DNA of 64,000 nt from an uncultured Nitrospiraceae bacterium (GCA_963727775.1 CAVSHB010000004.1:192001-256000); one strand, 5' to 3'; positions 1-64,000 are shown, counted from the stretch's first letter. The notes: generated by a model from the letters alone, not told the origin. A program made the numbers and translations.

Positions 1-348
1 ATGTTGTCTGAATTCTTCCTCCGAAGCGGCCAATATATCGACGATGAACTTGCCTGTATCTTTTCCTTTCTTGCAGAATGAACCCTCCATCATGGATAGA
101 CCTATTCTTCTCACCGCATCAATATCAGACTCATCAGCATTCCTTGAATATCCGCTGATCTTCATTAATCTGATGTCCGCCTCCCCTGTCCCAAGTGAAC
201 ACGGATAACACTTACCACACATCGGTCCTGTAATGAACTCTTTGATAAAATAGAGCACCCTTTGAACGGGACAGTCCTTCTCTTCAGCGTCTTTTCTTAT
301 ATCTTCGAGTTTTCTCTCTTTTCCATCTTGTAGACCTTCTTCACGCAT
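1..348 (-). CDS. Fe-S protein with NuoF-type C-terminal 4Fe-4S (NADH_4Fe-4S-like) domain; 3' end runs off the window
   Basis: Hand translation from ATG at 348 (GGAGGAG SD upstream): MREEGLQDGKERKLEDIRKDAEEKDCPVQRVLYFIKEFITGPMCGKCYPCSLG...GSFCKKG. CGKCxPC...C matches the NuoF 4Fe-4S motif. Not in the ORF track because there is no stop in the window. Confidence 0.75.
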   Translation of the reverse strand, partial: MREEGLQDGKERKLEDIRKDAEEKDCPVQRVLYFIKEFITGPMCGKCYPCSLGTGEADIRLMKISGYSRNADESDIDAVRRIGLSMMEGSFCKKGKDTGKFIVDILAASEEEFRQH

Positions 349-369
349 ATCTCCTCCAGGCGCATTCAG

Positions 370-565
370 GAGTCAACTACCACCGACCTTGTCGGTGGCT
401 TGTTTTGCGGCAAGACTACGGACAATGTCCTTCGCCTTGCCTACATAAGGATGTAATTTTTGTCCGTATGTATGGCTCACCGACCTCGTCGGTTCGCTAA
501 AGGTGTTGGGCCTCCGCCCCCACACCCCACCACTGACATTGTCAGTGGCTTAGATGGTGAGTCAA
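370..565. mobile_element. Non-autonomous IS200/IS605-type palindrome-associated element (MITE/PATE), possibly an omegaRNA/reRNA-like structured RNA
   Basis: Starts GTCAACTACC, then hairpin CCACCGAC-ctt-GTCGGTGG (380-398) and CTTG. Related hairpins ACCGAC-ctc-GTCGGT (479-493) and CCACTGAC-att-GTCAGTGG (530-548). GAGTCAA at both ends (370-376, 559-565). No ORF. Confidence 0.6.
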
Positions 566-593
566 ATATCTGTTTATATTTCGATTGCCCATA

Positions 594-2948
594 TCAATAC
601 ATTGTTTCTGCCATATAACAAATTTCCGGAAGCAGATATGAGACCAGGTCTCTAAACGTAACCATCCCGATTATCTTGTCCCCTTCAACAACGGGCAGGT
701 GCCTTATCTTCTTCCTGGATGCGATTGAAATCGCTGAGCTGACTTCAGTCGATGGATCAAAGGTTGCGATATCACGCATTGCGAGATGGTCAATGATCTC
801 AATGGTCGGGGTATTATTAAAAACGCACCTTACAATATCTCTTTCAGTAAATATGCTCACTAACTTGTTATTTTCATCGACTACAAATAATCCGCTTACG
901 TTCTTCTCACTCATAAGTTTGACCGCATCCGAAATTGTGCTCCCTTTGTTAATGGATACTATTTCATAAGGCCTTGATTCCAGGATATCCTTTAATGTCA
1001 TTTTGCGCCTCCTTTCAATGACCTCCAACTGCTCTGAGGGTATCTTCAGCTCCTCTTCAAGCCTCTCATACATCTTCCTTATTATCTTTACCGCATTTAC
1101 AGGGCAGGCATAATAACATGCCTTGCATTTTGTGCAATAGTCCCTGTCGATAATGAAACTCCTTCTCGTCTCCTTTACCGCATCAAAGGCACAGGCCTGC
1201 TTGCACAGGCCGCAGAGTATGCACTCATCCTGGACTATTACAAGTATACCGAGGTTGCATGCCTTTGCCCTGCAGTATTTATCATAAATATGTTCTTCAT
1301 ATTCTTCACGGAAATATTTGATCGTTGTAAGCACGGGGTTAGGCGCGCTCTGGCCGAGCCCGCAGAGAGAGCCCGCTTTTACAAGCTTGCCGAGACGCTC
1401 AAGCTTCTCTATGTCCCCTTCCTCTCCGTTGCCGGTCGCTATCTTCTCAAGTATCTGCAGCATCTGGTATGTCCCGATCCTGCACGGAGGACATTTCCCA
1501 CATGACTCGGCCTGCGTAAATGACAGAAAAAACTTGGCGATGTCGACCATGCAGTTGTCTTCGTCCATGACAACCATTCCGCCGGAACCCATGATAGACC
1601 CCACCTTTGTCAGAGAGTCAAAATCAACGGGCAGATCAAGATATTTCTCGGGGATACACCCCCCCGATGGACCCCCGGTCTGGACCGCCTTGATTTTCTT
1701 ACCGCCCATGATACCGCCGCCGATATCGAACACTATCTCCCGCAGGGTTATCCCCATTGGGACTTCAACAAGTCCCGTGTTCTTGACTTTACCTGTCAGC
1801 GCGAATACTTTAGTGCCGGGAGAGTTTTCAGTGCCGATGCCGAGGAACCAATCCGCGCCTTTCTCGATAATCGGGGGAACACACGCATAGGTCTCGACGT
1901 TATTCAGATTCGCAGGATATCCCCACGGTCCCCCGCCGGGTTCCGAAACCCTCGGCGGTCTTGCGTGAGGGAAACCCCTTCTGCCTTCGATTGAGGCAAC
2001 CAAGGCCGTGGCCTCTCCACAAATAAACGCCCCCGCGCCTTCCCTGATACTAACCGTAAAATCAAATCCGGTGCCGAGGATGTTTTCTCCCAATAGCCCG
2101 ATTTCCTCTGCCTGTTTAATAGCTGTCCTTAAATTTCTTACTGCGAGGGGATATTCATGTCTGACGTAGATAAATCCATAGTGTGCGTCCACTGCGTATG
2201 CGCAGATAAGCATTCCTTCAAGAAGGCTGTGGGGGTCGCCTTCCATTATCGACCTGTCCATAAATGCGCCGGGGTCGCCTTCGTCTCCATTTGCAATAAC
2301 TATTTTGATGTCTCCGGGCGCTTTTCTGGTATGCGCCCATTTCACGCCCGCCGGGAATCCGGCGCCTCCCCTGCCCCGGAGATTAGACTTCTTTATCTCC
2401 TCTATCACCTGCTCAGGGCCCATTGAGGAAAATATCTTTTCCGCAGCCCTGTACCCGCCGACTGTAATATAATGGCATATATTCGTTGGGTCGATTGTTC
2501 CGTTATTCCTGAGCGCAATCCTCATTTGTTTTTTATAAAAGGGCACTTCCTCCATCATCTCAACAGGCTTATCAAGAAAAGTGCCCTTATAGAGGAGATT
2601 TCTTACGGGGCTGTCCGCCAAATATGTGGTGGAAAGGATCTCATTTACATTCTCCTGTTTCACTCTCTGGTAAAAATACCCGTATGGCTCTATCTTCATA
2701 ACAGGACCTTTCTGGCATAGACCCTGACAACCTGTTTCAACCACTTCAATCTCTATCTCGTTCCTGCGGGCTTCCTTTTTTAACTGTTCCACCAATTTAA
2801 GAGATTCATTTGCACGGCACCCTGTGCCGCAACAAACGCTTATCCTTTTCTTGCCGGGAGCTAAAACACCTTCCCTGGCGAGAAGTTCACGAAAGGCAAT
2901 AAGATCATCAATACTTTTAAGCTTTTGTATGGTGTTTATTTCTAACAT
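594..2948 (-). CDS. NuoF/HydB-like NADH/FMN-binding flavoprotein (N-terminal 2Fe-2S, SLBB, 4Fe-4S, 2x4Fe-4S ferredoxin) fused to a C-terminal CBS pair, paralog 2
   Basis: GRGGAGFP, NGDEGDPGAFMDR, FICGEATAL, GGPSGG, ESCGKCPPC, CILCGLC/CTKCKAC motifs. C-terminal CBS features IFTERDIV and IRHLPVV. Confidence 0.9.
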   Translation of the reverse strand: MLEINTIQKLKSIDDLIAFRELLAREGVLAPGKKRISVCCGTGCRANESLKLVEQLKKEARRNEIEIEVVETGCQGLCQKGPVMKIEPYGYFYQRVKQENVNEILSTTYLADSPVRNLLYKGTFLDKPVEMMEEVPFYKKQMRIALRNNGTIDPTNICHYITVGGYRAAEKIFSSMGPEQVIEEIKKSNLRGRGGAGFPAGVKWAHTRKAPGDIKIVIANGDEGDPGAFMDRSIMEGDPHSLLEGMLICAYAVDAHYGFIYVRHEYPLAVRNLRTAIKQAEEIGLLGENILGTGFDFTVSIREGAGAFICGEATALVASIEGRRGFPHARPPRVSEPGGGPWGYPANLNNVETYACVPPIIEKGADWFLGIGTENSPGTKVFALTGKVKNTGLVEVPMGITLREIVFDIGGGIMGGKKIKAVQTGGPSGGCIPEKYLDLPVDFDSLTKVGSIMGSGGMVVMDEDNCMVDIAKFFLSFTQAESCGKCPPCRIGTYQMLQILEKIATGNGEEGDIEKLERLGKLVKAGSLCGLGQSAPNPVLTTIKYFREEYEEHIYDKYCRAKACNLGILVIVQDECILCGLCKQACAFDAVKETRRSFIIDRDYCTKCKACYYACPVNAVKIIRKMYERLEEELKIPSEQLEVIERRRKMTLKDILESRPYEIVSINKGSTISDAVKLMSEKNVSGLFVVDENNKLVSIFTERDIVRCVFNNTPTIEIIDHLAMRDIATFDPSTEVSSAISIASRKKIRHLPVVEGDKIIGMVTFRDLVSYLLPEICYMAETMY

Positions 2949-2987
2949 TTAATCCCCATCGCCAAATGTTGTCATCTTAATAATCAA

Positions 2988-5321
2988 TTAATACGTATTT
3001 TCCGCCATATAACAGATTTCCGGAAGCAGATATGCAACCAGGTCCCTATATGTAATCATGCCGATTATCCTGTCTCCTTCAACAACAGGAAGATGCCTGA
3101 TTTTTTCCCTTGAGGCTATTGCGATTGCAGAGCTTATTTCTGTAGAAGGGTCGAAGGATGTGATGTCCCGCATCGGTATATTTTCCAATTTTTCGTCAAA
3201 AGACGTTCCGTTAAACACACAACGCACAATGTCTCTCTCGGTAAAAAGCCTCATTAATTTATTGTTTTCATCAACCACGAAGACCCCGCTGATATTCTTC
3301 TCTGTCATGATATGCACCGCGTCAGCAATAGTATTATCTTTACTGACAGAAACTACATCATGAGGTCTCGATTCAAGAATATCTCTTAAAGCCGTCCTCC
3401 GCCTCATTTCAATGACTTCCAGCTGTTCCGAAGGTATCTTCAGCTCCTCTTCAAGCCTCTCATACATCTTCCTTATTATCTTTACCGCATTTACAGGGCA
3501 GGCATAATAACATGCCTTGCATTTTGTGCAATAATCCCTGTCGATAAAGAAACTCCTTCTCGTCTCCTTCACAGCATCAAAGGCGCAGGCCTGCTTGCAC
3601 AGGCCGCAGAGTATGCACTCATCCTGGACTATTACAAGTATACCGAGGTTGCATGCCTTCGCCCTGCAGTATTTATCATAAATATGTTCTTCATATTCTT
3701 CACGGAAATATTTGATCGTTGTAAGCACGGGGTTAGGCGCGCTCTGGCCGAGCCCGCAGAGAGAGCCCGCTTTTACAAGCTTGCCGAGACGCTCAAGCTT
3801 CTCTATGTCCCCTTCCTCTCCGTTGCCGGTCGCTATCTTCTCAAGTATCTGCAGCATCTGGTATGTCCCGATCCTGCACGGAGGACATTTCCCACATGAC
3901 TCGGCCTGCGTAAATGACAGAAAAAACTTGGCGATGTCGACCATGCAGTTGTCTTCGTCCATGACAACCATTCCGCCGGAACCCATGATAGACCCCACCT
4001 TTGTCAGAGAGTCAAAATCAACGGGCAGATCAAGATATTTCTCGGGGATACACCCCCCCGATGGACCCCCGGTCTGGACCGCCTTGATTTTCTTACCGCC
4101 TATGATACCGCCGCCGATATCGAACACTATCTCCCGCAGGGTTATCCCCATTGGGACTTCAACAAGTCCCGTGTTGTTGACTTTACCTGCCAGAGAAAAA
4201 ACCTTTGTCCCGGATGACCCGGGAGTGCCGATGCCGAGGAACCAATCCGCGCCTTTCTCGATAATCGGGGGAACACACGCATAGGTCTCGACGTTATTCA
4301 GATTCGCAGGATATCCCCACGGTCCCCCGCCGGGTTCCGAAACCCTCGGCGGTCTTGCGTGAGGGAAACCCCTTCTGCCTTCGATTGAGGCAACCAAGGC
4401 CGTGGCCTCTCCGCATACAAAAGCGCCTGCCCCTTCTTTGATATTAACCGTAAAATCAAATCCGGTGCCGAGGATGTTTTCTCCCAATAACCCGATTTCT
4501 TCTGCCTGTTTAATGGCGTTTTTCAATGTTTTGATGGCCAACGGATATTCATGTCTGACGTAGATAAACCCATAGTGTGCATCCACTGCGTATGCGCAGA
4601 TAAGCATTCCCTCAAGAAGGCTGTGGGGGTCGCCTTCCATTATCGACCTGTCCATAAATGCGCCGGGGTCGCCTTCGTCTCCATTTGCAATAACTATTTT
4701 GATGTCTCCGGGCGCTTTTCTGGTATGCGCCCATTTTACGCCTGCCGGGAATCCGGCGCCCCCTCTCCCTCTCAGGTTGGCATTTCTTACCTCTTCAAGG
4801 ACCTGCTCGGGCATCATGGATGAAAACATTTTTTCAACAGCTTTATACCCGCCGGCCGCTATATAATGACGGATGTCGAAAGGGTCGATGTTCCCGGTAT
4901 TCCTGAGCGCGATCTTCACCTGCTTTGCATAAAAAGGAACTTCTTCCAGTAAGGCCTTCGGCGCTTCAAGTATGGAATCTCTGTATATCAGTTCTCTCAA
5001 CGGCTGTCCGGTTGAGTAAGTGGAAGAAATAATCTCATGTGCTTTTTCAGCTTGGACCTTTTGATAGAAAAATCCATACGGCTCAATCTGTATAATGGGC
5101 CCCTTCTGACACAGCCCCTGACAACCGGTCTTCACAATATATACCTGCGCATTGGAATTTGAAGCCTCTTCTTCCAGCGCCTGAACGACTTTTTGAGAGC
5201 CCAGAGTGCTGCACGGCAGGCCGCAGCAGACCTTCAAAGCATTTCTACCGGTCCTGAACATCTCCCCGCCAAGGAGTTCTCTGAGGCCGCTTAGCGCCTT
5301 TATATTGTCTAATCTATTCAT
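2988..5321 (-). CDS. NuoF/HydB-like flavoprotein with C-terminal CBS pair, paralog 1
   Basis: Same motif set as 594..2948; central part near-identical at DNA level (offset 2394 bp). Confidence 0.9.
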   Translation of the reverse strand: MNRLDNIKALSGLRELLGGEMFRTGRNALKVCCGLPCSTLGSQKVVQALEEEASNSNAQVYIVKTGCQGLCQKGPIIQIEPYGFFYQKVQAEKAHEIISSTYSTGQPLRELIYRDSILEAPKALLEEVPFYAKQVKIALRNTGNIDPFDIRHYIAAGGYKAVEKMFSSMMPEQVLEEVRNANLRGRGGAGFPAGVKWAHTRKAPGDIKIVIANGDEGDPGAFMDRSIMEGDPHSLLEGMLICAYAVDAHYGFIYVRHEYPLAIKTLKNAIKQAEEIGLLGENILGTGFDFTVNIKEGAGAFVCGEATALVASIEGRRGFPHARPPRVSEPGGGPWGYPANLNNVETYACVPPIIEKGADWFLGIGTPGSSGTKVFSLAGKVNNTGLVEVPMGITLREIVFDIGGGIIGGKKIKAVQTGGPSGGCIPEKYLDLPVDFDSLTKVGSIMGSGGMVVMDEDNCMVDIAKFFLSFTQAESCGKCPPCRIGTYQMLQILEKIATGNGEEGDIEKLERLGKLVKAGSLCGLGQSAPNPVLTTIKYFREEYEEHIYDKYCRAKACNLGILVIVQDECILCGLCKQACAFDAVKETRRSFFIDRDYCTKCKACYYACPVNAVKIIRKMYERLEEELKIPSEQLEVIEMRRRTALRDILESRPHDVVSVSKDNTIADAVHIMTEKNISGVFVVDENNKLMRLFTERDIVRCVFNGTSFDEKLENIPMRDITSFDPSTEISSAIAIASREKIRHLPVVEGDRIIGMITYRDLVAYLLPEICYMAENTY

Positions 5322-5361
5322 AAATGCTGCATCCCTTTTAGCTGCTTTTCATATAACGATA

Positions 5362-5850
5362 TTAATCTTCTTTGATCGATCTGATTAATACCTCCAACTT
5401 TTTTTCGCCTATTATTTCCCCGACAACCTCATCGTTGACCGTTGCGACAGGCGCAAGGCCGCAGCACCCCACGCACCCTACCGTCTCAAGCGTCATAGCG
5501 CGATCGGCTGTCGTCTCTCCCATGCGTATTCCAAACTCGGTTTCGAGCGCATTAAGGACCTTCTTAGACCCCCTGACATAACAGGCTGTGCCGAGACATA
5601 CCTTCACAACCTTCTTTCCGCGAGGTTTAAAGTGGAACATTTTGTAAAAACTTGCAACACTGTATATTTCAGATAAGGGGATACTCAGGTTTTGAGAGAG
5701 CTTTCTCAATACGTCTTCCGGCAGATACCCGTTATCTTCCTGGATCCGGTGGAGTACATGAATAAGTATCCCTCTCTTCCTGTCCTGCTCGCCGATAATT
5801 CCTCCAACTTCGCCTATCTGCTCAGCAATGTCGATCTCATCCAATTTCAT
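5362..5850 (-). CDS. NuoE/HydC-like [2Fe-2S] subunit
   Basis: LIHVLHRIQEDNGYLP, VASFY, CLGTAC...CVGCCGLAP. Likely start ATG 5850 (MKLDEID) after a GGAGG SD. Confidence 0.9.
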   Translation of the reverse strand: MKLDEIDIAEQIGEVGGIIGEQDRKRGILIHVLHRIQEDNGYLPEDVLRKLSQNLSIPLSEIYSVASFYKMFHFKPRGKKVVKVCLGTACYVRGSKKVLNALETEFGIRMGETTADRAMTLETVGCVGCCGLAPVATVNDEVVGEIIGEKKLEVLIRSIKED

Positions 5851-5863
5851 AGACCCTCCATAA

Positions 5864-5931
5864 GTAGCTGCGACACGAACTTTTTCGGGGTCGGCACGCA
5901 ATAATTCAGCGCACCTAATAGCCGCCGCTAC
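5864..5931. repeat. Degenerate GTAG-type REP doublet
   Basis: Intergenic GTAGCTGCGAC...GCCGCCGCTAC with imperfect inverted ends; same GTAGC/GCTAC termini as 7943-8000. Confidence 0.35.
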
Positions 5932-5932
5932 A

Positions 5933-7918
5933 CTAATAAATCCCTATATGCGGTTTTGCCACCCGCTCAATATCCCGCCTTGCGGCCATATCCATCAATA
6001 CCCTCTCCGCGCCGAACTTGCCGGGTTCATATTTTCTCAGTTTCAACGCCTCCCTTGCTTTATCTATAAAATCAAGGGCAAGCGCCAATATCTTCTCGGG
6101 GTCCGGTTCAAAATGCAGCGAGCCCCTGAATCTCTCGAACCATACGTCGGTCATTATCTTCGTCACTTCCTTGCTCGCCCCTACGGGTGATTCTCCCCCG
6201 AAGATTACGGGAAACCCCGAGGCCGCGAAATAACACCCTATCGCAACTGCTTTTTCGGACATCCACTCGGGCGCGATACCTACGGCAGGCATGCCGCCTA
6301 TCTCATCGGAGAGGCCTCCTTCTTCGGCCATCGCAGTCGCTATCGTCAATATCCTCGAATTATCCACACAAGAACCGACGTGCAAGATCGGCGGTATCCC
6401 TATGGCCTCACATACCTCCCTTAAACCTGGTCCTGCATTTTCAAGTGCCATCTCGGGCGTCAGAAAGCCCGCGGTACCGCATGCGGCTGATCCGCAGCCT
6501 GTCGACACGATGAGCACGTCATTCCTAATCAGCTCAGTCGCAAGAAAACGATGAAGTCCCTGGGATGGCACCCTCGGGTTATCGCATCCCGCAAGGCCGA
6601 CCACACCCCGAATCCTGCCTGCAATTATTGCATCGTTAAGGGGTCTGAAGGACGCCCTCCATCTCCCGCCCTGCATATATTCTATGTATTCCTGGGAAAA
6701 CCCGGCGATGACCGGGACTTTATCAGTAATGTAACTTCCCTCTTTTTTCCTGTTGGAATAATTATCGATAGCGGTCCTTACGATCTGTCTCGCTATATCC
6801 TTTGCCCTGTGTTCGTCATATTCTATATGGATGGCGCCCTGAATCTTGGCTTTATAGGAAGTAGTGATCACCTTTGTGTGAAACTTCTTCGAAAGCTCGG
6901 TCAACGCGGGCATGATACACTGTACATCCACGGTTATCGCATCAACAAGCCCGGTCATGATCGCAAGCTCCTGATTTGTAAAACCACCTGCGGTAGGAAT
7001 GCCGTGTCTCATCAGTACCTCATTGGCGGTACAACACATTCCGCCGAGGTTTATGCCCTTCGCGCCCTTTGACTTTGCATATTCTATCAGCTCGGGCTCA
7101 TTCACCACATCCACGATCATCTCCGCGAGTGACGGCTCATGTCCGTGCACAACAAGGTTGACTTCGTCCTCTTTAAAGATGCCGAAGCTTGCCTCTGCCT
7201 TCACGGGCCTGGGTGTACCGAAGAGGATATCGGTGATGTCGGTGGAGATCATACAGCCTCCCCATCCGTCGGCGAGAGAGACCTTAAGAACACTCAGAAG
7301 AAGATTATCCGGTTCATGATCCACACCCATATGGGTGCGGTGCATGGCCTCAGTTATTTCCCTGTCCACGCCTCTGGGGACTATCCCCCACTTTCTCCAT
7401 CTCTCCTGAGTCTTCTTCGGCGCCCTTTTGATATAATTCAGTTCGCCTTTCTGGCGACCAAAGTCCTCTATAAGTTTTGTCGCCACATCCCTGGCAACAT
7501 CATTCACCGGACGACCTTCAAATTCTATTTCAAGGATGCCGGCGACCTTATATAGTTTTTTCACATCCGTTATCTTGAAGTCACTTGTTTCACCATTTGC
7601 TACTGCGAGCAGTAAAAAAGCCATGTCCCTTGCATGGTCTGAATGGGCAGCTGTTCCGGCAACCGCCATCCTGAGCAGGTTCCTCGAAGCTACTGTGGGC
7701 AATGTTGCCCCGCATACTCCTCTCGCATCTTCCTCCGCGTTCTGGCCGACAAAACGGCAAGGCCCCATATGGCAGACCTTGCAGCACGCGCCGGAGACAC
7801 CGACGGGACACGGCTTCATCTTCTCCGCCCTATCAAAGCACGTCTCTATCTTTTGGGCCTCGCCCCATTCTATAATCTGCTCTGCGGACTTATTTGCACT
7901 CTTTACTACTTTTTCCAT
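5933..7918 (-). CDS. cooS: Anaerobic Ni-Fe carbon monoxide dehydrogenase catalytic subunit (AcsA/CooS)
   Basis: B/D-cluster motif CPVG..GACCKVCHMGPC. C-cluster ligand motifs VHGHEP, GMCCTANE, VDVQC, LAGCDN, STGCG, GSCVDN; WMSEKA. Start ATG 7918 with GGAGG SD. Confidence 0.95.
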   Translation of the reverse strand: MEKVVKSANKSAEQIIEWGEAQKIETCFDRAEKMKPCPVGVSGACCKVCHMGPCRFVGQNAEEDARGVCGATLPTVASRNLLRMAVAGTAAHSDHARDMAFLLLAVANGETSDFKITDVKKLYKVAGILEIEFEGRPVNDVARDVATKLIEDFGRQKGELNYIKRAPKKTQERWRKWGIVPRGVDREITEAMHRTHMGVDHEPDNLLLSVLKVSLADGWGGCMISTDITDILFGTPRPVKAEASFGIFKEDEVNLVVHGHEPSLAEMIVDVVNEPELIEYAKSKGAKGINLGGMCCTANEVLMRHGIPTAGGFTNQELAIMTGLVDAITVDVQCIMPALTELSKKFHTKVITTSYKAKIQGAIHIEYDEHRAKDIARQIVRTAIDNYSNRKKEGSYITDKVPVIAGFSQEYIEYMQGGRWRASFRPLNDAIIAGRIRGVVGLAGCDNPRVPSQGLHRFLATELIRNDVLIVSTGCGSAACGTAGFLTPEMALENAGPGLREVCEAIGIPPILHVGSCVDNSRILTIATAMAEEGGLSDEIGGMPAVGIAPEWMSEKAVAIGCYFAASGFPVIFGGESPVGASKEVTKIMTDVWFERFRGSLHFEPDPEKILALALDFIDKAREALKLRKYEPGKFGAERVLMDMAARRDIERVAKPHIGIY

Positions 7919-7942
7919 GTATCCTCCATACTTCGTTTGCAC

Positions 7943-8000
7943 TGTAGCCGCAGGCTTTAGCCTGCGTTCAACTCATCGCACCCTAAAGGGTGCGGCTACA
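7943..8000. repeat. GTAG-family REP doublet (REPIN)
   Basis: TGTAGC-CGCAGGC-ttta-GCCTGCG, a spacer, then CGCACCC-taaa-GGGTGCG-GCTACA: two inverted REP-like palindromes between acsB and cooS. Confidence 0.75.
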
Positions 8001-8001
8001 T

Positions 8002-10201
8002 CTATAGTATCGGCTCCATCTCAAGCGCCGGATGTCCGACACCTGCAAGGAACTCGAGTAATTTCTCGGAATCTTCACAGATAGTTTCATCCGCTATCTT
8101 GTCAAAGAGATCGGGAATACCTTCCTCCGCCGACCTCTGTGCTAAAGTCTCTTTCAGACTCTCTTTCAGGTTTTTAGTCATCCAGACAATCCGCTTAATC
8201 CCACCGTCCCCGGCAAGAAATTTTTTGCTGATTATGAAATTCCTGCCGATCCCCATGAAGCCGGGGTTCTGCGTGCCGCCGCCGACGGTCCCTGCCAACG
8301 AGGAGAATTTCATCCCTATCGGCGTCATACCGGTATGTCCGCGCTGGACGATCATGATGCCGTTCGCCTCGGGAATGATCGCAACTATACACTCGAAGCA
8401 TCCGCAGGAAGTCATGGGGTTTTCCATAATAGTGTAAAGATTCAGACGTCTCGACGGCTCCGCCCGACGCCTTCTTCAGATAATCATCGATGCCGGTATA
8501 TCTGCCGAATCTTGCATCAATAAGGTCTCCCTTTGGAATAGGCTGGTTTCCGCCTGTCGGGTCTATCTCGAATGCGGCTTTGCAGTCAAGCCAGTTGTAC
8601 GCTCCGCAGAGACCGAGCCTTTCAGGGCTGATGACACAGACATGGGAAGGAGCAAAAGACTGACAGAGAAGGCATGAATAGAAGGTGTCCACTGCTTCAT
8701 CAACCAATCCACCGAGTCTCTGGTCACGCTCTTTGTATGAGCTCCTCGCTTCTTCCTGGACCCTTAATACATCTTCCTCTTCTGTATAAATCGTCACCTG
8801 TACTTTATCCACAATAGACTTGAACCTGTGGTGGGTCATAGTAGCGTTGATTATCCCGAGATGCTCAAGTGTAAACCCTTCTTTCTTTGCATTGTGGTTG
8901 ATCCTTATCCAGTTGATATCACGCTGGCCCATGTGCCATATACCCTGGGCCTCATTAATATTGTGATGGATTTTTCTTTCTATAACAGACTCAAAATCCT
9001 TCTGCATCTTTCTGCCTGCCACGTCTATAACAATGGCGAGCGGCATCTTTCCGCCCTGCTCATATTTTTCCTGCCAGTTATTTCCGACAATACTTATCTT
9101 GCCGTCTTCTATCTCTTCCATTTCCCTCATCCTCACCCATTCAAATGAAGGAGTGCGCGCCCCGCCGAACTCGATAAACATATCTTCTTTCCGGATTCTC
9201 TCGCCCTCAAACGCGGGACCGTATGAAACGGGGATTGGAGGCTTTTCGACAGTAATCTTTAACCCCCTTACTTCGATCGCTTTCTGAACAATCTTATTAT
9301 GGTCGAACTCTTTTTCAACCTCTTCATAGATACAAACGCCGGAAGGATGAATAACAGGGATATCAGTATCACAGATCGCGGGGTACCCCATATTTATTGC
9401 GCCCGCTCCGGTAGTCCACTTGATCTCATCCAACTCGCCGAGCACAAGTGCGAAGGCAAAGACCCTGTCCTTCGTGTATTTGAGATGGGCATTGAAATCG
9501 CCGGGCTTTTTTCCTCCAAAGATCAAAGATGCCCTCACAGACCAGCCCAATGGGTATATGGTGTGTTCCGTGTCGGGTCCCACGGGGACTATCCTCGTGT
9601 CCCAGCCGAGTTCGATCCCTTTTCTGAGAAGCTGTTTCGTAACGCTGTTGCCGTTCGTATGGCCCGAAAGGAAGGTAAGGATGTTCTTTTCCTGAAGCTC
9701 CCGCACAATCTTTACTGCGGTATCATCGTCAGGGGCTGCACCAATGATTGCAGCAAAACCGGGCATTGTCCCGTCAACCAGCTGTATTCCCAAACTTCTT
9801 TGGATGGTGTCGGTAATAAAACCATTATATACATACCCTGTTTCCAGGTCCACTGCAGGCTCAAGGCCGTTGATGTATCTTACGGCCATGATTATCTCTT
9901 CAGCAAACATCGTTGCCATACCGGAATCAAGCGCTTCGCCTAAATAAGGTTTCCATAGGTGCTCCTCAGGCTCCGCATGAAGCAATTCCTTTGCCATCCC
10001 CAGCGCAACCTTCATATCCGAGAGGGTCTTCACGGAAAAGCCGGTCATGGCATATATCATGGGGAGATAATACGCAGTATCGGGAAACTCGAAATTAAAA
10101 TCTCCGCCTCTCTCAGTAATAGCCTTTTCAAGCGTCTCCTCGGCATGATTTACCAGTTTGTGCGCCCCTTTGATGGCTGCTGAGGCTATTAACTTGGACA
10201 T
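8002..10201 (-). CDS. acsB: Acetyl-CoA synthase (CODH/ACS ACS subunit), split by a +1 frameshift near 8446
   Basis: ORF 8195..10201 has FPDTAYYLP, SCLLCQSFAP, GLCGAYNWLDC. ORF 8002..8427 has PMTSCGCFEC and GGGTQNPGFMG. Removing one base at 8446 joins them as ...VETLNLYTIMENPMTSCGCFEC. Confidence 0.93.
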
Positions 10202-10282
10202 TCCTACCTCCTCTTTATTCCAGATAATATTTTTCTATATATTATAATATATTTAACATAATAACTTGCTTTAACTATCCAT

Positions 10283-11626
10283 TTATGCCGTCCGTGATTT
10301 TAAGAATGCGGGCAGACCGTTTGCCTCTCGCGGCCCGACGGTAATCTTCCAGCCTTCGAGTTTGTCCTCTATCGCGCCGCTTAGTATCGCTACATAGCCG
10401 GGAATAATAAGCTCCCTGTGTTTTATGTTGCCCTCTACTCCGCTTTCTTTGATGAACTGCGCGATTTTTGATGCCGTGAATTTACCCGCCGCCCATGCCG
10501 TAAGCACCGAGAGACCTTCGCAATCCATCACAGCGAGATAACCCGGCACTCTGCTGTTTTCGAGCTCGCCGGATACGATAAAATACGTGAGCGAGAAATT
10601 TGTCGTAATGAACAACGGAGAATCGGATGTCGGCTCGCCGACTTTGTAGACCTTTTGCTCGACCTGCATCGGTACCTGCGGGTCAGTGTAGATGTTCTGC
10701 CTTAGCGTGAAAAGGGCAAGGTTCTTCCATTTTTCGATGCTGCTCAAAACAACTATGGAAGAATATTTTGCCACTGCGACTGACGCCACGAGTGTTTCCA
10801 CAAGGCTGTCTTCCCTCTGCGCAAAAGTTATCACCGGATAGCCGAGCGGCTTAAAGTTCTTCTTTACCGCAGACCTTCTGATTAATGTGTTATGCTCCAG
10901 GATTTCCTTTGCCTTTCTTGCTCCGGAGTCTATGACCATATCTTCTACCCCGAGGGACTTTACCTTTTCCGTAAGATTAACAAGTTCGTCGAGGCCGTTC
11001 GCTGTAACGCCGAGTGTCGCTTTGTATGTTTTTGCAAGGTTGCCCATAAGGTCTATATTCGCCGTATTCGCTCCGTAAATAACCGGCTTCTTTTCAGAAA
11101 ACAATTTTACCGCGGCCTCGGCAGCCTGAGGATTATCGGTACAGATGATCACCGGCACTCCAGGCGCATTTGATGAAATAATCCCGGCGGCTGATTCGAA
11201 CTTGCCGGCGTCACCCGAAGCATTGACCAATGCTATTGAATCAATCCTGAGCTTTTGACCTACCCTGTCTATCTCAGAGTTAAGAATTTCTTCGACCTTG
11301 TCCTTTATATCAGGCTCCGACAAAGTATCCTTAATCTCCATTGCAAAAACGCACGGATTAACAAACCTTTTGTCATGCCGGAAAAGCACCGTCTCTTCTC
11401 CCATCTTGACGGCTTTTTCGCCCGTGCCGATCGTAATAGGTCTCACGGGCGGAGCGGATGCCGCACCCAGTTTCTGTTTCGCGTCCTCTGAAACGTCCGG
11501 ACATGATTCCAGGGAAGCCTGTCTCTGCGCAAGTTTCATTGCAAAGGCAAGGCATGTTGGGAAACCGCATTTTTTACAATTTGTTTTCGGCAGAAGCTTA
11601 AAAATCTCAACACCGGTTAAAGCCAT
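10283..11626 (-). CDS. acsC: Corrinoid iron-sulfur protein large subunit
   Basis: LPKTNCKKCGFPTCLAFA Fe-S domain; LRQNIYTDPQ, TTNFSLTYF, GLSVLTAWAAGKF, VGPREA. Confidence 0.95.
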   Translation of the reverse strand: MALTGVEIFKLLPKTNCKKCGFPTCLAFAMKLAQRQASLESCPDVSEDAKQKLGAASAPPVRPITIGTGEKAVKMGEETVLFRHDKRFVNPCVFAMEIKDTLSEPDIKDKVEEILNSEIDRVGQKLRIDSIALVNASGDAGKFESAAGIISSNAPGVPVIICTDNPQAAEAAVKLFSEKKPVIYGANTANIDLMGNLAKTYKATLGVTANGLDELVNLTEKVKSLGVEDMVIDSGARKAKEILEHNTLIRRSAVKKNFKPLGYPVITFAQREDSLVETLVASVAVAKYSSIVVLSSIEKWKNLALFTLRQNIYTDPQVPMQVEQKVYKVGEPTSDSPLFITTNFSLTYFIVSGELENSRVPGYLAVMDCEGLSVLTAWAAGKFTASKIAQFIKESGVEGNIKHRELIIPGYVAILSGAIEDKLEGWKITVGPREANGLPAFLKSRTA

Positions 11627-11719
11627 AGTAACCCTCCAGACAATATTAGATAAACTTCAAAGGCAAAGGCAAAGAAAAACTATTTCGTGTCTAAACCTTT
11701 ACCTGGAACTTTATCCTTG

Positions 11720-12662
11720 CTATGTTAATTCCTCAATCACTTTCCCTACTGCCTCAATAGCCTTCGGATGTCTCATGATAAGAATCTCAGCACCGGCAAT
11801 CAGGAGGGAGATGGCAGTAACAGCCTCCCAGGCAACGCTTCTTTCACTCTACACCGCCCCATTGCGGAACATCAGTCTCTTTGGCCTGCGTCTCCTTAAC
11901 TTTCCATACATACATCCCTACATCTCCCAACAGAGGCTGCTGCATCGTGGCATCATTCTGGGCAAGCGCGGCAAGTCTTATCCTCTCCATGACGGAATAA
12001 GTATATTCAAGACCATACCCGAGGGCGGAACACATAGGGTCTGTAATGATCCTCTCCTTCTCAAAGCCCATCTGGGAGATGAGAATGTTCAACTGCTTCG
12101 AGAGATTGATATCAAGCTCCGACATTGCAATCAGTTTATGGTTATTCGCCATTGCGGCTGCCGCAATGGTCTTGTAATTGGCCTCCTGCGCCTTGCCGAT
12201 TATACAATTCCGGTCTTTCGCGGCTTCAGCAGCAGCGACCAGGACAGATGCGTCCTTCTCGGTATGGTTGCTGCCGAGTATGATTAAAGGCACATCTATC
12301 GAAGAAAGAACATCTTTGACAATCTTTGCAGCCTCTTCAGGGGAGCGGTTTTCCCTGTCAGGATGAGTACCCATAAGCCTGAGAGCAATCGCCTCAGCCT
12401 TTAAGGTATCCTTGCAGAACTTTGCCCACGTTACCGGATCATTCGAGACATCATTATAGGGTTTCTGTACTTCTTCGGGCCAATCATTAGGCGGAACATC
12501 CTGTATTTCATAAGCTATTACCGGCTTGTTCTGTGACGCTCCTTCAAAGGCATGAAAAGGAAGTACGTTTTCGCCTCCAAAGGTAACTTCTTTGGCGCCG
12601 GTGCCGATGCTTACAGAATAAATCTTACCCGGATACGTCTCTTTCGGCGGTACAAATGCCAT
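11720..12662 (-). CDS. acsD: Corrinoid iron-sulfur protein small subunit, +1 frameshift near 11846
   Basis: DINLSKQLN, ALGYGLEYTYSVMERIRLAAL. After removing base 11846 the frame continues EERSVAWEAVTAISLLIAGAEILIMRHPKAI to TAG at 11720-11722. Confidence 0.92.
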
Positions 12663-12713
12663 GTCTTATCCTCCTTGCTGTAAAAGGGTCCGAAAGGCCT
12701 TGAACCCTAAATT

Positions 12714-13496
12714 TCACAGTTCCATATATGAATGCGCATAAAGTGTTCTACCCATTATCACATCAATAGTCTTGACAGTCGGCACAACTTCATGCGGATC
12801 CGCTATAGCCGCAGTCAACCCCTCATATATCAACAGAGAAAGATAATAATTGTTCAGTACTGGTCTCAACTGCTTCGGACATCCGTTCGATATATTGCTG
12901 AGGCCCACAACGGTCTTCATTGGCGGATCATTCAGTTCCTGGAACATCTTCACTGCCTTTATGACCTTTAACGCATGGTCTTGAGAAGTGGCTACCTGAA
13001 GGACCAATGGATCAAGATATAAGTCTTCCAGCGGGACTCCGGATTCCCCAGCCCTTGCCATAATCTCCGCCGCAATGGCCGCCCTTTCTTCGGCGTCTGC
13101 TGGCAATCCCCCCCTACCGACTGTAAGACCGATTATCTGAGAATTATATTTTGCCGCAAGCTCAAGAATTGCAAATCTGTCGGGATCATTTGATGTAGAA
13201 TTTATCAAAGGTCTTCCCCATTGGTTGTTATGGACTTTGAGGCCCGCCTCAATTGCGCTGTAGTTTGTTGTATCAAGGCATACAGGCAAGGGGACCACCT
13301 CCTGTATCGATGTTACCATCCATTGCATTAGGTCCTCACCGCCATCCTCCGCAGGTCCGATATTGGCGTCTATCATTCCTGCGCCTGCTTTCCATTGGGC
13401 AACTGCGATTTCCTGCACAGGGCCTTTGTCCTTTTTCATCATCGCTTCTCTGACCCTCTTTGCTATTATGCTCAGCTTTTCACCGATAATTAACAT
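12714..13496 (-). CDS. acsE: Methyltetrahydrofolate:corrinoid Fe-S protein methyltransferase
   Basis: Pterin-binding TIM barrel motifs (MLIIGE, LDTTN, LINS, DPLVL, VGLSNISNGCP); operon context. Confidence 0.9.
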   Translation of the reverse strand: MLIIGEKLSIIAKRVREAMMKKDKGPVQEIAVAQWKAGAGMIDANIGPAEDGGEDLMQWMVTSIQEVVPLPVCLDTTNYSAIEAGLKVHNNQWGRPLINSTSNDPDRFAILELAAKYNSQIIGLTVGRGGLPADAEERAAIAAEIMARAGESGVPLEDLYLDPLVLQVATSQDHALKVIKAVKMFQELNDPPMKTVVGLSNISNGCPKQLRPVLNNYYLSLLIYEGLTAAIADPHEVVPTVKTIDVIMGRTLYAHSYMEL

Positions 13497-13524
13497 TCGC
13501 TTATAACTCCTTTCTGACTATAAA

Positions 13525-13557
13525 GGGCGATTCGTTTTATAATTTTCAGAATCGCCC
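13525..13557 (-). promoter_or_regulatory. Hairpin in the acs operon 5' leader just upstream of the acsE SD
   Basis: GGGCGATTC (13525-13533) / GAATCGCCC (13549-13557) 9-bp perfect stem, followed on the minus strand by TTT and then AAAGGAG. Confidence 0.35.
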
Positions 13558-13718
13558 CGCTATTATATTATTATGATAAAAGCGACCGCCTTTTCCCCTG
13601 AGATTTTCGCCCATAGGAATATGATTATTGAAAACAATAACATAAATTTATTTTTCAGGTAAAGATTATTCTAAATCAAATGCTAAAATTTTTAATTGTT
13701 GCCTTGCTCAAAAAACAC

Positions 13719-13791
13719 TTGATTTTTAGAAATATAAGGTATAAAATTTTCGTTAATTAAGGTTGACAAAGTTTTCGCGTTATACTATCTT
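13719..13791 (+). promoter_or_regulatory. Candidate tandem sigma70 promoters for the lipoprotein / rimP region
   Basis: TTGATT-17-TAAAAT (13719-13747) and TTGACA-17-TATCTT (13763-13791). Confidence 0.45.
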
Positions 13792-13836
13792 TTTAAGATT
13801 AGTAAAGATTTACTAAGGGAGGGAGGTGAGAATTTA

Positions 13837-14031
13837 ATGAAGAAGATTTTAGCGTTAGTATTATCATTAATGTTATTGGTGGCATTTACCGTTGGCTGCA
13901 AACCGGCTGAAACACCAAAGCCAGAGGCGCCAAAACCGGCTGCTGAAGCTCCGGCCCCAGCACCGGCACCAGAGAAACCAGCTGAAGCTCCGGCACAGGC
14001 ACCAGCGCCAGAGAAACCGGCGAGCAAGTAG
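13837..14031 (+). CDS. Small Pro/Ala/Glu/Lys-rich lipoprotein
   Basis: GGAGGTGA SD; signal peptide ending in lipobox FTVG-C; low-complexity PAAEAPAPAPAPEK repeats. Confidence 0.8.
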   Translation: MKKILALVLSLMLLVAFTVGCKPAETPKPEAPKPAAEAPAPAPAPEKPAEAPAQAPAPEKPASK

Positions 14032-14042
14032 GATTTTATATT

Positions 14043-14087
14043 TTCAGGGGATAGGTTCATGTAACTTATCCCCTGAATTTGCTTTTT
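14043..14087 (+). terminator. Rho-independent terminator
   Basis: TTCAGGGGATA/TATCCCCTGAA stem followed by TTTGCTTTTT. Confidence 0.7.
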
Positions 14088-14137
14088 GCGGTCGGTAACT
14101 GGTATATTTTCTTGAACAATCCTGTAGTTTTAATTCG

Positions 14138-14167
14138 AAGAGTGGGTAGTCCCACTCTTTTGTTTTA
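14138..14167 (+). promoter_or_regulatory. rimP-leader hairpin (attenuator-like)
   Basis: AAGAGTGGG-tagt-CCCACTCTT plus U-tract upstream of rimP; this is the conserved leader type found ahead of rimP-nusA operons. Confidence 0.7.
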
Positions 14168-14241
14168 TGGGGTTTTTTTATGCACGATAAAGTGCGCTAC
14201 CTTTAAGGTAAAGCCTTAATGGAGTTGTCTTAGCATAGATT

Positions 14242-14697
14242 ATGAACGGTGATATTAAACAGAAGGTTTTGGATTTGGCGAACGATGTCGCTGAAGGACA
14301 AGGTCTGCAAATCTTTGACATCGAATTATTAGGAAGGGGCAGGATATTGCTCAGGGTTATTATTGACAGAGAAAGCGGGGTTACTCTCGATGACTGTGAA
14401 AGGTTCAGTAAAGCCTTCGGGGCTGCGCTTGACGTTGAAAACCCTTTGCCACGCTCATATAACCTTGAGGTTTCTTCGCCGGGACTTGACAGGCCGCTGA
14501 GGAAATTAAAGGATTTTGAAAAGAACATCGGCAAACTCGCACGCATAACAACCGCCGAAAAAATTGAGAACCAGAATTTTCTTATCGGCAGGATAACGGA
14601 AGTCAGTGATGATTCCGTCAGACTTATGATAAAAGAACTTGAAATAAATATACCTTTTGATAAAATTAGCAAAGCAAGACTGGAGATAGAGCTTTAA
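14242..14697 (+). CDS. rimP: Ribosome maturation factor RimP
   Basis: GVTLDDCE..S, YNLEVSSPGLDRPL. Confidence 0.95.
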   Translation: MNGDIKQKVLDLANDVAEGQGLQIFDIELLGRGRILLRVIIDRESGVTLDDCERFSKAFGAALDVENPLPRSYNLEVSSPGLDRPLRKLKDFEKNIGKLARITTAEKIENQNFLIGRITEVSDDSVRLMIKELEINIPFDKISKARLEIEL

Positions 14698-15788
14698 TGG
14701 CAAAAGAACTCTGCTATGTCGTAGACCAGATAAGTAGAGAAAAGGGGATTCCGAGAGAAGTATTGATCGAAACCCTGCGCTCGGCATTGCTTTCTGCAAC
14801 AAGAAAGAAATTCGGGGGACGGACAAACATAGATCTCAAGATTGATCTGAAGACGTGCGACATCTCAGTCTTTGAAACAAAACAAATTGTCTCGGCGGTA
14901 TCGAACAAAGATGAAGAAATATCTATCGATGAAGCCGCGAAGATTTCCCCTGATGCAGTTGAGGGCGGGACTCTGGATATGCCATTGGACCTTCACGATT
15001 TCAGCAGGATTGCCGCACAGACAGCAAAACAGGTTATCTTTCAGAGGGTAAGAGAAGCCGAACGTGATGTTATTTTTAATGAATTTAAAGACAAGATCGG
15101 CCTGATTGTGAGCGGAGTGGTCATGAGAAAAGAAAAAGGGGTATACTTCCTTAACCTCGGCAAGACAGAGGCGATACTTTCTATAAAGGAAACACTTCCT
15201 AATGAGAATCTTAAAAGAGGAGACACTGTAAGGGCATATATAGAAGACGTAAGAATTACGCCCAAAGGGCCTGCGATTATGGTGACAAGATCCAGCCCTA
15301 ATTTTGTTGCCGCCCTGTTCAAAATGGAAGTCCCTGAGATCAACGACGGGCTTGTTATTGTTAAAGATATTGTAAGAGAACCGGGAGAAAGGACAAAACT
15401 CGCGGTGTTTTCCAAAAATCCGGCTATTGACCCGGTCGGCGCGTGCGTAGGGATGAAAGGGACAAGGGTACAGTCAATCGTTCGCGAGCTCAGGGGCGAG
15501 AGAATAGACATCATACCCTGGAGTGACGATCCAAGGCAGCTTGTCGCGAGGGCATTAAGCCCTGCTACAGTCGACAGGATCGGAATCAATGAAGAATCAA
15601 AAACAGCCATGGTAGTTGTAAACGACCAGCAGCTCTCTCTTGCTATCGGCAAAAGAGGCCAGAATGTCAGGCTTGCGATGAAACTCACAGGCTGGGACAT
15701 TGACATACTGAGTGAAACCGAATATTCCAAGATCAGAGTAGAAGAAGCAGAGAAGACATTCTCTCCTCCTCCTTCTTCTGATGGTTAA
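14697..15788 (+). CDS. nusA: Transcription termination/antitermination factor NusA (no C-terminal AR repeats)
   Basis: RIAAQTAKQVI, REPGERTK, DPVGACVGMKGTRV, LSLAIGKRGQNVRLA. Confidence 0.96.
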   Translation: MAKELCYVVDQISREKGIPREVLIETLRSALLSATRKKFGGRTNIDLKIDLKTCDISVFETKQIVSAVSNKDEEISIDEAAKISPDAVEGGTLDMPLDLHDFSRIAAQTAKQVIFQRVREAERDVIFNEFKDKIGLIVSGVVMRKEKGVYFLNLGKTEAILSIKETLPNENLKRGDTVRAYIEDVRITPKGPAIMVTRSSPNFVAALFKMEVPEINDGLVIVKDIVREPGERTKLAVFSKNPAIDPVGACVGMKGTRVQSIVRELRGERIDIIPWSDDPRQLVARALSPATVDRIGINEESKTAMVVVNDQQLSLAIGKRGQNVRLAMKLTGWDIDILSETEYSKIRVEEAEKTFSPPPSSDG

Positions 15789-17871
15789 AGACCTATCAGA
15801 CCTTCAGATCCAATATATTAAAGGTGTAGGTCCCCACAGAGCAGGATTGCTCAACCGCCTCGGAATCAAAACAGTCAAAGACTCCTTATTTTACCTCCCT
15901 TATAGATACGAAGACAGAAGAAGCATCAAAAAAATAAGCGATCTCATTTACGGAAATACAGAGATTGCTGCAGGGAAAGTAGTCTCTGCCGAAGTAATAA
16001 AACTCCGCGGGAAAAACCTGAAATTATTCGAACTCACAATCAATGACGGCAGCGGACTCTTAAAGGGCAAATGGTTCAATCAGCCTTTCATGAAAAGAAA
16101 CTTTAAGGTCGGGCAGGAGGTCCTCCTTTGTGGGGTCGTCAAAAAAAATGCATACAGCGGCATCGGCTGCGAGATGGACAACCCCGATTATGAGATCATG
16201 CGTGACGATGAGGATTCGTTTATCCATATGAACAGGATTGTGCCTGTATACAGAGTGACCAGCGGATTGACCGTAAGACAGATGCGCTCCATCATGTTCA
16301 ATATTATTACCATATACATCAAGGAAGTAAGCGATGCGGTCCCCGAAGAAATCCTAAAGAGGAATGCCATGCCCAGCCTGTCTGAAAGTCTCTCGAACAT
16401 ACACTTCCCGGATGCAAAAACCGACATCGGACTTTTGAACAGCGGCGTAAGCACTTTCCATGAAAGGCTCTCTTTCGATGAGCTTTTTATGCTTGAACTC
16501 GGACTTGCAGTAATAAAGAAAGGGAGCGCGCTCGAAAAAGGGATGTCCTTTAACCCTGAAGGGAGACTCCTGAAAAAGTTTATAAATATGCTTTCATTTA
16601 AACTGACAAAAGCGCAGGAAAGAGTATTCGATGACATATCCGGCGACATGAAAAGGCATTACCCTATGAACAGGCTCATACAGGGCGATGTCGGATGCGG
16701 CAAAACGGTCATAGCGCTCATGGCGATGATAGTCGCAGCAGAAAGCGGATTTCAATCAGCACTGATGGCGCCGACCGAAATCCTAGCCGAGCAGCATTAT
16801 ATAAACATCCGCCGTATCATGGAAGATATCGGGCTGAAGGTATGCCTTTTGACCGCGAGCAAGAAGGAACGGCCTCTCCACGAGATTGCCGCAGGAGAGA
16901 TCGATATGGTTGTAGGTACCCATGCGCTCATCCAGGAAGGCGTAGTATTCAAAAACCTTGGACTCGCGGTAATAGACGAGCAGCACAGGTTCGGTGTAAT
17001 GCAGAGGGCGCTACTCCGCAAAAAGGCGATCAACCCGGATGTACTGGTCATGACAGCCACCCCGATACCAAGGACTTTGGCGCTCACCCTATACGGCGAC
17101 CTTGATTACTCTGTGATTGATGAACTGCCCCCTGACAGGAGGCCTGTGACTACCCTCCTGTTTCACCCCAAACAGAAGGACTCTGTATACGAACTTATCA
17201 GGGAAGAAATAAAAAAGGGAAGACAGGTATATGTTGTTTATCCGCTCATCGAAGAGTCTGAAAAAACCGACCTCAGGTCGGCAACAATAGGTAAAAATGC
17301 CTTTGAGAAGTTTTTCCCTGAATTCAGGGTCGGGCTGATTCACGGTAGGATGAAGGCGCAGGAACGGGAACAGATAATGGCTTCCTTTAAACAGGGGGAT
17401 TTAGACCTACTGGTAAGCACGACCGTCATAGAAGTGGGCGTAGACGTGCCAAACGCTGCGTTGATGATTATAATACATGCTGAGAGGTTCGGACTCTCGC
17501 AGCTCCATCAGTTAAGAGGAAGGATCGGCAGAGGTCCGCACCAATCATATTGTATATTGCTTGCGTATGAGCCCTACAGTCATGAAGCAAGGCGAAGACT
17601 CAATATAATGGTAAAAAGCAGTGACGGTTTCAGGATAGCAGAAGAAGACCTGGCGATAAGGGGACCGGGTGAATTCTTTGGAACCCGTCAGTCAGGCATC
17701 CCGGACCTGAAGATAGCCGATATTGTCAGGGATGCAATTCTACTTAATGAAGCGAGGAAAGAGGCCTTTGACATAATCGACAGAGACCCGGAATTGAAGG
17801 GTCATCCCTCGCTGAAGAAATCCCTTGAGGATTTCTGGAGAGGAAAGATTGAGCTTTATAAGACCGGCTGA
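15781..17871 (+). CDS. recG: ATP-dependent DNA helicase RecG
   Basis: QGDVGCGKT, APTEILAEQH, IDEQHRFG, MTATPIPRTL, QLHQLRGRIGRG, RGPGEFFGTRQSG. Confidence 0.97.
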   Translation: MVKDLSDLQIQYIKGVGPHRAGLLNRLGIKTVKDSLFYLPYRYEDRRSIKKISDLIYGNTEIAAGKVVSAEVIKLRGKNLKLFELTINDGSGLLKGKWFNQPFMKRNFKVGQEVLLCGVVKKNAYSGIGCEMDNPDYEIMRDDEDSFIHMNRIVPVYRVTSGLTVRQMRSIMFNIITIYIKEVSDAVPEEILKRNAMPSLSESLSNIHFPDAKTDIGLLNSGVSTFHERLSFDELFMLELGLAVIKKGSALEKGMSFNPEGRLLKKFINMLSFKLTKAQERVFDDISGDMKRHYPMNRLIQGDVGCGKTVIALMAMIVAAESGFQSALMAPTEILAEQHYINIRRIMEDIGLKVCLLTASKKERPLHEIAAGEIDMVVGTHALIQEGVVFKNLGLAVIDEQHRFGVMQRALLRKKAINPDVLVMTATPIPRTLALTLYGDLDYSVIDELPPDRRPVTTLLFHPKQKDSVYELIREEIKKGRQVYVVYPLIEESEKTDLRSATIGKNAFEKFFPEFRVGLIHGRMKAQEREQIMASFKQGDLDLLVSTTVIEVGVDVPNAALMIIIHAERFGLSQLHQLRGRIGRGPHQSYCILLAYEPYSHEARRRLNIMVKSSDGFRIAEEDLAIRGPGEFFGTRQSGIPDLKIADIVRDAILLNEARKEAFDIIDRDPELKGHPSLKKSLEDFWRGKIELYKTG

Positions 17872-18055
17872 TTTCCAAAGTGAGGACATTTTCATAACAG
17901 TTCCCCCACGTCCTTTAATAACCGCCTTGTGATATAATTTGTTCATGCAAAATGCAATCCGCCATCGCGAGTCGGCGCACGAATCTTACAATGCCGAAGC
18001 AAGGGAAGACTTTGGTAAAAAGATTGAACTTTAATAAGACCGGCTGAAGGATATT

Positions 18056-18376
18056 ATGTTTAGAAAACTGAAAAATAATTTTGACAATGGCATCGAGAAG
18101 ATAAAATGGTTTTCATCACTGTTTTCGGACAGGTTGAAGATCGAAATTTCGGTGATGAAACTGCTTTTCCAATCAGAGCAGATGGAGAAGAAAAGGGACG
18201 AATTAATGAAAACAATCGGCCGGCGTGTCTATGAACTAAAGGAGCATACTGACAGGCTCATACTGAAAGACAGGGTCATCATGGATACCTTCAGCGAAAT
18301 CGAAAAAATAAGTAATGACATAGAAGCAACAAAAAAGAAGGCATCGGAAATCAGTAACATAGAGGGGCAACCATAA
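18056..18376 (+). CDS. Hypothetical coiled-coil protein
   Basis: 106-aa ORF with AAGGA SD, co-oriented with pilD. Confidence 0.7.
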   Translation: MFRKLKNNFDNGIEKIKWFSSLFSDRLKIEISVMKLLFQSEQMEKKRDELMKTIGRRVYELKEHTDRLILKDRVIMDTFSEIEKISNDIEATKKKASEISNIEGQP

Positions 18377-18435
18377 ACAGGGAATAATCCGTTAGCTCAT
18401 TCTCAAGGGTTATTCACTCTCTATAGTTCGTAATA

Positions 18436-19212
18436 ATGCATAATACATTTTTATATATCATTGTCTTTCTATTCGGTTCTGTTGTCGGCTCATTCCTTAA
18501 TGTATGCATATACAGAATGCCGAGAAAACTGTCGATAATCTTACCGTCATCTATGTGTCCTTCCTGCAACATGCCCATCAAGCCCTATGATAATATCCCA
18601 TTATTGAGCTTTCTGTTCCTGGGAGGCAGGTGCAGGGTATGCAAGGCCGGCATACCGTTCAGATACCCTCTGGTTGAGTTCCTGAACGCGGCATTATATG
18701 TTTTAGTGCTGTGGAGATTCGCGTTCGGCCTGCATACCGCTGTGTACTTTGTATTCTGTTCGGCCCTTATCGTGATAACCTTCATAGATCTTGATTTTCA
18801 GATCATACCCGACAGAATTACCTTACCGGGTATCCCGATAGGACTTATAGCCGGGTCTTTTCTTTTGCCTGATCCGTTTATGAGATATTCTCTGCTTGGA
18901 TACAAGGCCTCAATTATCGGGTTTTTAATAGGAGGCGGTCTATTCTATGCTGTTGCTGTTTTGAGCAGAGGCGGCATGGGAGGCGGAGACATCAAGATGA
19001 TGGCAATGGTCGGCTCTTTGATGGGCTGGAAATCGGTGCTCCTGACAACGTTTCTCGGCAGCCTTACGGGGGCTGTTCTCGGAGTATCCCTTATGGTCTT
19101 TAAGGGCAAAGGGAGAAAGACAAAGATCCCGTTCGGTCCGTTTCTTGCCTTCGGTGCGCTTGTTACGCTTTTCTACGGGCAGGAAATACTTTACTGGTAT
19201 TTAAACAGGTAA
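18436..19212 (+). CDS. pilD: Type IV prepilin peptidase/N-methyltransferase
   Basis: GSFLNVCIYRMP, CPSC..CRVC, IDLDFQIIPD, GMGGGDIK, IPFGPFLA. Confidence 0.93.
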   Translation: MHNTFLYIIVFLFGSVVGSFLNVCIYRMPRKLSIILPSSMCPSCNMPIKPYDNIPLLSFLFLGGRCRVCKAGIPFRYPLVEFLNAALYVLVLWRFAFGLHTAVYFVFCSALIVITFIDLDFQIIPDRITLPGIPIGLIAGSFLLPDPFMRYSLLGYKASIIGFLIGGGLFYAVAVLSRGGMGGGDIKMMAMVGSLMGWKSVLLTTFLGSLTGAVLGVSLMVFKGKGRKTKIPFGPFLAFGALVTLFYGQEILYWYLNR

Positions 19213-19220
19213 GAATTCAG

Positions 19221-20453
19221 GTGAATGCAGAGATACTTTTATATTCTTCCATACTCCTTATCGCTGGCATAATTTTTCTTTACTTCCTCAGACTGTTTCT
19301 CAGGCTTTACAGGACAAAGAAAAACGAGGAGAAGAAGGATGTGTCCCAGGTCGGCTTTGTCGTTGACACCTTTCATGATCTCGTGTCCCAGCTTAAAGAC
19401 AAAGAGAGAGAGCTTGAAATCCTCAAAAAAAAAGCTGAAGACAGGGCTATAGCAATCGAAGGGTACAATGAAAATATTCTGCAGAGTGTACCAAGCGGCG
19501 TAATCAGTTTCGATGATGAAATGAGAATTACAAAAATGAACATGTCCGCGGAGAAAATACTTGAGGTTAACATTGATAAGGTCATTGGGAAACATTATAC
19601 CGACATATTAAACAAGCCCATAACCGATTTCCTTACGGAAAAGAAAACCATCGAAAGGGGCGAGACCGTTTATACAACATCGTCCGGCAAACGTATATGG
19701 CTGGGGCTTACCCTCTCTCCGTTAAAAAACAGTGAGGGCTCAACTATAGGCCGGATACTGATTTTTACGGATCTTACACATCTCAAGGCAATCGAGTCTC
19801 AGATAGCGCTGAGGGACAAGCTGTCTAGTCTCGGCGAGATATCCGCCGGGATCGCGCATGAGTTAAGAAACCCCATGGCAGTGATAGCCGGCTATACAAA
19901 GATTTTATCAAAAAAAGCGGATACATCGTTAAAACCCTCTGTTGATGCCATATCAAAAGAGATCATCGTAATGGACAGGATCATCTCCGACTTTCTTTCA
20001 TTTGCAAAACCCGCCGAGCTCAGTATCTTCAATATCGACCTGAAAACCATGATCGAAAGCTGCGCTTCATCAGTTACGGGAGACAGGAAAGATATCGTCC
20101 TGAAACTAGAGATTGACACCCTGCCCTCAATAAAAGGTGATGAGGTATTGCTGCGGCAGGCGTTTATAAATCTTATGCAGAATTCGATCGAAGCCATGCC
20201 ACAGGGCGGCGTTCTAACTATAAAGGCAATTAGAGGCGATTTCCTGGATATATTCATTTCTGATACGGGGCATGGCGTTTCAGAAAATATGCAAGATAAG
20301 ATATTCCTGCCTTTCTTTACCACAAAGGAAAAAGGAACCGGCCTCGGACTTGCAATAGTTCACAAGATTATCGTGTCCCACGGCGGCAGCATTACCGTTG
20401 AAAGCAACGAAAAAGGAACGACATTCAGGATACGGTTGCCTTTGTTGGAATAA
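19221..20453 (+). CDS. Membrane-anchored PAS sensor histidine kinase (NtrB/PilS-like)
   Basis: N-terminal TM, PAS, H-box AHELRNP, N/G/F boxes (NLMQNSIEA, DTGHG, PFFTTK, GTGLGL). Confidence 0.9.
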   Translation: MNAEILLYSSILLIAGIIFLYFLRLFLRLYRTKKNEEKKDVSQVGFVVDTFHDLVSQLKDKERELEILKKKAEDRAIAIEGYNENILQSVPSGVISFDDEMRITKMNMSAEKILEVNIDKVIGKHYTDILNKPITDFLTEKKTIERGETVYTTSSGKRIWLGLTLSPLKNSEGSTIGRILIFTDLTHLKAIESQIALRDKLSSLGEISAGIAHELRNPMAVIAGYTKILSKKADTSLKPSVDAISKEIIVMDRIISDFLSFAKPAELSIFNIDLKTMIESCASSVTGDRKDIVLKLEIDTLPSIKGDEVLLRQAFINLMQNSIEAMPQGGVLTIKAIRGDFLDIFISDTGHGVSENMQDKIFLPFFTTKEKGTGLGLAIVHKIIVSHGGSITVESNEKGTTFRIRLPLLE

Positions 20454-20618
20454 ACACTCACGAACCGATTCGATTTTTTTGATTCCTCTTGTACTCGGAA
20501 AGCTCTGAATTATAATATCCTCGTAACCTGAGGTAACCCGGCTTATTTTCGGCGTACCATACAGACAGAACTGGTCTGGTAAGATTTTACGGACTCCTTG
20601 AATATTTGGAAGAGCACT

Positions 20619-22205
20619 TCACTGTAAAACACCTGTAAGCAGATTCCTTGCTACACGAAATTCAAGAAGCGGCTTGTCATCGGTGTTGAGTGGTATACCA
20701 GTCAGATTTCTTAAGAAATCCCGCGTTTGATCCGGGTCTTTTGATAAAACAAAGTCCAGAGGAAAACCGCTATTGTTAAGCACTTCAACGCGCCGAATAA
20801 TCTCTTCGGAATTATATGCAAAAGGATTATTGGATCCGACCAGAAGAATATCCAGAGAATGCTTTACCGCCCAGACATATACATATTTGAATGCCGTACC
20901 GAAGGTCTTTACCATCATGCTTACGTCGGCGTCTCTAAGCTGATAATAGGGCAGCCACTGGCAATAGACGCCGCCGGGATTCAGCTTTGAGGAGGCCAGC
21001 TCGTAAAAGTCTTTTGTGAAAAGGTTGCCGACGGACGATTCCGTAGGGTAGGAAGGTTCCGAGGATATGATATCGAATTTCTTATCTGTAAGGAGCAGAA
21101 AATTACGGGCGTCATTGACTGAAATCTGAACGTTATCGAGAATTCCAGGTGGACCAAATCTTCCGACGGCCTCAAGAACTCCGCGATTGATTTCAACCAA
21201 ATATGTGTCTTTCACATGTTGCTTAGCCGCATTCAGCGTTACGCCGGCCCCCAATCCGATCGTGAGAAATGACTCGGGTCCCCGGTGGGATGCAATCGGA
21301 AGATACGCAAGTAAAAGGGTATTGACCATGTCGATTAAGGAAGTTCCTTCGATCTTCCCTCCCACCTGCAATACAAGAAATCCGCCTTCATTTCTCCATA
21401 GCTTAACCCTGCCCTCCATGAAGTCTTTGTCCATGAGAACAGTCGATCCTGCGCGTTCTTCTTCCAACTGTTTGTAATCTTGATATCGCTGAGCTATATA
21501 GTATGTCATAGTCCACTTGTCTTCCCGGGAAATAAGCGCAGCCGACAAAGGCGCAGCCACAAGGATTATTAACCCTACAATCAAAGCGCCTTTCAACCTG
21601 GCTCTTGACAAGCCGGTCATGGTCAAAGCGACGAAAATATTGATGCATGCCGCCGTAACTGCGGCCATTCTTGTGCCGAAAACAGGCATAAGAATAAACC
21701 CGGCGCAAAAGGATCCAATAATTGCGCCGAATGTATTGAAGGAATATGCATTGCCAACTCCCCTGCCCACCTCATCGATAGATGTGGTTACCTTCTTGCT
21801 AACTACGGGAAAAGTTGCACCCATCAAAGTGGTTGGGATAATCATGACAATAGCGCATAGTAAAAACTGAAAGAAAAAGTAGATGGATGGTGTAAGATGG
21901 AATGCTTTATAAATCTTAAAGTAAAGTGGCGGGAGTAGATGAATGAGAGGAATCGTGACAAGACCGAAGATGCCGATGCCGAGTTCAAGAAGTCCAAAAA
22001 TCAGCAAGAGATTCTTGCCCCTGTCTGCAAGCTTTCCGCCTATGAACCCACCTAACGCTAAACCGGCCATAAATGTCGAAAGGAGTGTAGATAACGCATA
22101 AGTCGTAGATCCCAGAATTATTGACAGTGCCCGGGTCCATACGACTTCATAGATAAGGGCGGCAGCGCCGGAGAAACCAAATGCGACAAGTAAAATCCAT
22201 CTCAT
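20619..22205 (-). CDS. Fused MFS-like membrane domain / spermidine synthase-like SAM-fold protein
   Basis: SGAAALIYEVVW, LMGATFP, multiple TMs; C-terminal IGLGAG, VEIN, DARNFL, FDIISSEP, NTDDKP. Confidence 0.85.
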   Translation of the reverse strand: MRWILLVAFGFSGAAALIYEVVWTRALSIILGSTTYALSTLLSTFMAGLALGGFIGGKLADRGKNLLLIFGLLELGIGIFGLVTIPLIHLLPPLYFKIYKAFHLTPSIYFFFQFLLCAIVMIIPTTLMGATFPVVSKKVTTSIDEVGRGVGNAYSFNTFGAIIGSFCAGFILMPVFGTRMAAVTAACINIFVALTMTGLSRARLKGALIVGLIILVAAPLSAALISREDKWTMTYYIAQRYQDYKQLEEERAGSTVLMDKDFMEGRVKLWRNEGGFLVLQVGGKIEGTSLIDMVNTLLLAYLPIASHRGPESFLTIGLGAGVTLNAAKQHVKDTYLVEINRGVLEAVGRFGPPGILDNVQISVNDARNFLLLTDKKFDIISSEPSYPTESSVGNLFTKDFYELASSKLNPGGVYCQWLPYYQLRDADVSMMVKTFGTAFKYVYVWAVKHSLDILLVGSNNPFAYNSEEIIRRVEVLNNSGFPLDFVLSKDPDQTRDFLRNLTGIPLNTDDKPLLEFRVARNLLTGVLQ

Positions 22206-22819
22206 ATTAATTTTTAGTTTAGTTCACCTTTAAGTTTTTAAGCAACTCAAATTGTTCTTTAATTCGTCTTTTTTTCTACGGTACCAAAAAAGGAGAAGAC
22301 ATCAAGTAGAAAAGATTTTATTTTTTTAACGCTCCCTCACCAGTACCCCAGACTAACCCTATTCTTAGTTTAGAATTATCATGATGAACCTTATCTATCC
22401 ATTTCTGGACTAATATTAAGTCTGCAGTCATAATGACTGCCTTCTTAAATTGTGGTAATTCGGCGCCCATCTCTACATAACATTACACTTGGAAATCAAT
22501 AAAAAATAGTAATATAGCCCAAAAATCGTAGAATATAAGAAAGACACTGCTCTCTTGGTTGAGCCCTGTTAACGCTCTAAAATGTCTTGCCCGGCGATAT
22601 AGGTAGTCCTTCCGTGAGCTTCGCTCAAACTTTTTTCGCAACTATGTATATACTGAAAAGTATAAAATATAGATGCTTCTTCTTTTGACACCTGTTTCAG
22701 CACAAGTTTTCCAAAGTCTAAATCTCTTGGCCAACCGTCTTGTTCCACTTCACTCTGCAAGATACTTGCACAGTATGATGTAGGATGGAAAAAGTGGACA
22801 CCAAAGTCAGATAAAATAA

Positions 22820-23155
22820 ATGAAAGACGGAGGTGTCAGAATGAAAGGGATTCCGCAGGGACGTTACACGAAGGAGTTTCGTGGGGAGGCAGTGAAGATG
22901 GTGTTAGCCGGGGGTATATCGTTGCTGGAGGCAGCTCACCGGCTGTCATTGCCGCCCTCGACGTTAGGGAACTGGGTCAAGGCGCATAAAGCTGGCAAGC
23001 TGGAAGATATAGGCAAGACACAGAAGCCACTGACGGAGCTAGAGATGGAACTGGCAAGGGTAAAGAAAGAGCTGGTAGAGACGAGAATGGAGCGTGATCT
23101 GCTAAAAAAAGCTGCCGCGTACTTTGCGAAGGAGTCGCTGCCCGGTACGCGCTAA
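22820..23155 (+). CDS. IS3 transposase OrfA (HTH)
   Basis: YTKEFRGEAV...LKKAAAYF; A7G slippery site at 23104-23111 leads into the -1 orfB frame. Confidence 0.9.
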   Translation: MKDGGVRMKGIPQGRYTKEFRGEAVKMVLAGGISLLEAAHRLSLPPSTLGNWVKAHKAGKLEDIGKTQKPLTELEMELARVKKELVETRMERDLLKKAAAYFAKESLPGTR

Positions 23156-24015
23156 TGAAAGAAATGCGACTTCAATATTCAGTGCCGCTGATGTGCCGGA
23201 TATATAACGTATCGGCAAGCGGATACTATGCACACGTGACAAGGCCGCTTTCTAAGCGGGGGCAGGAAGACGCCCGCTTGGAGGTTGAGATTAAGGCTGC
23301 ACATAAGAGGACACGGCGGGTATGCGGCGCTGAGAGATTACAGAAGGATTTGGCAGACAACGGTATTGCAGTGGGTGTTTGCCGGATCAAGCGACTCAGG
23401 AAGAAGCTCGGTATACGCTGTAAGCAGACGAAGAAATTCAAAACTACAACTGACTCAAAACATACGCTTCCGGTGGCTGAGAACCTACTGGACCAGCAGT
23501 TTGAAGTATCCAGGCCGAACATGGCATGGTTGAGCGATATAACATATGTTTGGACCGATGAAGGATGGCTGTACCTTGCCGCGCACAAGGATCTTTTTAA
23601 CGGTGAGATAGTCGGATACGCAATGGGAGAACGGATAACGAAGAGCCTTGTAAGTCAGTCTTTATTCCGTGCCGTTGCAGCGAAGCGTCCAGGGAAGGGG
23701 CTGATTCATCACTCGGATCGCGGGAGCCAATATTGTGCTCATGATTATCGGAAGCTTCTTAATCAGTTCGGCATGACGGCATCAATGAGTAGAAAAGGGA
23801 ATTGCTACGACAATGCCCCGATGGAGAGTTTCTGGGGCACGCTGAAGCAGGAGCTTGTCCATCACAGACGCTACAGGAACAGACAAGAGGCAGTGCAGGA
23901 TATCACGGAATATATCGAGATCTTCTACAACAGGCAGCGCCGACAGGCAAGACTTGGATATCTATCCCCAGTTGCTTATGAGTATCAATTCTATGCACGA
24001 GAGCTGGCAGCATGA
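23155..24015 (+). CDS. IS3 transposase OrfB (DDE integrase core)
   Basis: WLSDITY, HHSDRGSQY, GNCYDNAPMESFW. Confidence 0.93.
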   Translation: MKEMRLQYSVPLMCRIYNVSASGYYAHVTRPLSKRGQEDARLEVEIKAAHKRTRRVCGAERLQKDLADNGIAVGVCRIKRLRKKLGIRCKQTKKFKTTTDSKHTLPVAENLLDQQFEVSRPNMAWLSDITYVWTDEGWLYLAAHKDLFNGEIVGYAMGERITKSLVSQSLFRAVAAKRPGKGLIHHSDRGSQYCAHDYRKLLNQFGMTASMSRKGNCYDNAPMESFWGTLKQELVHHRRYRNRQEAVQDITEYIEIFYNRQRRQARLGYLSPVAYEYQFYARELAA

Positions 24016-24659
24016 AAGGTTTGGTGTCCACTATTGACATCCGAGGTCAGTCAACTATTCTATAGCCCGTTCCGGAAAAGAGTTTGAATATCTCATTCCA
24101 TGTAAAAAAACGAATGTGAGTAGAGTCCATGAGTCCATATTTGGTATAGCACCAATTTCCGTTTATCAATTGCAGAATAAGTGAAATATTTTGTGTATTG
24201 GGAATACTTGAAAGTATTTTGCCTTCAGGTTTTAGTATATAGCATTTTCCAGGGATCATAAAGATGCTCTAACACATCAGCGCAAACAATTAAATCAATA
24301 AATTTACGTTGCAGGTCCAGTTAGTTGTGCGAGCTCAACCTTTTCAATGTCACATAGCACAACTCGGTCAAGGCGAGTATCAGCAACAGTGACCGCACTT
24401 TTGTCTGATTCCACGCCGATGTAATGCGTACTTGGATATTTTTTCTTGACGAGCTCGCCAAAGGCACCTCTACCACAACCAATTTCGAGTACTTTCTTAG
24501 GTGCCTTTTCAATGAATTCAAGAAGCTCGCTGCGAGGATTATCACCGTAATCGCCGGGATGTTCTTTTAAAGGCGAATAGTAAGGTTTCATTTTATAGGC
24601 TCTATCCAAAAATTTTATTCAATCTGCCAAAAAAGAAGAAATATTCATCCGGCAATACC

Positions 24660-26087
24660 CTATTGTTCATGTCCGATAGAAAGAGGAAGCGACTTCTTGC
24701 AGATAAAAGCCCAGTATTCATCCGGCCCTGCCATAACTTGAAACTTCATTTTTATTTGATCAACTATTTCGAATCCCGTCCTCGAAATTAGCTATCCCCA
24801 CATCTCTTCCGTTAGAACGCTGTAATGATTCACATTTGTCTCATGATGACAGGCAGTATTTGGTGCCGGAACTTCAATATAAAGATAAGAACCGCCCTTT
24901 AATACACGATAAAATTCAGACAAGGTGAAGAATGGGAAGATGCTGTGTTCGATGCAGTGTCGCGCCCAGATGAAATTGAAAGATTCATCAGAAAAATCCA
25001 AAAACGACTGGTCCATGTTATAAACTTCATGCCCTTTTCCCTTACATGCTTGAACGTCGTCATCACTTATAGTTATCCCGACTGCTTCATATCCCTTTGC
25101 CTTAAATAAGTCTAAAGCGGGGTCCTGTCCGCATCCGACATCGAGTATTTTTGCATCTTCCGAGATGTAATGCTTGCTTGAAAAATTTTCAAGCATTTGT
25201 TGGGTTATTTGCGAATGCAAGATGCTTGGAACCTCCGGATAAGCTTGCCCTTGAATTTTTCTTATGAAATCTGAAAGCCGTTTAATGCCTTCTGCCTGTG
25301 CATCAGGTGCCAACCGATTCCCACTTAGACTTTTCTCAATCGATTTCTTCATGCTATTTTGCGAGATAATCGGATGCCATTTTGCTATAAATTTTCTTCT
25401 GTTTTCCGAATATATATCATTTCGATGAACCTCTTTTCCAAAATAGTTAATTGTTAAATCCGGGTTTGCGGAGATTCCCCAATGATGTTCAAACTCTACT
25501 ACTGGAACTGCATAACAAGCAAGCCCATTTTGCATCAGCTGCAGCCCTATGTCCCACTCCTCAAAAAAACATGGGCTGAAGCGAACGTCAAACATCAGAT
25601 TATGTTCCAAAAATCGGTCAAGATGGACAGCGAAAAAGAATCCCGAAACGGCATGGCACTCTATCGGCTGATCAAAAGTACCTTTATTAAAATACCTCAA
25701 ATCACATAGATTTTGAAAATCAATGTGCGCCCCTTGCGGGCCTACAATTGCGGCCCTGTCCAAAGAGAAAAGATAGGATTCGATTTCTGTAATCGCTTTT
25801 GGCAGCACGTGGAGATCGGCATTGAGAATAAATACAGCCTTACCTTCAGCCAAATTAAGACCGATATTCCATGACCTGCTCACTCCCGCATTGAGATTGT
25901 TATAGCAGTATTTATCTATCCGCTCGTGTGAGTAAAGTTCCTGGTAAACCTCGTGACTGTTGAAAATGCAGATGACTTCACCTGATACATGCTTAAGGTC
26001 TTCGAGCAATGTCCTTATATTATATGGACTGTGCGGAGAGAAGTCCAGAACGGGAATAACAAAACTTCTTTGTATCTTAGTTTTCAT
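24660..26087 (-). CDS. GT2-like glycosyltransferase fused to a SAM methyltransferase; in-frame TAG at 24792-24794
   Basis: SFVIPV, NAGVSRSWNIG, LNADL, FEEWDIG, then ILDVGCG, ARHCIEHS, VLKGGSYLYIEVP. The frame continues past the TAG for 43 codons (LISRTGFEIV...GPDEYWAFIC) to 24660. Confidence 0.75.
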
Positions 26088-26236
26088 AAACTACTCTTTT
26101 CTATCAGAAGCATATGTAAGACTTCACTATTTTGAGGTTGTTTCTTTAATATTTTTCTGTATAGAGATTCTGCTTGTTGTAAGTTTCCTGCTTGATGATG
26201 CTCTAAAGCGGATTGGATTGCCTTATTGATATCCAT
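26084..26236 (-). pseudogene. N-terminal fragment of a TPR protein
   Basis: MDINKAIQSALEHHQAGNLQQAESLYRKILKKQP closely resembles the N-termini of 26722.. and 34032.., then stops. Confidence 0.7.
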
Positions 26237-26307
26237 TAGTTCAAATGATGCAAATGAAGAAAAGTAATGTCGATTACCAGCCAAAACATATAATATTTTA
26301 ACAAATT

Positions 26308-26526
26308 TTGGCTTTTGCGTGTTACACCTCTGGGGACAAGAAAGCGTTTACGCATCCGGCGGAATCATTATTAAGAAAATTAAAAAAGATAAAGAAGAGC
26401 AAAGTAGAAAACAAAACACAAACAACTGTCGAGGGAGTTCGATTTGAGGAAGCTGAATATTTGTATGGAAGAGGGCTTGACTTACAGGAGAAAGGTCTCT
26501 TTAACGAAGCATTGCTTGTGACATAA
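26308..26526 (+). pseudogene. Possible TPR remnant
   Basis: C-terminal AEYLYGRGLDLQEKGLFNEAL resembles a TPR helix; TTG start, no clear SD. Confidence 0.35.
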
Positions 26527-26721
26527 GGTGCCCGCAGCAGAGACTGCAGGGTATATGAATTAATCTAACTTATAGAAGTCGAGGTTCAACATCTCACCCT
26601 TTTTTGTGTGTAGTTCCCGCAGTCAACATATGATAATTTGTCAAGAATATTGTATATTTCTAATGATAACTAATAAACCACAACTTTTTTTAAAATTATT
26701 ATTTATAGAAAAAGATAACCG

Positions 26722-28851
26722 ATGAATCTTAATAATGCAATCAAATCAGCTTTAGAAAATTTTCATGCAGGTAATTTACAACAAGCAGAAATTCTCTTTA
26801 AGAAAATACTAAAAGTTCAGTCAAAAAACTGTGCTGTTCTCAATTTTCTTGGAGTTATAAATTATCAACTCAAAAATTATGATTCTTCAATAGATTATTA
26901 CAGAGAAGCACTTCGATGTGCTCCCACAAATGCCGATCTATATTACAATCTTGGGAAATCTTACCAGGCCAAAGGACAACTCGATGACGCTGTAATGTTT
27001 TATCAAAAGGCAATACAGCTCAACCCAAGCCTTGTTGAAGCATATTACAATTTAGGTACAGTTTGCCAAGACAAAGGACGACTCGATGACGCTATAATTT
27101 CTTATTCAAAAGCACTAACGTTCAACCCAAACCTTGCAGCTGCATATTACAATTTAGGTACAGTTTACCAAGACAAAGGACAACTTGATGATGCTATAAT
27201 GTTTTATCAAAAAGCACTACAGCTCAACCCAAACCTTGTTGAAGCATATTGCAATCTAGGAGCCACACTTAGAGACAAAGGACAACTTGATGATGCTATA
27301 AAATATTTACAGAAAGCTTTACAGATTAACCCAGGCTTTACTGATGCATATTACAATTTAGGTTTGGCATTAATTGAGCATGGAAAGTTGGAAGAAGCAA
27401 TAGCTGCTTTTGATATGTCTCTTTACCATAAACCTGATTATATCAAAGCTCTATGGGCAAAATGCATATCACATATCCCAATAATTTATATAGCACAATC
27501 GGAAATCTCAACTTCTCGTAATCATTATTATAATGACTTGATAAAATTACGACAAACGATAAACCTTAGTATTAAGCAAGATATTGAAGATGCCGCAGAA
27601 GTTGTTTGTAATATACAGCCTTATAATTTGCCCTACCAGGGCTTAAATGATAAAGAACTGCAACGACTTTATGGTGAATTAGTCTGTAAAATAATGGCCG
27701 CGAGATATCCAGACTATGCAAATCCACCTAATATCCCACCTCCCTTATCTGGAGAATCATTAAGGATTGGAATTGCATCTGGCTTTTTTTATCTCCATTC
27801 AAATTGGAAAATTCCTATCAAAGGTTGGATCGAGAACATTGATAAAAAGCGTTTTGATCTTTATGGATACCATACTGGAAAAATTAAGGACAAAGCGACT
27901 GACGATGCAAAGCACTCATTTACTCACTTCATTGAGGACATCTATTCTTTTGAAGAATTGTGTAAGACCATCAGAAAAGATAATCTTCATGTATTGATCT
28001 ATCCAGAAGTTGGCATGGATCCAATGATCGTAAGGCTTGCAGCATTACGCCTCGCTCCTATTCAGTGTCTTTCATGGGGGCATCCTAATACTTCGGGCTT
28101 TCCGACTGTCGACTACTTCCTCAGTAGCGATCTCATGGAACCTCCTGATGCTGACGATCATTATACTGAAAAGCTTATTCGCTTATCAAATTTATCCATA
28201 TATTACACACCCTTAGATTTTACTATTACAGAGGTTAATCGTGAAACCTTTGGTCTTCGTCAAAAGTCCATCCTTTATCTTTCTTGTCAGTCCTTGTTTA
28301 AATATCTACCGCAATATGATGAGATATATCCACGTATTGCCAATGAGGTTGGCGACTGTCAGTTTTTATTTATTTCTCATAAAAGCAACTATATTACAGA
28401 ACGATTCCGATATCGTATCTCTCAATCGTTTAATAAGTTTGGCCTGACTGCTGATGATTATATTGTTTTTCTGCCTCAACTTGACGCAGGTCGATATAAT
28501 GCAATTAATTCTTTGTCTGATGTCTACCTTGACAGCATTGGGTGGTCGGGATGCAACTCTACTTTCGAGGCTATTGCCCATAATTTACCAATATTGACTC
28601 TTCCCGGTGAATTGATGCGTGGACGGCACAGTTCAGCAATTCTTGCCATGATGGGTGTGACGGAAACGATTGCTTCTACACAAGATGAATATATAGAACT
28701 GGCAGTTCGTTTGGGGTTAGATTCAGAATGCCGCAAACAGATATCTGATAAAATTGCCACAAATAAGCATCGTGTGTATCGAGATAAAAAATGTATTACA
28801 GCTCTTGAGGACTTTCTCGAACGTATTGTCAAAGAAAAGCTTAAGCAATGA
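26722..28851 (+). CDS. TPR-containing GT41 (O-GlcNAc transferase/SPINDLY-like) glycosyltransferase, paralog A
   Basis: TPR array, then RIGIASGFFYLHS, YPEVGMD, RLAPIQCLSWGHPNTSG, QSLFKY, LDSIGWSGCNST, MRGRH. Confidence 0.9.
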   Translation: MNLNNAIKSALENFHAGNLQQAEILFKKILKVQSKNCAVLNFLGVINYQLKNYDSSIDYYREALRCAPTNADLYYNLGKSYQAKGQLDDAVMFYQKAIQLNPSLVEAYYNLGTVCQDKGRLDDAIISYSKALTFNPNLAAAYYNLGTVYQDKGQLDDAIMFYQKALQLNPNLVEAYCNLGATLRDKGQLDDAIKYLQKALQINPGFTDAYYNLGLALIEHGKLEEAIAAFDMSLYHKPDYIKALWAKCISHIPIIYIAQSEISTSRNHYYNDLIKLRQTINLSIKQDIEDAAEVVCNIQPYNLPYQGLNDKELQRLYGELVCKIMAARYPDYANPPNIPPPLSGESLRIGIASGFFYLHSNWKIPIKGWIENIDKKRFDLYGYHTGKIKDKATDDAKHSFTHFIEDIYSFEELCKTIRKDNLHVLIYPEVGMDPMIVRLAALRLAPIQCLSWGHPNTSGFPTVDYFLSSDLMEPPDADDHYTEKLIRLSNLSIYYTPLDFTITEVNRETFGLRQKSILYLSCQSLFKYLPQYDEIYPRIANEVGDCQFLFISHKSNYITERFRYRISQSFNKFGLTADDYIVFLPQLDAGRYNAINSLSDVYLDSIGWSGCNSTFEAIAHNLPILTLPGELMRGRHSSAILAMMGVTETIASTQDEYIELAVRLGLDSECRKQISDKIATNKHRVYRDKKCITALEDFLERIVKEKLKQ
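26971..27300 (+). repeat. 102-bp near-identical tandem repeats encoding TPR units
   Basis: Units start AAAGGAC(A/G)ACT(C/T)GATGA at 26971, 27073, 27175 and 27277. Confidence 0.85.
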
Positions 28852-30692
28852 CTATTAATGACAAATTTCAATTAGCTATTGAGTACTATCAAGAAGGAAA
28901 ATTAAAACAAGCCGAAAATATCCTTGGTGAAATAGTAAATCTTGAACCTGAAAATGCCGCTGCTCTACATTTTCTTGGAATAATACATTATTACTTTAGA
29001 AACTATGATTCCGCTGAAAAATATATTGAAAAGTCATTGTATTTGAAGCCAAATGAGGCTATTGCATATTTTAATCTCGCAAATACTTTCAGGGATGAGA
29101 AAAAAATTGATGAAGCGATAACTAACTATAAAAAAGCACTCGAAATCAATCCAAATCTCAGTGATGCATACTATAATTTAGCTATTATTTTTGAAGGAAA
29201 AGGTCAAATTGATGAAGCTGTAACCTGCTATGGGAAAGCTATACAAATTGCCCCTAACGACGCCGCTTCATACAATAATCTTGGAGTTGTTCTTCAGAAG
29301 AAGGGTCAAATCGATGATGCTATAGCTTGTTTTGAAAAAGCACTTCGAATTAAGCCAGATAATGCTAAAACCTATAATAATCTGGGAATTGCCCTTCATG
29401 AGAGAAAACAATTTGATGAAGCAATAACCAACTATAAGAGAGCTATCCAGCTTGACCCGAACCTTTCCGACGCACATAACAACCTCGGGAATTCGCTAAA
29501 AGAAAAAGGATTATTTGATGAAGCGGTGACTTGTTACACAAAGGCCTTACAAATGACTCCTGATCGTGCAGATGTCTATTATAACTTAGGCATCGTTCTT
29601 AAAGAAAAAGGTTCCGTTGATGAAGCTATTGATAACTATATGAAAGCCATACAGTTTTACCCGGGTTATATTGACGCATATAACAATTTAGGAATTGCTT
29701 TCAAAGAAAATGGGCAACTTGATAAAGCCATCAATTGTTTTAAAGATGCCCTGCAGATTAATTCAAATGATGTCGTTACACACTGGAACTTGTCTCTCGT
29801 TTTGTTGTTGTCCGGCAATTTCAAAGAAGGTTGGAAGGAGTATGAATGGCGGCTGAAAGTAAAAGATTTTTATCATCCTGATTTTTGTTGTCCCATTTCG
29901 AACGAATCTGATATGGAAGGTCGTACTATTTTACTCCATGCCGAACAAGGCTTTGGAGACACCATTCAATTCATCCGTTATGCTCCTTTGGTTGCACAAC
30001 GTGGAGCAGAAGTTATCGTTCGCTGTCAAAAAGAATTGGCGTCATTATTACAAGGGGTTAAAGGCATAGCTATGGTTATAGATTATGATAAACAACTTCC
30101 TGACTTCGACTTCTACTGTCCATTGCTTAGTCTCCCTTTGTTTTTCGGTACAACTCTTGAGAATGTTCCTGGGGAAACACCATATATTAACGCTGATCGA
30201 ATTTTAGTTCAGAAATGGAAAAACAGAATTAAGGATGCCGACCCTAAACTGAAAGTTGGGTTAGTGTGGGCTGGTAGAGAGCAGCGTTCCTTTTCACTTG
30301 AGTTTTTTTTACCGCTTTTAGAGATTGGAAATATTTGTTTTTACAGCCTGCAAAAAGGGGAAGCTGCAAAACAGGCAAAAAATTCTCCTTATGATTTGAA
30401 ACTTATCGATTATACAGAAGAATTAAATGACTTTTCTGATACCGCCGCATTACTTGATAATCTTGATCTAATTATCAGTATCGATACGGCGGTTGCCCAT
30501 TTAGCTGGCGCACTCGGAAAATCCGTTTGGACGTTATTGCCCTTTGCTCCTGACTGGAGGTGGATGTTAAACAGAGGATATAGTCCTTGGTACGCAACTA
30601 TGAGACTTTTTCGTCAACCGTCAAATGGAGATTGGAAATCAGTAATATCCAAGATTATAGTTGAACTTCAAAATAGATTATTGAATGGATAG
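28848..30692 (+). CDS. TPR protein with C-terminal GT-B (GT9-like) glycosyltransferase domain
   Basis: TPR array, then GWKEYEWR, AEQGFGDTIQFIRY, LKVGLVWAG, DLIISIDTAVAHLAGALGK, DWRW. Confidence 0.88.
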   Translation: MTINDKFQLAIEYYQEGKLKQAENILGEIVNLEPENAAALHFLGIIHYYFRNYDSAEKYIEKSLYLKPNEAIAYFNLANTFRDEKKIDEAITNYKKALEINPNLSDAYYNLAIIFEGKGQIDEAVTCYGKAIQIAPNDAASYNNLGVVLQKKGQIDDAIACFEKALRIKPDNAKTYNNLGIALHERKQFDEAITNYKRAIQLDPNLSDAHNNLGNSLKEKGLFDEAVTCYTKALQMTPDRADVYYNLGIVLKEKGSVDEAIDNYMKAIQFYPGYIDAYNNLGIAFKENGQLDKAINCFKDALQINSNDVVTHWNLSLVLLLSGNFKEGWKEYEWRLKVKDFYHPDFCCPISNESDMEGRTILLHAEQGFGDTIQFIRYAPLVAQRGAEVIVRCQKELASLLQGVKGIAMVIDYDKQLPDFDFYCPLLSLPLFFGTTLENVPGETPYINADRILVQKWKNRIKDADPKLKVGLVWAGREQRSFSLEFFLPLLEIGNICFYSLQKGEAAKQAKNSPYDLKLIDYTEELNDFSDTAALLDNLDLIISIDTAVAHLAGALGKSVWTLLPFAPDWRWMLNRGYSPWYATMRLFRQPSNGDWKSVISKIIVELQNRLLNG

Positions 30693-31384
30693 TAGGACAC
30701 TTAAGATTCCATATTTCAAACAATATCCCCATGTTTGTGAACTCAATGATCAATAATGAATATATTAACAATACATTTCAGACGGCTCTTGGATATTATC
30801 AAGCAGGGAATTTATTAAAGGCCGAATCTTCCTGCAGAGAAATATTAGAAATTCAACCAGGCAATGCTGATATCTTGCATTTTCTCGGAATTATCTATTA
30901 TCAACTTGGGAATAATGATTCTGCCATAGCACATATTAAAAAAGCACTAATTCTCAATCCAGCTATTCCGGATGCTTATTATAATCTTGGAGTTATTTTT
31001 CATGATAAAAAACAGCTTGATGAAGCAATAACCTATTATCAGAAATCTCTTGATCTTAATCCAAACCATGTTGATGCATACTGCAATTTAGGAGTTGCAC
31101 TGAGCACATTTGATAGAATAGATGAAGCGTTAACCGTATTTGATAAAGCTCTTCAACTCAATCCGGCCCACCTTTTATCCTTGTGGGCACGGTGCATGTC
31201 ACAACTGTTTATCATTTATCCAGACCAAAAGAGCATCCATATCTCTCGTCACCGCTATCAGGATGATCTTATAAAAATAAAAGAACTCATATCTCTCGGG
31301 ATATCGTCGAAAGATCTCGAAACTTTGGTTGATGCAATCAGTAAACTGGCACCTTTCTATCTGGCGTATCAAGGTTTCAATGAT

Positions 31385-32767
31385 GATAGCGTAAGATCAA
31401 TTCTGCAAATATGAATCAGGGTATAATTCTCAATGGAAAAAGCAATCTCTCAAAGAGAGAAAGGAGAATTATACCCATGAGAAGAATTTTATCAAAGAAG
31501 GCGAAAAAAGTCATTGAGGATGGAGTGCAGGAGTTTATGGCGATGCCCCCGTTAGCGGAGTTGACGAGGATCGGAGCGAGGATGATGTTAGAGTCGGCGA
31601 TGGAAGAAGAAGTGACGGCATATCTTCAGAGAGACTATTATGAGAGGAATGCCTGCGCTAAAGGAAGCCGGAGTGGATCGAAGCCCAGAACCGTGAAGAT
31701 CGGTAGCGGTGATATAGGGCTAAAGATGCCGCAGGTAAGGAATGCCGGTGGCCCATTTCATTCCCGGATATTGCCGCCACGGATGACCCAGATGGATGAA
31801 ATACAGGAAATCATCCCTCTTTTGTATATGAACGGCCTGTCCAGCAGGAAGGTAAAGAAAGCTGTGGGTAAACTCATAGGCAAGAAAGGCCTGAGCCATC
31901 AGAATGTCATAAGGATCAGCGGCAGGATCGTCGATGAGTTCAATGCATGGAAGAAGCGGGACTTATCGATGCTGCAGGTGGTGTATCTTGTTCTGGACGG
32001 CGTACGGATGGGAGTAAGGGCCGGGACCAAGGAGAAAGAGGCGGTGCTGGTGGCCTGGGCGTTTCTGGAGGACGGCAGCCGGGAGCTCGTGGGCGTGTCC
32101 CTTGGCAACAGTGAATCGTACAATGCGTGGAAAGGTTTTCTGGAGGATCTCACGAAACGGGGCATAAGTGAACCAATGCTCACGGTTATCGATGGCTGTC
32201 CCGGCCTTATCAAGGCGGTGGATGAAGTCTTCCCTGAATCAGACAAACAGCGCTGCACGAAGCACAGGACTGAAAACGTGCTGGATAAAGTACTGGAACA
32301 GGACAAGGCATCAGTAAAAGAGTCAGTAAGGAAGGTGTTTTACGCCTCGACCTATGAGCACGCAAAGGAGGCCGTGGAAATGTTCAAGAAGAAGTGGCGC
32401 ATGAAATATCCTTCGGCAGTGGAATGCCTGACTGAAAATATAGAAGACTGTCTGACCTATTACAAATATCCTTACCAGCACTGGCTTAGAATTCGGACGA
32501 CCAATATAGTGGAGAGGAGCTTCAAGGAGGTGAAGCGAAGGGTAAAGGTAGCAGGCCGGTTTCAGAAGGAGGAGCGTGCGCTCACCATGGTTTACTGGCA
32601 GCTCCACGAACTTAGATGGAACGGTGTAAGCATGACCAAGGAGGCAAAGGCAATCCTTACGAGGATCCGGGCATCAAGGATGCAAAGGGTTGCGGCATAA
32701 TCGTATCAATGAAAACCCTTGAGAATAAAGCCCTGAAGAGAATTTACAGAAAAGACTTGACACTGTC
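31385..32767 (+). mobile_element. IS256-family insertion sequence, copy 1 (1383 bp)
   Basis: Imperfect IRs GATAGCGTAAGATCAATTCTGCAAAT / ATTTACAGAAAAGACTTGACACTGTC; 8-bp TSD TCAATGAT (31377-31384, 32768-32775). Confidence 0.95.
31411..32700 (+). CDS. IS256/Mutator-type transposase
   Basis: YMNGLSSR, VLDG, VIDGCPGL, QRCTKH, RTTNIVERSFKEVKRR. Confidence 0.93.
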   Translation: MNQGIILNGKSNLSKRERRIIPMRRILSKKAKKVIEDGVQEFMAMPPLAELTRIGARMMLESAMEEEVTAYLQRDYYERNACAKGSRSGSKPRTVKIGSGDIGLKMPQVRNAGGPFHSRILPPRMTQMDEIQEIIPLLYMNGLSSRKVKKAVGKLIGKKGLSHQNVIRISGRIVDEFNAWKKRDLSMLQVVYLVLDGVRMGVRAGTKEKEAVLVAWAFLEDGSRELVGVSLGNSESYNAWKGFLEDLTKRGISEPMLTVIDGCPGLIKAVDEVFPESDKQRCTKHRTENVLDKVLEQDKASVKESVRKVFYASTYEHAKEAVEMFKKKWRMKYPSAVECLTENIEDCLTYYKYPYQHWLRIRTTNIVERSFKEVKRRVKVAGRFQKEERALTMVYWQLHELRWNGVSMTKEAKAILTRIRASRMQRVAA

Positions 32768-34031
32768 TCAATGATAGAGAATTACAAAAGGTCTATGGGG
32801 AAATTGTATGTAGAATTATGTCAATGAGATACCCACAATGGATTAATCCACTACACATGCCCTCGCACTCTTCTGGAAAGTCATTACGGGTTGGGATAGT
32901 GTCTGGCTTCTTTTATGATCATTCTAACTGGAAGATCCCAATTAAGGGTTGGGTAGAAAACATTGACGATCGAAAGATTAGTCTCTATGGATACTATACT
33001 GGGAAAGAAAAAGATAATGAGACCGAAGTTGCTAAGAAGTATTTCAAGCACTTTATGACGAGTGTGCATTCTTTTGAGGATTTTTGCCGCATAATTTTAG
33101 AGGATAATCTTCATGTATTGATATATCCGGAAATTGGGATGGATTCAACGACACTTAAACTTGCATCATTAAGACTTGCGCCTGTCCAGTGCGCTTCATG
33201 GGGTCATCCGCAAACTACAGGGCTTCCTACTATTGATTATTATATCAGTAGTGATTTAATGGAACCACCTAATTCTGAGAATCATTATACCGAACAATTA
33301 ATTCGTCTACCCAATCTATCTATCTGCTATACTCCACTGAAAATTCCTGATGTGAATGTCAGTCGTAACGGGTTTGGTATGCGGCCAAAATCAGTGATTT
33401 ATCTTTGCTGCCAATCATTGTTTAAATACTTACCACAATATGATGAAATATATCCTCGCATCGCACAGCAAGTCGGGGATTGCCAGTTTCTGTTTATTTC
33501 CAACCGAAACAATCTGGTTACAGAAACCTTTCGTTCGCGCATTAGCCGAGTGTTTAGCCGGTTTAATCTTGTAGCTGAAGACTACATAGTATTTTTGCCC
33601 CAACTGGATCCAAGACAGTATAACGCTATTAATTGTCTCTCGGATATCTACCTCGACAGCATTGCTTGGTCAGGGTGCAATACTACGTTTGAAGCAATTG
33701 CATGCAATCTGCCCGTTATAACTCTCTCTGGTGAATTAATGCGTGGCAGACATACAGCAGCTATCCTTAGCATGATGGGCATGATAGAAAATATTGCTTC
33801 ATCTGTTGCTGAATATATTACAGTAGCAGTCCGCCTTGGGAAAAATTTAGAATGGCGAAAGCAGGCATCAGACAAAATTGCAAAAAACAAACATTTGGTT
33901 TATCGAGACAAAGCTTGTATTGCCGCCCTTGAGAACTTTCTTGAGAAAGTGGTCAGTGATAGACTCAAATAGAATCACAAATGAGCATATTTCTACTGAT
34001 AAACAACAAGAAAATGTTCAATAATATATAA

Positions 34032-36158
34032 ATGGATATTAATGCAAAACTTCAATTAGCTCTTGAACATTATCAATCTGGAACTTTACAGCAAGCAGAA
34101 CATATTTGCAGAAAGATTTTAAAAAAACACCCAAACAATGTTGATGCCCTTCACTTTCTGGGTGTAATATGTTACCAACGTGGATATTATGATCTTGCCA
34201 TAAAGAGTATCAAGAAGGCTTTAGAAATAGACCCGAACTTTGCGGATGCATATAACAATCTAGGAAACATTTTTCAGGAGAAAAAAGAACTTAATGAAGC
34301 CATATCTTGTTACCGAAAAGCTCTAAACATTAATCCAACGCTTGCTAAAACTCATTATAATTTGGGGATTGCTCTCCAAGATACAGAAAAAATAGATGAG
34401 GCTATAATTTGTTATCAAAATGCTTTGGAACTAAATTTAAATATTTTTGGATTATATAACAATCTCGGATTTGCTTTAGAGAAGAAGGGTAAATTAGACG
34501 AAGCTATCACTTGTTATCAGAAAGCTCTAAAGCTTAACCCAGATTTCTCCGATGCATATAATAATCTTGGAAATGCACTTAAAGAAAAAGGACAACTTGA
34601 CGAAGCTATTGATAACTATCAAAAAGCGATAGACCTTAAGCCAGATTTTACTAACGCATATGTTAATCTTGGAAATGCTCTAAAAGAACAGTGCAAAGAA
34701 GATGAAGCTATTGTGGTATATGATAGAGCCCTCCTGGTTGCCCCTAATAATTTTATGGCACGGCTTGCAAAGTGTTTCTCGCAGATTCCGATAATTTATC
34801 CAGTCCCGGGAAATATAAAAATCTGCCGTAATCGCTACTACGAAGAACTCACAAAATTAAGAGATGCAATTTCATTCGAAGAACCACAATATATCCAAGC
34901 AGCAGCTGAAGCAGTTGGAAGTCATCAACCTTTCTATTTAGCATACCAGGGGTTTAATGATCGCGAGTTACAACATATTTACGGTGCCTTGGTATGTCGA
35001 ATTATGTCTTTGCGTTATCCCGAGTTTGCTGACCGTCCTGGCATGCCTCGGCATTTGTCCGGTGAACCTTTGCGTGTTGGTTTTGTTTCTGGTTTTTTTA
35101 ATCTGCATTCCAATTGGAAAATCCCAATTAAAGGTTGGATCGAGAACATAAACAAACAACGGTTCAGGCTTTATGGCTACTACACGGGAAAAAAGAAAGA
35201 TATAGCGACTGAAGATGCTAGGAAATCTTTTGCCTGTTTTGTTGAGGACGTGCAGTCCTTCGAAGAATTGTGCAAGACCATCAGGGAAGATAATCTTCAT
35301 ATATTGATTTATCCTGAAGTCGGTATGGACCCAATGACTGTAAGGCTTGCCTCTCTTAGACTGGCTACGATTCAATGTACTTCATGGGGGCATCCTGATA
35401 CCTCAGGTCTTCCAAGTATCGACTACTTTCTTAGCAGCGATCTCATGGAACCCTCCGGTGCTGAAGAGCATTACACTGAAAAGCTTATTCGCTTACCCAA
35501 CTTGTCCATCTATTACACTCCGTTAGATTTCCCCCTTGCCACTGTTAATCGTGAAACCTTAGGTTTGCGCCAAAAGTCTATTCTTTATCTTTGCTGTCAG
35601 TCACTATTCAAGTATCTGCCCCAGTATGATGAGATATATCCGCGCATTGCAAAAGAAATCAAAGATTGTCAGTTCTTGTTTATTTCTAATAAAAGCAGCT
35701 GTGCTACTGAACAATTCAGATTGCGTATCAATAAATCGTTTGAAGACTTTGGTCTGAAAGCCGATGATCATGTTGTCTTTCTGCCGCGACTTGATGATAG
35801 TAGATATGGTGCAATTAACTATCTTTCTGATGTCTACCTTGACAGCATAGGTTGGTCAGGATGCAACTCCACTTTCGAGGCTATAGCTCATAATTTACCA
35901 ATATTGACTCTCCCTGGTGAATTAATGCGTGGACGGCACAGTGCAGCGATTCTGACTATGATGAATATACAGGAGACAATTGCTTCTTCAATCGATGAAT
36001 ATGTTGAGATCGCTGTACGTTTGGGAGCGGATTCAGTGTGGAGGAAACAGATATCAGATAAAATTGCACGGAGCAAAGGGTGCGTATATCAAGATAAAAC
36101 GTGCATTACGGCTCTTGAGGCCTTTCTTGAAAAGGTGGCGGAAGAAGGGATAGGATAG
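34032..36158 (+). CDS. TPR-GT41 glycosyltransferase, paralog C
   Basis: Same architecture and motifs as 26722..28851. Confidence 0.9.
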   Translation: MDINAKLQLALEHYQSGTLQQAEHICRKILKKHPNNVDALHFLGVICYQRGYYDLAIKSIKKALEIDPNFADAYNNLGNIFQEKKELNEAISCYRKALNINPTLAKTHYNLGIALQDTEKIDEAIICYQNALELNLNIFGLYNNLGFALEKKGKLDEAITCYQKALKLNPDFSDAYNNLGNALKEKGQLDEAIDNYQKAIDLKPDFTNAYVNLGNALKEQCKEDEAIVVYDRALLVAPNNFMARLAKCFSQIPIIYPVPGNIKICRNRYYEELTKLRDAISFEEPQYIQAAAEAVGSHQPFYLAYQGFNDRELQHIYGALVCRIMSLRYPEFADRPGMPRHLSGEPLRVGFVSGFFNLHSNWKIPIKGWIENINKQRFRLYGYYTGKKKDIATEDARKSFACFVEDVQSFEELCKTIREDNLHILIYPEVGMDPMTVRLASLRLATIQCTSWGHPDTSGLPSIDYFLSSDLMEPSGAEEHYTEKLIRLPNLSIYYTPLDFPLATVNRETLGLRQKSILYLCCQSLFKYLPQYDEIYPRIAKEIKDCQFLFISNKSSCATEQFRLRINKSFEDFGLKADDHVVFLPRLDDSRYGAINYLSDVYLDSIGWSGCNSTFEAIAHNLPILTLPGELMRGRHSAAILTMMNIQETIASSIDEYVEIAVRLGADSVWRKQISDKIARSKGCVYQDKTCITALEAFLEKVAEEGIG

Positions 36159-36239
36159 ATAATTAAGTTCATCCGTTCGGAAAGTTATCGCTTGTTTATT
36201 CCATGGCAATTTTACACGAGCTTGATGTAGCCTCATGTT

Positions 36240-37064
36240 CTACTTTTTTGAGTCAGTTATTATTAATTGACCATTTCGCGATTCCACAATATATACGCCT
36301 TCTTTAGAAAAGATTTCCGACATTTGCTTATAAGCCTGAATAATCTGCTCATACATCTCTAAGCGACTTATAAACACATCAGGATGGACAATTGAAAGTG
36401 GCGTGAAGCTATCTATATATCTTAAAAAGGCCGAGGTTTTAGTAGCAACTTCGCGACGAATAAACAATAAAATATTTTGACGGAGCCACCAATGAATATT
36501 CTTATCATCCCAAATTTGACTTCTAATAAAATCCAATGGGATAAAATCAAACTTAGCAAACAAATCAGCCCAATAGGACGGAAATTGTTCATTCATATGA
36601 TTATGTCCGCCTTGGTACGGAATAGCTGCCGAAAACAAAACAATATCCCCGTGGCATACTAAAGATGCAATAAATGTGCTGGCGACAGTTGGCGATAGGT
36701 GTTCAGCAACCTCAAGGGAAATTACAAGGTCAAATGAGCGGTGAAGATTAAAAGGATGTTCAAGGTCCTGAACGGTAAAATATTCTGGTTCAATACGAAG
36801 TTGCTTTGGGTTTATCCAAGGACCCTCAATACCATAAACATTTACAACGCCAAGTTCCCTTGCCACAGCCAACCAGGTACCAATACCACAGCCAACATCA
36901 AGAATGGAAATAGGCTTGTAAAGTTTGAATAGTAAATGAAATATTTTTTCAGCAGAAATGCGGTTCTGCTGCTCTTCAGATTCGAGTTGAACACTGTGTA
37001 AATCATGGTATATCGCTTCACGTTTATCTGGGTCGTCGGTCGGATTAATGGGGGATAATGTCAT
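36240..37064 (-). CDS. Class I SAM-dependent methyltransferase
   Basis: ILDVGCGIGTWL, FDLVISLEVAEHL, FSAAIPYQGGHNHMNEQ. Confidence 0.88.
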   Translation of the reverse strand: MTLSPINPTDDPDKREAIYHDLHSVQLESEEQQNRISAEKIFHLLFKLYKPISILDVGCGIGTWLAVARELGVVNVYGIEGPWINPKQLRIEPEYFTVQDLEHPFNLHRSFDLVISLEVAEHLSPTVASTFIASLVCHGDIVLFSAAIPYQGGHNHMNEQFPSYWADLFAKFDFIPLDFIRSQIWDDKNIHWWLRQNILLFIRREVATKTSAFLRYIDSFTPLSIVHPDVFISRLEMYEQIIQAYKQMSEIFSKEGVYIVESRNGQLIITDSKK

Positions 37065-38004
37065 ATTTAATTATAGACAATAACTACAAAAATATCCTGT
37101 GACTTCAAAATATTTTACCGGTTTAATGTGCGTATTACTCTGGGGTGTAATATTTATCAGCACAATAAGCCTTTATCTGTATAACACTGCTTCCTTGTAG
37201 TCATCAAGCGCTAATTTTTTAATAATATTGTATATTATACTTATAATTAATCGGATAAAAAGATTGACAATGAATCTCGAGGAGACAATAAAATTAGCTT
37301 TTGAACATTATCAAGCAGGAGATTTTTTACAAGCAGAATTAGCATGTAAAAAAATATTGGAAATTCAGTCAGATAATGGTCAAATCCTTCACCTTTTAGG
37401 TTTAATATATTATGAGCGTGGAAACTATGATTTGGCTATGGATTATTTAACAGATGCACTTGTTTCTATGCCGAAAAATGAAGATTTATATTATGATATT
37501 GGCAATGTTTTTCAAGAAAAAAACCAACTTGATGAAGCTTTAACCTATTATCAAAAAGTGCTACAGTTAAATCCTGTCTATATTAACGCATACAACAACA
37601 TTGGGATTATTTATCATGACAAAGGGCAACTTGACGAAGCTATAGCTACCTATCAAAAAGCTTTGCGGATAGATGGGAATAACGATATTGTTAATAACAA
37701 TATAGGACTTGTTTTTCAGGAAAAAGGACAACTTGATGAAGCTATAATGTACTATGAAAGAGCAATAAAAAAAAATCCTTATTATGCTGTTGCTTATTAT
37801 AATATAGGTATTATCTTTTTTAGGAAAAAACAATTCGATAAAGCTCTACATTCTTTTATAAAAGTTATACAAATTGATCCCACTTTTACTGATGTATATT
37901 TTAATCTTGGTGATGTATATTTTAATCTTAGCAAGCTTGATGATGCTGTAAAATGTTATAAAAAAACAATCTCCAATAATTCAGATTACATCCCGGCCTA
38001 TCTT

Positions 38005-39387
38005 GATAGCGTAAGATCAATTCTGCAAATATGAATCAGGGTATAATTCTCAATGGAAAAAGCAATCTCTCAAAGAGAGAAAGGAGAATTATACCCATGA
38101 GAAGAATTTTATCAAAGAAGGCGAAAAAAGTCATTGAGGATGGAGTGCAGGAGTTTATGGCGATGCCCCCGTTAGCGGAGTTGACGAGGATCGGAGCGAG
38201 GATGATGTTAGAGTCGGCGATGGAAGAAGAAGTGACGGCATATCTTCAGAGAGACTATTATGAGAGGAATGCCTGCGCTAAAGGAAGCCGGAGTGGATCG
38301 AAGCCCAGAACCGTGAAGATCGGTAGCGGTGATATAGGGCTAAAGATGCCGCAGGTAAGGAATGCCGGTGGCCCATTTCATTCCCGGATATTGCCGCCAC
38401 GGATGACCCAGATGGATGAAATACAGGAAATCATCCCTCTTTTGTATATGAACGGCCTGTCCAGCAGGAAGGTAAAGAAAGCTGTGGGTAAACTCATAGG
38501 CAAGAAAGGCCTGAGCCATCAGAATGTCATAAGGATCAGCGGCAGGATCGTCGATGAGTTCAATGCATGGAAGAAGCGGGACTTATCGATGCTGCAGGTG
38601 GTGTATCTTGTTCTGGACGGCGTACGGATGGGAGTAAGGGCCGGGACCAAGGAGAAAGAGGCGGTGCTGGTGGCCTGGGCGTTTCTGGAGGACGGCAGCC
38701 GGGAGCTCGTGGGCGTGTCCCTTGGCAACAGTGAATCGTACAATGCGTGGAAAGGTTTTCTGGAGGATCTCACGAAACGGGGCATAAGTGAACCAATGCT
38801 CACGGTTATCGATGGCTGTCCCGGCCTTATCAAGGCGGTGGATGAAGTCTTCCCTGAATCAGACAAACAGCGCTGCACGAAGCACAGGACTGAAAACGTG
38901 CTGGATAAAGTACTGGAACAGGACAAGGCATCAGTAAAAGAGTCAGTAAGGAAGGTGTTTTACGCCTCGACCTATGAGCACGCAAAGGAGGCCGTGGAAA
39001 TGTTCAAGAAGAAGTGGCGCATGAAATATCCTTCGGCAGTGGAATGCCTGACTGAAAATATAGAAGACTGTCTGACCTATTACAAATATCCTTACCAGCA
39101 CTGGCTTAGAATTCGGACGACCAATATAGTGGAGAGGAGCTTCAAGGAGGTGAAGCGAAGGGTAAAGGTAGCAGGCCGGTTTCAGAAGGAGGAGCGTGCG
39201 CTCACCATGGTTTACTGGCAGCTCCACGAACTTAGATGGAACGGTGTAAGCATGACCAAGGAGGCAAAGGCAATCCTTACGAGGATCCGGGCATCAAGGA
39301 TGCAAAGGGTTGCGGCATAATCGTATCAATGAAAACCCTTGAGAATAAAGCCCTGAAGAGAATTTACAGAAAAGACTTGACACTGTC
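38005..39387 (+). mobile_element. IS256-family insertion sequence, copy 2
   Basis: Same ends and protein as copy 1; 8-bp TSD CCTATCTT (37997-38004, 39388-39395). Confidence 0.95.
38031..39320 (+). CDS. IS256/Mutator-type transposase
   Basis: Identical translation to 31411..32700. Confidence 0.93.
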   Translation: MNQGIILNGKSNLSKRERRIIPMRRILSKKAKKVIEDGVQEFMAMPPLAELTRIGARMMLESAMEEEVTAYLQRDYYERNACAKGSRSGSKPRTVKIGSGDIGLKMPQVRNAGGPFHSRILPPRMTQMDEIQEIIPLLYMNGLSSRKVKKAVGKLIGKKGLSHQNVIRISGRIVDEFNAWKKRDLSMLQVVYLVLDGVRMGVRAGTKEKEAVLVAWAFLEDGSRELVGVSLGNSESYNAWKGFLEDLTKRGISEPMLTVIDGCPGLIKAVDEVFPESDKQRCTKHRTENVLDKVLEQDKASVKESVRKVFYASTYEHAKEAVEMFKKKWRMKYPSAVECLTENIEDCLTYYKYPYQHWLRIRTTNIVERSFKEVKRRVKVAGRFQKEERALTMVYWQLHELRWNGVSMTKEAKAILTRIRASRMQRVAA

Positions 39388-40954
39388 CCTATCTTCGATT
39401 AGGGTTGATTTTAAGTTATCAAGGGAGAAACGATGAAGCAATAAATATTTACGACCAAGTTTTGAAAATAAGGCCCAATTTTTTTAAAGCATACTATTTG
39501 CGATGCATGTCTCAACTTCCAGCCATTTATCCTGATCAATCGAGCATTCAGATTTCACGTATCAGATATCTTGAAGAACTTAATACACTACATAAGATTC
39601 TTTCTTTAGAAACCGAGCAGGATATTGAAGAAGCATCTCAAGCTATTGGCACTCAGCAACCTTTCTTTTTAGCATACCAAGGGTTAAATGATCGTGATCT
39701 GCAGCAACTATATGGTGATTTAGTTTCTAGAATTATGAAAACAAGATTTCCTCAATGGGCTTATCGACCCAATATGCCTCCAGTTTCGTCTGAAGGGCTT
39801 TTAAGGGTTGGCATAGTATCAGCCTTTTTTTGGGATCATTCCAATTGGAAGATTCCAATCAAAGGATGGGTTAAGAATTTAAATAAAAAGCATTTTGAAT
39901 TATATGGATATTATACGGGCAAATGCAAAGATAAGGAAACAGAGGACGCGAGACATTGTTTTACTCACTTTTATGAGGATATAGACTCTTTTGAAAATCT
40001 TTGCCAGATTATTTACGAGAATAATCTTCATGTTCTTATTTATCCTGAAATAGGAATGGACCCAATAACAGTAAGGCTTGCATCTTTAAGACTATCACCT
40101 GTGCAATGTACATCATGGGGACATCCTAATACATCAGGTCTCCCGACTATTGATTATTTTCTTAGCAGTGATCTGATGGAGCCCCCTTATGCTGAGCATC
40201 ATTATACTGAACAACTGGTCCGTTTACCCAATCTTTCAATATGCTACACTCCAACAGATGTTATTCCAGATGAAACAAATCGAGAAAAACTTGGACTACG
40301 TCCAAATTCGATCCTTTATCTTTGCTGTCAAGCACTTTATAAATATTTACCTCAATATGATGATATATATCCGCGTATCGCCCAACAGATTGAAGATTGT
40401 CAATTCCTTTTTATTTCCTGCCATCTCAGCAATTGGGTGACCGAGAAATTTCGTTTGAGGCTCGAAAAAGTATTCAAAATGTATAATCTCAACGCCGATG
40501 ATTATATAGTATTTCTCCCACGTCTTGATCAGGAACAATATTATGCTGTCAATCGTCTTTCTGATATATACCTGGACAGTATTGGCTGGTCAGGATGTAA
40601 CACCACCTTGGAAGCTATTGCCCATAATTTACCAATCCTGACTCTGCCCGGTAAATTAATGCGCGGAAGGCATAGCTCAGCAATTCTTAAAATGATGGGG
40701 ATATCAGATACCGTTGCCTCTGAACTTGATGAATATGTTGAAAAGGCAGTCCGTTTGGGTCTGGATAAAGAATGGCGCAAACAGATATCTGAAAAAGTTG
40801 CTGCAAAGAAGCATCTTGTTTATCGAGATAAAACCTGTATTACTGCCCTTGAGGATTTTCTTGTTGCAGTAGTACAAGAAAAGCTCAATTAAGTTATCAA
40901 TGATCTTTAACAAAAAATATCTTCCATTTTGTTGCATATTTGATCTGTTAATAT

Positions 40955-41476
40955 TCAATTTTCAGCGGGAGTCACTTGTGCCTGGTCAATATGCTGTGTA
41001 TTTAATGTTTGCCAGCGTGCGTCATGGGCAAGACGAATTGCTGCGGCTCTTGTTGGGGTACAACCAATGGTACTGGCAAGCTCTCTGTCATAAATGTTTC
41101 GATGTTCCCAGTCATCCAGCATAATAGGAGTACCACTTGGATACGAAGTCAGCAGGTTGCCAAGCCGTAAAATCCGAAGAACAAGAGCATGCATTGTCGA
41201 TACGTGAACTTGAAGTGCAGTTGTGGCACATAGTTGGTTGCTGCAGAAAGTCTGTATTCTTGAACGGAGTTCAGCGCATGCGGCACGGGTAAAGGAAATT
41301 ACATAAACATTGTCAGAATTTGCACCGTTATTAAGTAAGTCAGCTACCCTTTTTTCGATTGTATAAGTTTTACCAGTGCCTGGCCCAGCGACCAGTCGTA
41401 TCTGACGTGCGCTGTCTCTTGCTGCCACCCATTGTTGTTGCTCTGCTGCCGCTCTTTGTGTTGCTGTTATAGGCAT
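40955..41476 (-). pseudogene. Truncated UvrD/Rep-family (SF1A) helicase, N-terminal part only
   Basis: Walker A VAGPGTGKT, ISFTRAA, VSTMHA; ends at 173 aa before any motif II. Confidence 0.75.
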
Positions 41477-41722
41477 AACAAGTCTTCTCTCTTAAGTTTT
41501 ACCTTTGGATTTCTGAGTTGTCTTTTATTCCTTGGGACTGTTAATTATACAAAGCCTTTATGCATTTTAACAGATTTAGATATTGTTAGTTTAGGAGAGA
41601 GATCTCTTGTCCCCACAGGCACGCTTGGTAAAGAGGGTTTCTTTTGAAAAGCGATAGTGCTTGCGAGATGTCAGCAATGCGGAGCTTGCTATATTGTTGT
41701 AGAGTTAGGCCTTGTTAAAGAA

Positions 41723-41793
41723 GGCTATACTCTTTCTTGATTCAGACCAATGTGCGAGTTGGTTAAATCCAAACCAAAGAAAGGAGTATAGCC
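41723..41793 (+). promoter_or_regulatory. Inverted repeat that sequesters the IS110 transposase SD
   Basis: GGCTATACTCTTTCT (41723-41737) pairs with AGAAAGGAGTATAGCC (41778-41793), which lies directly before the ATG. Confidence 0.65.
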
Positions 41794-43056
41794 ATGAAGA
41801 AGAGTAAAACAAAAAAGTTTAAAGTAGTCAATGGTAGAACGATGATTGTGACAGCTGATATGGGAAAGGATAGACATTTTGGATACTGGCGCTGTCCGGA
41901 CGGAAGCGATGTGAAGCCCTTTGCCTTCTGGAACAACGGCAGGGGTTTCCAAGAGTTCTGGGATCGTGTATCTTATGCCAAAAAGCTCCATAACATCGAA
42001 GATATTGTTTTTGGATACGAGTCCACCGGGCCGTATGCCGAACCTCTTGTTCATTTCATGCGTGCGAGAGGCGTACACATGGTACAAGTAAGCCCTATGC
42101 ACACTAAGAGGCTTAAGGAGCTTCAGGGTAATTCGCCGAACAAGACCGACCAGAAAGACCCAAAGGTTATCGCTGATATTATGGCACTTGGCCACGCCCT
42201 GACTGTAGTGATCCCGGAAGGTCCAGCGGCCGAACTCAGGAGGCTCACTCAGGCCAGGGAAAGGAGCAACGAGCGTTATGTATCCCTGGTGAACCAGCTC
42301 CAGAGCTTGCTTGCGATTATCTTTCCTGAGTTTTTGCAGGTAATGAAGGATGTAAAGACGTTGACTGCCCGATATCTCCTTGCGCAGTGCCCAGCACCCA
42401 AGGATATTGTCGCGTACGGTCTTGATAATTTGAGTGCAACGATCAATAAGGTCAGCCGCGGAAAGCTGAAGGAAGATCGCGCCAAGGCCCTCTATGAGGC
42501 TGCAACAGCTTCTATAGGTGTAACCGAAGGCATGACGAGCATTATACGTGAGATAAGAGAACTTCTTATCGCCATGGACGCTGCTGAGTCCTTTACCGGG
42601 GATCTGGAAAAGGAAATGGGGTATTATCTGAAGCAGATTCCCTACAGTGGCTCGATCCTCTCGATAAAGGGGATTAAAGAGGTTACCACTGCCGGTCTTA
42701 TCGGTGAAGTGGGTGATTTTCGGAAGTTTCAAACCCTCTCCGAGATCCTAAAGCTCGCAGGGCTGGACCTTTATGAGATCAGTTCTGGCCAATACAAGGG
42801 GAAGCGACGCATATCTAAGCGAGGCCGTCACCTGCTGCGTAAACTTTTGTACTTTGCCTCGCTCAACACAGTCCGCAGAGGTGGAATAATGCACGATCAA
42901 TATCAAAAGTACCTTGAGCGGGGCATGCCTAAGACCAAGGCGCTGATCGCCGTAGCAAGAAAACTTCTTGGAATCATATTTGCTGTTGTGCGTGACCAAA
43001 GTGTATACAAAAAAGATTTCTCTATAGTCTCACTTCAATACCAGGAGGCTGCATAA
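41794..43056 (+). CDS. IS110-family DEDD recombinase/transposase
   Basis: ADMGKDRH, GYESTGPY, KTDQKD (RuvC DEDD); SIKGIKEVT, AGLD..EISSG (catalytic Ser region), ISKRG, ALIAVARKL. Confidence 0.95.
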   Translation: MKKSKTKKFKVVNGRTMIVTADMGKDRHFGYWRCPDGSDVKPFAFWNNGRGFQEFWDRVSYAKKLHNIEDIVFGYESTGPYAEPLVHFMRARGVHMVQVSPMHTKRLKELQGNSPNKTDQKDPKVIADIMALGHALTVVIPEGPAAELRRLTQARERSNERYVSLVNQLQSLLAIIFPEFLQVMKDVKTLTARYLLAQCPAPKDIVAYGLDNLSATINKVSRGKLKEDRAKALYEAATASIGVTEGMTSIIREIRELLIAMDAAESFTGDLEKEMGYYLKQIPYSGSILSIKGIKEVTTAGLIGEVGDFRKFQTLSEILKLAGLDLYEISSGQYKGKRRISKRGRHLLRKLLYFASLNTVRRGGIMHDQYQKYLERGMPKTKALIAVARKLLGIIFAVVRDQSVYKKDFSIVSLQYQEAA

Positions 43057-43060
43057 CTTA

Positions 43061-43234
43061 TAGTATTGGCGTGTAAGCGGGGAGATTACCGACCTGATAC
43101 CTAAGGCGGCTGAGCCGACCTTCATGCGGAGCTTGTAACTCCCCGCTTGCACCTTAGTCTCGATTAAGCAAGGTCAGGGCTCTGTTGAGACCCTCGAATT
43201 ACCAGTGTCAGGCAAGGTGCTACACCAAAGACTA
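43061..43234 (+). ncRNA. Predicted bridge RNA/seekRNA of the IS110 element (target- and donor-binding loops)
   Basis: Outer stem 43061-43075/43221-43234 and two stem-internal loop-hairpin arms. Loop strands match junction sequences: ATGCGGAGCTTG 43124-43135 = 41677-41688; ACCAGT 43201-43206 = 43557-43562; AGCAAG 43167-43172 = reverse complement of 41685-41690. Confidence 0.75.
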
Positions 43235-43948
43235 AAGTGACTTCCTCCTAATGGAGATGGAAGTGAGAAGGTTGATATAAGGTTAAGTGAAAGGAGCCAA
43301 GAGGAGGCATAAAAAAGAGAAACGCCGAATCCAGGGGATACCGTAATATGGGTCATGCTGAGATAATCGATCCTATAGCTTTCTACGAAGCCGCTTTTTC
43401 AGAATTGGCTCTCAAACATGCAGAATGGATTACGTAATGAGACAAGGGATCTGGGGGCAAAGAACGAAGCAGAAACCATTGAAGCCAGGAAACCTTAGTA
43501 GTGGCTTGTCTCTATCAGAGGGGAGTTACTCCGTAAAAAGTTCTTGACAATAATAAACCAGTAGAAGGTGGACTGAGCATGGTTAGAATATCGCCTCCCG
43601 CAAGTTAGTTCTAACAAAAATCATTCCTCCTTAAACTTCAAAGTAATTTCATCTGTTCTTCATAATGCTGTAACTTTGGAACTATATACTTTTTTACAAC
43701 TAATAAAATCCTGAAACTTTTCAACGGAGTGAAATTAACAGAATGACGGAAAGATTTCGGCTTCGAGTTCATTCGGGATGGGCAGTAATTTTGAGGTATG
43801 GTTCCCTCTTAACCAAAGTTGGGAAGCCATCCGGGAAAAGGAAGTCCACCCTTCTGTTCCGATATAACTGGGCAGAATGGCCCAAAAAAGTTTAGCAGTA
43901 TTTGAACCTGCAAAAACTTTTCTCAATCAGAAAGGAGTTTTTTAAATC

Positions 43949-44173
43949 ATGGCAAAAGAAATATTAAACACGAACGGTATTGCCTGGACACTTGCGATGT
44001 TCAAACTTGCGTCAAAGGCGGTTTCTATGCAGTCGGGCAACATCCTGGAAGTGGTCGGGACCAATCAGGCTTTTGAGAGGGACATCCGGACATGGTGCGA
44101 CAGGTTAAACAAAAAGCTCCTGTTTATTAAGAGTGAAAATGAAGACGGCAAGAGATGTCAGATACTGTTCTGA
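43949..44173 (+). CDS. TusA/SirA-family protein lacking the CPxP cysteine
   Basis: Size and pattern (MQSGNILEV, FERDIRTWC) fit the TusA fold; GIAWTLA in place of GLxCPxP; AAAGGAG SD. Confidence 0.65.
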   Translation: MAKEILNTNGIAWTLAMFKLASKAVSMQSGNILEVVGTNQAFERDIRTWCDRLNKKLLFIKSENEDGKRCQILF

Positions 44174-44240
44174 TTTTTTCAGCTTACGCAAATATGATTT
44201 TTGACTAATCAAATAACATCAAATTATAAGGAGAAAATTT

Positions 44241-44642
44241 ATGGAAGAAACAAAGAAAAAAGTAGTGATCATCGACGATGACGAAAAACTTCTCACAACC
44301 GCGAAAGAGTTGCTCGAAGAAGAAGGATATGACGTTGTGACACATCAGCTTGCATTCGGTGCAACAAATTTCATCAAACAAAACAAACCTGATCTTGTAT
44401 TGCTTGATATTAATATGCCGGGGCTTTCCGGAGAGAGGTTTTCCAGGATACTCCTTTCCAACTATGAAACCAAAGACATGCCCATCGTGTTCTATTCATC
44501 GAATGATGAGGACAGTCTCAGAAGAACCGTATCGGAGTATGGCGCGAGAGGCTATATCTGCAAGGGGGACATATTCGAATTGAAGAAAAAGGTTGATTTA
44601 TATATAGGCCGGCCTTCGGATACCTGCAGAGACGGAAAATGA
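44241..44642 (+). CDS. Single-domain response regulator
   Basis: IIDDD, LVLLDINMP, IVFYSS, YICKG. Confidence 0.9.
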   Translation: MEETKKKVVIIDDDEKLLTTAKELLEEEGYDVVTHQLAFGATNFIKQNKPDLVLLDINMPGLSGERFSRILLSNYETKDMPIVFYSSNDEDSLRRTVSEYGARGYICKGDIFELKKKVDLYIGRPSDTCRDGK

Positions 44643-46474
44643 TAGCCAGTCAGCGGTGGGACATGGATAACGGTAGGCCCGTTTCTTTCTTGAAACATAA
44701 TACGTCCAGCGAGATTGAAAGGGATGAAATTCTTGAACTTCTCGATAATAATTCTTTGACCGTCCATTTTCAGCCCATTTTTTCATCAAAATCAGGATCG
44801 GTATACGGATATGAGGCATTAACAAGGATTCAAGGGGAACATACATTTAAAGATGTAAGCGACTTGTTCGCAAAAGCCAAGCTGGCAGGGACATTGTCAT
44901 CTCTCGATTCCCTTTGTCGTGAAAATACCATCAAAGAAGCTTCGATTCTCGGTATAAACAAAAAGAATGTCAATTTGTTCATTAATATATGTCCCGAGAC
45001 TCTCACCGACCCGGCCCACAGCATGAGCATTATGGAAGAGATCGCCGAAAAATGGCACATCCCGAAAGAGAAGATTGTTCTTGAAATAACAGAAGAAGGT
45101 GCTGTACACAACTATGATTTTTTCAAGGATACCGTATCTTATTGCAAAAGCAGAGGATACAGGATAGCAATCGATGATTTCGGGTCCGGTTGCGGGGGAT
45201 TAAAAATGCTTTCGATTATCGAACCCGACTTTATAAAAATAGACCGGCATTTTATATCCAATATCAATCTATCCACGATAAAGTACAATCTCGTCGATTC
45301 TGTCGTCATTGCCTGTAACAGGATCGGTATAAAGGTGATCGCTGAAGGGATAGAACGGCAGGAAGAATTAGATACAGTCCTGAACCTGGGGATAGATCTT
45401 CTCCAGGGATATTATCTCGCTGTTCCTGAACCGGTGCTGAACAGCGTGAATTCGACAATTCCCGGGATAGTTGTGCAGAGCAAGAATGCCGATAGAGAAT
45501 ATTATCTGATAAGCGATATCTCCGGCAGAGTAGAGCCTATTCAGCCTTCAGAACCTGTTATTGCTGCATTCAAGAGGTTTACTGCCGATCCTGAACTCAA
45601 ATTATTGCCTGTTGTCGAAGGAGAGCGGATTGTCGGAATCCTGCACAGGAACAGGTTCCTGGAAAACCAGGTGATCGGCAAATACGGCTTCGGCTTCGCG
45701 TTGAACACATACAAAACCGTTGCCCATCGTATGGAACACCAGTGCCTGCTTGTAGAGGCCAATACTCCCCTGGAAGAAGTTGCGCAAAGGATCCAGTCAC
45801 GAAAATCCGCTTTTATTTATGACGATATATGCGTTACAAAGAACGGAAAGTACCACGGAACAGTTGCGCTCAGGCTGCTCCTTGACGCCCTGACCGAAAG
45901 AAACCTTATCCTTGCCAAGGGGGCCAACCCCCTCACAGGGCTTCCGGGTAATGAATTCATACAGAGGGAAGTCAGCAAAAGACTGTCGCAAAATATGTAT
46001 TTCGACGTCTGTTATATCGATATAGATAATTTCAAACCCTACAATGACCATTACGGCTTTGAAAGGGGCGATTTTGTTATCACTACTTTGGCAGGGATCA
46101 TAACTGAAGCGATAGAATCGATCAGCGCAGATAAGTTTAATTTTGTGGGGCACATAGGCGGCGATGATTTCATTATCATAGCGCGTCCGCAGATTTCAAT
46201 TCCTTCATGTGAAAAGATAATATCAAAATTCAAAGACCGCCTTATAGAATTTCACAACGCGGAAGATTATCGAAACGGATTCTACAAGTCAAAGAACAGA
46301 GCCGGTAAACTGGAAAATTTTGACTTACTGTCACTTTCCATAGGAATTGTAAGCACGGAACTGTACAAAATAGAGTCATATGCTGAGCTTGCCTCTATTG
46401 CAACAGAAGTCAAGAAAGGAGCAAAGATGCAGAAAGGCTCATCCATCGTAAGAGACAGAAGAATCGGGAAATAA
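44639..46474 (+). CDS. EAL-CBS-GGDEF c-di-GMP enzyme
   Basis: FQPI, YEALTR, IDDFGSG, KIDR, AEGIE; CBS-like LPVVEGERIVG; NPLTGLPGN, DIDNFKPYND, HIGGDDF. Confidence 0.9.
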   Translation: MIASQRWDMDNGRPVSFLKHNTSSEIERDEILELLDNNSLTVHFQPIFSSKSGSVYGYEALTRIQGEHTFKDVSDLFAKAKLAGTLSSLDSLCRENTIKEASILGINKKNVNLFINICPETLTDPAHSMSIMEEIAEKWHIPKEKIVLEITEEGAVHNYDFFKDTVSYCKSRGYRIAIDDFGSGCGGLKMLSIIEPDFIKIDRHFISNINLSTIKYNLVDSVVIACNRIGIKVIAEGIERQEELDTVLNLGIDLLQGYYLAVPEPVLNSVNSTIPGIVVQSKNADREYYLISDISGRVEPIQPSEPVIAAFKRFTADPELKLLPVVEGERIVGILHRNRFLENQVIGKYGFGFALNTYKTVAHRMEHQCLLVEANTPLEEVAQRIQSRKSAFIYDDICVTKNGKYHGTVALRLLLDALTERNLILAKGANPLTGLPGNEFIQREVSKRLSQNMYFDVCYIDIDNFKPYNDHYGFERGDFVITTLAGIITEAIESISADKFNFVGHIGGDDFIIIARPQISIPSCEKIISKFKDRLIEFHNAEDYRNGFYKSKNRAGKLENFDLLSLSIGIVSTELYKIESYAELASIATEVKKGAKMQKGSSIVRDRRIGK

Positions 46475-46559
46475 TATCTACCATATTGTTAAATTTAACC
46501 TTTCTTTCATAAATTTGTAATATCCCATTGATAAAATCTTTTACCAAAGGAGGTGAATA

Positions 46560-46772
46560 ATGAATATCTACGCAGGCTATAAAGAGCAAGCAAGACTCGG
46601 CAGCAATGAGATGGGATGTCCGTACAACGGCATTAATGTGTGTATGGCCTCATTCTCATCAATGCAAATCGATAACCGGAAAAGGGAAAATTACTGCGGA
46701 ACGGACAACTTCGACAACTGCCCCATATTCTTGTCAAAAGTATTAAGAAAAGTGGCGACGCAGGTAACATAA
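46560..46772 (+). CDS. Small 4-Cys protein
   Basis: AAGGAGGTG SD; CPY-x5-C-x17-C-x7-CPIF. Confidence 0.7.
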   Translation: MNIYAGYKEQARLGSNEMGCPYNGINVCMASFSSMQIDNRKRENYCGTDNFDNCPIFLSKVLRKVATQVT

Positions 46773-46838
46773 AATTCATCTTTTTGTAATATTCCTGTAA
46801 TAGAAGCCGTGTTACTCTATAAAAAAAGGAGTTTAATT

Positions 46839-47078
46839 ATGCACCTGGAAAGAATTTTGACAACATGTCCTTACCTGGCTGGAAGTCCTGAAGGTTCAAT
46901 ATGCCAGGCTGCAGTCACATTCGTAAGAAATATCGAGGATATCGATCCCGATAACTGCATCAGCAGACATTTTGAAATGTGCGGTATTTATATTTCCAAA
47001 CTCCAAGAGATGAATATCATTCCCACTGTTCCCAATAACGTTGCTCGTATTGTCAAAAGTTTTATAGCCAAAAACTAA
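46839..47078 (+). CDS. Small 4-Cys protein (related pattern)
   Basis: AAGGAG SD before ATG 46839; CPY-x9-C-x17-C-x7-CGIY. Confidence 0.65.
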   Translation: MHLERILTTCPYLAGSPEGSICQAAVTFVRNIEDIDPDNCISRHFEMCGIYISKLQEMNIIPTVPNNVARIVKSFIAKN

Positions 47079-47161
47079 TAAAAGAACTCTTATCCAACAA
47101 ACATATAGCTTAAAATAGCTTGCCTCTCACCCTAAAAAATATTTAGGGTTGTACAAATGCG

Positions 47162-47277
47162 GATCGGCTTTCAATTGTGACTCACATCGGTGCTAAGCGT
47201 GAACTCCCCCAACGTCTCTAACATGTTGATTTGCCGCATGGATTCACGGCAACGTGGGTCAAACTTCGAAGCCGATC
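47162..47277. other. ~116-nt rod-like imperfect palindrome between convergent genes (sRNA or MITE candidate)
   Basis: GATCGGCTT/AAGCCGATC terminal stem, TGACTCAC/GTGGGTCA, CGTGAA/TTCACG, CAAC/GTTG nested pairings. Confidence 0.45.
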
Positions 47278-47332
47278 AACAGTCTGTAAAGTAAACTATT
47301 AGGAATATCTAATATTTAGACACATGGGATTT

Positions 47333-49162
47333 TCACAATGTTTCCCATAAGTATTCAAAGGCCTTATCTTCTTTCTTTAACAACTGAGTGAGTGAATCAG
47401 CAGGTAATGGAGGACTCAATAGGTCTCCCTGCATCAGGGTGTTTCCCTGCTGGTACAAAAACAAGAGTTGTTTCACAGTCTCAACACCTTCAGCAATAAC
47501 CTGTAAATTCAGATTATGCGCCAGGGAGATTATCGCGTTTATAATGGCATTATCAGCAGGGTCGATAGAAATATCCCTTATGAAAGATTTGTCGATTTTC
47601 AGTATATCGATAGGAAAACGGTTTAGATAATTCAATGAAGAGTACCCTGTCCCAAAATCATCGATTGAGATTTGAACCCCCATGGATTTGAGTTCCTTCA
47701 AACGTGTTATTGCCTGATCAGTTGTATCCATTAAGATGCTTTCTGTGAGCTCTAACTCAAGGCAGTGCGGATCCAAATCGGTGCTATTGAGGGCGTGCTG
47801 TACGGTTTTCACAAAGCTTTTCTGTTTGAACTGAAGGCCAGAGATATTCACTGTCACACGTATTTTTTTATGCCCTGCTTCTTGCCAGGATTTGTTTTGT
47901 TGACAGGCAGTCTGCAAAACCCATTCTCCGATAGGAAGAATATAACCTGTCTCTTCAGCTAATGGAATGAAAGATGCCGCTGAAAGTAACCCCTTCTCAG
48001 GATGATTCCAGCGTAAGAGCGCTTCTACTCCGACAATTTCCCTTTTTTTGATATTAAGTTGGGGCTGATAATATAGCTGTAACTCTCTGTTATCAGATGC
48101 TTTGCGCAATTGATGCTCAATAGAGAACCTTTCGACAGTTATGGCGTTCATGGATTCTGTATAAAATTGGAAATTATTTCTTCCATTTCTTTTGGCATGA
48201 TACATCGCAGTATCAGCATTCTTTAGAAGGGAGGTCGCATTCTCACCGTTATGGGGAAACACAGCAATCCCAATACTGAAACTCACAAACATTTCATGGC
48301 CTTGCACTTTAAAGGATTCAGAAAATAATTCAAGGATACGTTGTGCCACTATGCTTGTATCTCGTATGTGTCTGATCTCCGTCAGCAGTATTGTAAACTC
48401 ATCTCCTCCTAAACGAGCTACAGTATTTCTTATATCACTCTCCTTTACACGTGCGACGGTATCACTCTTCCGCACATATTGCAACAATCGCTTTGCGATT
48501 TGCTGCAGTAGTTTATCTCCGATATCATGACCGAGCGTATCATTAATGCGTTTAAACTGGTCAAGGTCAAGAAACAGTACGGCCATTTGCCGGTTATATT
48601 TCTTTGCAGATTCAATTGCCTGTGTCACGCGGTCTTTCAATAAATAACGGTTGGGAAGCTTGGTCAATGTGTCATGGTATGCCAGATGGACAATTTTTTC
48701 TTCTGATTTTTTATGGTAAGTGATATCTTCACATGTTGTAACAATGCCTATAGGCTGTCCCTTGGTGTTCTTGACTACATCAGACATTAGTCTTACAGAA
48801 AAGAGACTGTTATCTTTCCGCTTGTTGATGCTTTCCCGTTTCCACCTATTTATCGCTGTGAAATTGTCTTTTGTAATCGGATGCCAGAGTTTGGAAGGAG
48901 CAAACATTTTTACGTTTTTGCCGATCAATTCTTTCACCTTATACCCATGCATGTCTGCGTCTGCCGGATTGGTATACAGAACATTTCCCTGCAGGTCAGT
49001 AACGGTAACACCGAGCTGCATGGTTTCTAATGCCTTCTTAAAGAAACGGAGAGATTCGTTCGTCTTTTTGAATTTATCTTTTATTGATCCGAGTCTTTGA
49101 AGATGATTCTGTAATTCTGATAACTCACTTAGTAGTTGGGATTTGTTTTTTTTATCTTTCAT
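47333..49162 (-). CDS. PAS-GGDEF-EAL diguanylate cyclase/phosphodiesterase
   Basis: PAS; LAYHDTLTKLPNR, ARLGGDEF, YYQPQ, VEALLRW, IDDFGTGYSSL, AEGVE. Confidence 0.93.
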   Translation of the reverse strand: MKDKKNKSQLLSELSELQNHLQRLGSIKDKFKKTNESLRFFKKALETMQLGVTVTDLQGNVLYTNPADADMHGYKVKELIGKNVKMFAPSKLWHPITKDNFTAINRWKRESINKRKDNSLFSVRLMSDVVKNTKGQPIGIVTTCEDITYHKKSEEKIVHLAYHDTLTKLPNRYLLKDRVTQAIESAKKYNRQMAVLFLDLDQFKRINDTLGHDIGDKLLQQIAKRLLQYVRKSDTVARVKESDIRNTVARLGGDEFTILLTEIRHIRDTSIVAQRILELFSESFKVQGHEMFVSFSIGIAVFPHNGENATSLLKNADTAMYHAKRNGRNNFQFYTESMNAITVERFSIEHQLRKASDNRELQLYYQPQLNIKKREIVGVEALLRWNHPEKGLLSAASFIPLAEETGYILPIGEWVLQTACQQNKSWQEAGHKKIRVTVNISGLQFKQKSFVKTVQHALNSTDLDPHCLELELTESILMDTTDQAITRLKELKSMGVQISIDDFGTGYSSLNYLNRFPIDILKIDKSFIRDISIDPADNAIINAIISLAHNLNLQVIAEGVETVKQLLFLYQQGNTLMQGDLLSPPLPADSLTQLLKKEDKAFEYLWETL

Positions 49163-49415
49163 GCATTTTGTAATATTCTGTTTGTATTTTTTGAATAAAA
49201 TTGTTGGGAAGATAGGTAAAATTACCTATCTATCTCAGGAATTTGTTTTAGATATTATTGTACCAATTATATATATATTCAGAAAATATATATGCAGTTT
49301 ATCCAGGCCTTTTAATGTTTTACTTTCCCTTCATAATGAGCAGAGGATAGAACTCTTGTCAGTGTGGACTTCTTCTCTAAATTCCTCATTTTCTTTTTTA
49401 AACTTCTATTTAAGT

Positions 49416-50780
49416 GGCGCATCTGGGTTCTTCATGGGTCTATGCAATATATAGTGGTTTGAGTATCCTATGTTCATGGATGAAAAAGTGTTTTATACAA
49501 AGATATTGGGAATCAAGCTGCCTTGGTTTGTAAAACAGGTTATTATGGACGAAGCAACTCAGCGAATCGACATTTATATGGAGCATGAGAAAGATATACG
49601 CGTCAGGTGTCCGGAATGTGGTGCGTTTTACGGCATGTACGATCACGCACCTGAGCGCGTTTATCGTCATTTGAACACCTGCCAAATGGAAACCTACATT
49701 CATGTTCGGCCACCGCGAGTAAACTGCCCTACGCATGGAGTTAAGCAGATAGAATCGGCGGTTGGTGAGAACGGCTCGGATATGAGTCATGCCTTTGAGA
49801 GTCTGGTCATTCGTGTTGCTCAAGAGTGCAGCATCGAGGGTACGGCCCGGCTTTGTGGATTGAGTTGGGATAAAGGATGGAATGCTCTGGAGCGAGCGGT
49901 TAATCGTGGTCGCGGACGCAAGGTGCATCGCATCCCAAGCCGTATCGGAGTGGATGAGAAGTCCATTGCGAAGGGACACAAATACGAGTCTCTGGTTTAC
50001 GATCTTGATGCAGGGACTGTTGAGTTTGTATGGGATGATCGTGGCCAGGAAAGTCTTGAAAGCTATTACCGACAGTTTAGCAAGGAAGAACTGTCTGACG
50101 TTAAAGCTGTGGCAATGGACATGTGGGACCCGTATATTGCGGCTACAAAAGCTTATGTACCTGGTGCGGAAAGGAAAATCGTCTTTGATCGTTTTCATGT
50201 GATGAAGCATGTTCTGGCTGCGGTGGATGAGGTCAGAAAGAGCGAACATCGTGAACTTTCGGAGTGCGGAGAGCAAACTTTGAAGGGAACCAGATATCTG
50301 TGGTTGTGGAGCGAGGAGAATATTCCATCGTGGCGACGTGGAGAGTTTGAGGCATTGCGAGCCAAAGACTTGCAGATATGCCGGGCGTGGGCTATAAAAG
50401 AGAACCTTCGGCATCTGTGGGAGTATCGGTATGAGGCCCATATGAGAAACTATTTCAAGCGCTGGTATTTTTGGGCGACTCATTCTCGACTTGAGCCTAT
50501 TAAGAAAGCGGCTAAGACGGTTAAGTCCCATATAGACAATATCGTTACTTACGCACGGCATCGCATTACCAACGCCTTGGGCGAGGCAATCAACGGCAAG
50601 ATTGAGAAAGTTAAACGAATGGCTTGTGGTTTTCGCAATCGCTCCCATTATAGAACCGCCATTTATTTTCATTGCGGCGGACTGGACTTGTTTCCCAAAC
50701 CGCCTGCTCAACCAACACTATGCTTTCGAGCAACTTAAACACTATCTGTTGGGGGTATCCATTAAAATGTCTGTTCCGGC
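49416..50780 (+). mobile_element. ISL3-family insertion sequence (1365 bp)
   Basis: 8-bp AT-rich TSD ATTTAAGT (49408-49415, 50781-50788); weak imperfect IRs. Confidence 0.88.
49470..50738 (+). CDS. ISL3-family transposase
   Basis: CPECG zinc finger, IGVDEKS, VAMDMW, FDRFHV, TNALGEAINGKI, GFRN. Confidence 0.95.
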   Translation: MFMDEKVFYTKILGIKLPWFVKQVIMDEATQRIDIYMEHEKDIRVRCPECGAFYGMYDHAPERVYRHLNTCQMETYIHVRPPRVNCPTHGVKQIESAVGENGSDMSHAFESLVIRVAQECSIEGTARLCGLSWDKGWNALERAVNRGRGRKVHRIPSRIGVDEKSIAKGHKYESLVYDLDAGTVEFVWDDRGQESLESYYRQFSKEELSDVKAVAMDMWDPYIAATKAYVPGAERKIVFDRFHVMKHVLAAVDEVRKSEHRELSECGEQTLKGTRYLWLWSEENIPSWRRGEFEALRAKDLQICRAWAIKENLRHLWEYRYEAHMRNYFKRWYFWATHSRLEPIKKAAKTVKSHIDNIVTYARHRITNALGEAINGKIEKVKRMACGFRNRSHYRTAIYFHCGGLDLFPKPPAQPTLCFRAT

Positions 50781-51376
50781 ATTTAAGTTTCTTTCAACAA
50801 ACCATACCATACAACTCTTCAAGATCTTTCACCTTCTTCTTGAGTTCTTCTTCACTTTTGTGTAACGCTTCCACTGCTTGTTTGCGTGCCGTCATGTCTA
50901 AAAGGGTGGCGGTCCTTTTTTACCTCCAGGAACCATATCAACTGTTAAAAGGATATCTTTAACATTTCCATCTCTATCTTTGAAACGAAACTCATAACTC
51001 TTGGGGGCTATATCAGGTTCAAGATTTCTCAAACGATGATACTCCTTCATTCGATCAAGATCATTTTCAAAAACGAAATCTATCCATTTCTTTTTACCTA
51101 CAACTTCTTCCTTAGAGTAACCAGAGAGTTTTTCAGCTTTCTATTTATCATGGAAATAGTCATGTTTTCTTCGAAAACTATTGTAGCTGTGCCGGCATTT
51201 TCGAAAACATTATGATAGTTTTCTACCGATTTTGTTAACTCCTCAATTTTTTCAGTTGCTCTTTTGTCTTATCTTGATCTATCATCTTTTTTACCTTCTA
51301 CAAATACTAAATATGAGTAGAAGTATATCATGTTTTTATAAATCTAACTTTTGAAGAGGAAGTTATTGTGATATAA

Positions 51377-51400
51377 AAATTGTAACCAAATTGTAACCAA
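51377..51400. repeat. 11-bp direct repeat AAATTGTAACC x2 (candidate protein-binding site)
   Basis: AAATTGTAACC-AAATTGTAACC-AA seen directly. Confidence 0.5.
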
Positions 51401-51813
51401 GAATATCCTAAAAGGTCTTAAATGGCAGAAAATATCTTAAATAATAGAATCATGTTGTCCCTAAATCGGGAAGGTACACCCCAAATAAGGAGGAAAAGCG
51501 GGTGGAATTATTGAAAACTACCCCCCTCCTCCCTCGTGTCGACAGGATCCTCTGTGGCGATAGAATTCAAAATAACACTCCGGGAAAGACGAATTCGCCT
51601 CCTTTCAGGCTTGGTCGGAAGCGGTCAATATAGTTGACAAGTTTCCCTATTTGCCACGGTTTTTGAATCAGCCATCCATATCTTCAGGCCAGTGTTTTGT
51701 CCTCTTTGGAGTGTTTCATTTTTTGATGAACGCTTAATCCTTCCCGCCCCGGTACATTACTTGCTTAGAATGTATTCAATGCAACAATATTCCTTATGGA
51801 AGGAGGTGATTTC

Positions 51814-52170
51814 ATGAAGAAGGCATTAGCTATTATCGTATCACTTCTCTTTGTTCTCAGTGTCGTGGGACTCTCTTCTGCAGAAGAGAAGAAACATGCA
51901 AAGAAGGCGCTGCATGTTACCGGTGAGGTGACAGCAGTTGATGCAACTGCAAAGACCCTTACCATAAAAGGTAAGGAGGGCGAAGTTTTGCTCACTACTA
52001 CTGACAAGACCAAGTTTGCCAAAGGGAAGACCCTCGCTGACGTAAAAGTTGGCGACAAGTTGACCGCCAAGTACTCAGAGAAAGACGGCAAGATGGTGGT
52101 ATGGAAAGTCATGACGAAGGAAGAGATGAAGGAGCTGAAGAAGGAGTCTAAGGAGAAAGAAAAGAAGTAA
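51814..52170 (+). CDS. Exported small OB-fold-like (DUF5666-like) protein
   Basis: AGGAGGTG SD, signal peptide, VTGEVTAVD..TLTI, LADVKVGDK pattern. Confidence 0.7.
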   Translation: MKKALAIIVSLLFVLSVVGLSSAEEKKHAKKALHVTGEVTAVDATAKTLTIKGKEGEVLLTTTDKTKFAKGKTLADVKVGDKLTAKYSEKDGKMVVWKVMTKEEMKELKKESKEKEKK

Positions 52171-52191
52171 TTTATATTCTCATTTTTTATG

Positions 52192-52231
52192 AGGGGGCGT
52201 CGTTTCGTTATTGCGGCGCCCTTTTGTTTTC
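52192..52231 (+). terminator. Rho-independent terminator
   Basis: GGGGGCGTCG...CGGCGCCCTT stem followed by TTTGTTTT. Confidence 0.6.
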
Positions 52232-52326
52232 TCATATGCCAAGGTCAAGCAAAGGAAGGGAGTAAAACCCTTGCCTTCTATTGTTGATGCCGAATCCCGC
52301 CGCCGATTCCGGGTACAGGCATTGTC

Positions 52327-53199
52327 TTACCTTATGAAGGATCTGTAAATAGAATAAACAAAGTTCCCTTCTATTGTATATGCATCCATACCCCATGCTT
52401 CTGGCAATGGCCAGTAGGGGGAAGCTTCATTCAATGCCTGCAAAGCAGCTTTATCAAGAATGGGATAGCCCGATCCCCTCACGATTTCAGCGGATCCCAG
52501 TTGTCCGGTTCTATTTATGGTAAATTTGATAACCAAGTCTCCATAGATGCCCTTTTGTGCAGCTTCATCAGGATAGTGCCAGACGCTCTCTATGCGCTCT
52601 TTTAACCTTTGGTTGTAATTCCAGAATTTATATTCTTTTGTATCTAATGTAATAGGCTTATCTCTGTTTATTCTTTTTTCTTCTTTCTCGATATTTCTTT
52701 TCGCAATGTCTCCTATAACGTTTTTATCGAATAGATTCGGTTCCAGATTTTTCGGCTTACCTATGTTTCCGCCTGAAGGTCTCGTATTACTTTCTCCGGA
52801 AATACCCTCCGGAGCTACTTTACCAACGGGCGGCAAGAAGCCGAGGCTACTGCTCTTGATTTCACCGGATGAACTTTTTGAAACAGCTTGAGAATTCTCT
52901 TTCTCTGGCGTTGGTTTCCCTCCGCGTATTGCAGGCGCAGGAGCTACAACTCTTGGCCTCGAAGGCGGCGATTGCCTTACTTTAGGCACTGGCAATATAC
53001 GAGACTTCTTCGGAAGAAGTTCTTCCGGCGAAACGATGTCCGCATAAAATTCTTTCCCTGCGTTCTTGTTTTTTGCAGGAGGAATAATGAATATAATCGC
53101 AGCAATGACAATAGCGTGAACTGCAACGGAATATATAAAAAATCTTTTCAGTGTCAATGCAAATATTCCCCGAAAAGTCTTATGTAATTTCTGAGGCAT
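52327..53199 (-). CDS. TonB/TolA-family energy transducer
   Basis: N-terminal TM with SxxxH (SVAVH), Pro-rich linker, TonB_C (WHYPDEA, FTINRTG, GSGYPILDKAA). Confidence 0.85.
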   Translation of the reverse strand: MPQKLHKTFRGIFALTLKRFFIYSVAVHAIVIAAIIFIIPPAKNKNAGKEFYADIVSPEELLPKKSRILPVPKVRQSPPSRPRVVAPAPAIRGGKPTPEKENSQAVSKSSSGEIKSSSLGFLPPVGKVAPEGISGESNTRPSGGNIGKPKNLEPNLFDKNVIGDIAKRNIEKEEKRINRDKPITLDTKEYKFWNYNQRLKERIESVWHYPDEAAQKGIYGDLVIKFTINRTGQLGSAEIVRGSGYPILDKAALQALNEASPYWPLPEAWGMDAYTIEGNFVYSIYRSFIR

Positions 53200-53278
53200 T
53201 CTCTGTTGCTGTCATGCCTAAGCCACAGTCGTAAAGATGCAGCCTGAACCTCGGGCCGCCTGCGCAAGGATATGCCTC

Positions 53279-53680
53279 TCATTTCAGGCTTATTTTCGGC
53301 TCGGTAATCATGCCAAGCTTTTCTATGCCTGCCTCCTTTATCTCACCCATGACCTCGACAACAAACCCGTAAGGCACATCTTTATCCGCTTTCAGAAACA
53401 CATTGGGGTTCAATTTGCTTATCGCTTCGAGTTTATGCCGCATTTCCGCCACCGTAACAGGATTATCGTTCAGATAAACCATCCCGTCCTTTTTTACTAT
53501 GAGGGTTATTCTTTCTTCAGGGGGCAGGTCTTTTCCCTTGGCTTTCGGAAGGTTTATATCAATCCCCTGCTGAAGTAAAGGCGCTGTTACCATAAAGATC
53601 ACAAGGAGCACAAGCATTACATCGACAAAAGGGGTCACATTTATTTCAGAGAGGACAGTTCTCTCTTTATTCAACTTCAT
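53279..53680 (-). CDS. tolR: TolR/ExbD protein
   Basis: EINVTPFVDVMLVLLVIFMVTAP, KADKDVPYGFVVEVM. Confidence 0.88.
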   Translation of the reverse strand: MKLNKERTVLSEINVTPFVDVMLVLLVIFMVTAPLLQQGIDINLPKAKGKDLPPEERITLIVKKDGMVYLNDNPVTVAEMRHKLEAISKLNPNVFLKADKDVPYGFVVEVMGEIKEAGIEKLGMITEPKISLK

Positions 53681-54306
53681 GCATTATCCCTTGTAAAAAA
53701 ATCGAGGAGTTCTTCTGAAAAGTCCTCCATCTCAATAATCATCCGCCGGGCCATGCTGAGATAGTAATTGTACGCGATTACGGCAGGTATAGCTGCGACA
53801 AGTCCCGCGGCAGTGGCTATAAGGGATTCGGCGATTCCGGGGGCGACAACCGCGAGTGAGGCAGCGCCGGCTGTACCGATATTCCTGAAGGAATTCATGA
53901 TCCCCCAGACTGTCCCGAATAATCCGATAAACGGGGTTGTCGAGCCCGTTGTCGCAAGAAAATTAAGGTACTTCTCAAGTTTCGCGGATTCGAGGGCGCC
54001 ATATCTTCTGAGAAGTCTCTTAGACTCGCTCTTATCCTTATGTATTTCATCGGTATATACTGATCTGAACAGATTTGCAATAGGGCTCATCATCAAATTC
54101 CTTGTTGCCTGGAACAAGCCTTTAGAGTCCCTGTTCGATCTGTAGGCCCTTAAGAATTCCTGAGACTCTTTATTCGCCTTTGAAAAATATCTCTGTTTGA
54201 AGAATATGATCGCCCACGATACCACCGAAAAAAACAGAAGGATGATTAAAACAATCTTTACTATAATACCTGCCTGCAGGATTAACTGAATCGCCGAATC
54301 TTTCAT
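53677..54306 (-). CDS. tolQ: TolQ/ExbB protein
   Basis: FLATTGSTTPFIGLFGTVWGIMNSF, VAPGIAESLIATAAGL, AIPAVIAYN. Confidence 0.9.
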   Translation of the reverse strand: MKDSAIQLILQAGIIVKIVLIILLFFSVVSWAIIFFKQRYFSKANKESQEFLRAYRSNRDSKGLFQATRNLMMSPIANLFRSVYTDEIHKDKSESKRLLRRYGALESAKLEKYLNFLATTGSTTPFIGLFGTVWGIMNSFRNIGTAGAASLAVVAPGIAESLIATAAGLVAAIPAVIAYNYYLSMARRMIIEMEDFSEELLDFFTRDNA

Positions 54307-54983
54307 AATAACCTCATATATATAATGATTTTAAAAAAACTTTAATAGGGTTTAGATTCAAAAGTTAAATCGAAACTATAAGCAGCAAAGCTAAAGAATA
54401 TCGGCACCTTAAAGTCCGTAACAACAGTATTACTAACATCCGCATTGACTATCCCTTCTGCGGTTTCATCTGTTTGCTTTGCTTCAGCCTCGCATTCTCA
54501 AGGCCAACCTGCGAAACTTTGCAATTATAAAGGGCCTGTATGCAGGACAACTTTCCGTTCGAAAACAATACCTCTGCATCGCCGACTTCAATGGATTTCT
54601 AATGTCTGACAGACCTTCCGGTTGTATCTCACAATCTCCTTCCGTTATTTTTAATAGTATTCTCTATCAAGTATGACGCTGGAAAAATAAAAAGGTTACA
54701 ACTTATTCCGATAAATATAATGAGGAGTGTATTCCCACCCATATGAGCCCGTCGGACTTATGGCTTTTTTGGCCAAAATCCTTGGGTAGTCCGTGTTACC
54801 CTCAGAAATAAAAATAAGCGACTTGTGTTAACGTCTTGTCATTCTTAAGATCACGGTTAGGCTTTATCCTGTGATATACTTTGTAAAATTGTGAAGTTCA
54901 ACCGCAAATCATCAAACAATAAGGAAATTTTGTTATTTCTGTTACAGATATTCGATTGAATATAATATATAGAAAATCTGCCC

Positions 54984-55829
54984 ATGAAAACTACTGAATA
55001 CATTAGCAATCAGTCTAAGCCAATTTGCATAGCATTATGCCTTGTAATTCTTTTTCTTATAGGAATTATTGATTATATGACCTGGGAGGAATTAAGTTTA
55101 TCTGTATTCTATTTACTCCCTGTGTCACTTGCAACTTGGCGCGCAGGCAGATGGATTGGAATCTTGTTTTGTTTTGTTGCTGCAATAGTATGGTTTTTCT
55201 CAGATTTTATGACAGGTCATGTATATCCACATTTTATCATCCCGTATTGGAATGCTTTTGAACGATTGGCCTTTTTCCTTATAGTTTCGTATACTTTATC
55301 AAGGCTGAAAAATTCACTTATGCAGGAAAAACTGTTAGCCAGGATAGATCCATTAACTGGACTCTTGAATCCAAGATCTTTTAATGATTCGGCACAGACA
55401 GAGATAGATAAAGCCAGCAGATTTAAGCGCCCTTTTACTGTTGCATTCATTGATCTGGACAATTTTAAAATGGTTAATGATCAGTTGGGTCATAGTGTAG
55501 GGGATGTTCTTTTGCAGTTAGTTGCAGAGACAATTAAAAAAAATACTCGGGTAGTTGATATAGTTGCTCGACTCGGAGGCGATGAGTTCATTATTCTTTT
55601 GCCGGAAACAGGAATTGAATCCGCACAAGTAGTTTTTAGAAAGCTTCAAGAGCGAATCATGGAAGCTATGCAGAAAAACAGATGGCCCATAACATTAAGT
55701 ATTGGTGCAGTTACATATATCAATCCACCCGATACGGTTGATAATATGCTAAAGAAGGCAGACAATCTTATGTACTCTGCAAAAAATAGCGGGAAAAATA
55801 AGATCATACAGGAATTAATTGACAAATAA
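54984..55829 (+). CDS. Membrane diguanylate cyclase (DUF4118-like 4-TM sensor + GGDEF)
   Basis: TM region IIDYMT..LSVFYLLPV; DPLTGLLN, DLDNFK, ARLGGDEF. Confidence 0.9.
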   Translation: MKTTEYISNQSKPICIALCLVILFLIGIIDYMTWEELSLSVFYLLPVSLATWRAGRWIGILFCFVAAIVWFFSDFMTGHVYPHFIIPYWNAFERLAFFLIVSYTLSRLKNSLMQEKLLARIDPLTGLLNPRSFNDSAQTEIDKASRFKRPFTVAFIDLDNFKMVNDQLGHSVGDVLLQLVAETIKKNTRVVDIVARLGGDEFIILLPETGIESAQVVFRKLQERIMEAMQKNRWPITLSIGAVTYINPPDTVDNMLKKADNLMYSAKNSGKNKIIQELIDK

Positions 55830-55948
55830 GAACTGTTTTAGAATAGTATCCCATAAAGAGCTTTCGCCATTTTTTTATTAATTACAAAGGCAGGGAAAGG
55901 TGCTCGACGTTAATATTTTTTGTCGGTTTCTGCAGTTTTCTTAGTTCT

Positions 55949-56710
55949 TCATAAGACAGTGGTTTTGGTTTGTTGTTCATCGTTACCTCCATGCGGATTA
56001 CGTATTTTCTTTTTTTTCAGTTTTGCTTTTTTCTTTCTGTATCCTATGATATGGATCTTTCTTAGCAACTTTTCAAGCCTGTTTTTAAATACAAGGACAA
56101 GAAAAATAATGGTGAGAGCAATTCCCGCAAGGATAAATAATTCTTGATACTGCTTACGTCTTATATAATCCCCTCCCAAAGTTTCCAGAACCGTGCCCAG
56201 TAACCTGCCAATACTGGTAATTGCGAGAAATTCAATCGTGGAGAGATAACCGAGGGTGTAACATAAGTAATCTTTAGGAAACCCTGGAATAAGAAAAAGT
56301 AGAAATATTGTAAACCTTCCTTTATTGTGGGAAATATTCTTGAAACGGAGCATTAAGTTTTTATTGAATAACTTGTTAATAAACACCCTTTCAAATCTAC
56401 GAGAAAGCAAAAAGACGATGTACCCGCCTATTGTCGTTCCTATTGTTGACAAAATAACTCCGTTAACTGTGCCATAGATATAGCCTCCAAGCATGTTTAA
56501 AAACATACCTGGGATTGCGGGGATAATAACCTGCACAGCCTCTAAGAAAACAAATCCTGCTTCATCCCACACTCCCATAGAATCAAGGAATCGAAAGATG
56601 CGTTCTTTACTTGTAAAAAACTGCCATGCCCCCAGCCGATGGAACAAGAGAAAGACCCCACTCATGATTATGAGGAGCAATAATGGCTCTATCCATGCAA
56701 ACCGTTTCAT
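55949..56710 (-). CDS. TVP38/TMEM64 (DedA/VTT) family membrane protein
   Basis: QVIIPAIPG, GGYIYG, FLLFLIPGFPKDYLCY, IGRL. Confidence 0.85.
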   Translation of the reverse strand: MKRFAWIEPLLLLIIMSGVFLLFHRLGAWQFFTSKERIFRFLDSMGVWDEAGFVFLEAVQVIIPAIPGMFLNMLGGYIYGTVNGVILSTIGTTIGGYIVFLLSRRFERVFINKLFNKNLMLRFKNISHNKGRFTIFLLFLIPGFPKDYLCYTLGYLSTIEFLAITSIGRLLGTVLETLGGDYIRRKQYQELFILAGIALTIIFLVLVFKNRLEKLLRKIHIIGYRKKKAKLKKKKIRNPHGGNDEQQTKTTVL

Positions 56711-56995
56711 GGAAACCTCCCGGTGATCGTCATGAAGATAGTTTATATCGTAAGGAACACCTTGTCTATGGCTGGCTTGAGGCTTGTTATGAATATTTTA
56801 TCCGGTCGATACCGCTGGATTTGGGTACTATTAGACTATGCGAAAGTATACTGAAAATTTTATTGGTTCCGTTAGGTACGATCTTCATACAGCGGAACAT
56901 GTGCTTGAGATTGGGAGATACATATATGTTTGGTTGTAACCTTCTGCTCCTTTTCATCGTCTTAAATTTACAAAAGCAAAGAAGGAGGTTAAATC

Positions 56996-57106
56996 ATGAA
57001 GAAAGGTATCATAGCTCTTACGGTCTTCGCAGTTTTATTGGCTGTAATAGTTGCTGTTGGAGTCTCCAACTCAGAGGCTGCTTATTTTGGTCACAGATCC
57101 GGCTAA
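56996..57106 (+). CDS. 36-aa signal-peptide-dominated small ORF (or remnant of a secreted NHL-repeat protein)
   Basis: AAGGAGGT SD; MKKGIIALTVFAVLLAVIVAVGVSNSEAAYFGHRSG*. Below the ORF-track cutoff. Confidence 0.55.
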   Translation: MKKGIIALTVFAVLLAVIVAVGVSNSEAAYFGHRSG

Positions 57107-57235
57107 TGGTAGACTGCAAATTTATACAATTTGCTCAAAATTAACCTTAATTATCTTTTCATGTTTTACTCATTCTTTTTTCACAAGTTGTCTATACTAT
57201 GTGTGTCAACGACAGAAGATACGGGAGGATTATTA

Positions 57236-57532
57236 ATGACTGAAACGGCGAATAATAAGAAAAATATTTCAAGGCATATTTTGCCGACATCTGCAAATTT
57301 ATTAGGATTATGTTTTGTAATTCTCACTTTTATAAAAGTTCTAAAGTTGGGAAATGAGACCGTTATCGATGAGCTGGTAGCAGTGGCAATAGTTTTATTT
57401 TTTACTTCCAGCTTTTTCTCTTATGTATCCATGCGATCCAACAGATGGGTGGAATCGTGTGAAAAAATGGCAGACAGCATTTTTTTGATTGGATTGTTCA
57501 TTCTGTCTCTATGTTCAGCTGGTTGCATTTGA
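57236..57532 (+). CDS. Small 3-TM membrane protein
   Basis: GGGAGG SD before ATG 57236; HILPTSANLLGLCFVIL and two more hydrophobic segments. Confidence 0.65.
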   Translation: MTETANNKKNISRHILPTSANLLGLCFVILTFIKVLKLGNETVIDELVAVAIVLFFTSSFFSYVSMRSNRWVESCEKMADSIFLIGLFILSLCSAGCI

Positions 57533-57848
57533 GGCAATAAGATAAGCAAGTGAACCATCTTAAGGTGATTCACTCGAAGAAGCAGAACGGGCTTTAGCGA
57601 GATTTATTAGAGGTTTTTGCAAAATGTCACGTCTAAAACGTTGAAAGGATTGAACTTGAGGTGGAAAACAATTTATTTGCCGGTTTCAACGAATACCTTA
57701 ATAGACAGTCAAAAGCATTATTATTTGCATATGGCTTCATATCTGTACTCATTGTGGGAGCTGTCGATTATGTCACGGGTAGTGAGCTAAGCGTTGTAGT
57801 ATTCTGATGTAGGATGGAAAAAGTGGACACCAAAGTCAGATAAAATAA

Positions 57849-58184
57849 ATGAAAGACGGAGGTGTCAGAATGAAAGGGATTCCGCAGGGACGTTACACGA
57901 AGGAGTTTCGTGGGGAGGCAGTGAAGATGGTGTTAGCCGGGGGTATATCGTTGCTGGAGGCAGCTCACCGGCTGTCATTGCCGCCCTCGACGTTAGGGAA
58001 CTGGGTCAAGGCGCATAAAGCTGGCAAGCTGGAAGATATAGGCAAGACACAGAAGCCACTGACGGAGCTAGAGATGGAACTGGCAAGGGTAAAGAAAGAG
58101 CTGGTAGAGACGAGAATGGAGCGTGATCTGCTAAAAAAAGCTGCCGCGTACTTTGCGAAGGAGTCGCTGCCCGGTACGCGCTAA
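57849..58184 (+). CDS. IS3 transposase OrfA
   Basis: Identical translation to 22820..23155. Confidence 0.9.
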   Translation: MKDGGVRMKGIPQGRYTKEFRGEAVKMVLAGGISLLEAAHRLSLPPSTLGNWVKAHKAGKLEDIGKTQKPLTELEMELARVKKELVETRMERDLLKKAAAYFAKESLPGTR

Positions 58185-59044
58185 TGAAAGAAATGCGACT
58201 TCAATATTCAGTGCCGCTGATGTGCCGGATATATAACGTATCGGCAAGCGGATACTATGCACACGTGACAAGGCCGCTTTCTAAGCGGGGGCAGGAAGAC
58301 GCCCGCTTGGAGGTTGAGATTAAGGCTGCACATAAGAGGACACGGCGGGTATGCGGCGCTGAGAGATTACAGAAGGATTTGGCAGACAACGGTATTGCAG
58401 TGGGTGTTTGCCGGATCAAGCGACTCAGGAAGAAGCTCGGTATACGCTGTAAGCAGACGAAGAAATTCAAAACTACAACTGACTCAAAACATACGCTTCC
58501 GGTGGCTGAGAACCTACTGGACCAGCAGTTTGAAGTATCCAGGCCGAACATGGCATGGTTGAGCGATATAACATATGTTTGGACCGATGAAGGATGGCTG
58601 TACCTTGCCGCGCACAAGGATCTTTTTAACGGTGAGATAGTCGGATACGCAATGGGAGAACGGATAACGAAGAGCCTTGTAAGTCAGTCTTTATTCCGTG
58701 CCGTTGCAGCGAAGCGTCCAGGGAAGGGGCTGATTCATCACTCGGATCGCGGGAGCCAATATTGTGCTCATGATTATCGGAAGCTTCTTAATCAGTTCGG
58801 CATGACGGCATCAATGAGTAGAAAAGGGAATTGCTACGACAATGCCCCGATGGAGAGTTTCTGGGGCACGCTGAAGCAGGAGCTTGTCCATCACAGACGC
58901 TACAGGAACAGACAAGAGGCAGTGCAGGATATCACGGAATATATCGAGATCTTCTACAACAGGCAGCGCCGACAGGCAAGACTTGGATATCTATCCCCAG
59001 TTGCTTATGAGTATCAATTCTATGCACGAGAGCTGGCAGCATGA
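58184..59044 (+). CDS. IS3 transposase OrfB
   Basis: Identical translation to 23155..24015. Confidence 0.93.
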   Translation: MKEMRLQYSVPLMCRIYNVSASGYYAHVTRPLSKRGQEDARLEVEIKAAHKRTRRVCGAERLQKDLADNGIAVGVCRIKRLRKKLGIRCKQTKKFKTTTDSKHTLPVAENLLDQQFEVSRPNMAWLSDITYVWTDEGWLYLAAHKDLFNGEIVGYAMGERITKSLVSQSLFRAVAAKRPGKGLIHHSDRGSQYCAHDYRKLLNQFGMTASMSRKGNCYDNAPMESFWGTLKQELVHHRRYRNRQEAVQDITEYIEIFYNRQRRQARLGYLSPVAYEYQFYARELAA

Positions 59045-60221
59045 AAGGTTTGGTGTCCACTATTGACATCCGAGGTCATTCTACCTGCTTCCAATATCTC
59101 TTATTGCTTGGTCTGCAAACAGGAAAACGAGTATATTGATGTGCGTTATAAGCGCGGCAATCGAGTTTGTGGCCAATTCTGCTGCAGGACGAACTTATTC
59201 TCATTATCTTATTGCCTTCTGGAACAGTATGATGTTACTTAGCTTCTTTCTCACATATGTTCTTGTTTTGTTAACAATGAGGACGGAATATAAAGCGAAA
59301 GTAAACCTCATAGATAAACTCGATAATGCGCTTTCAGAACTCGACCTCGCCAAAAAAGACTTGGAGCAAAAGGCACAGGAGTTGGCAAGGTCCAATGATG
59401 ATTTAAAGGAATTTGCTTATGCCATTTCACACGATCTGAAAGAGCCTTTGCGTGTCATTGATGGGTTTGTAAAATTGTTGGCGAAGCGCTATAAAGGCAA
59501 CCTGTCTTCCGATGCTGACAATTTCATAGAATATACCGTTGACGGTGTTAAAAGGATGCAGTTGATGATCAAAGACCTGTTGGAATATTCGCTGGTTGGA
59601 ACAAAAATCGAGGATTTGGAACCAACTGACAGCACACTTGTTATCGAACAGGACCTTCTAAATCTCCAGACAGCTATCGAGGAAAGTGGCGCAGAAGTCA
59701 CCTATGACCCTCTCCCCAAGGTAATGGCTGACGCCTCACAATTGACGAGATTATTCCAGAACCTGATCGGGAATGCCATCAAGTTTCGCGGTAAGGAGGC
59801 ACTAAAAATTCATATTTCATCCGAACAAAGAGATAATGAATGGATCTTTTCTGTTCGGGACAATGGTATCGGAATAGATCGCGATCATTTTGGTAGAATA
59901 TTTGTCATTTTCCAGCGTCTTCATACAAGAGAGGAATATGACGGTACTGGCATAGGCCTCGCGATCTGCAAAAAAATTGTGGAACGGCACGGCGGTCGTA
60001 TTTGGGTTGAGTCTGAAACTGGAAAGGGAGCAACATTTTACTTCACAATCCCAACAGATAGTACTACCTAAATCATTCTTCTTCGGGAAAGTTGACTCCG
60101 CAGGAATTATTTGTATACTTATGATATAAAAGCATCGCTTCCGTAAACCGACACTCTACGTGAAGGAAGGCTTTAGAGATTTCGGCGAGAATTCAAGACC
60201 TATAGTATTCTTAGTGAGAGG

Positions 60222-61436
60222 ATGACCAAAATGGCTACTGAAGAACTTAAAGAAAACGAAGTAGAGCGAAAGCCCCGTCTCGCGGCCTCGCGTAAGCTCT
60301 GGTGGATCTGGCTGACGGTTGTTTGTCTTGTCGCCGTCGGGTTCTATTTTTATTTCGCTAAAGCGCCGGCTCGCTCCGCCAAGCAAGGTCCAAACGTTCG
60401 CACCGTCCCTGTAGTAACGGTTCCAGCGAAAAAGGGCGATATCAGAATCTATCTAAGCGGGCTCGGCTCGGTAACGCCGCTTAATACCGTCACAGTCAAG
60501 AGCAGAGTTGACGGACAACTGATGAAGGTCCTTTTCCGTGAGGGTCAGATCGTCAACTCCGGAGATCTGCTGGCCGAAATAGACCCTCGGCCCTTTGAGG
60601 TGCAGTTGGCCCAGGCTGAGGGACAAATGGCCCGCGACCAGGCGCTGCTGAAAAACGCGGTGCTCGATCTGAAACGCTATCAGGTGTTATCTGAGCAGGA
60701 TTCGATCTCTAAGCAGCAGTTGGATACGCAAGAGGCGCTGGTGCGTCAGTATGAAGGAGCCGTTAAAGTGGACCAGGGACAAATCGATAATGCCAAGCTG
60801 CAGATCGTTTACTGTGGTATCACCGCACCGATTAGTGGACGAGTGGGGCTGCGCTTGGTGGACCCCGGCAATATCATTCACGCAACCGATACAAACGGGT
60901 TGATTGTGATCACGCAACTCCAACCTATCACGATAATTTTTTCGATTCCCGAGGACAACCTGACAGAGGTGTTACGCAAGCTTAAGGCAAGCCAGCGCAT
61001 ACCGGTGGAGGCTTTTAATCGTGAGCAAAATCAAAAAATCGCTTCCGGATACTTGCTTACAATCGACAATCAGATCGATCCGACAACCGGTACGGTCCGT
61101 CTCAAGGCAATGTTTCCAAATAAGGAGAATGAACTTTTCCCTAACCAATTCGTCAACGCCCTTCTTCTTCTGGACACGAAACATGGAACCACTATTGTGC
61201 CGCAAGCCGCAATACAGCGGAGCCCAAAGGGGGCATTCGTGTATGTAGTGAAGTCCGATCAGACAGCGGAGGTGCGGCCGGTCGGTGTGGGACCATCTGA
61301 GGGAGACGATATCTCCATAGACAAAGGGCTGTCGCCCGGTGAAATGGTCGTTGTGGAAGGCGCGGACAGACTGCGAGAGGGCAGCAAGGTCGAACTTCAA
61401 AGTCAGGCGCAAAACAAACCCCGCAAAGCCAAGTAG
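60222..61436 (+). CDS. mdtA: RND efflux periplasmic adaptor, MdtA/MuxA type
   Basis: [63 protein letters not shown]. Confidence 0.9.
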
Positions 61437-61450
61437 ATGAATACAGACAG

Positions 61451-64000
61451 ATGAATCCTTCGCGTACCTTCATAGTGCGGCCGGTGGCAACCACGCTGCT
61501 GATGGCCGCCATTCTTCTGGCCGGCGCCGTGGCATACCGACTGTTGCCTGTCTCGGCCTTACCGCAGGTGGATTACCCGACGATCCAGGTCGTGACTTTT
61601 TATCCGGGCGCAAGCCCGGACGTCGCCGCCTCGTCCATCACTGCGCCGCTGGAGCGCCAGTTCGGGCAGATGCCGGGACTAAGACAGATGACATCCACAA
61701 GTTCCGGCGGAAGTTCGGTAATCACTCTGCAATTCAGTCTCGACCTAAGCCTCGATGTCGCAGAACAGGAAGTGCAGGCAGCCATCAATGCCGCAACCAC
61801 ATTTCTTCCTCGGGACCTGCCGAACCCTCCCGTCTACAGCAAGGTTAACCCCGCAGATGCGCCGATTCTGACCCTGGCGCTGACTTCAGACACTTTGCCC
61901 TTGCCTCAGATAGAAGACCTATCGGACACAAGGCTCGCGCAGAAGATATCCCAGCTTTCCGGCGTGGGGCTTGTCAGTATCAGCGGCGGGCAGAGACCGG
62001 CGGTCAGGGTACAAGCAAACCCCACGGTCCTTGCTGCCTATGGACTTACACTTGAAGACATGCGCACGGCCCTCTCGGCGGCAAACGTTAATCAGGCCAA
62101 GGGCGGTTTCGACGGTTCCCGACAGTCCTCCATCATCGGGGCAAACGATCAGCTCCTTTCGAGCAAAGAATACAGGCCTCTGGTTGTCGCATATCGCAAT
62201 AACGCACCGGTATTGTTGTCTGATGTGGCTACTGTCATTGATGATGCGGAAAACGTGAAGCAGGCGGCCTGGATGAACGATGCCCCTGCGGTCATAGTGA
62301 ACATACAGCGGCAGCCCGGCACCAATGTCATAGAAGTCGTAGACCGCGTTAAGAGGCTGCTGCCTCAGTTGCAGAGCTCGTTGCCTTCCGCAGTACAGGT
62401 ATCCATTCTTACGGACCGGACCACAACCATTCGGGCGTCGGTCAAAGACGTAGAGTTTGAGTTGATGGTGGCGGTGGCGCTGGTCGTGATGGTAATCTTT
62501 TTGTTTCTTCGAACATTGGCGGCAACATCTATCCCCAGTATCGCAGTCCCCTTGTCCCTCATCGGCACTTTCGGAATAATGTATCTTGTGGGGTTCAGCC
62601 TGAATAACCTCTCGCTGATGGCGCTTACGATCGCGACGGGCTTTGTGGTCGATGACGCGATTGTTATGATCGAAAATATCGCACGATACATAGAACAGGG
62701 AGACCCCCCTCTTCAGGCCGCGCTCAAAGGTTCGGAGCAGATAGCCTTTACCATCATGTCCCTGACCGTCTCTCTCGTGGCGGTGCTCATTCCGCTGCTC
62801 TTTATGGCAGACGTGGTGGGACGGCTGTTCCGCGAATTTGCAATAACCCTCGGGGTCACGATTGTCATCTCGGCGGTAGTGTCGCTTACTCTTACTCCGA
62901 TGATGTGCGCAAGGCTTCTGAAACACAAGCCTGAAGAGCAGCAGAAAAAGCTCTTTCGAATATCGCAGCGGCTTTTTGACCGGGCCATTGAGTTATATGG
63001 AAAGACGCTGAAATGGGTGCTTCAGCATCAGACTTCCACGTTGCTGGTCGCTGTGGGAACTCTGATCCTCACGGTATTTCTCTACATGGTAGTGCCCAAA
63101 GGTTTCTTCCCTGTTCAGGATACAGGGCTTATCATGGGGATTTCCGAAGCGCCGCAATGGACGTCGTTTACCGCAATGGCGGAGCAACAGCAGGCGCTCA
63201 GCAGAGTGATCCTGAAAGACCCTGCGGTCAAGAGTCTATCCACATTTATCGGAGTGGACGGCACGAACACAACCCTCAACAGCGGACGGGTACTCATTAA
63301 CCTGAAGCCGATCGAAGAACGAAAAATGAGCGCGAGCGATATCATACGCCGGATCCAGCCGGCAGTTGCGAAACTCAGAGGGATCACGCTTTACATGCAG
63401 CCGGTGCAGGACCTTACGGTCGAGAGTCGGGTGAGCAAGACCCAATACCAGTACAGCCTCGAAGACCCGGACCTCAGCGAGCTGAATGGCTGGACCCCCA
63501 GGGTTGTCGACGCCCTGCGCAGGCTTCCGGAGCTTCGTGATGTGAGCAGCGACCAGCAGGACCAGGGCCTGCGTGCTTCAGTGGTTATCGACCGGACCAC
63601 GGCATCACGATTAGGGATCACTCCCCAACTCATTGACGACACCCTTTACGACGCCTTCGGGCAGCGTCAGGTTTCTACTATGTTCACGCAGTTGAACCAG
63701 TACCGCCTCATTTTGGAGGTAAAACCTGAATTCAAGCAGAACCCCGGCAAACTGAAAGATATCTACATCCGCAGCTCAGGCGGGGGACAGGTGCCGTTGG
63801 GCGCTGTCACACGCACAGCAGAGACCACTGGACCGCTTATCATAAGCCATCAGGGGCAGTTTCCGGCAACGAATATATCGTTCAATCTGGCGCCGGGGGA
63901 GTCGCTCGGCAAGGCGATAAAGGAGATCGATTCGACCACGCAGAAGATGGGGATGCCCGCAAGTATCCGCAGCAGTTTTCAGGGCACAGCCAAGGCGTTT
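61451..64000 (+). CDS. mdtB: RND efflux inner-membrane subunit, MdtB/MuxB type (runs off the window)
   Basis: Hand translation [47 protein letters not shown]...; [15 protein letters not shown]. Confidence 0.9.

Follow-up and report, generated by a model that had tools for sequence, protein, structure and literature searches.

The locus described here lies in a 64,000-nucleotide stretch of DNA from an uncultured Nitrospiraceae bacterium (the window). It raises the question of whether an IS110-family element whose transposase gene is followed by a two-looped RNA is an RNA-guided recombinase and, if so, whether its AG core, its downstream RNA and its 420-residue enzyme set it apart from described systems. 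Our analysis indicates that it is very probably an RNA-guided IS110-family bridge-recombinase element with a downstream two-arm RNA, acting in an IS621-like manner with target and donor reversed. This explanation was built on the observed boundaries, copies, structure conservation, guide-flank covariation and catalytic residues.

The element, an intact IS110-family insertion of 1877 bp, occupies 41685-43559 plus one AG (Table 1). The genome contains four full copies at four different sites, all bounded by AG. Compared over 41700-43550, each of the other three is one base off the window copy, and the divergence of the four starts exactly at the AG on the left and on the right, which defines the boundaries. 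The element is recently mobile. The three further copies fix the same ends as the preliminary description, which had also placed an AG at both junctions (41683-84 and 43560-61), where the four copies agree. The motifs quoted there were all found in place, namely ATGCGGAGCTTG at 41677 and 43124, CCTGATA at 43093, AGCAAG at 43167, and ACCAGT at 43201 and 43557; by our own arithmetic, an exact 12-nt copy of the left junction within ~170 nt has a chance probability of ~1e-5. The left flank is of the T/CTG(C/T)GG type in 4/4 copies, and the left junction motif with AG is present at 72/72 loci.

The reconstructed empty sites read ATGCGG-AG-TAGAAGGTG for the window copy and the C1 - copy, ATGTGG-AG-TATCAGGTG for the C1 + copy, and CTGCGG-AG-TAGAAGGTG for the C2 copy. 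A search for empty sites, suggested beforehand, succeeded in part. Homologous sites with a single AG were detected in a paralogue on C1 of the same genome (86% across the C1 + junction), in G023 (with a guide-perfect right half), and in G010 and G063, whose sites align with the C2 junction at 76-77%. Among 40 relatives, none showed the window's site unoccupied; the upstream repeat alone matched. No unoccupied site of the consensus ATGCGG-AG-TATCAGGT is left in the genome, and the assembled contigs of four DNA runs held no circle or empty-site joint, which is evidence neither way.

Table 1. Features of the element and its flanks, in window coordinates.
Feature	Position	Strand	Remarks
Left flank	41677..41682	+	Host half-site ATGCGG, read by the 3' target guide; equals 43124-43129
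Core	41683..41684	+	AG on + = CT on -; copies diverge here
Left end, 109 bp	41685..41793	+	7-bp donor half CTTGCTA; ribosome-binding site
-10 box TATATT	41690-41695	+	Within left end
Short sub-terminal repeat, left	41692-41700	+	Within left end
IS110-family recombinase ORF, 420 aa	41794-43056	+	PF01548 + PF02371
Target-binding arm (stem, internal loop, cap hairpin)	43076..43147	+	Helices 1-3; 15/21 pairs changed on both sides
5' target guide region	43090..43100	+	C 43090, purine 43091, guide ACCTGATA 43092-43099, core-pairing C 43100
3' target guide	43124..43133	+	ATGCGG + AG + handshake CT
Donor-binding arm	43149..43220	+	Helices 4-6
5' donor guide AGCAAG	43167-43172	+	Donor-binding arm
3' donor guide ACC-AG + handshake T	43201-43205 + 43206	+	Donor-binding arm
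Extra non-coding right-end stretch, ~300 bp	43241..43543	+	Outside conserved RNA
Right end	43544..43559	+	-35 box TTGACA 43544-43549; donor half AACC
Short sub-terminal repeat, right	43547-43555	+	8/9 identical to left repeat
Second core AG	43560..43561	+	Four-copy comparison
Right flank TAGAAGGTG	43562..43570	+	Host half-site for the 5' target guide; mismatches at 43564-43565
Probable fixed G in right flank	43570	+	Base beyond guide

The sub-terminal repeat matches at 8/9 and then 10/13 positions here, and positions 1-4 and 8 alone are kept across 29 guide sets. Joining the ends brings the -35 and -10 boxes to a spacing of 17 bp in 29/29 guide sets; promoters in place were not above chance (3 found, 2.8 expected). 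Relatives have right ends of 205-506 bp and left ends of 90-133 bp. The extra right-end stretch is missing in most of them, one close relative (L145) having a similar one; as a candidate second RNA it was rejected, its fold being no better than shuffles (z = -0.19). At 43519-43528 the window carries GGGGAGTTAC, ten nucleotides fully complementary to the 3' side of the target-arm stem (43135-43144), which could compete with the stem in a long transcript or be a chance match.

The region 43057-43240 folds with z = -4.4, with 0/200 shuffles equally good. Searches of Rfam with 38000-47000 (up to E = 1) and with the C1 target repeat gave no match. An alignment of 25 sequences gave a consensus of two arms; the outer stem first described is seen in the single-sequence fold alone and drops out of this consensus. 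In the alignment, 97.3% of cells are paired and both-sided changes occur in 25 of 38 pairs (slid-partner controls, 4-12), and the scaffold C at 43090 is unchanged in 25/25 RNAs. The covariance model built from it locates the window's RNA at 43066-43240 and recovers it in held-out loci and in 5 of 60 related genomes; beside Bacillota relatives (L080, L082) the model (R1) gave no match. The structured RNA with two internal loops that belongs to the broad definition of IS110 is present here by prediction and covariation.

A genome scan provided 75 loci, of which 68 were used (7 partial or distant ones were omitted) together with the four own copies, making 72. Multi-copy sets gave motif-free support for the left boundary, and three of them for the right; where a relative had a single copy, its junctions were placed from the end motifs and not from empty alleles. 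Parsing succeeded for 59 of the 72 loci (9 of the 13 dropped were without a flank and 4 without anchors), giving the 29 guide sets of set 1. For set 2, 70 of 80 metagenome loci were parsed and only new guide sets were scored. In set 1, the 5' guide matched the right flank at 5.60 of 7 positions against 3.38 after shuffling when the better of two registers was taken (0/10000 shuffles), and at 4.85 against 2.71 in a fixed register (0/10000); the 3' guide matched the left flank at 4.12 of 5 positions against 1.82 (0/10000), and the donor-arm handshake equalled the first right-flank base in 27/29 sets (0.93 against 0.55, 1/10000), all these shuffle counts overstating certainty because the relatives are not independent. 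Set 2, to which the same reservation applies, gave 5.90 against 3.62 for the 5' guide (43 new sets), 4.48 against 2.28 for the 3' guide (50 new sets) and 0.65 against 0.43 for the handshake, the last weaker than in set 1 (0/5000 shuffles each). The covariation of loops with flanks, named in advance as a check on this element, held in 29 guide sets and was replicated in set 2; together with the conserved structure, it bears out the original call of a 3' bridge RNA and its assignment of target and donor loops, and it points to natural reprogramming of the guides among relatives.

Position by position, the identity of the 3' target guide to the flank is 0.91, 0.89, 0.88, 0.70 and 0.76, with 0.18 at position 6. 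This guide is effectively 5 nt, and the "GCA" of the target predicted earlier is unguided. Past the core in the target arm, C comes first in 66/72 guide sets and CT in 38/72. The proposal that the guides read past the core into the recombinant junction was correct for the first of the four bases concerned; the others are less well kept, and the final G of the 12-mer is a stem base. Donor guides match both ends over short lengths, 6 nt on one side and 3 nt plus the core on the other. The donor ends show almost no variation among relatives, which leaves little to compare with the guides; in L018 the donor end is changed and the donor guide is not. Where the 5' donor guide faces the core it has G or A instead of C. 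The handshake base of the donor loop varies along with the target, with ~54 matches, 4 wobbles and 14 mismatches across 72 guide sets.

A mechanism can be proposed in which circle, promoter activity, RNA ends, binding and catalysis are extrapolated from published systems. The circle would join the ends as TAAACC-AG-CTTGCTA, creating a putative sigma-70 promoter for the recombinase gene and then a bridge RNA of ~150-175 nt. The first arm would pair with both strands of ATGCGG-AG-TATCAGGT(G) and the second with the joined ends. At the 2-bp core the DEDD/serine active sites would swap strands, so that each junction keeps an AG, and one handshake base per arm would pair with partner DNA after strand exchange. 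The orientation of target and donor relative to the gene would be as in IS1111, with a long enzyme of non-IS1111 type.

In a seekRNA-type mode, by comparison, the target arm alone (~75-80 nt) would suffice, the ends being read mainly by the protein or the target arm, with the donor arm secondary. Target-loop-only RNAs are described as predominant in ISEc11-type elements and CazIS110-1 (PMC11187229, 10.1101/2025.10.25.684509), the 3' target guide plus handshake spans the entire left junction, which the target arm alone could therefore read, and no conserved outer stem links the two arms. We nevertheless consider this mode unlikely: conservation is as high in the donor arm as in the target arm, the donor loops match both ends and the donor handshake base varies with the target, and CazIS110-1 is reported to have needed the full RNA for excision and integration (10.1101/2025.10.25.684509).

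The AG core had been presented as a novelty, and it is indeed found at both junctions on the gene strand; our literature search found no paper joining bridge RNA, IS110 and an AG core, within a literature whose preprint supplements and figures may already include the clade (further sources in scope were PMC13626964, 10.64898/2026.08.14.744561 and 10.1101/2024.06.21.599552). A distinct recombinase chemistry with an AG core is nonetheless very improbable. On the - strand, the target reads CCTGATA-CT-CCGCAT and the donor TAGCAAG-CT-GGTT, the left-flank half-site ATGCGG being the "right target" in IS621 terms. The RNA then offers, in order, a 7-nt guide equal to the left target, a core C, the reverse complement of the right target, AG and two handshake bases, and the donor arm likewise. 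Seven nucleotides before CT, followed by a 3' guide made of AG plus two bases, is exactly the IS621 template, in which guide order and spacing are the same and the 3' guides themselves read AG (PMC11208160); the CT core and the handshake rule are known for IS621 (PMC11208160, PMC11208158). The "AG core" is thus the reverse complement of the IS621 CT core. An AG left junction with a 3' non-coding region also occurs in two other multi-copy IS110/IS1111 families of the genome (one of 425 aa whose repeat has 9-10 bp, the other of 375 aa whose repeat has 15 bp). The RNA location and the long enzyme, likewise put forward as new, are already in print: a 3' RNA with the same guide order is described for IS1111 elements, and IS110-type elements with a 3' non-coding region and IS110 subgroup enzymes of 395-455 aa are on record (PMC11187229). 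Given the IS621 template and these precedents, core, RNA position and enzyme length are each not new by themselves, and the mechanism itself is already published. The genome has 24 PF02371 matches, from at least eight IS110/IS1111 families.

As far as the published descriptions go, the element resembles IS621 and ISCro4 (IS622) in its two stem-internal loop-hairpin arms with the target arm first (PMC11208160, PMC11208158, 10.1101/2025.05.14.653916), in a 7-nt 5' guide, CT core and 3' guide reading AG plus handshake, and in DEDD plus serine, a short sub-terminal repeat and a circle-junction promoter. Unlike in IS621, the RNA lies 3' of the gene and its model has no conserved 5' hairpin, target and donor run the other way with respect to the gene, the enzyme has 420 aa instead of ~326 and resembles its counterpart only weakly (E 1.1e-7), the core C is missing from the 5' donor guide, and there is a probable fixed G past the guide. 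With the IS1111 seekRNA elements ISEc11, ISKpn4, ISPa11 and IS5075 it shares the 3' non-coding region, the top-strand complement preceding the bottom-strand match, the 7-bp extension outside the left repeat, the junction promoter and targets with recurring motifs; it differs in enzyme length (420 against 330-350 aa), in a repeat of ~4-5 conserved bp (8/9) against 11-13 bp, and in a simple donor loop, which is multi-loop in many IS1111 elements (PMC11187229). CazIS110-1 (10.1101/2025.10.25.684509) is alike in a ~170-nt two-loop RNA with guides matching the junctions and in being multi-copy in an environmental anaerobe.

The preliminary description rightly took the protein for an IS110 DEDD recombinase of 420 aa: it contains PF01548 and PF02371 and scores 189 bits with NCBIfam NF033542 (cut-off 140). 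Residues D22, E76, D119, D122 and S331 are invariant in 23/23 aligned homologues; a RuvC-like DEDD domain (PF01548) followed by a C-terminal PF02371 with a conserved serine is what the broad IS110 definition comprises. The definition further includes a short bounding core that the empty site has once, target guides covarying with the target halves, and handshake bases able to pair with partner DNA, and the element agrees with it in these respects too. A protein search gave 3908 matches among 8000 scored candidates. In a tree of 30 rows, whose deep branching order is uncertain, the recombinase clade (100/100) groups with long enzymes from Bacillota and with two more long ones from the same genome (97/94), and the 420-aa enzyme falls outside the clade of IS5075, IS5708 and ISEc45 (96/95). 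Members of the IS1111 group have 330-350 aa, fall inside the IS1111 clade and carry repeats of 11-13 bp (7-17 in Durrant); enzyme and sub-terminal repeat depart from this, and the layout agrees, with a 3' non-coding region and the top-strand complement first. Conversely, the IS110 group sensu Siddiquee usually has an upstream region with the bottom-strand match first, the reverse of the downstream arrangement here, although downstream exceptions are allowed for (PMC11187229); its short or absent repeat and 315-455-aa enzyme outside IS1111 are what we see. The predicted mode of action is therefore that of IS621 and the layout that of IS1111, although two features of IS1111 membership are missing.

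The nearest named relatives are of the IS650/IS653/ISChy2 type, ~430-aa Bacillota enzymes at 32-33% identity (97/94 support); these are ISfinder names in the Siddiquee source data, and the Bacillota rows were typed by eye. By eye, one such row begins like IS650 and has the N-S-P-x-K-x-D-x-K-D motif in common. In L142, from a Cytobacillus plasmid, the left junction GGGGC-AG-CAT is repeated inside the element's own 3' region (a single locus, with provisional boundaries). IS650-type elements (L142, L082) are likely to have the same architecture; our literature search, by title, found no paper on their bridge RNAs.

The target half-sites required a correction. The preliminary description had noted that CCTGATA matches the right flank at only 5/7, which is true of three of the four copies, the window's included, with two identical mismatches to the 5' guide. 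In the C1 + copy the match is 8/8: the guide 43092-43099 is a perfect 8-nt complement of its right flank TATCAGGT. Because of this complementarity, the programmed target is predicted to be ATGCGG-AG-TATCAGGT(G) and not one ending in TAGAAGG. A second RNA acting in trans on TAGAAGG was discarded, since the sole other match to the model in the genome has other guides; it belongs to a broken relative (G000 C2:272969-276063; L005, L087) of 47% identity, split by ~1.6 kb of other DNA, whose bridge RNA scores 129 bits. If the two middle target bases vary naturally, this would explain the repeated mismatch, and IS621 is reported to tolerate mismatches (10.64898/2026.08.31.748434). A tandem G.A mismatch was a weak candidate for the cause of the GA: among six double mismatches it came first by a margin of only 0.5 kcal/mol, RNA-RNA values serving as stand-in.

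The flank base just past the guide duplex is G in ~56/72 guide sets (41/53 with 7-nt guides and 15/19 with 8-nt guides), and guided flank bases are 33% G. The RNA base facing it is A or G in 67/72 sets, and the preceding base is the invariant unpaired C. This pattern suggests a probable fixed C-G pair beyond the guide, with the purine flipped out; protein read-out or common repeat ancestry of the targets could produce the same signal. On another reading, the protein picks the target, and the matches between loops and flanks arose by chance or remain from earlier duplication. This could draw on the G shared by most relatives and on the three copies carrying TAGAAGGTG instead of the guide's TATCAGGTG, yet guides and flanks vary together over 72 guide sets on a constant scaffold, and the reading is very improbable.

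Six intergenic GCGGAGTAGCAGGTG sites were found in five family genomes. Enrichment of the target motif is modest in its loose pattern (29 matches against 19 in controls); the 13-nt form gave 11 against 1, several being coding chance matches. The motif occurs in 3 of 151 genomes across the order, and eight viral matches appear unrelated. The left half of the motif is similar to the TTATGTGGAGT repeats that follow IS91-like elements in the same genome; GCGGAGTAGCAGGTG, with up to 3 mismatches, was absent within 2.6 kb behind five IS91-like transposase matches. The IS91-like elements with a tyrosine recombinase lie at C1:343855-345127, C1:20600-23400, C2:571000-573700, C3:213200-215000 and C3:339600-342000, and tandem TTATGTG(G/A)AGT repeats and scars are seen at their ends and beyond. 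The same integrase lies 230 bp past the C1 + copy and ~500 bp past the G023 empty site. Integron attC hairpins were rejected as targets (no common fold), as was an association with GxxExxY genes (only 2/59 loci beside relatives' targets). In 10/29 guide sets the guides of relatives are aimed at 8-9-bp tandem repeats, which are probably a family of small host repeats. Those of the CGCAAAGA/CACGAAGA type belong to L024-L033, L043, L054, L060 and others, and an inverted copy lies nearby in 6/29 guide sets, often ~160 bp away.

Going beyond the bridge-recombinase reading of this one element, we tentatively suggest, at somewhat less than even odds, a widespread clade of long IS110 enzymes with an IS621-like RNA in IS1111 position and orientation. 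Guide order would follow the site of the RNA and not the enzyme family; the target arm would add a non-programmable C-G pair with a flipped-out purine to a guide of 7 or 8 nt, and this copy would target a recurring intergenic motif, GCGGAGTA(TC/GA/GC)AGGTG, with a left half like the IS91-like end repeats. A published survey of 32,190 bridge RNAs in 86 models may include this clade (10.64898/2026.10.21.760802). In this clade, neither the place of the RNA nor its guide order is bound to enzymes of the IS1111 type. The element itself is a ready-annotated bridge recombinase remote from IS621; its ends are exact, and it comes with a covariance model and 72 natural guide programmes. If the fixed G is real, it would be a design rule, like a one-base PAM.

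Elsewhere in the window, an IS256/Mutator-family transposase (PF00872; 38031-39320) lies between ORFs 37228-38034 (TPR repeats) and 39405-40892, which look like the halves of one gene similar to 34032-36158. A 173-aa N-terminal stub of a UvrD-type helicase (40955-41476, - strand) starts 200 bp from the insertion site and was not cut by the IS110 element. On G000 C2, near 300468, another insertion sequence with about ten copies starts 29 bp behind the C2 copy's junction, in its right flank.
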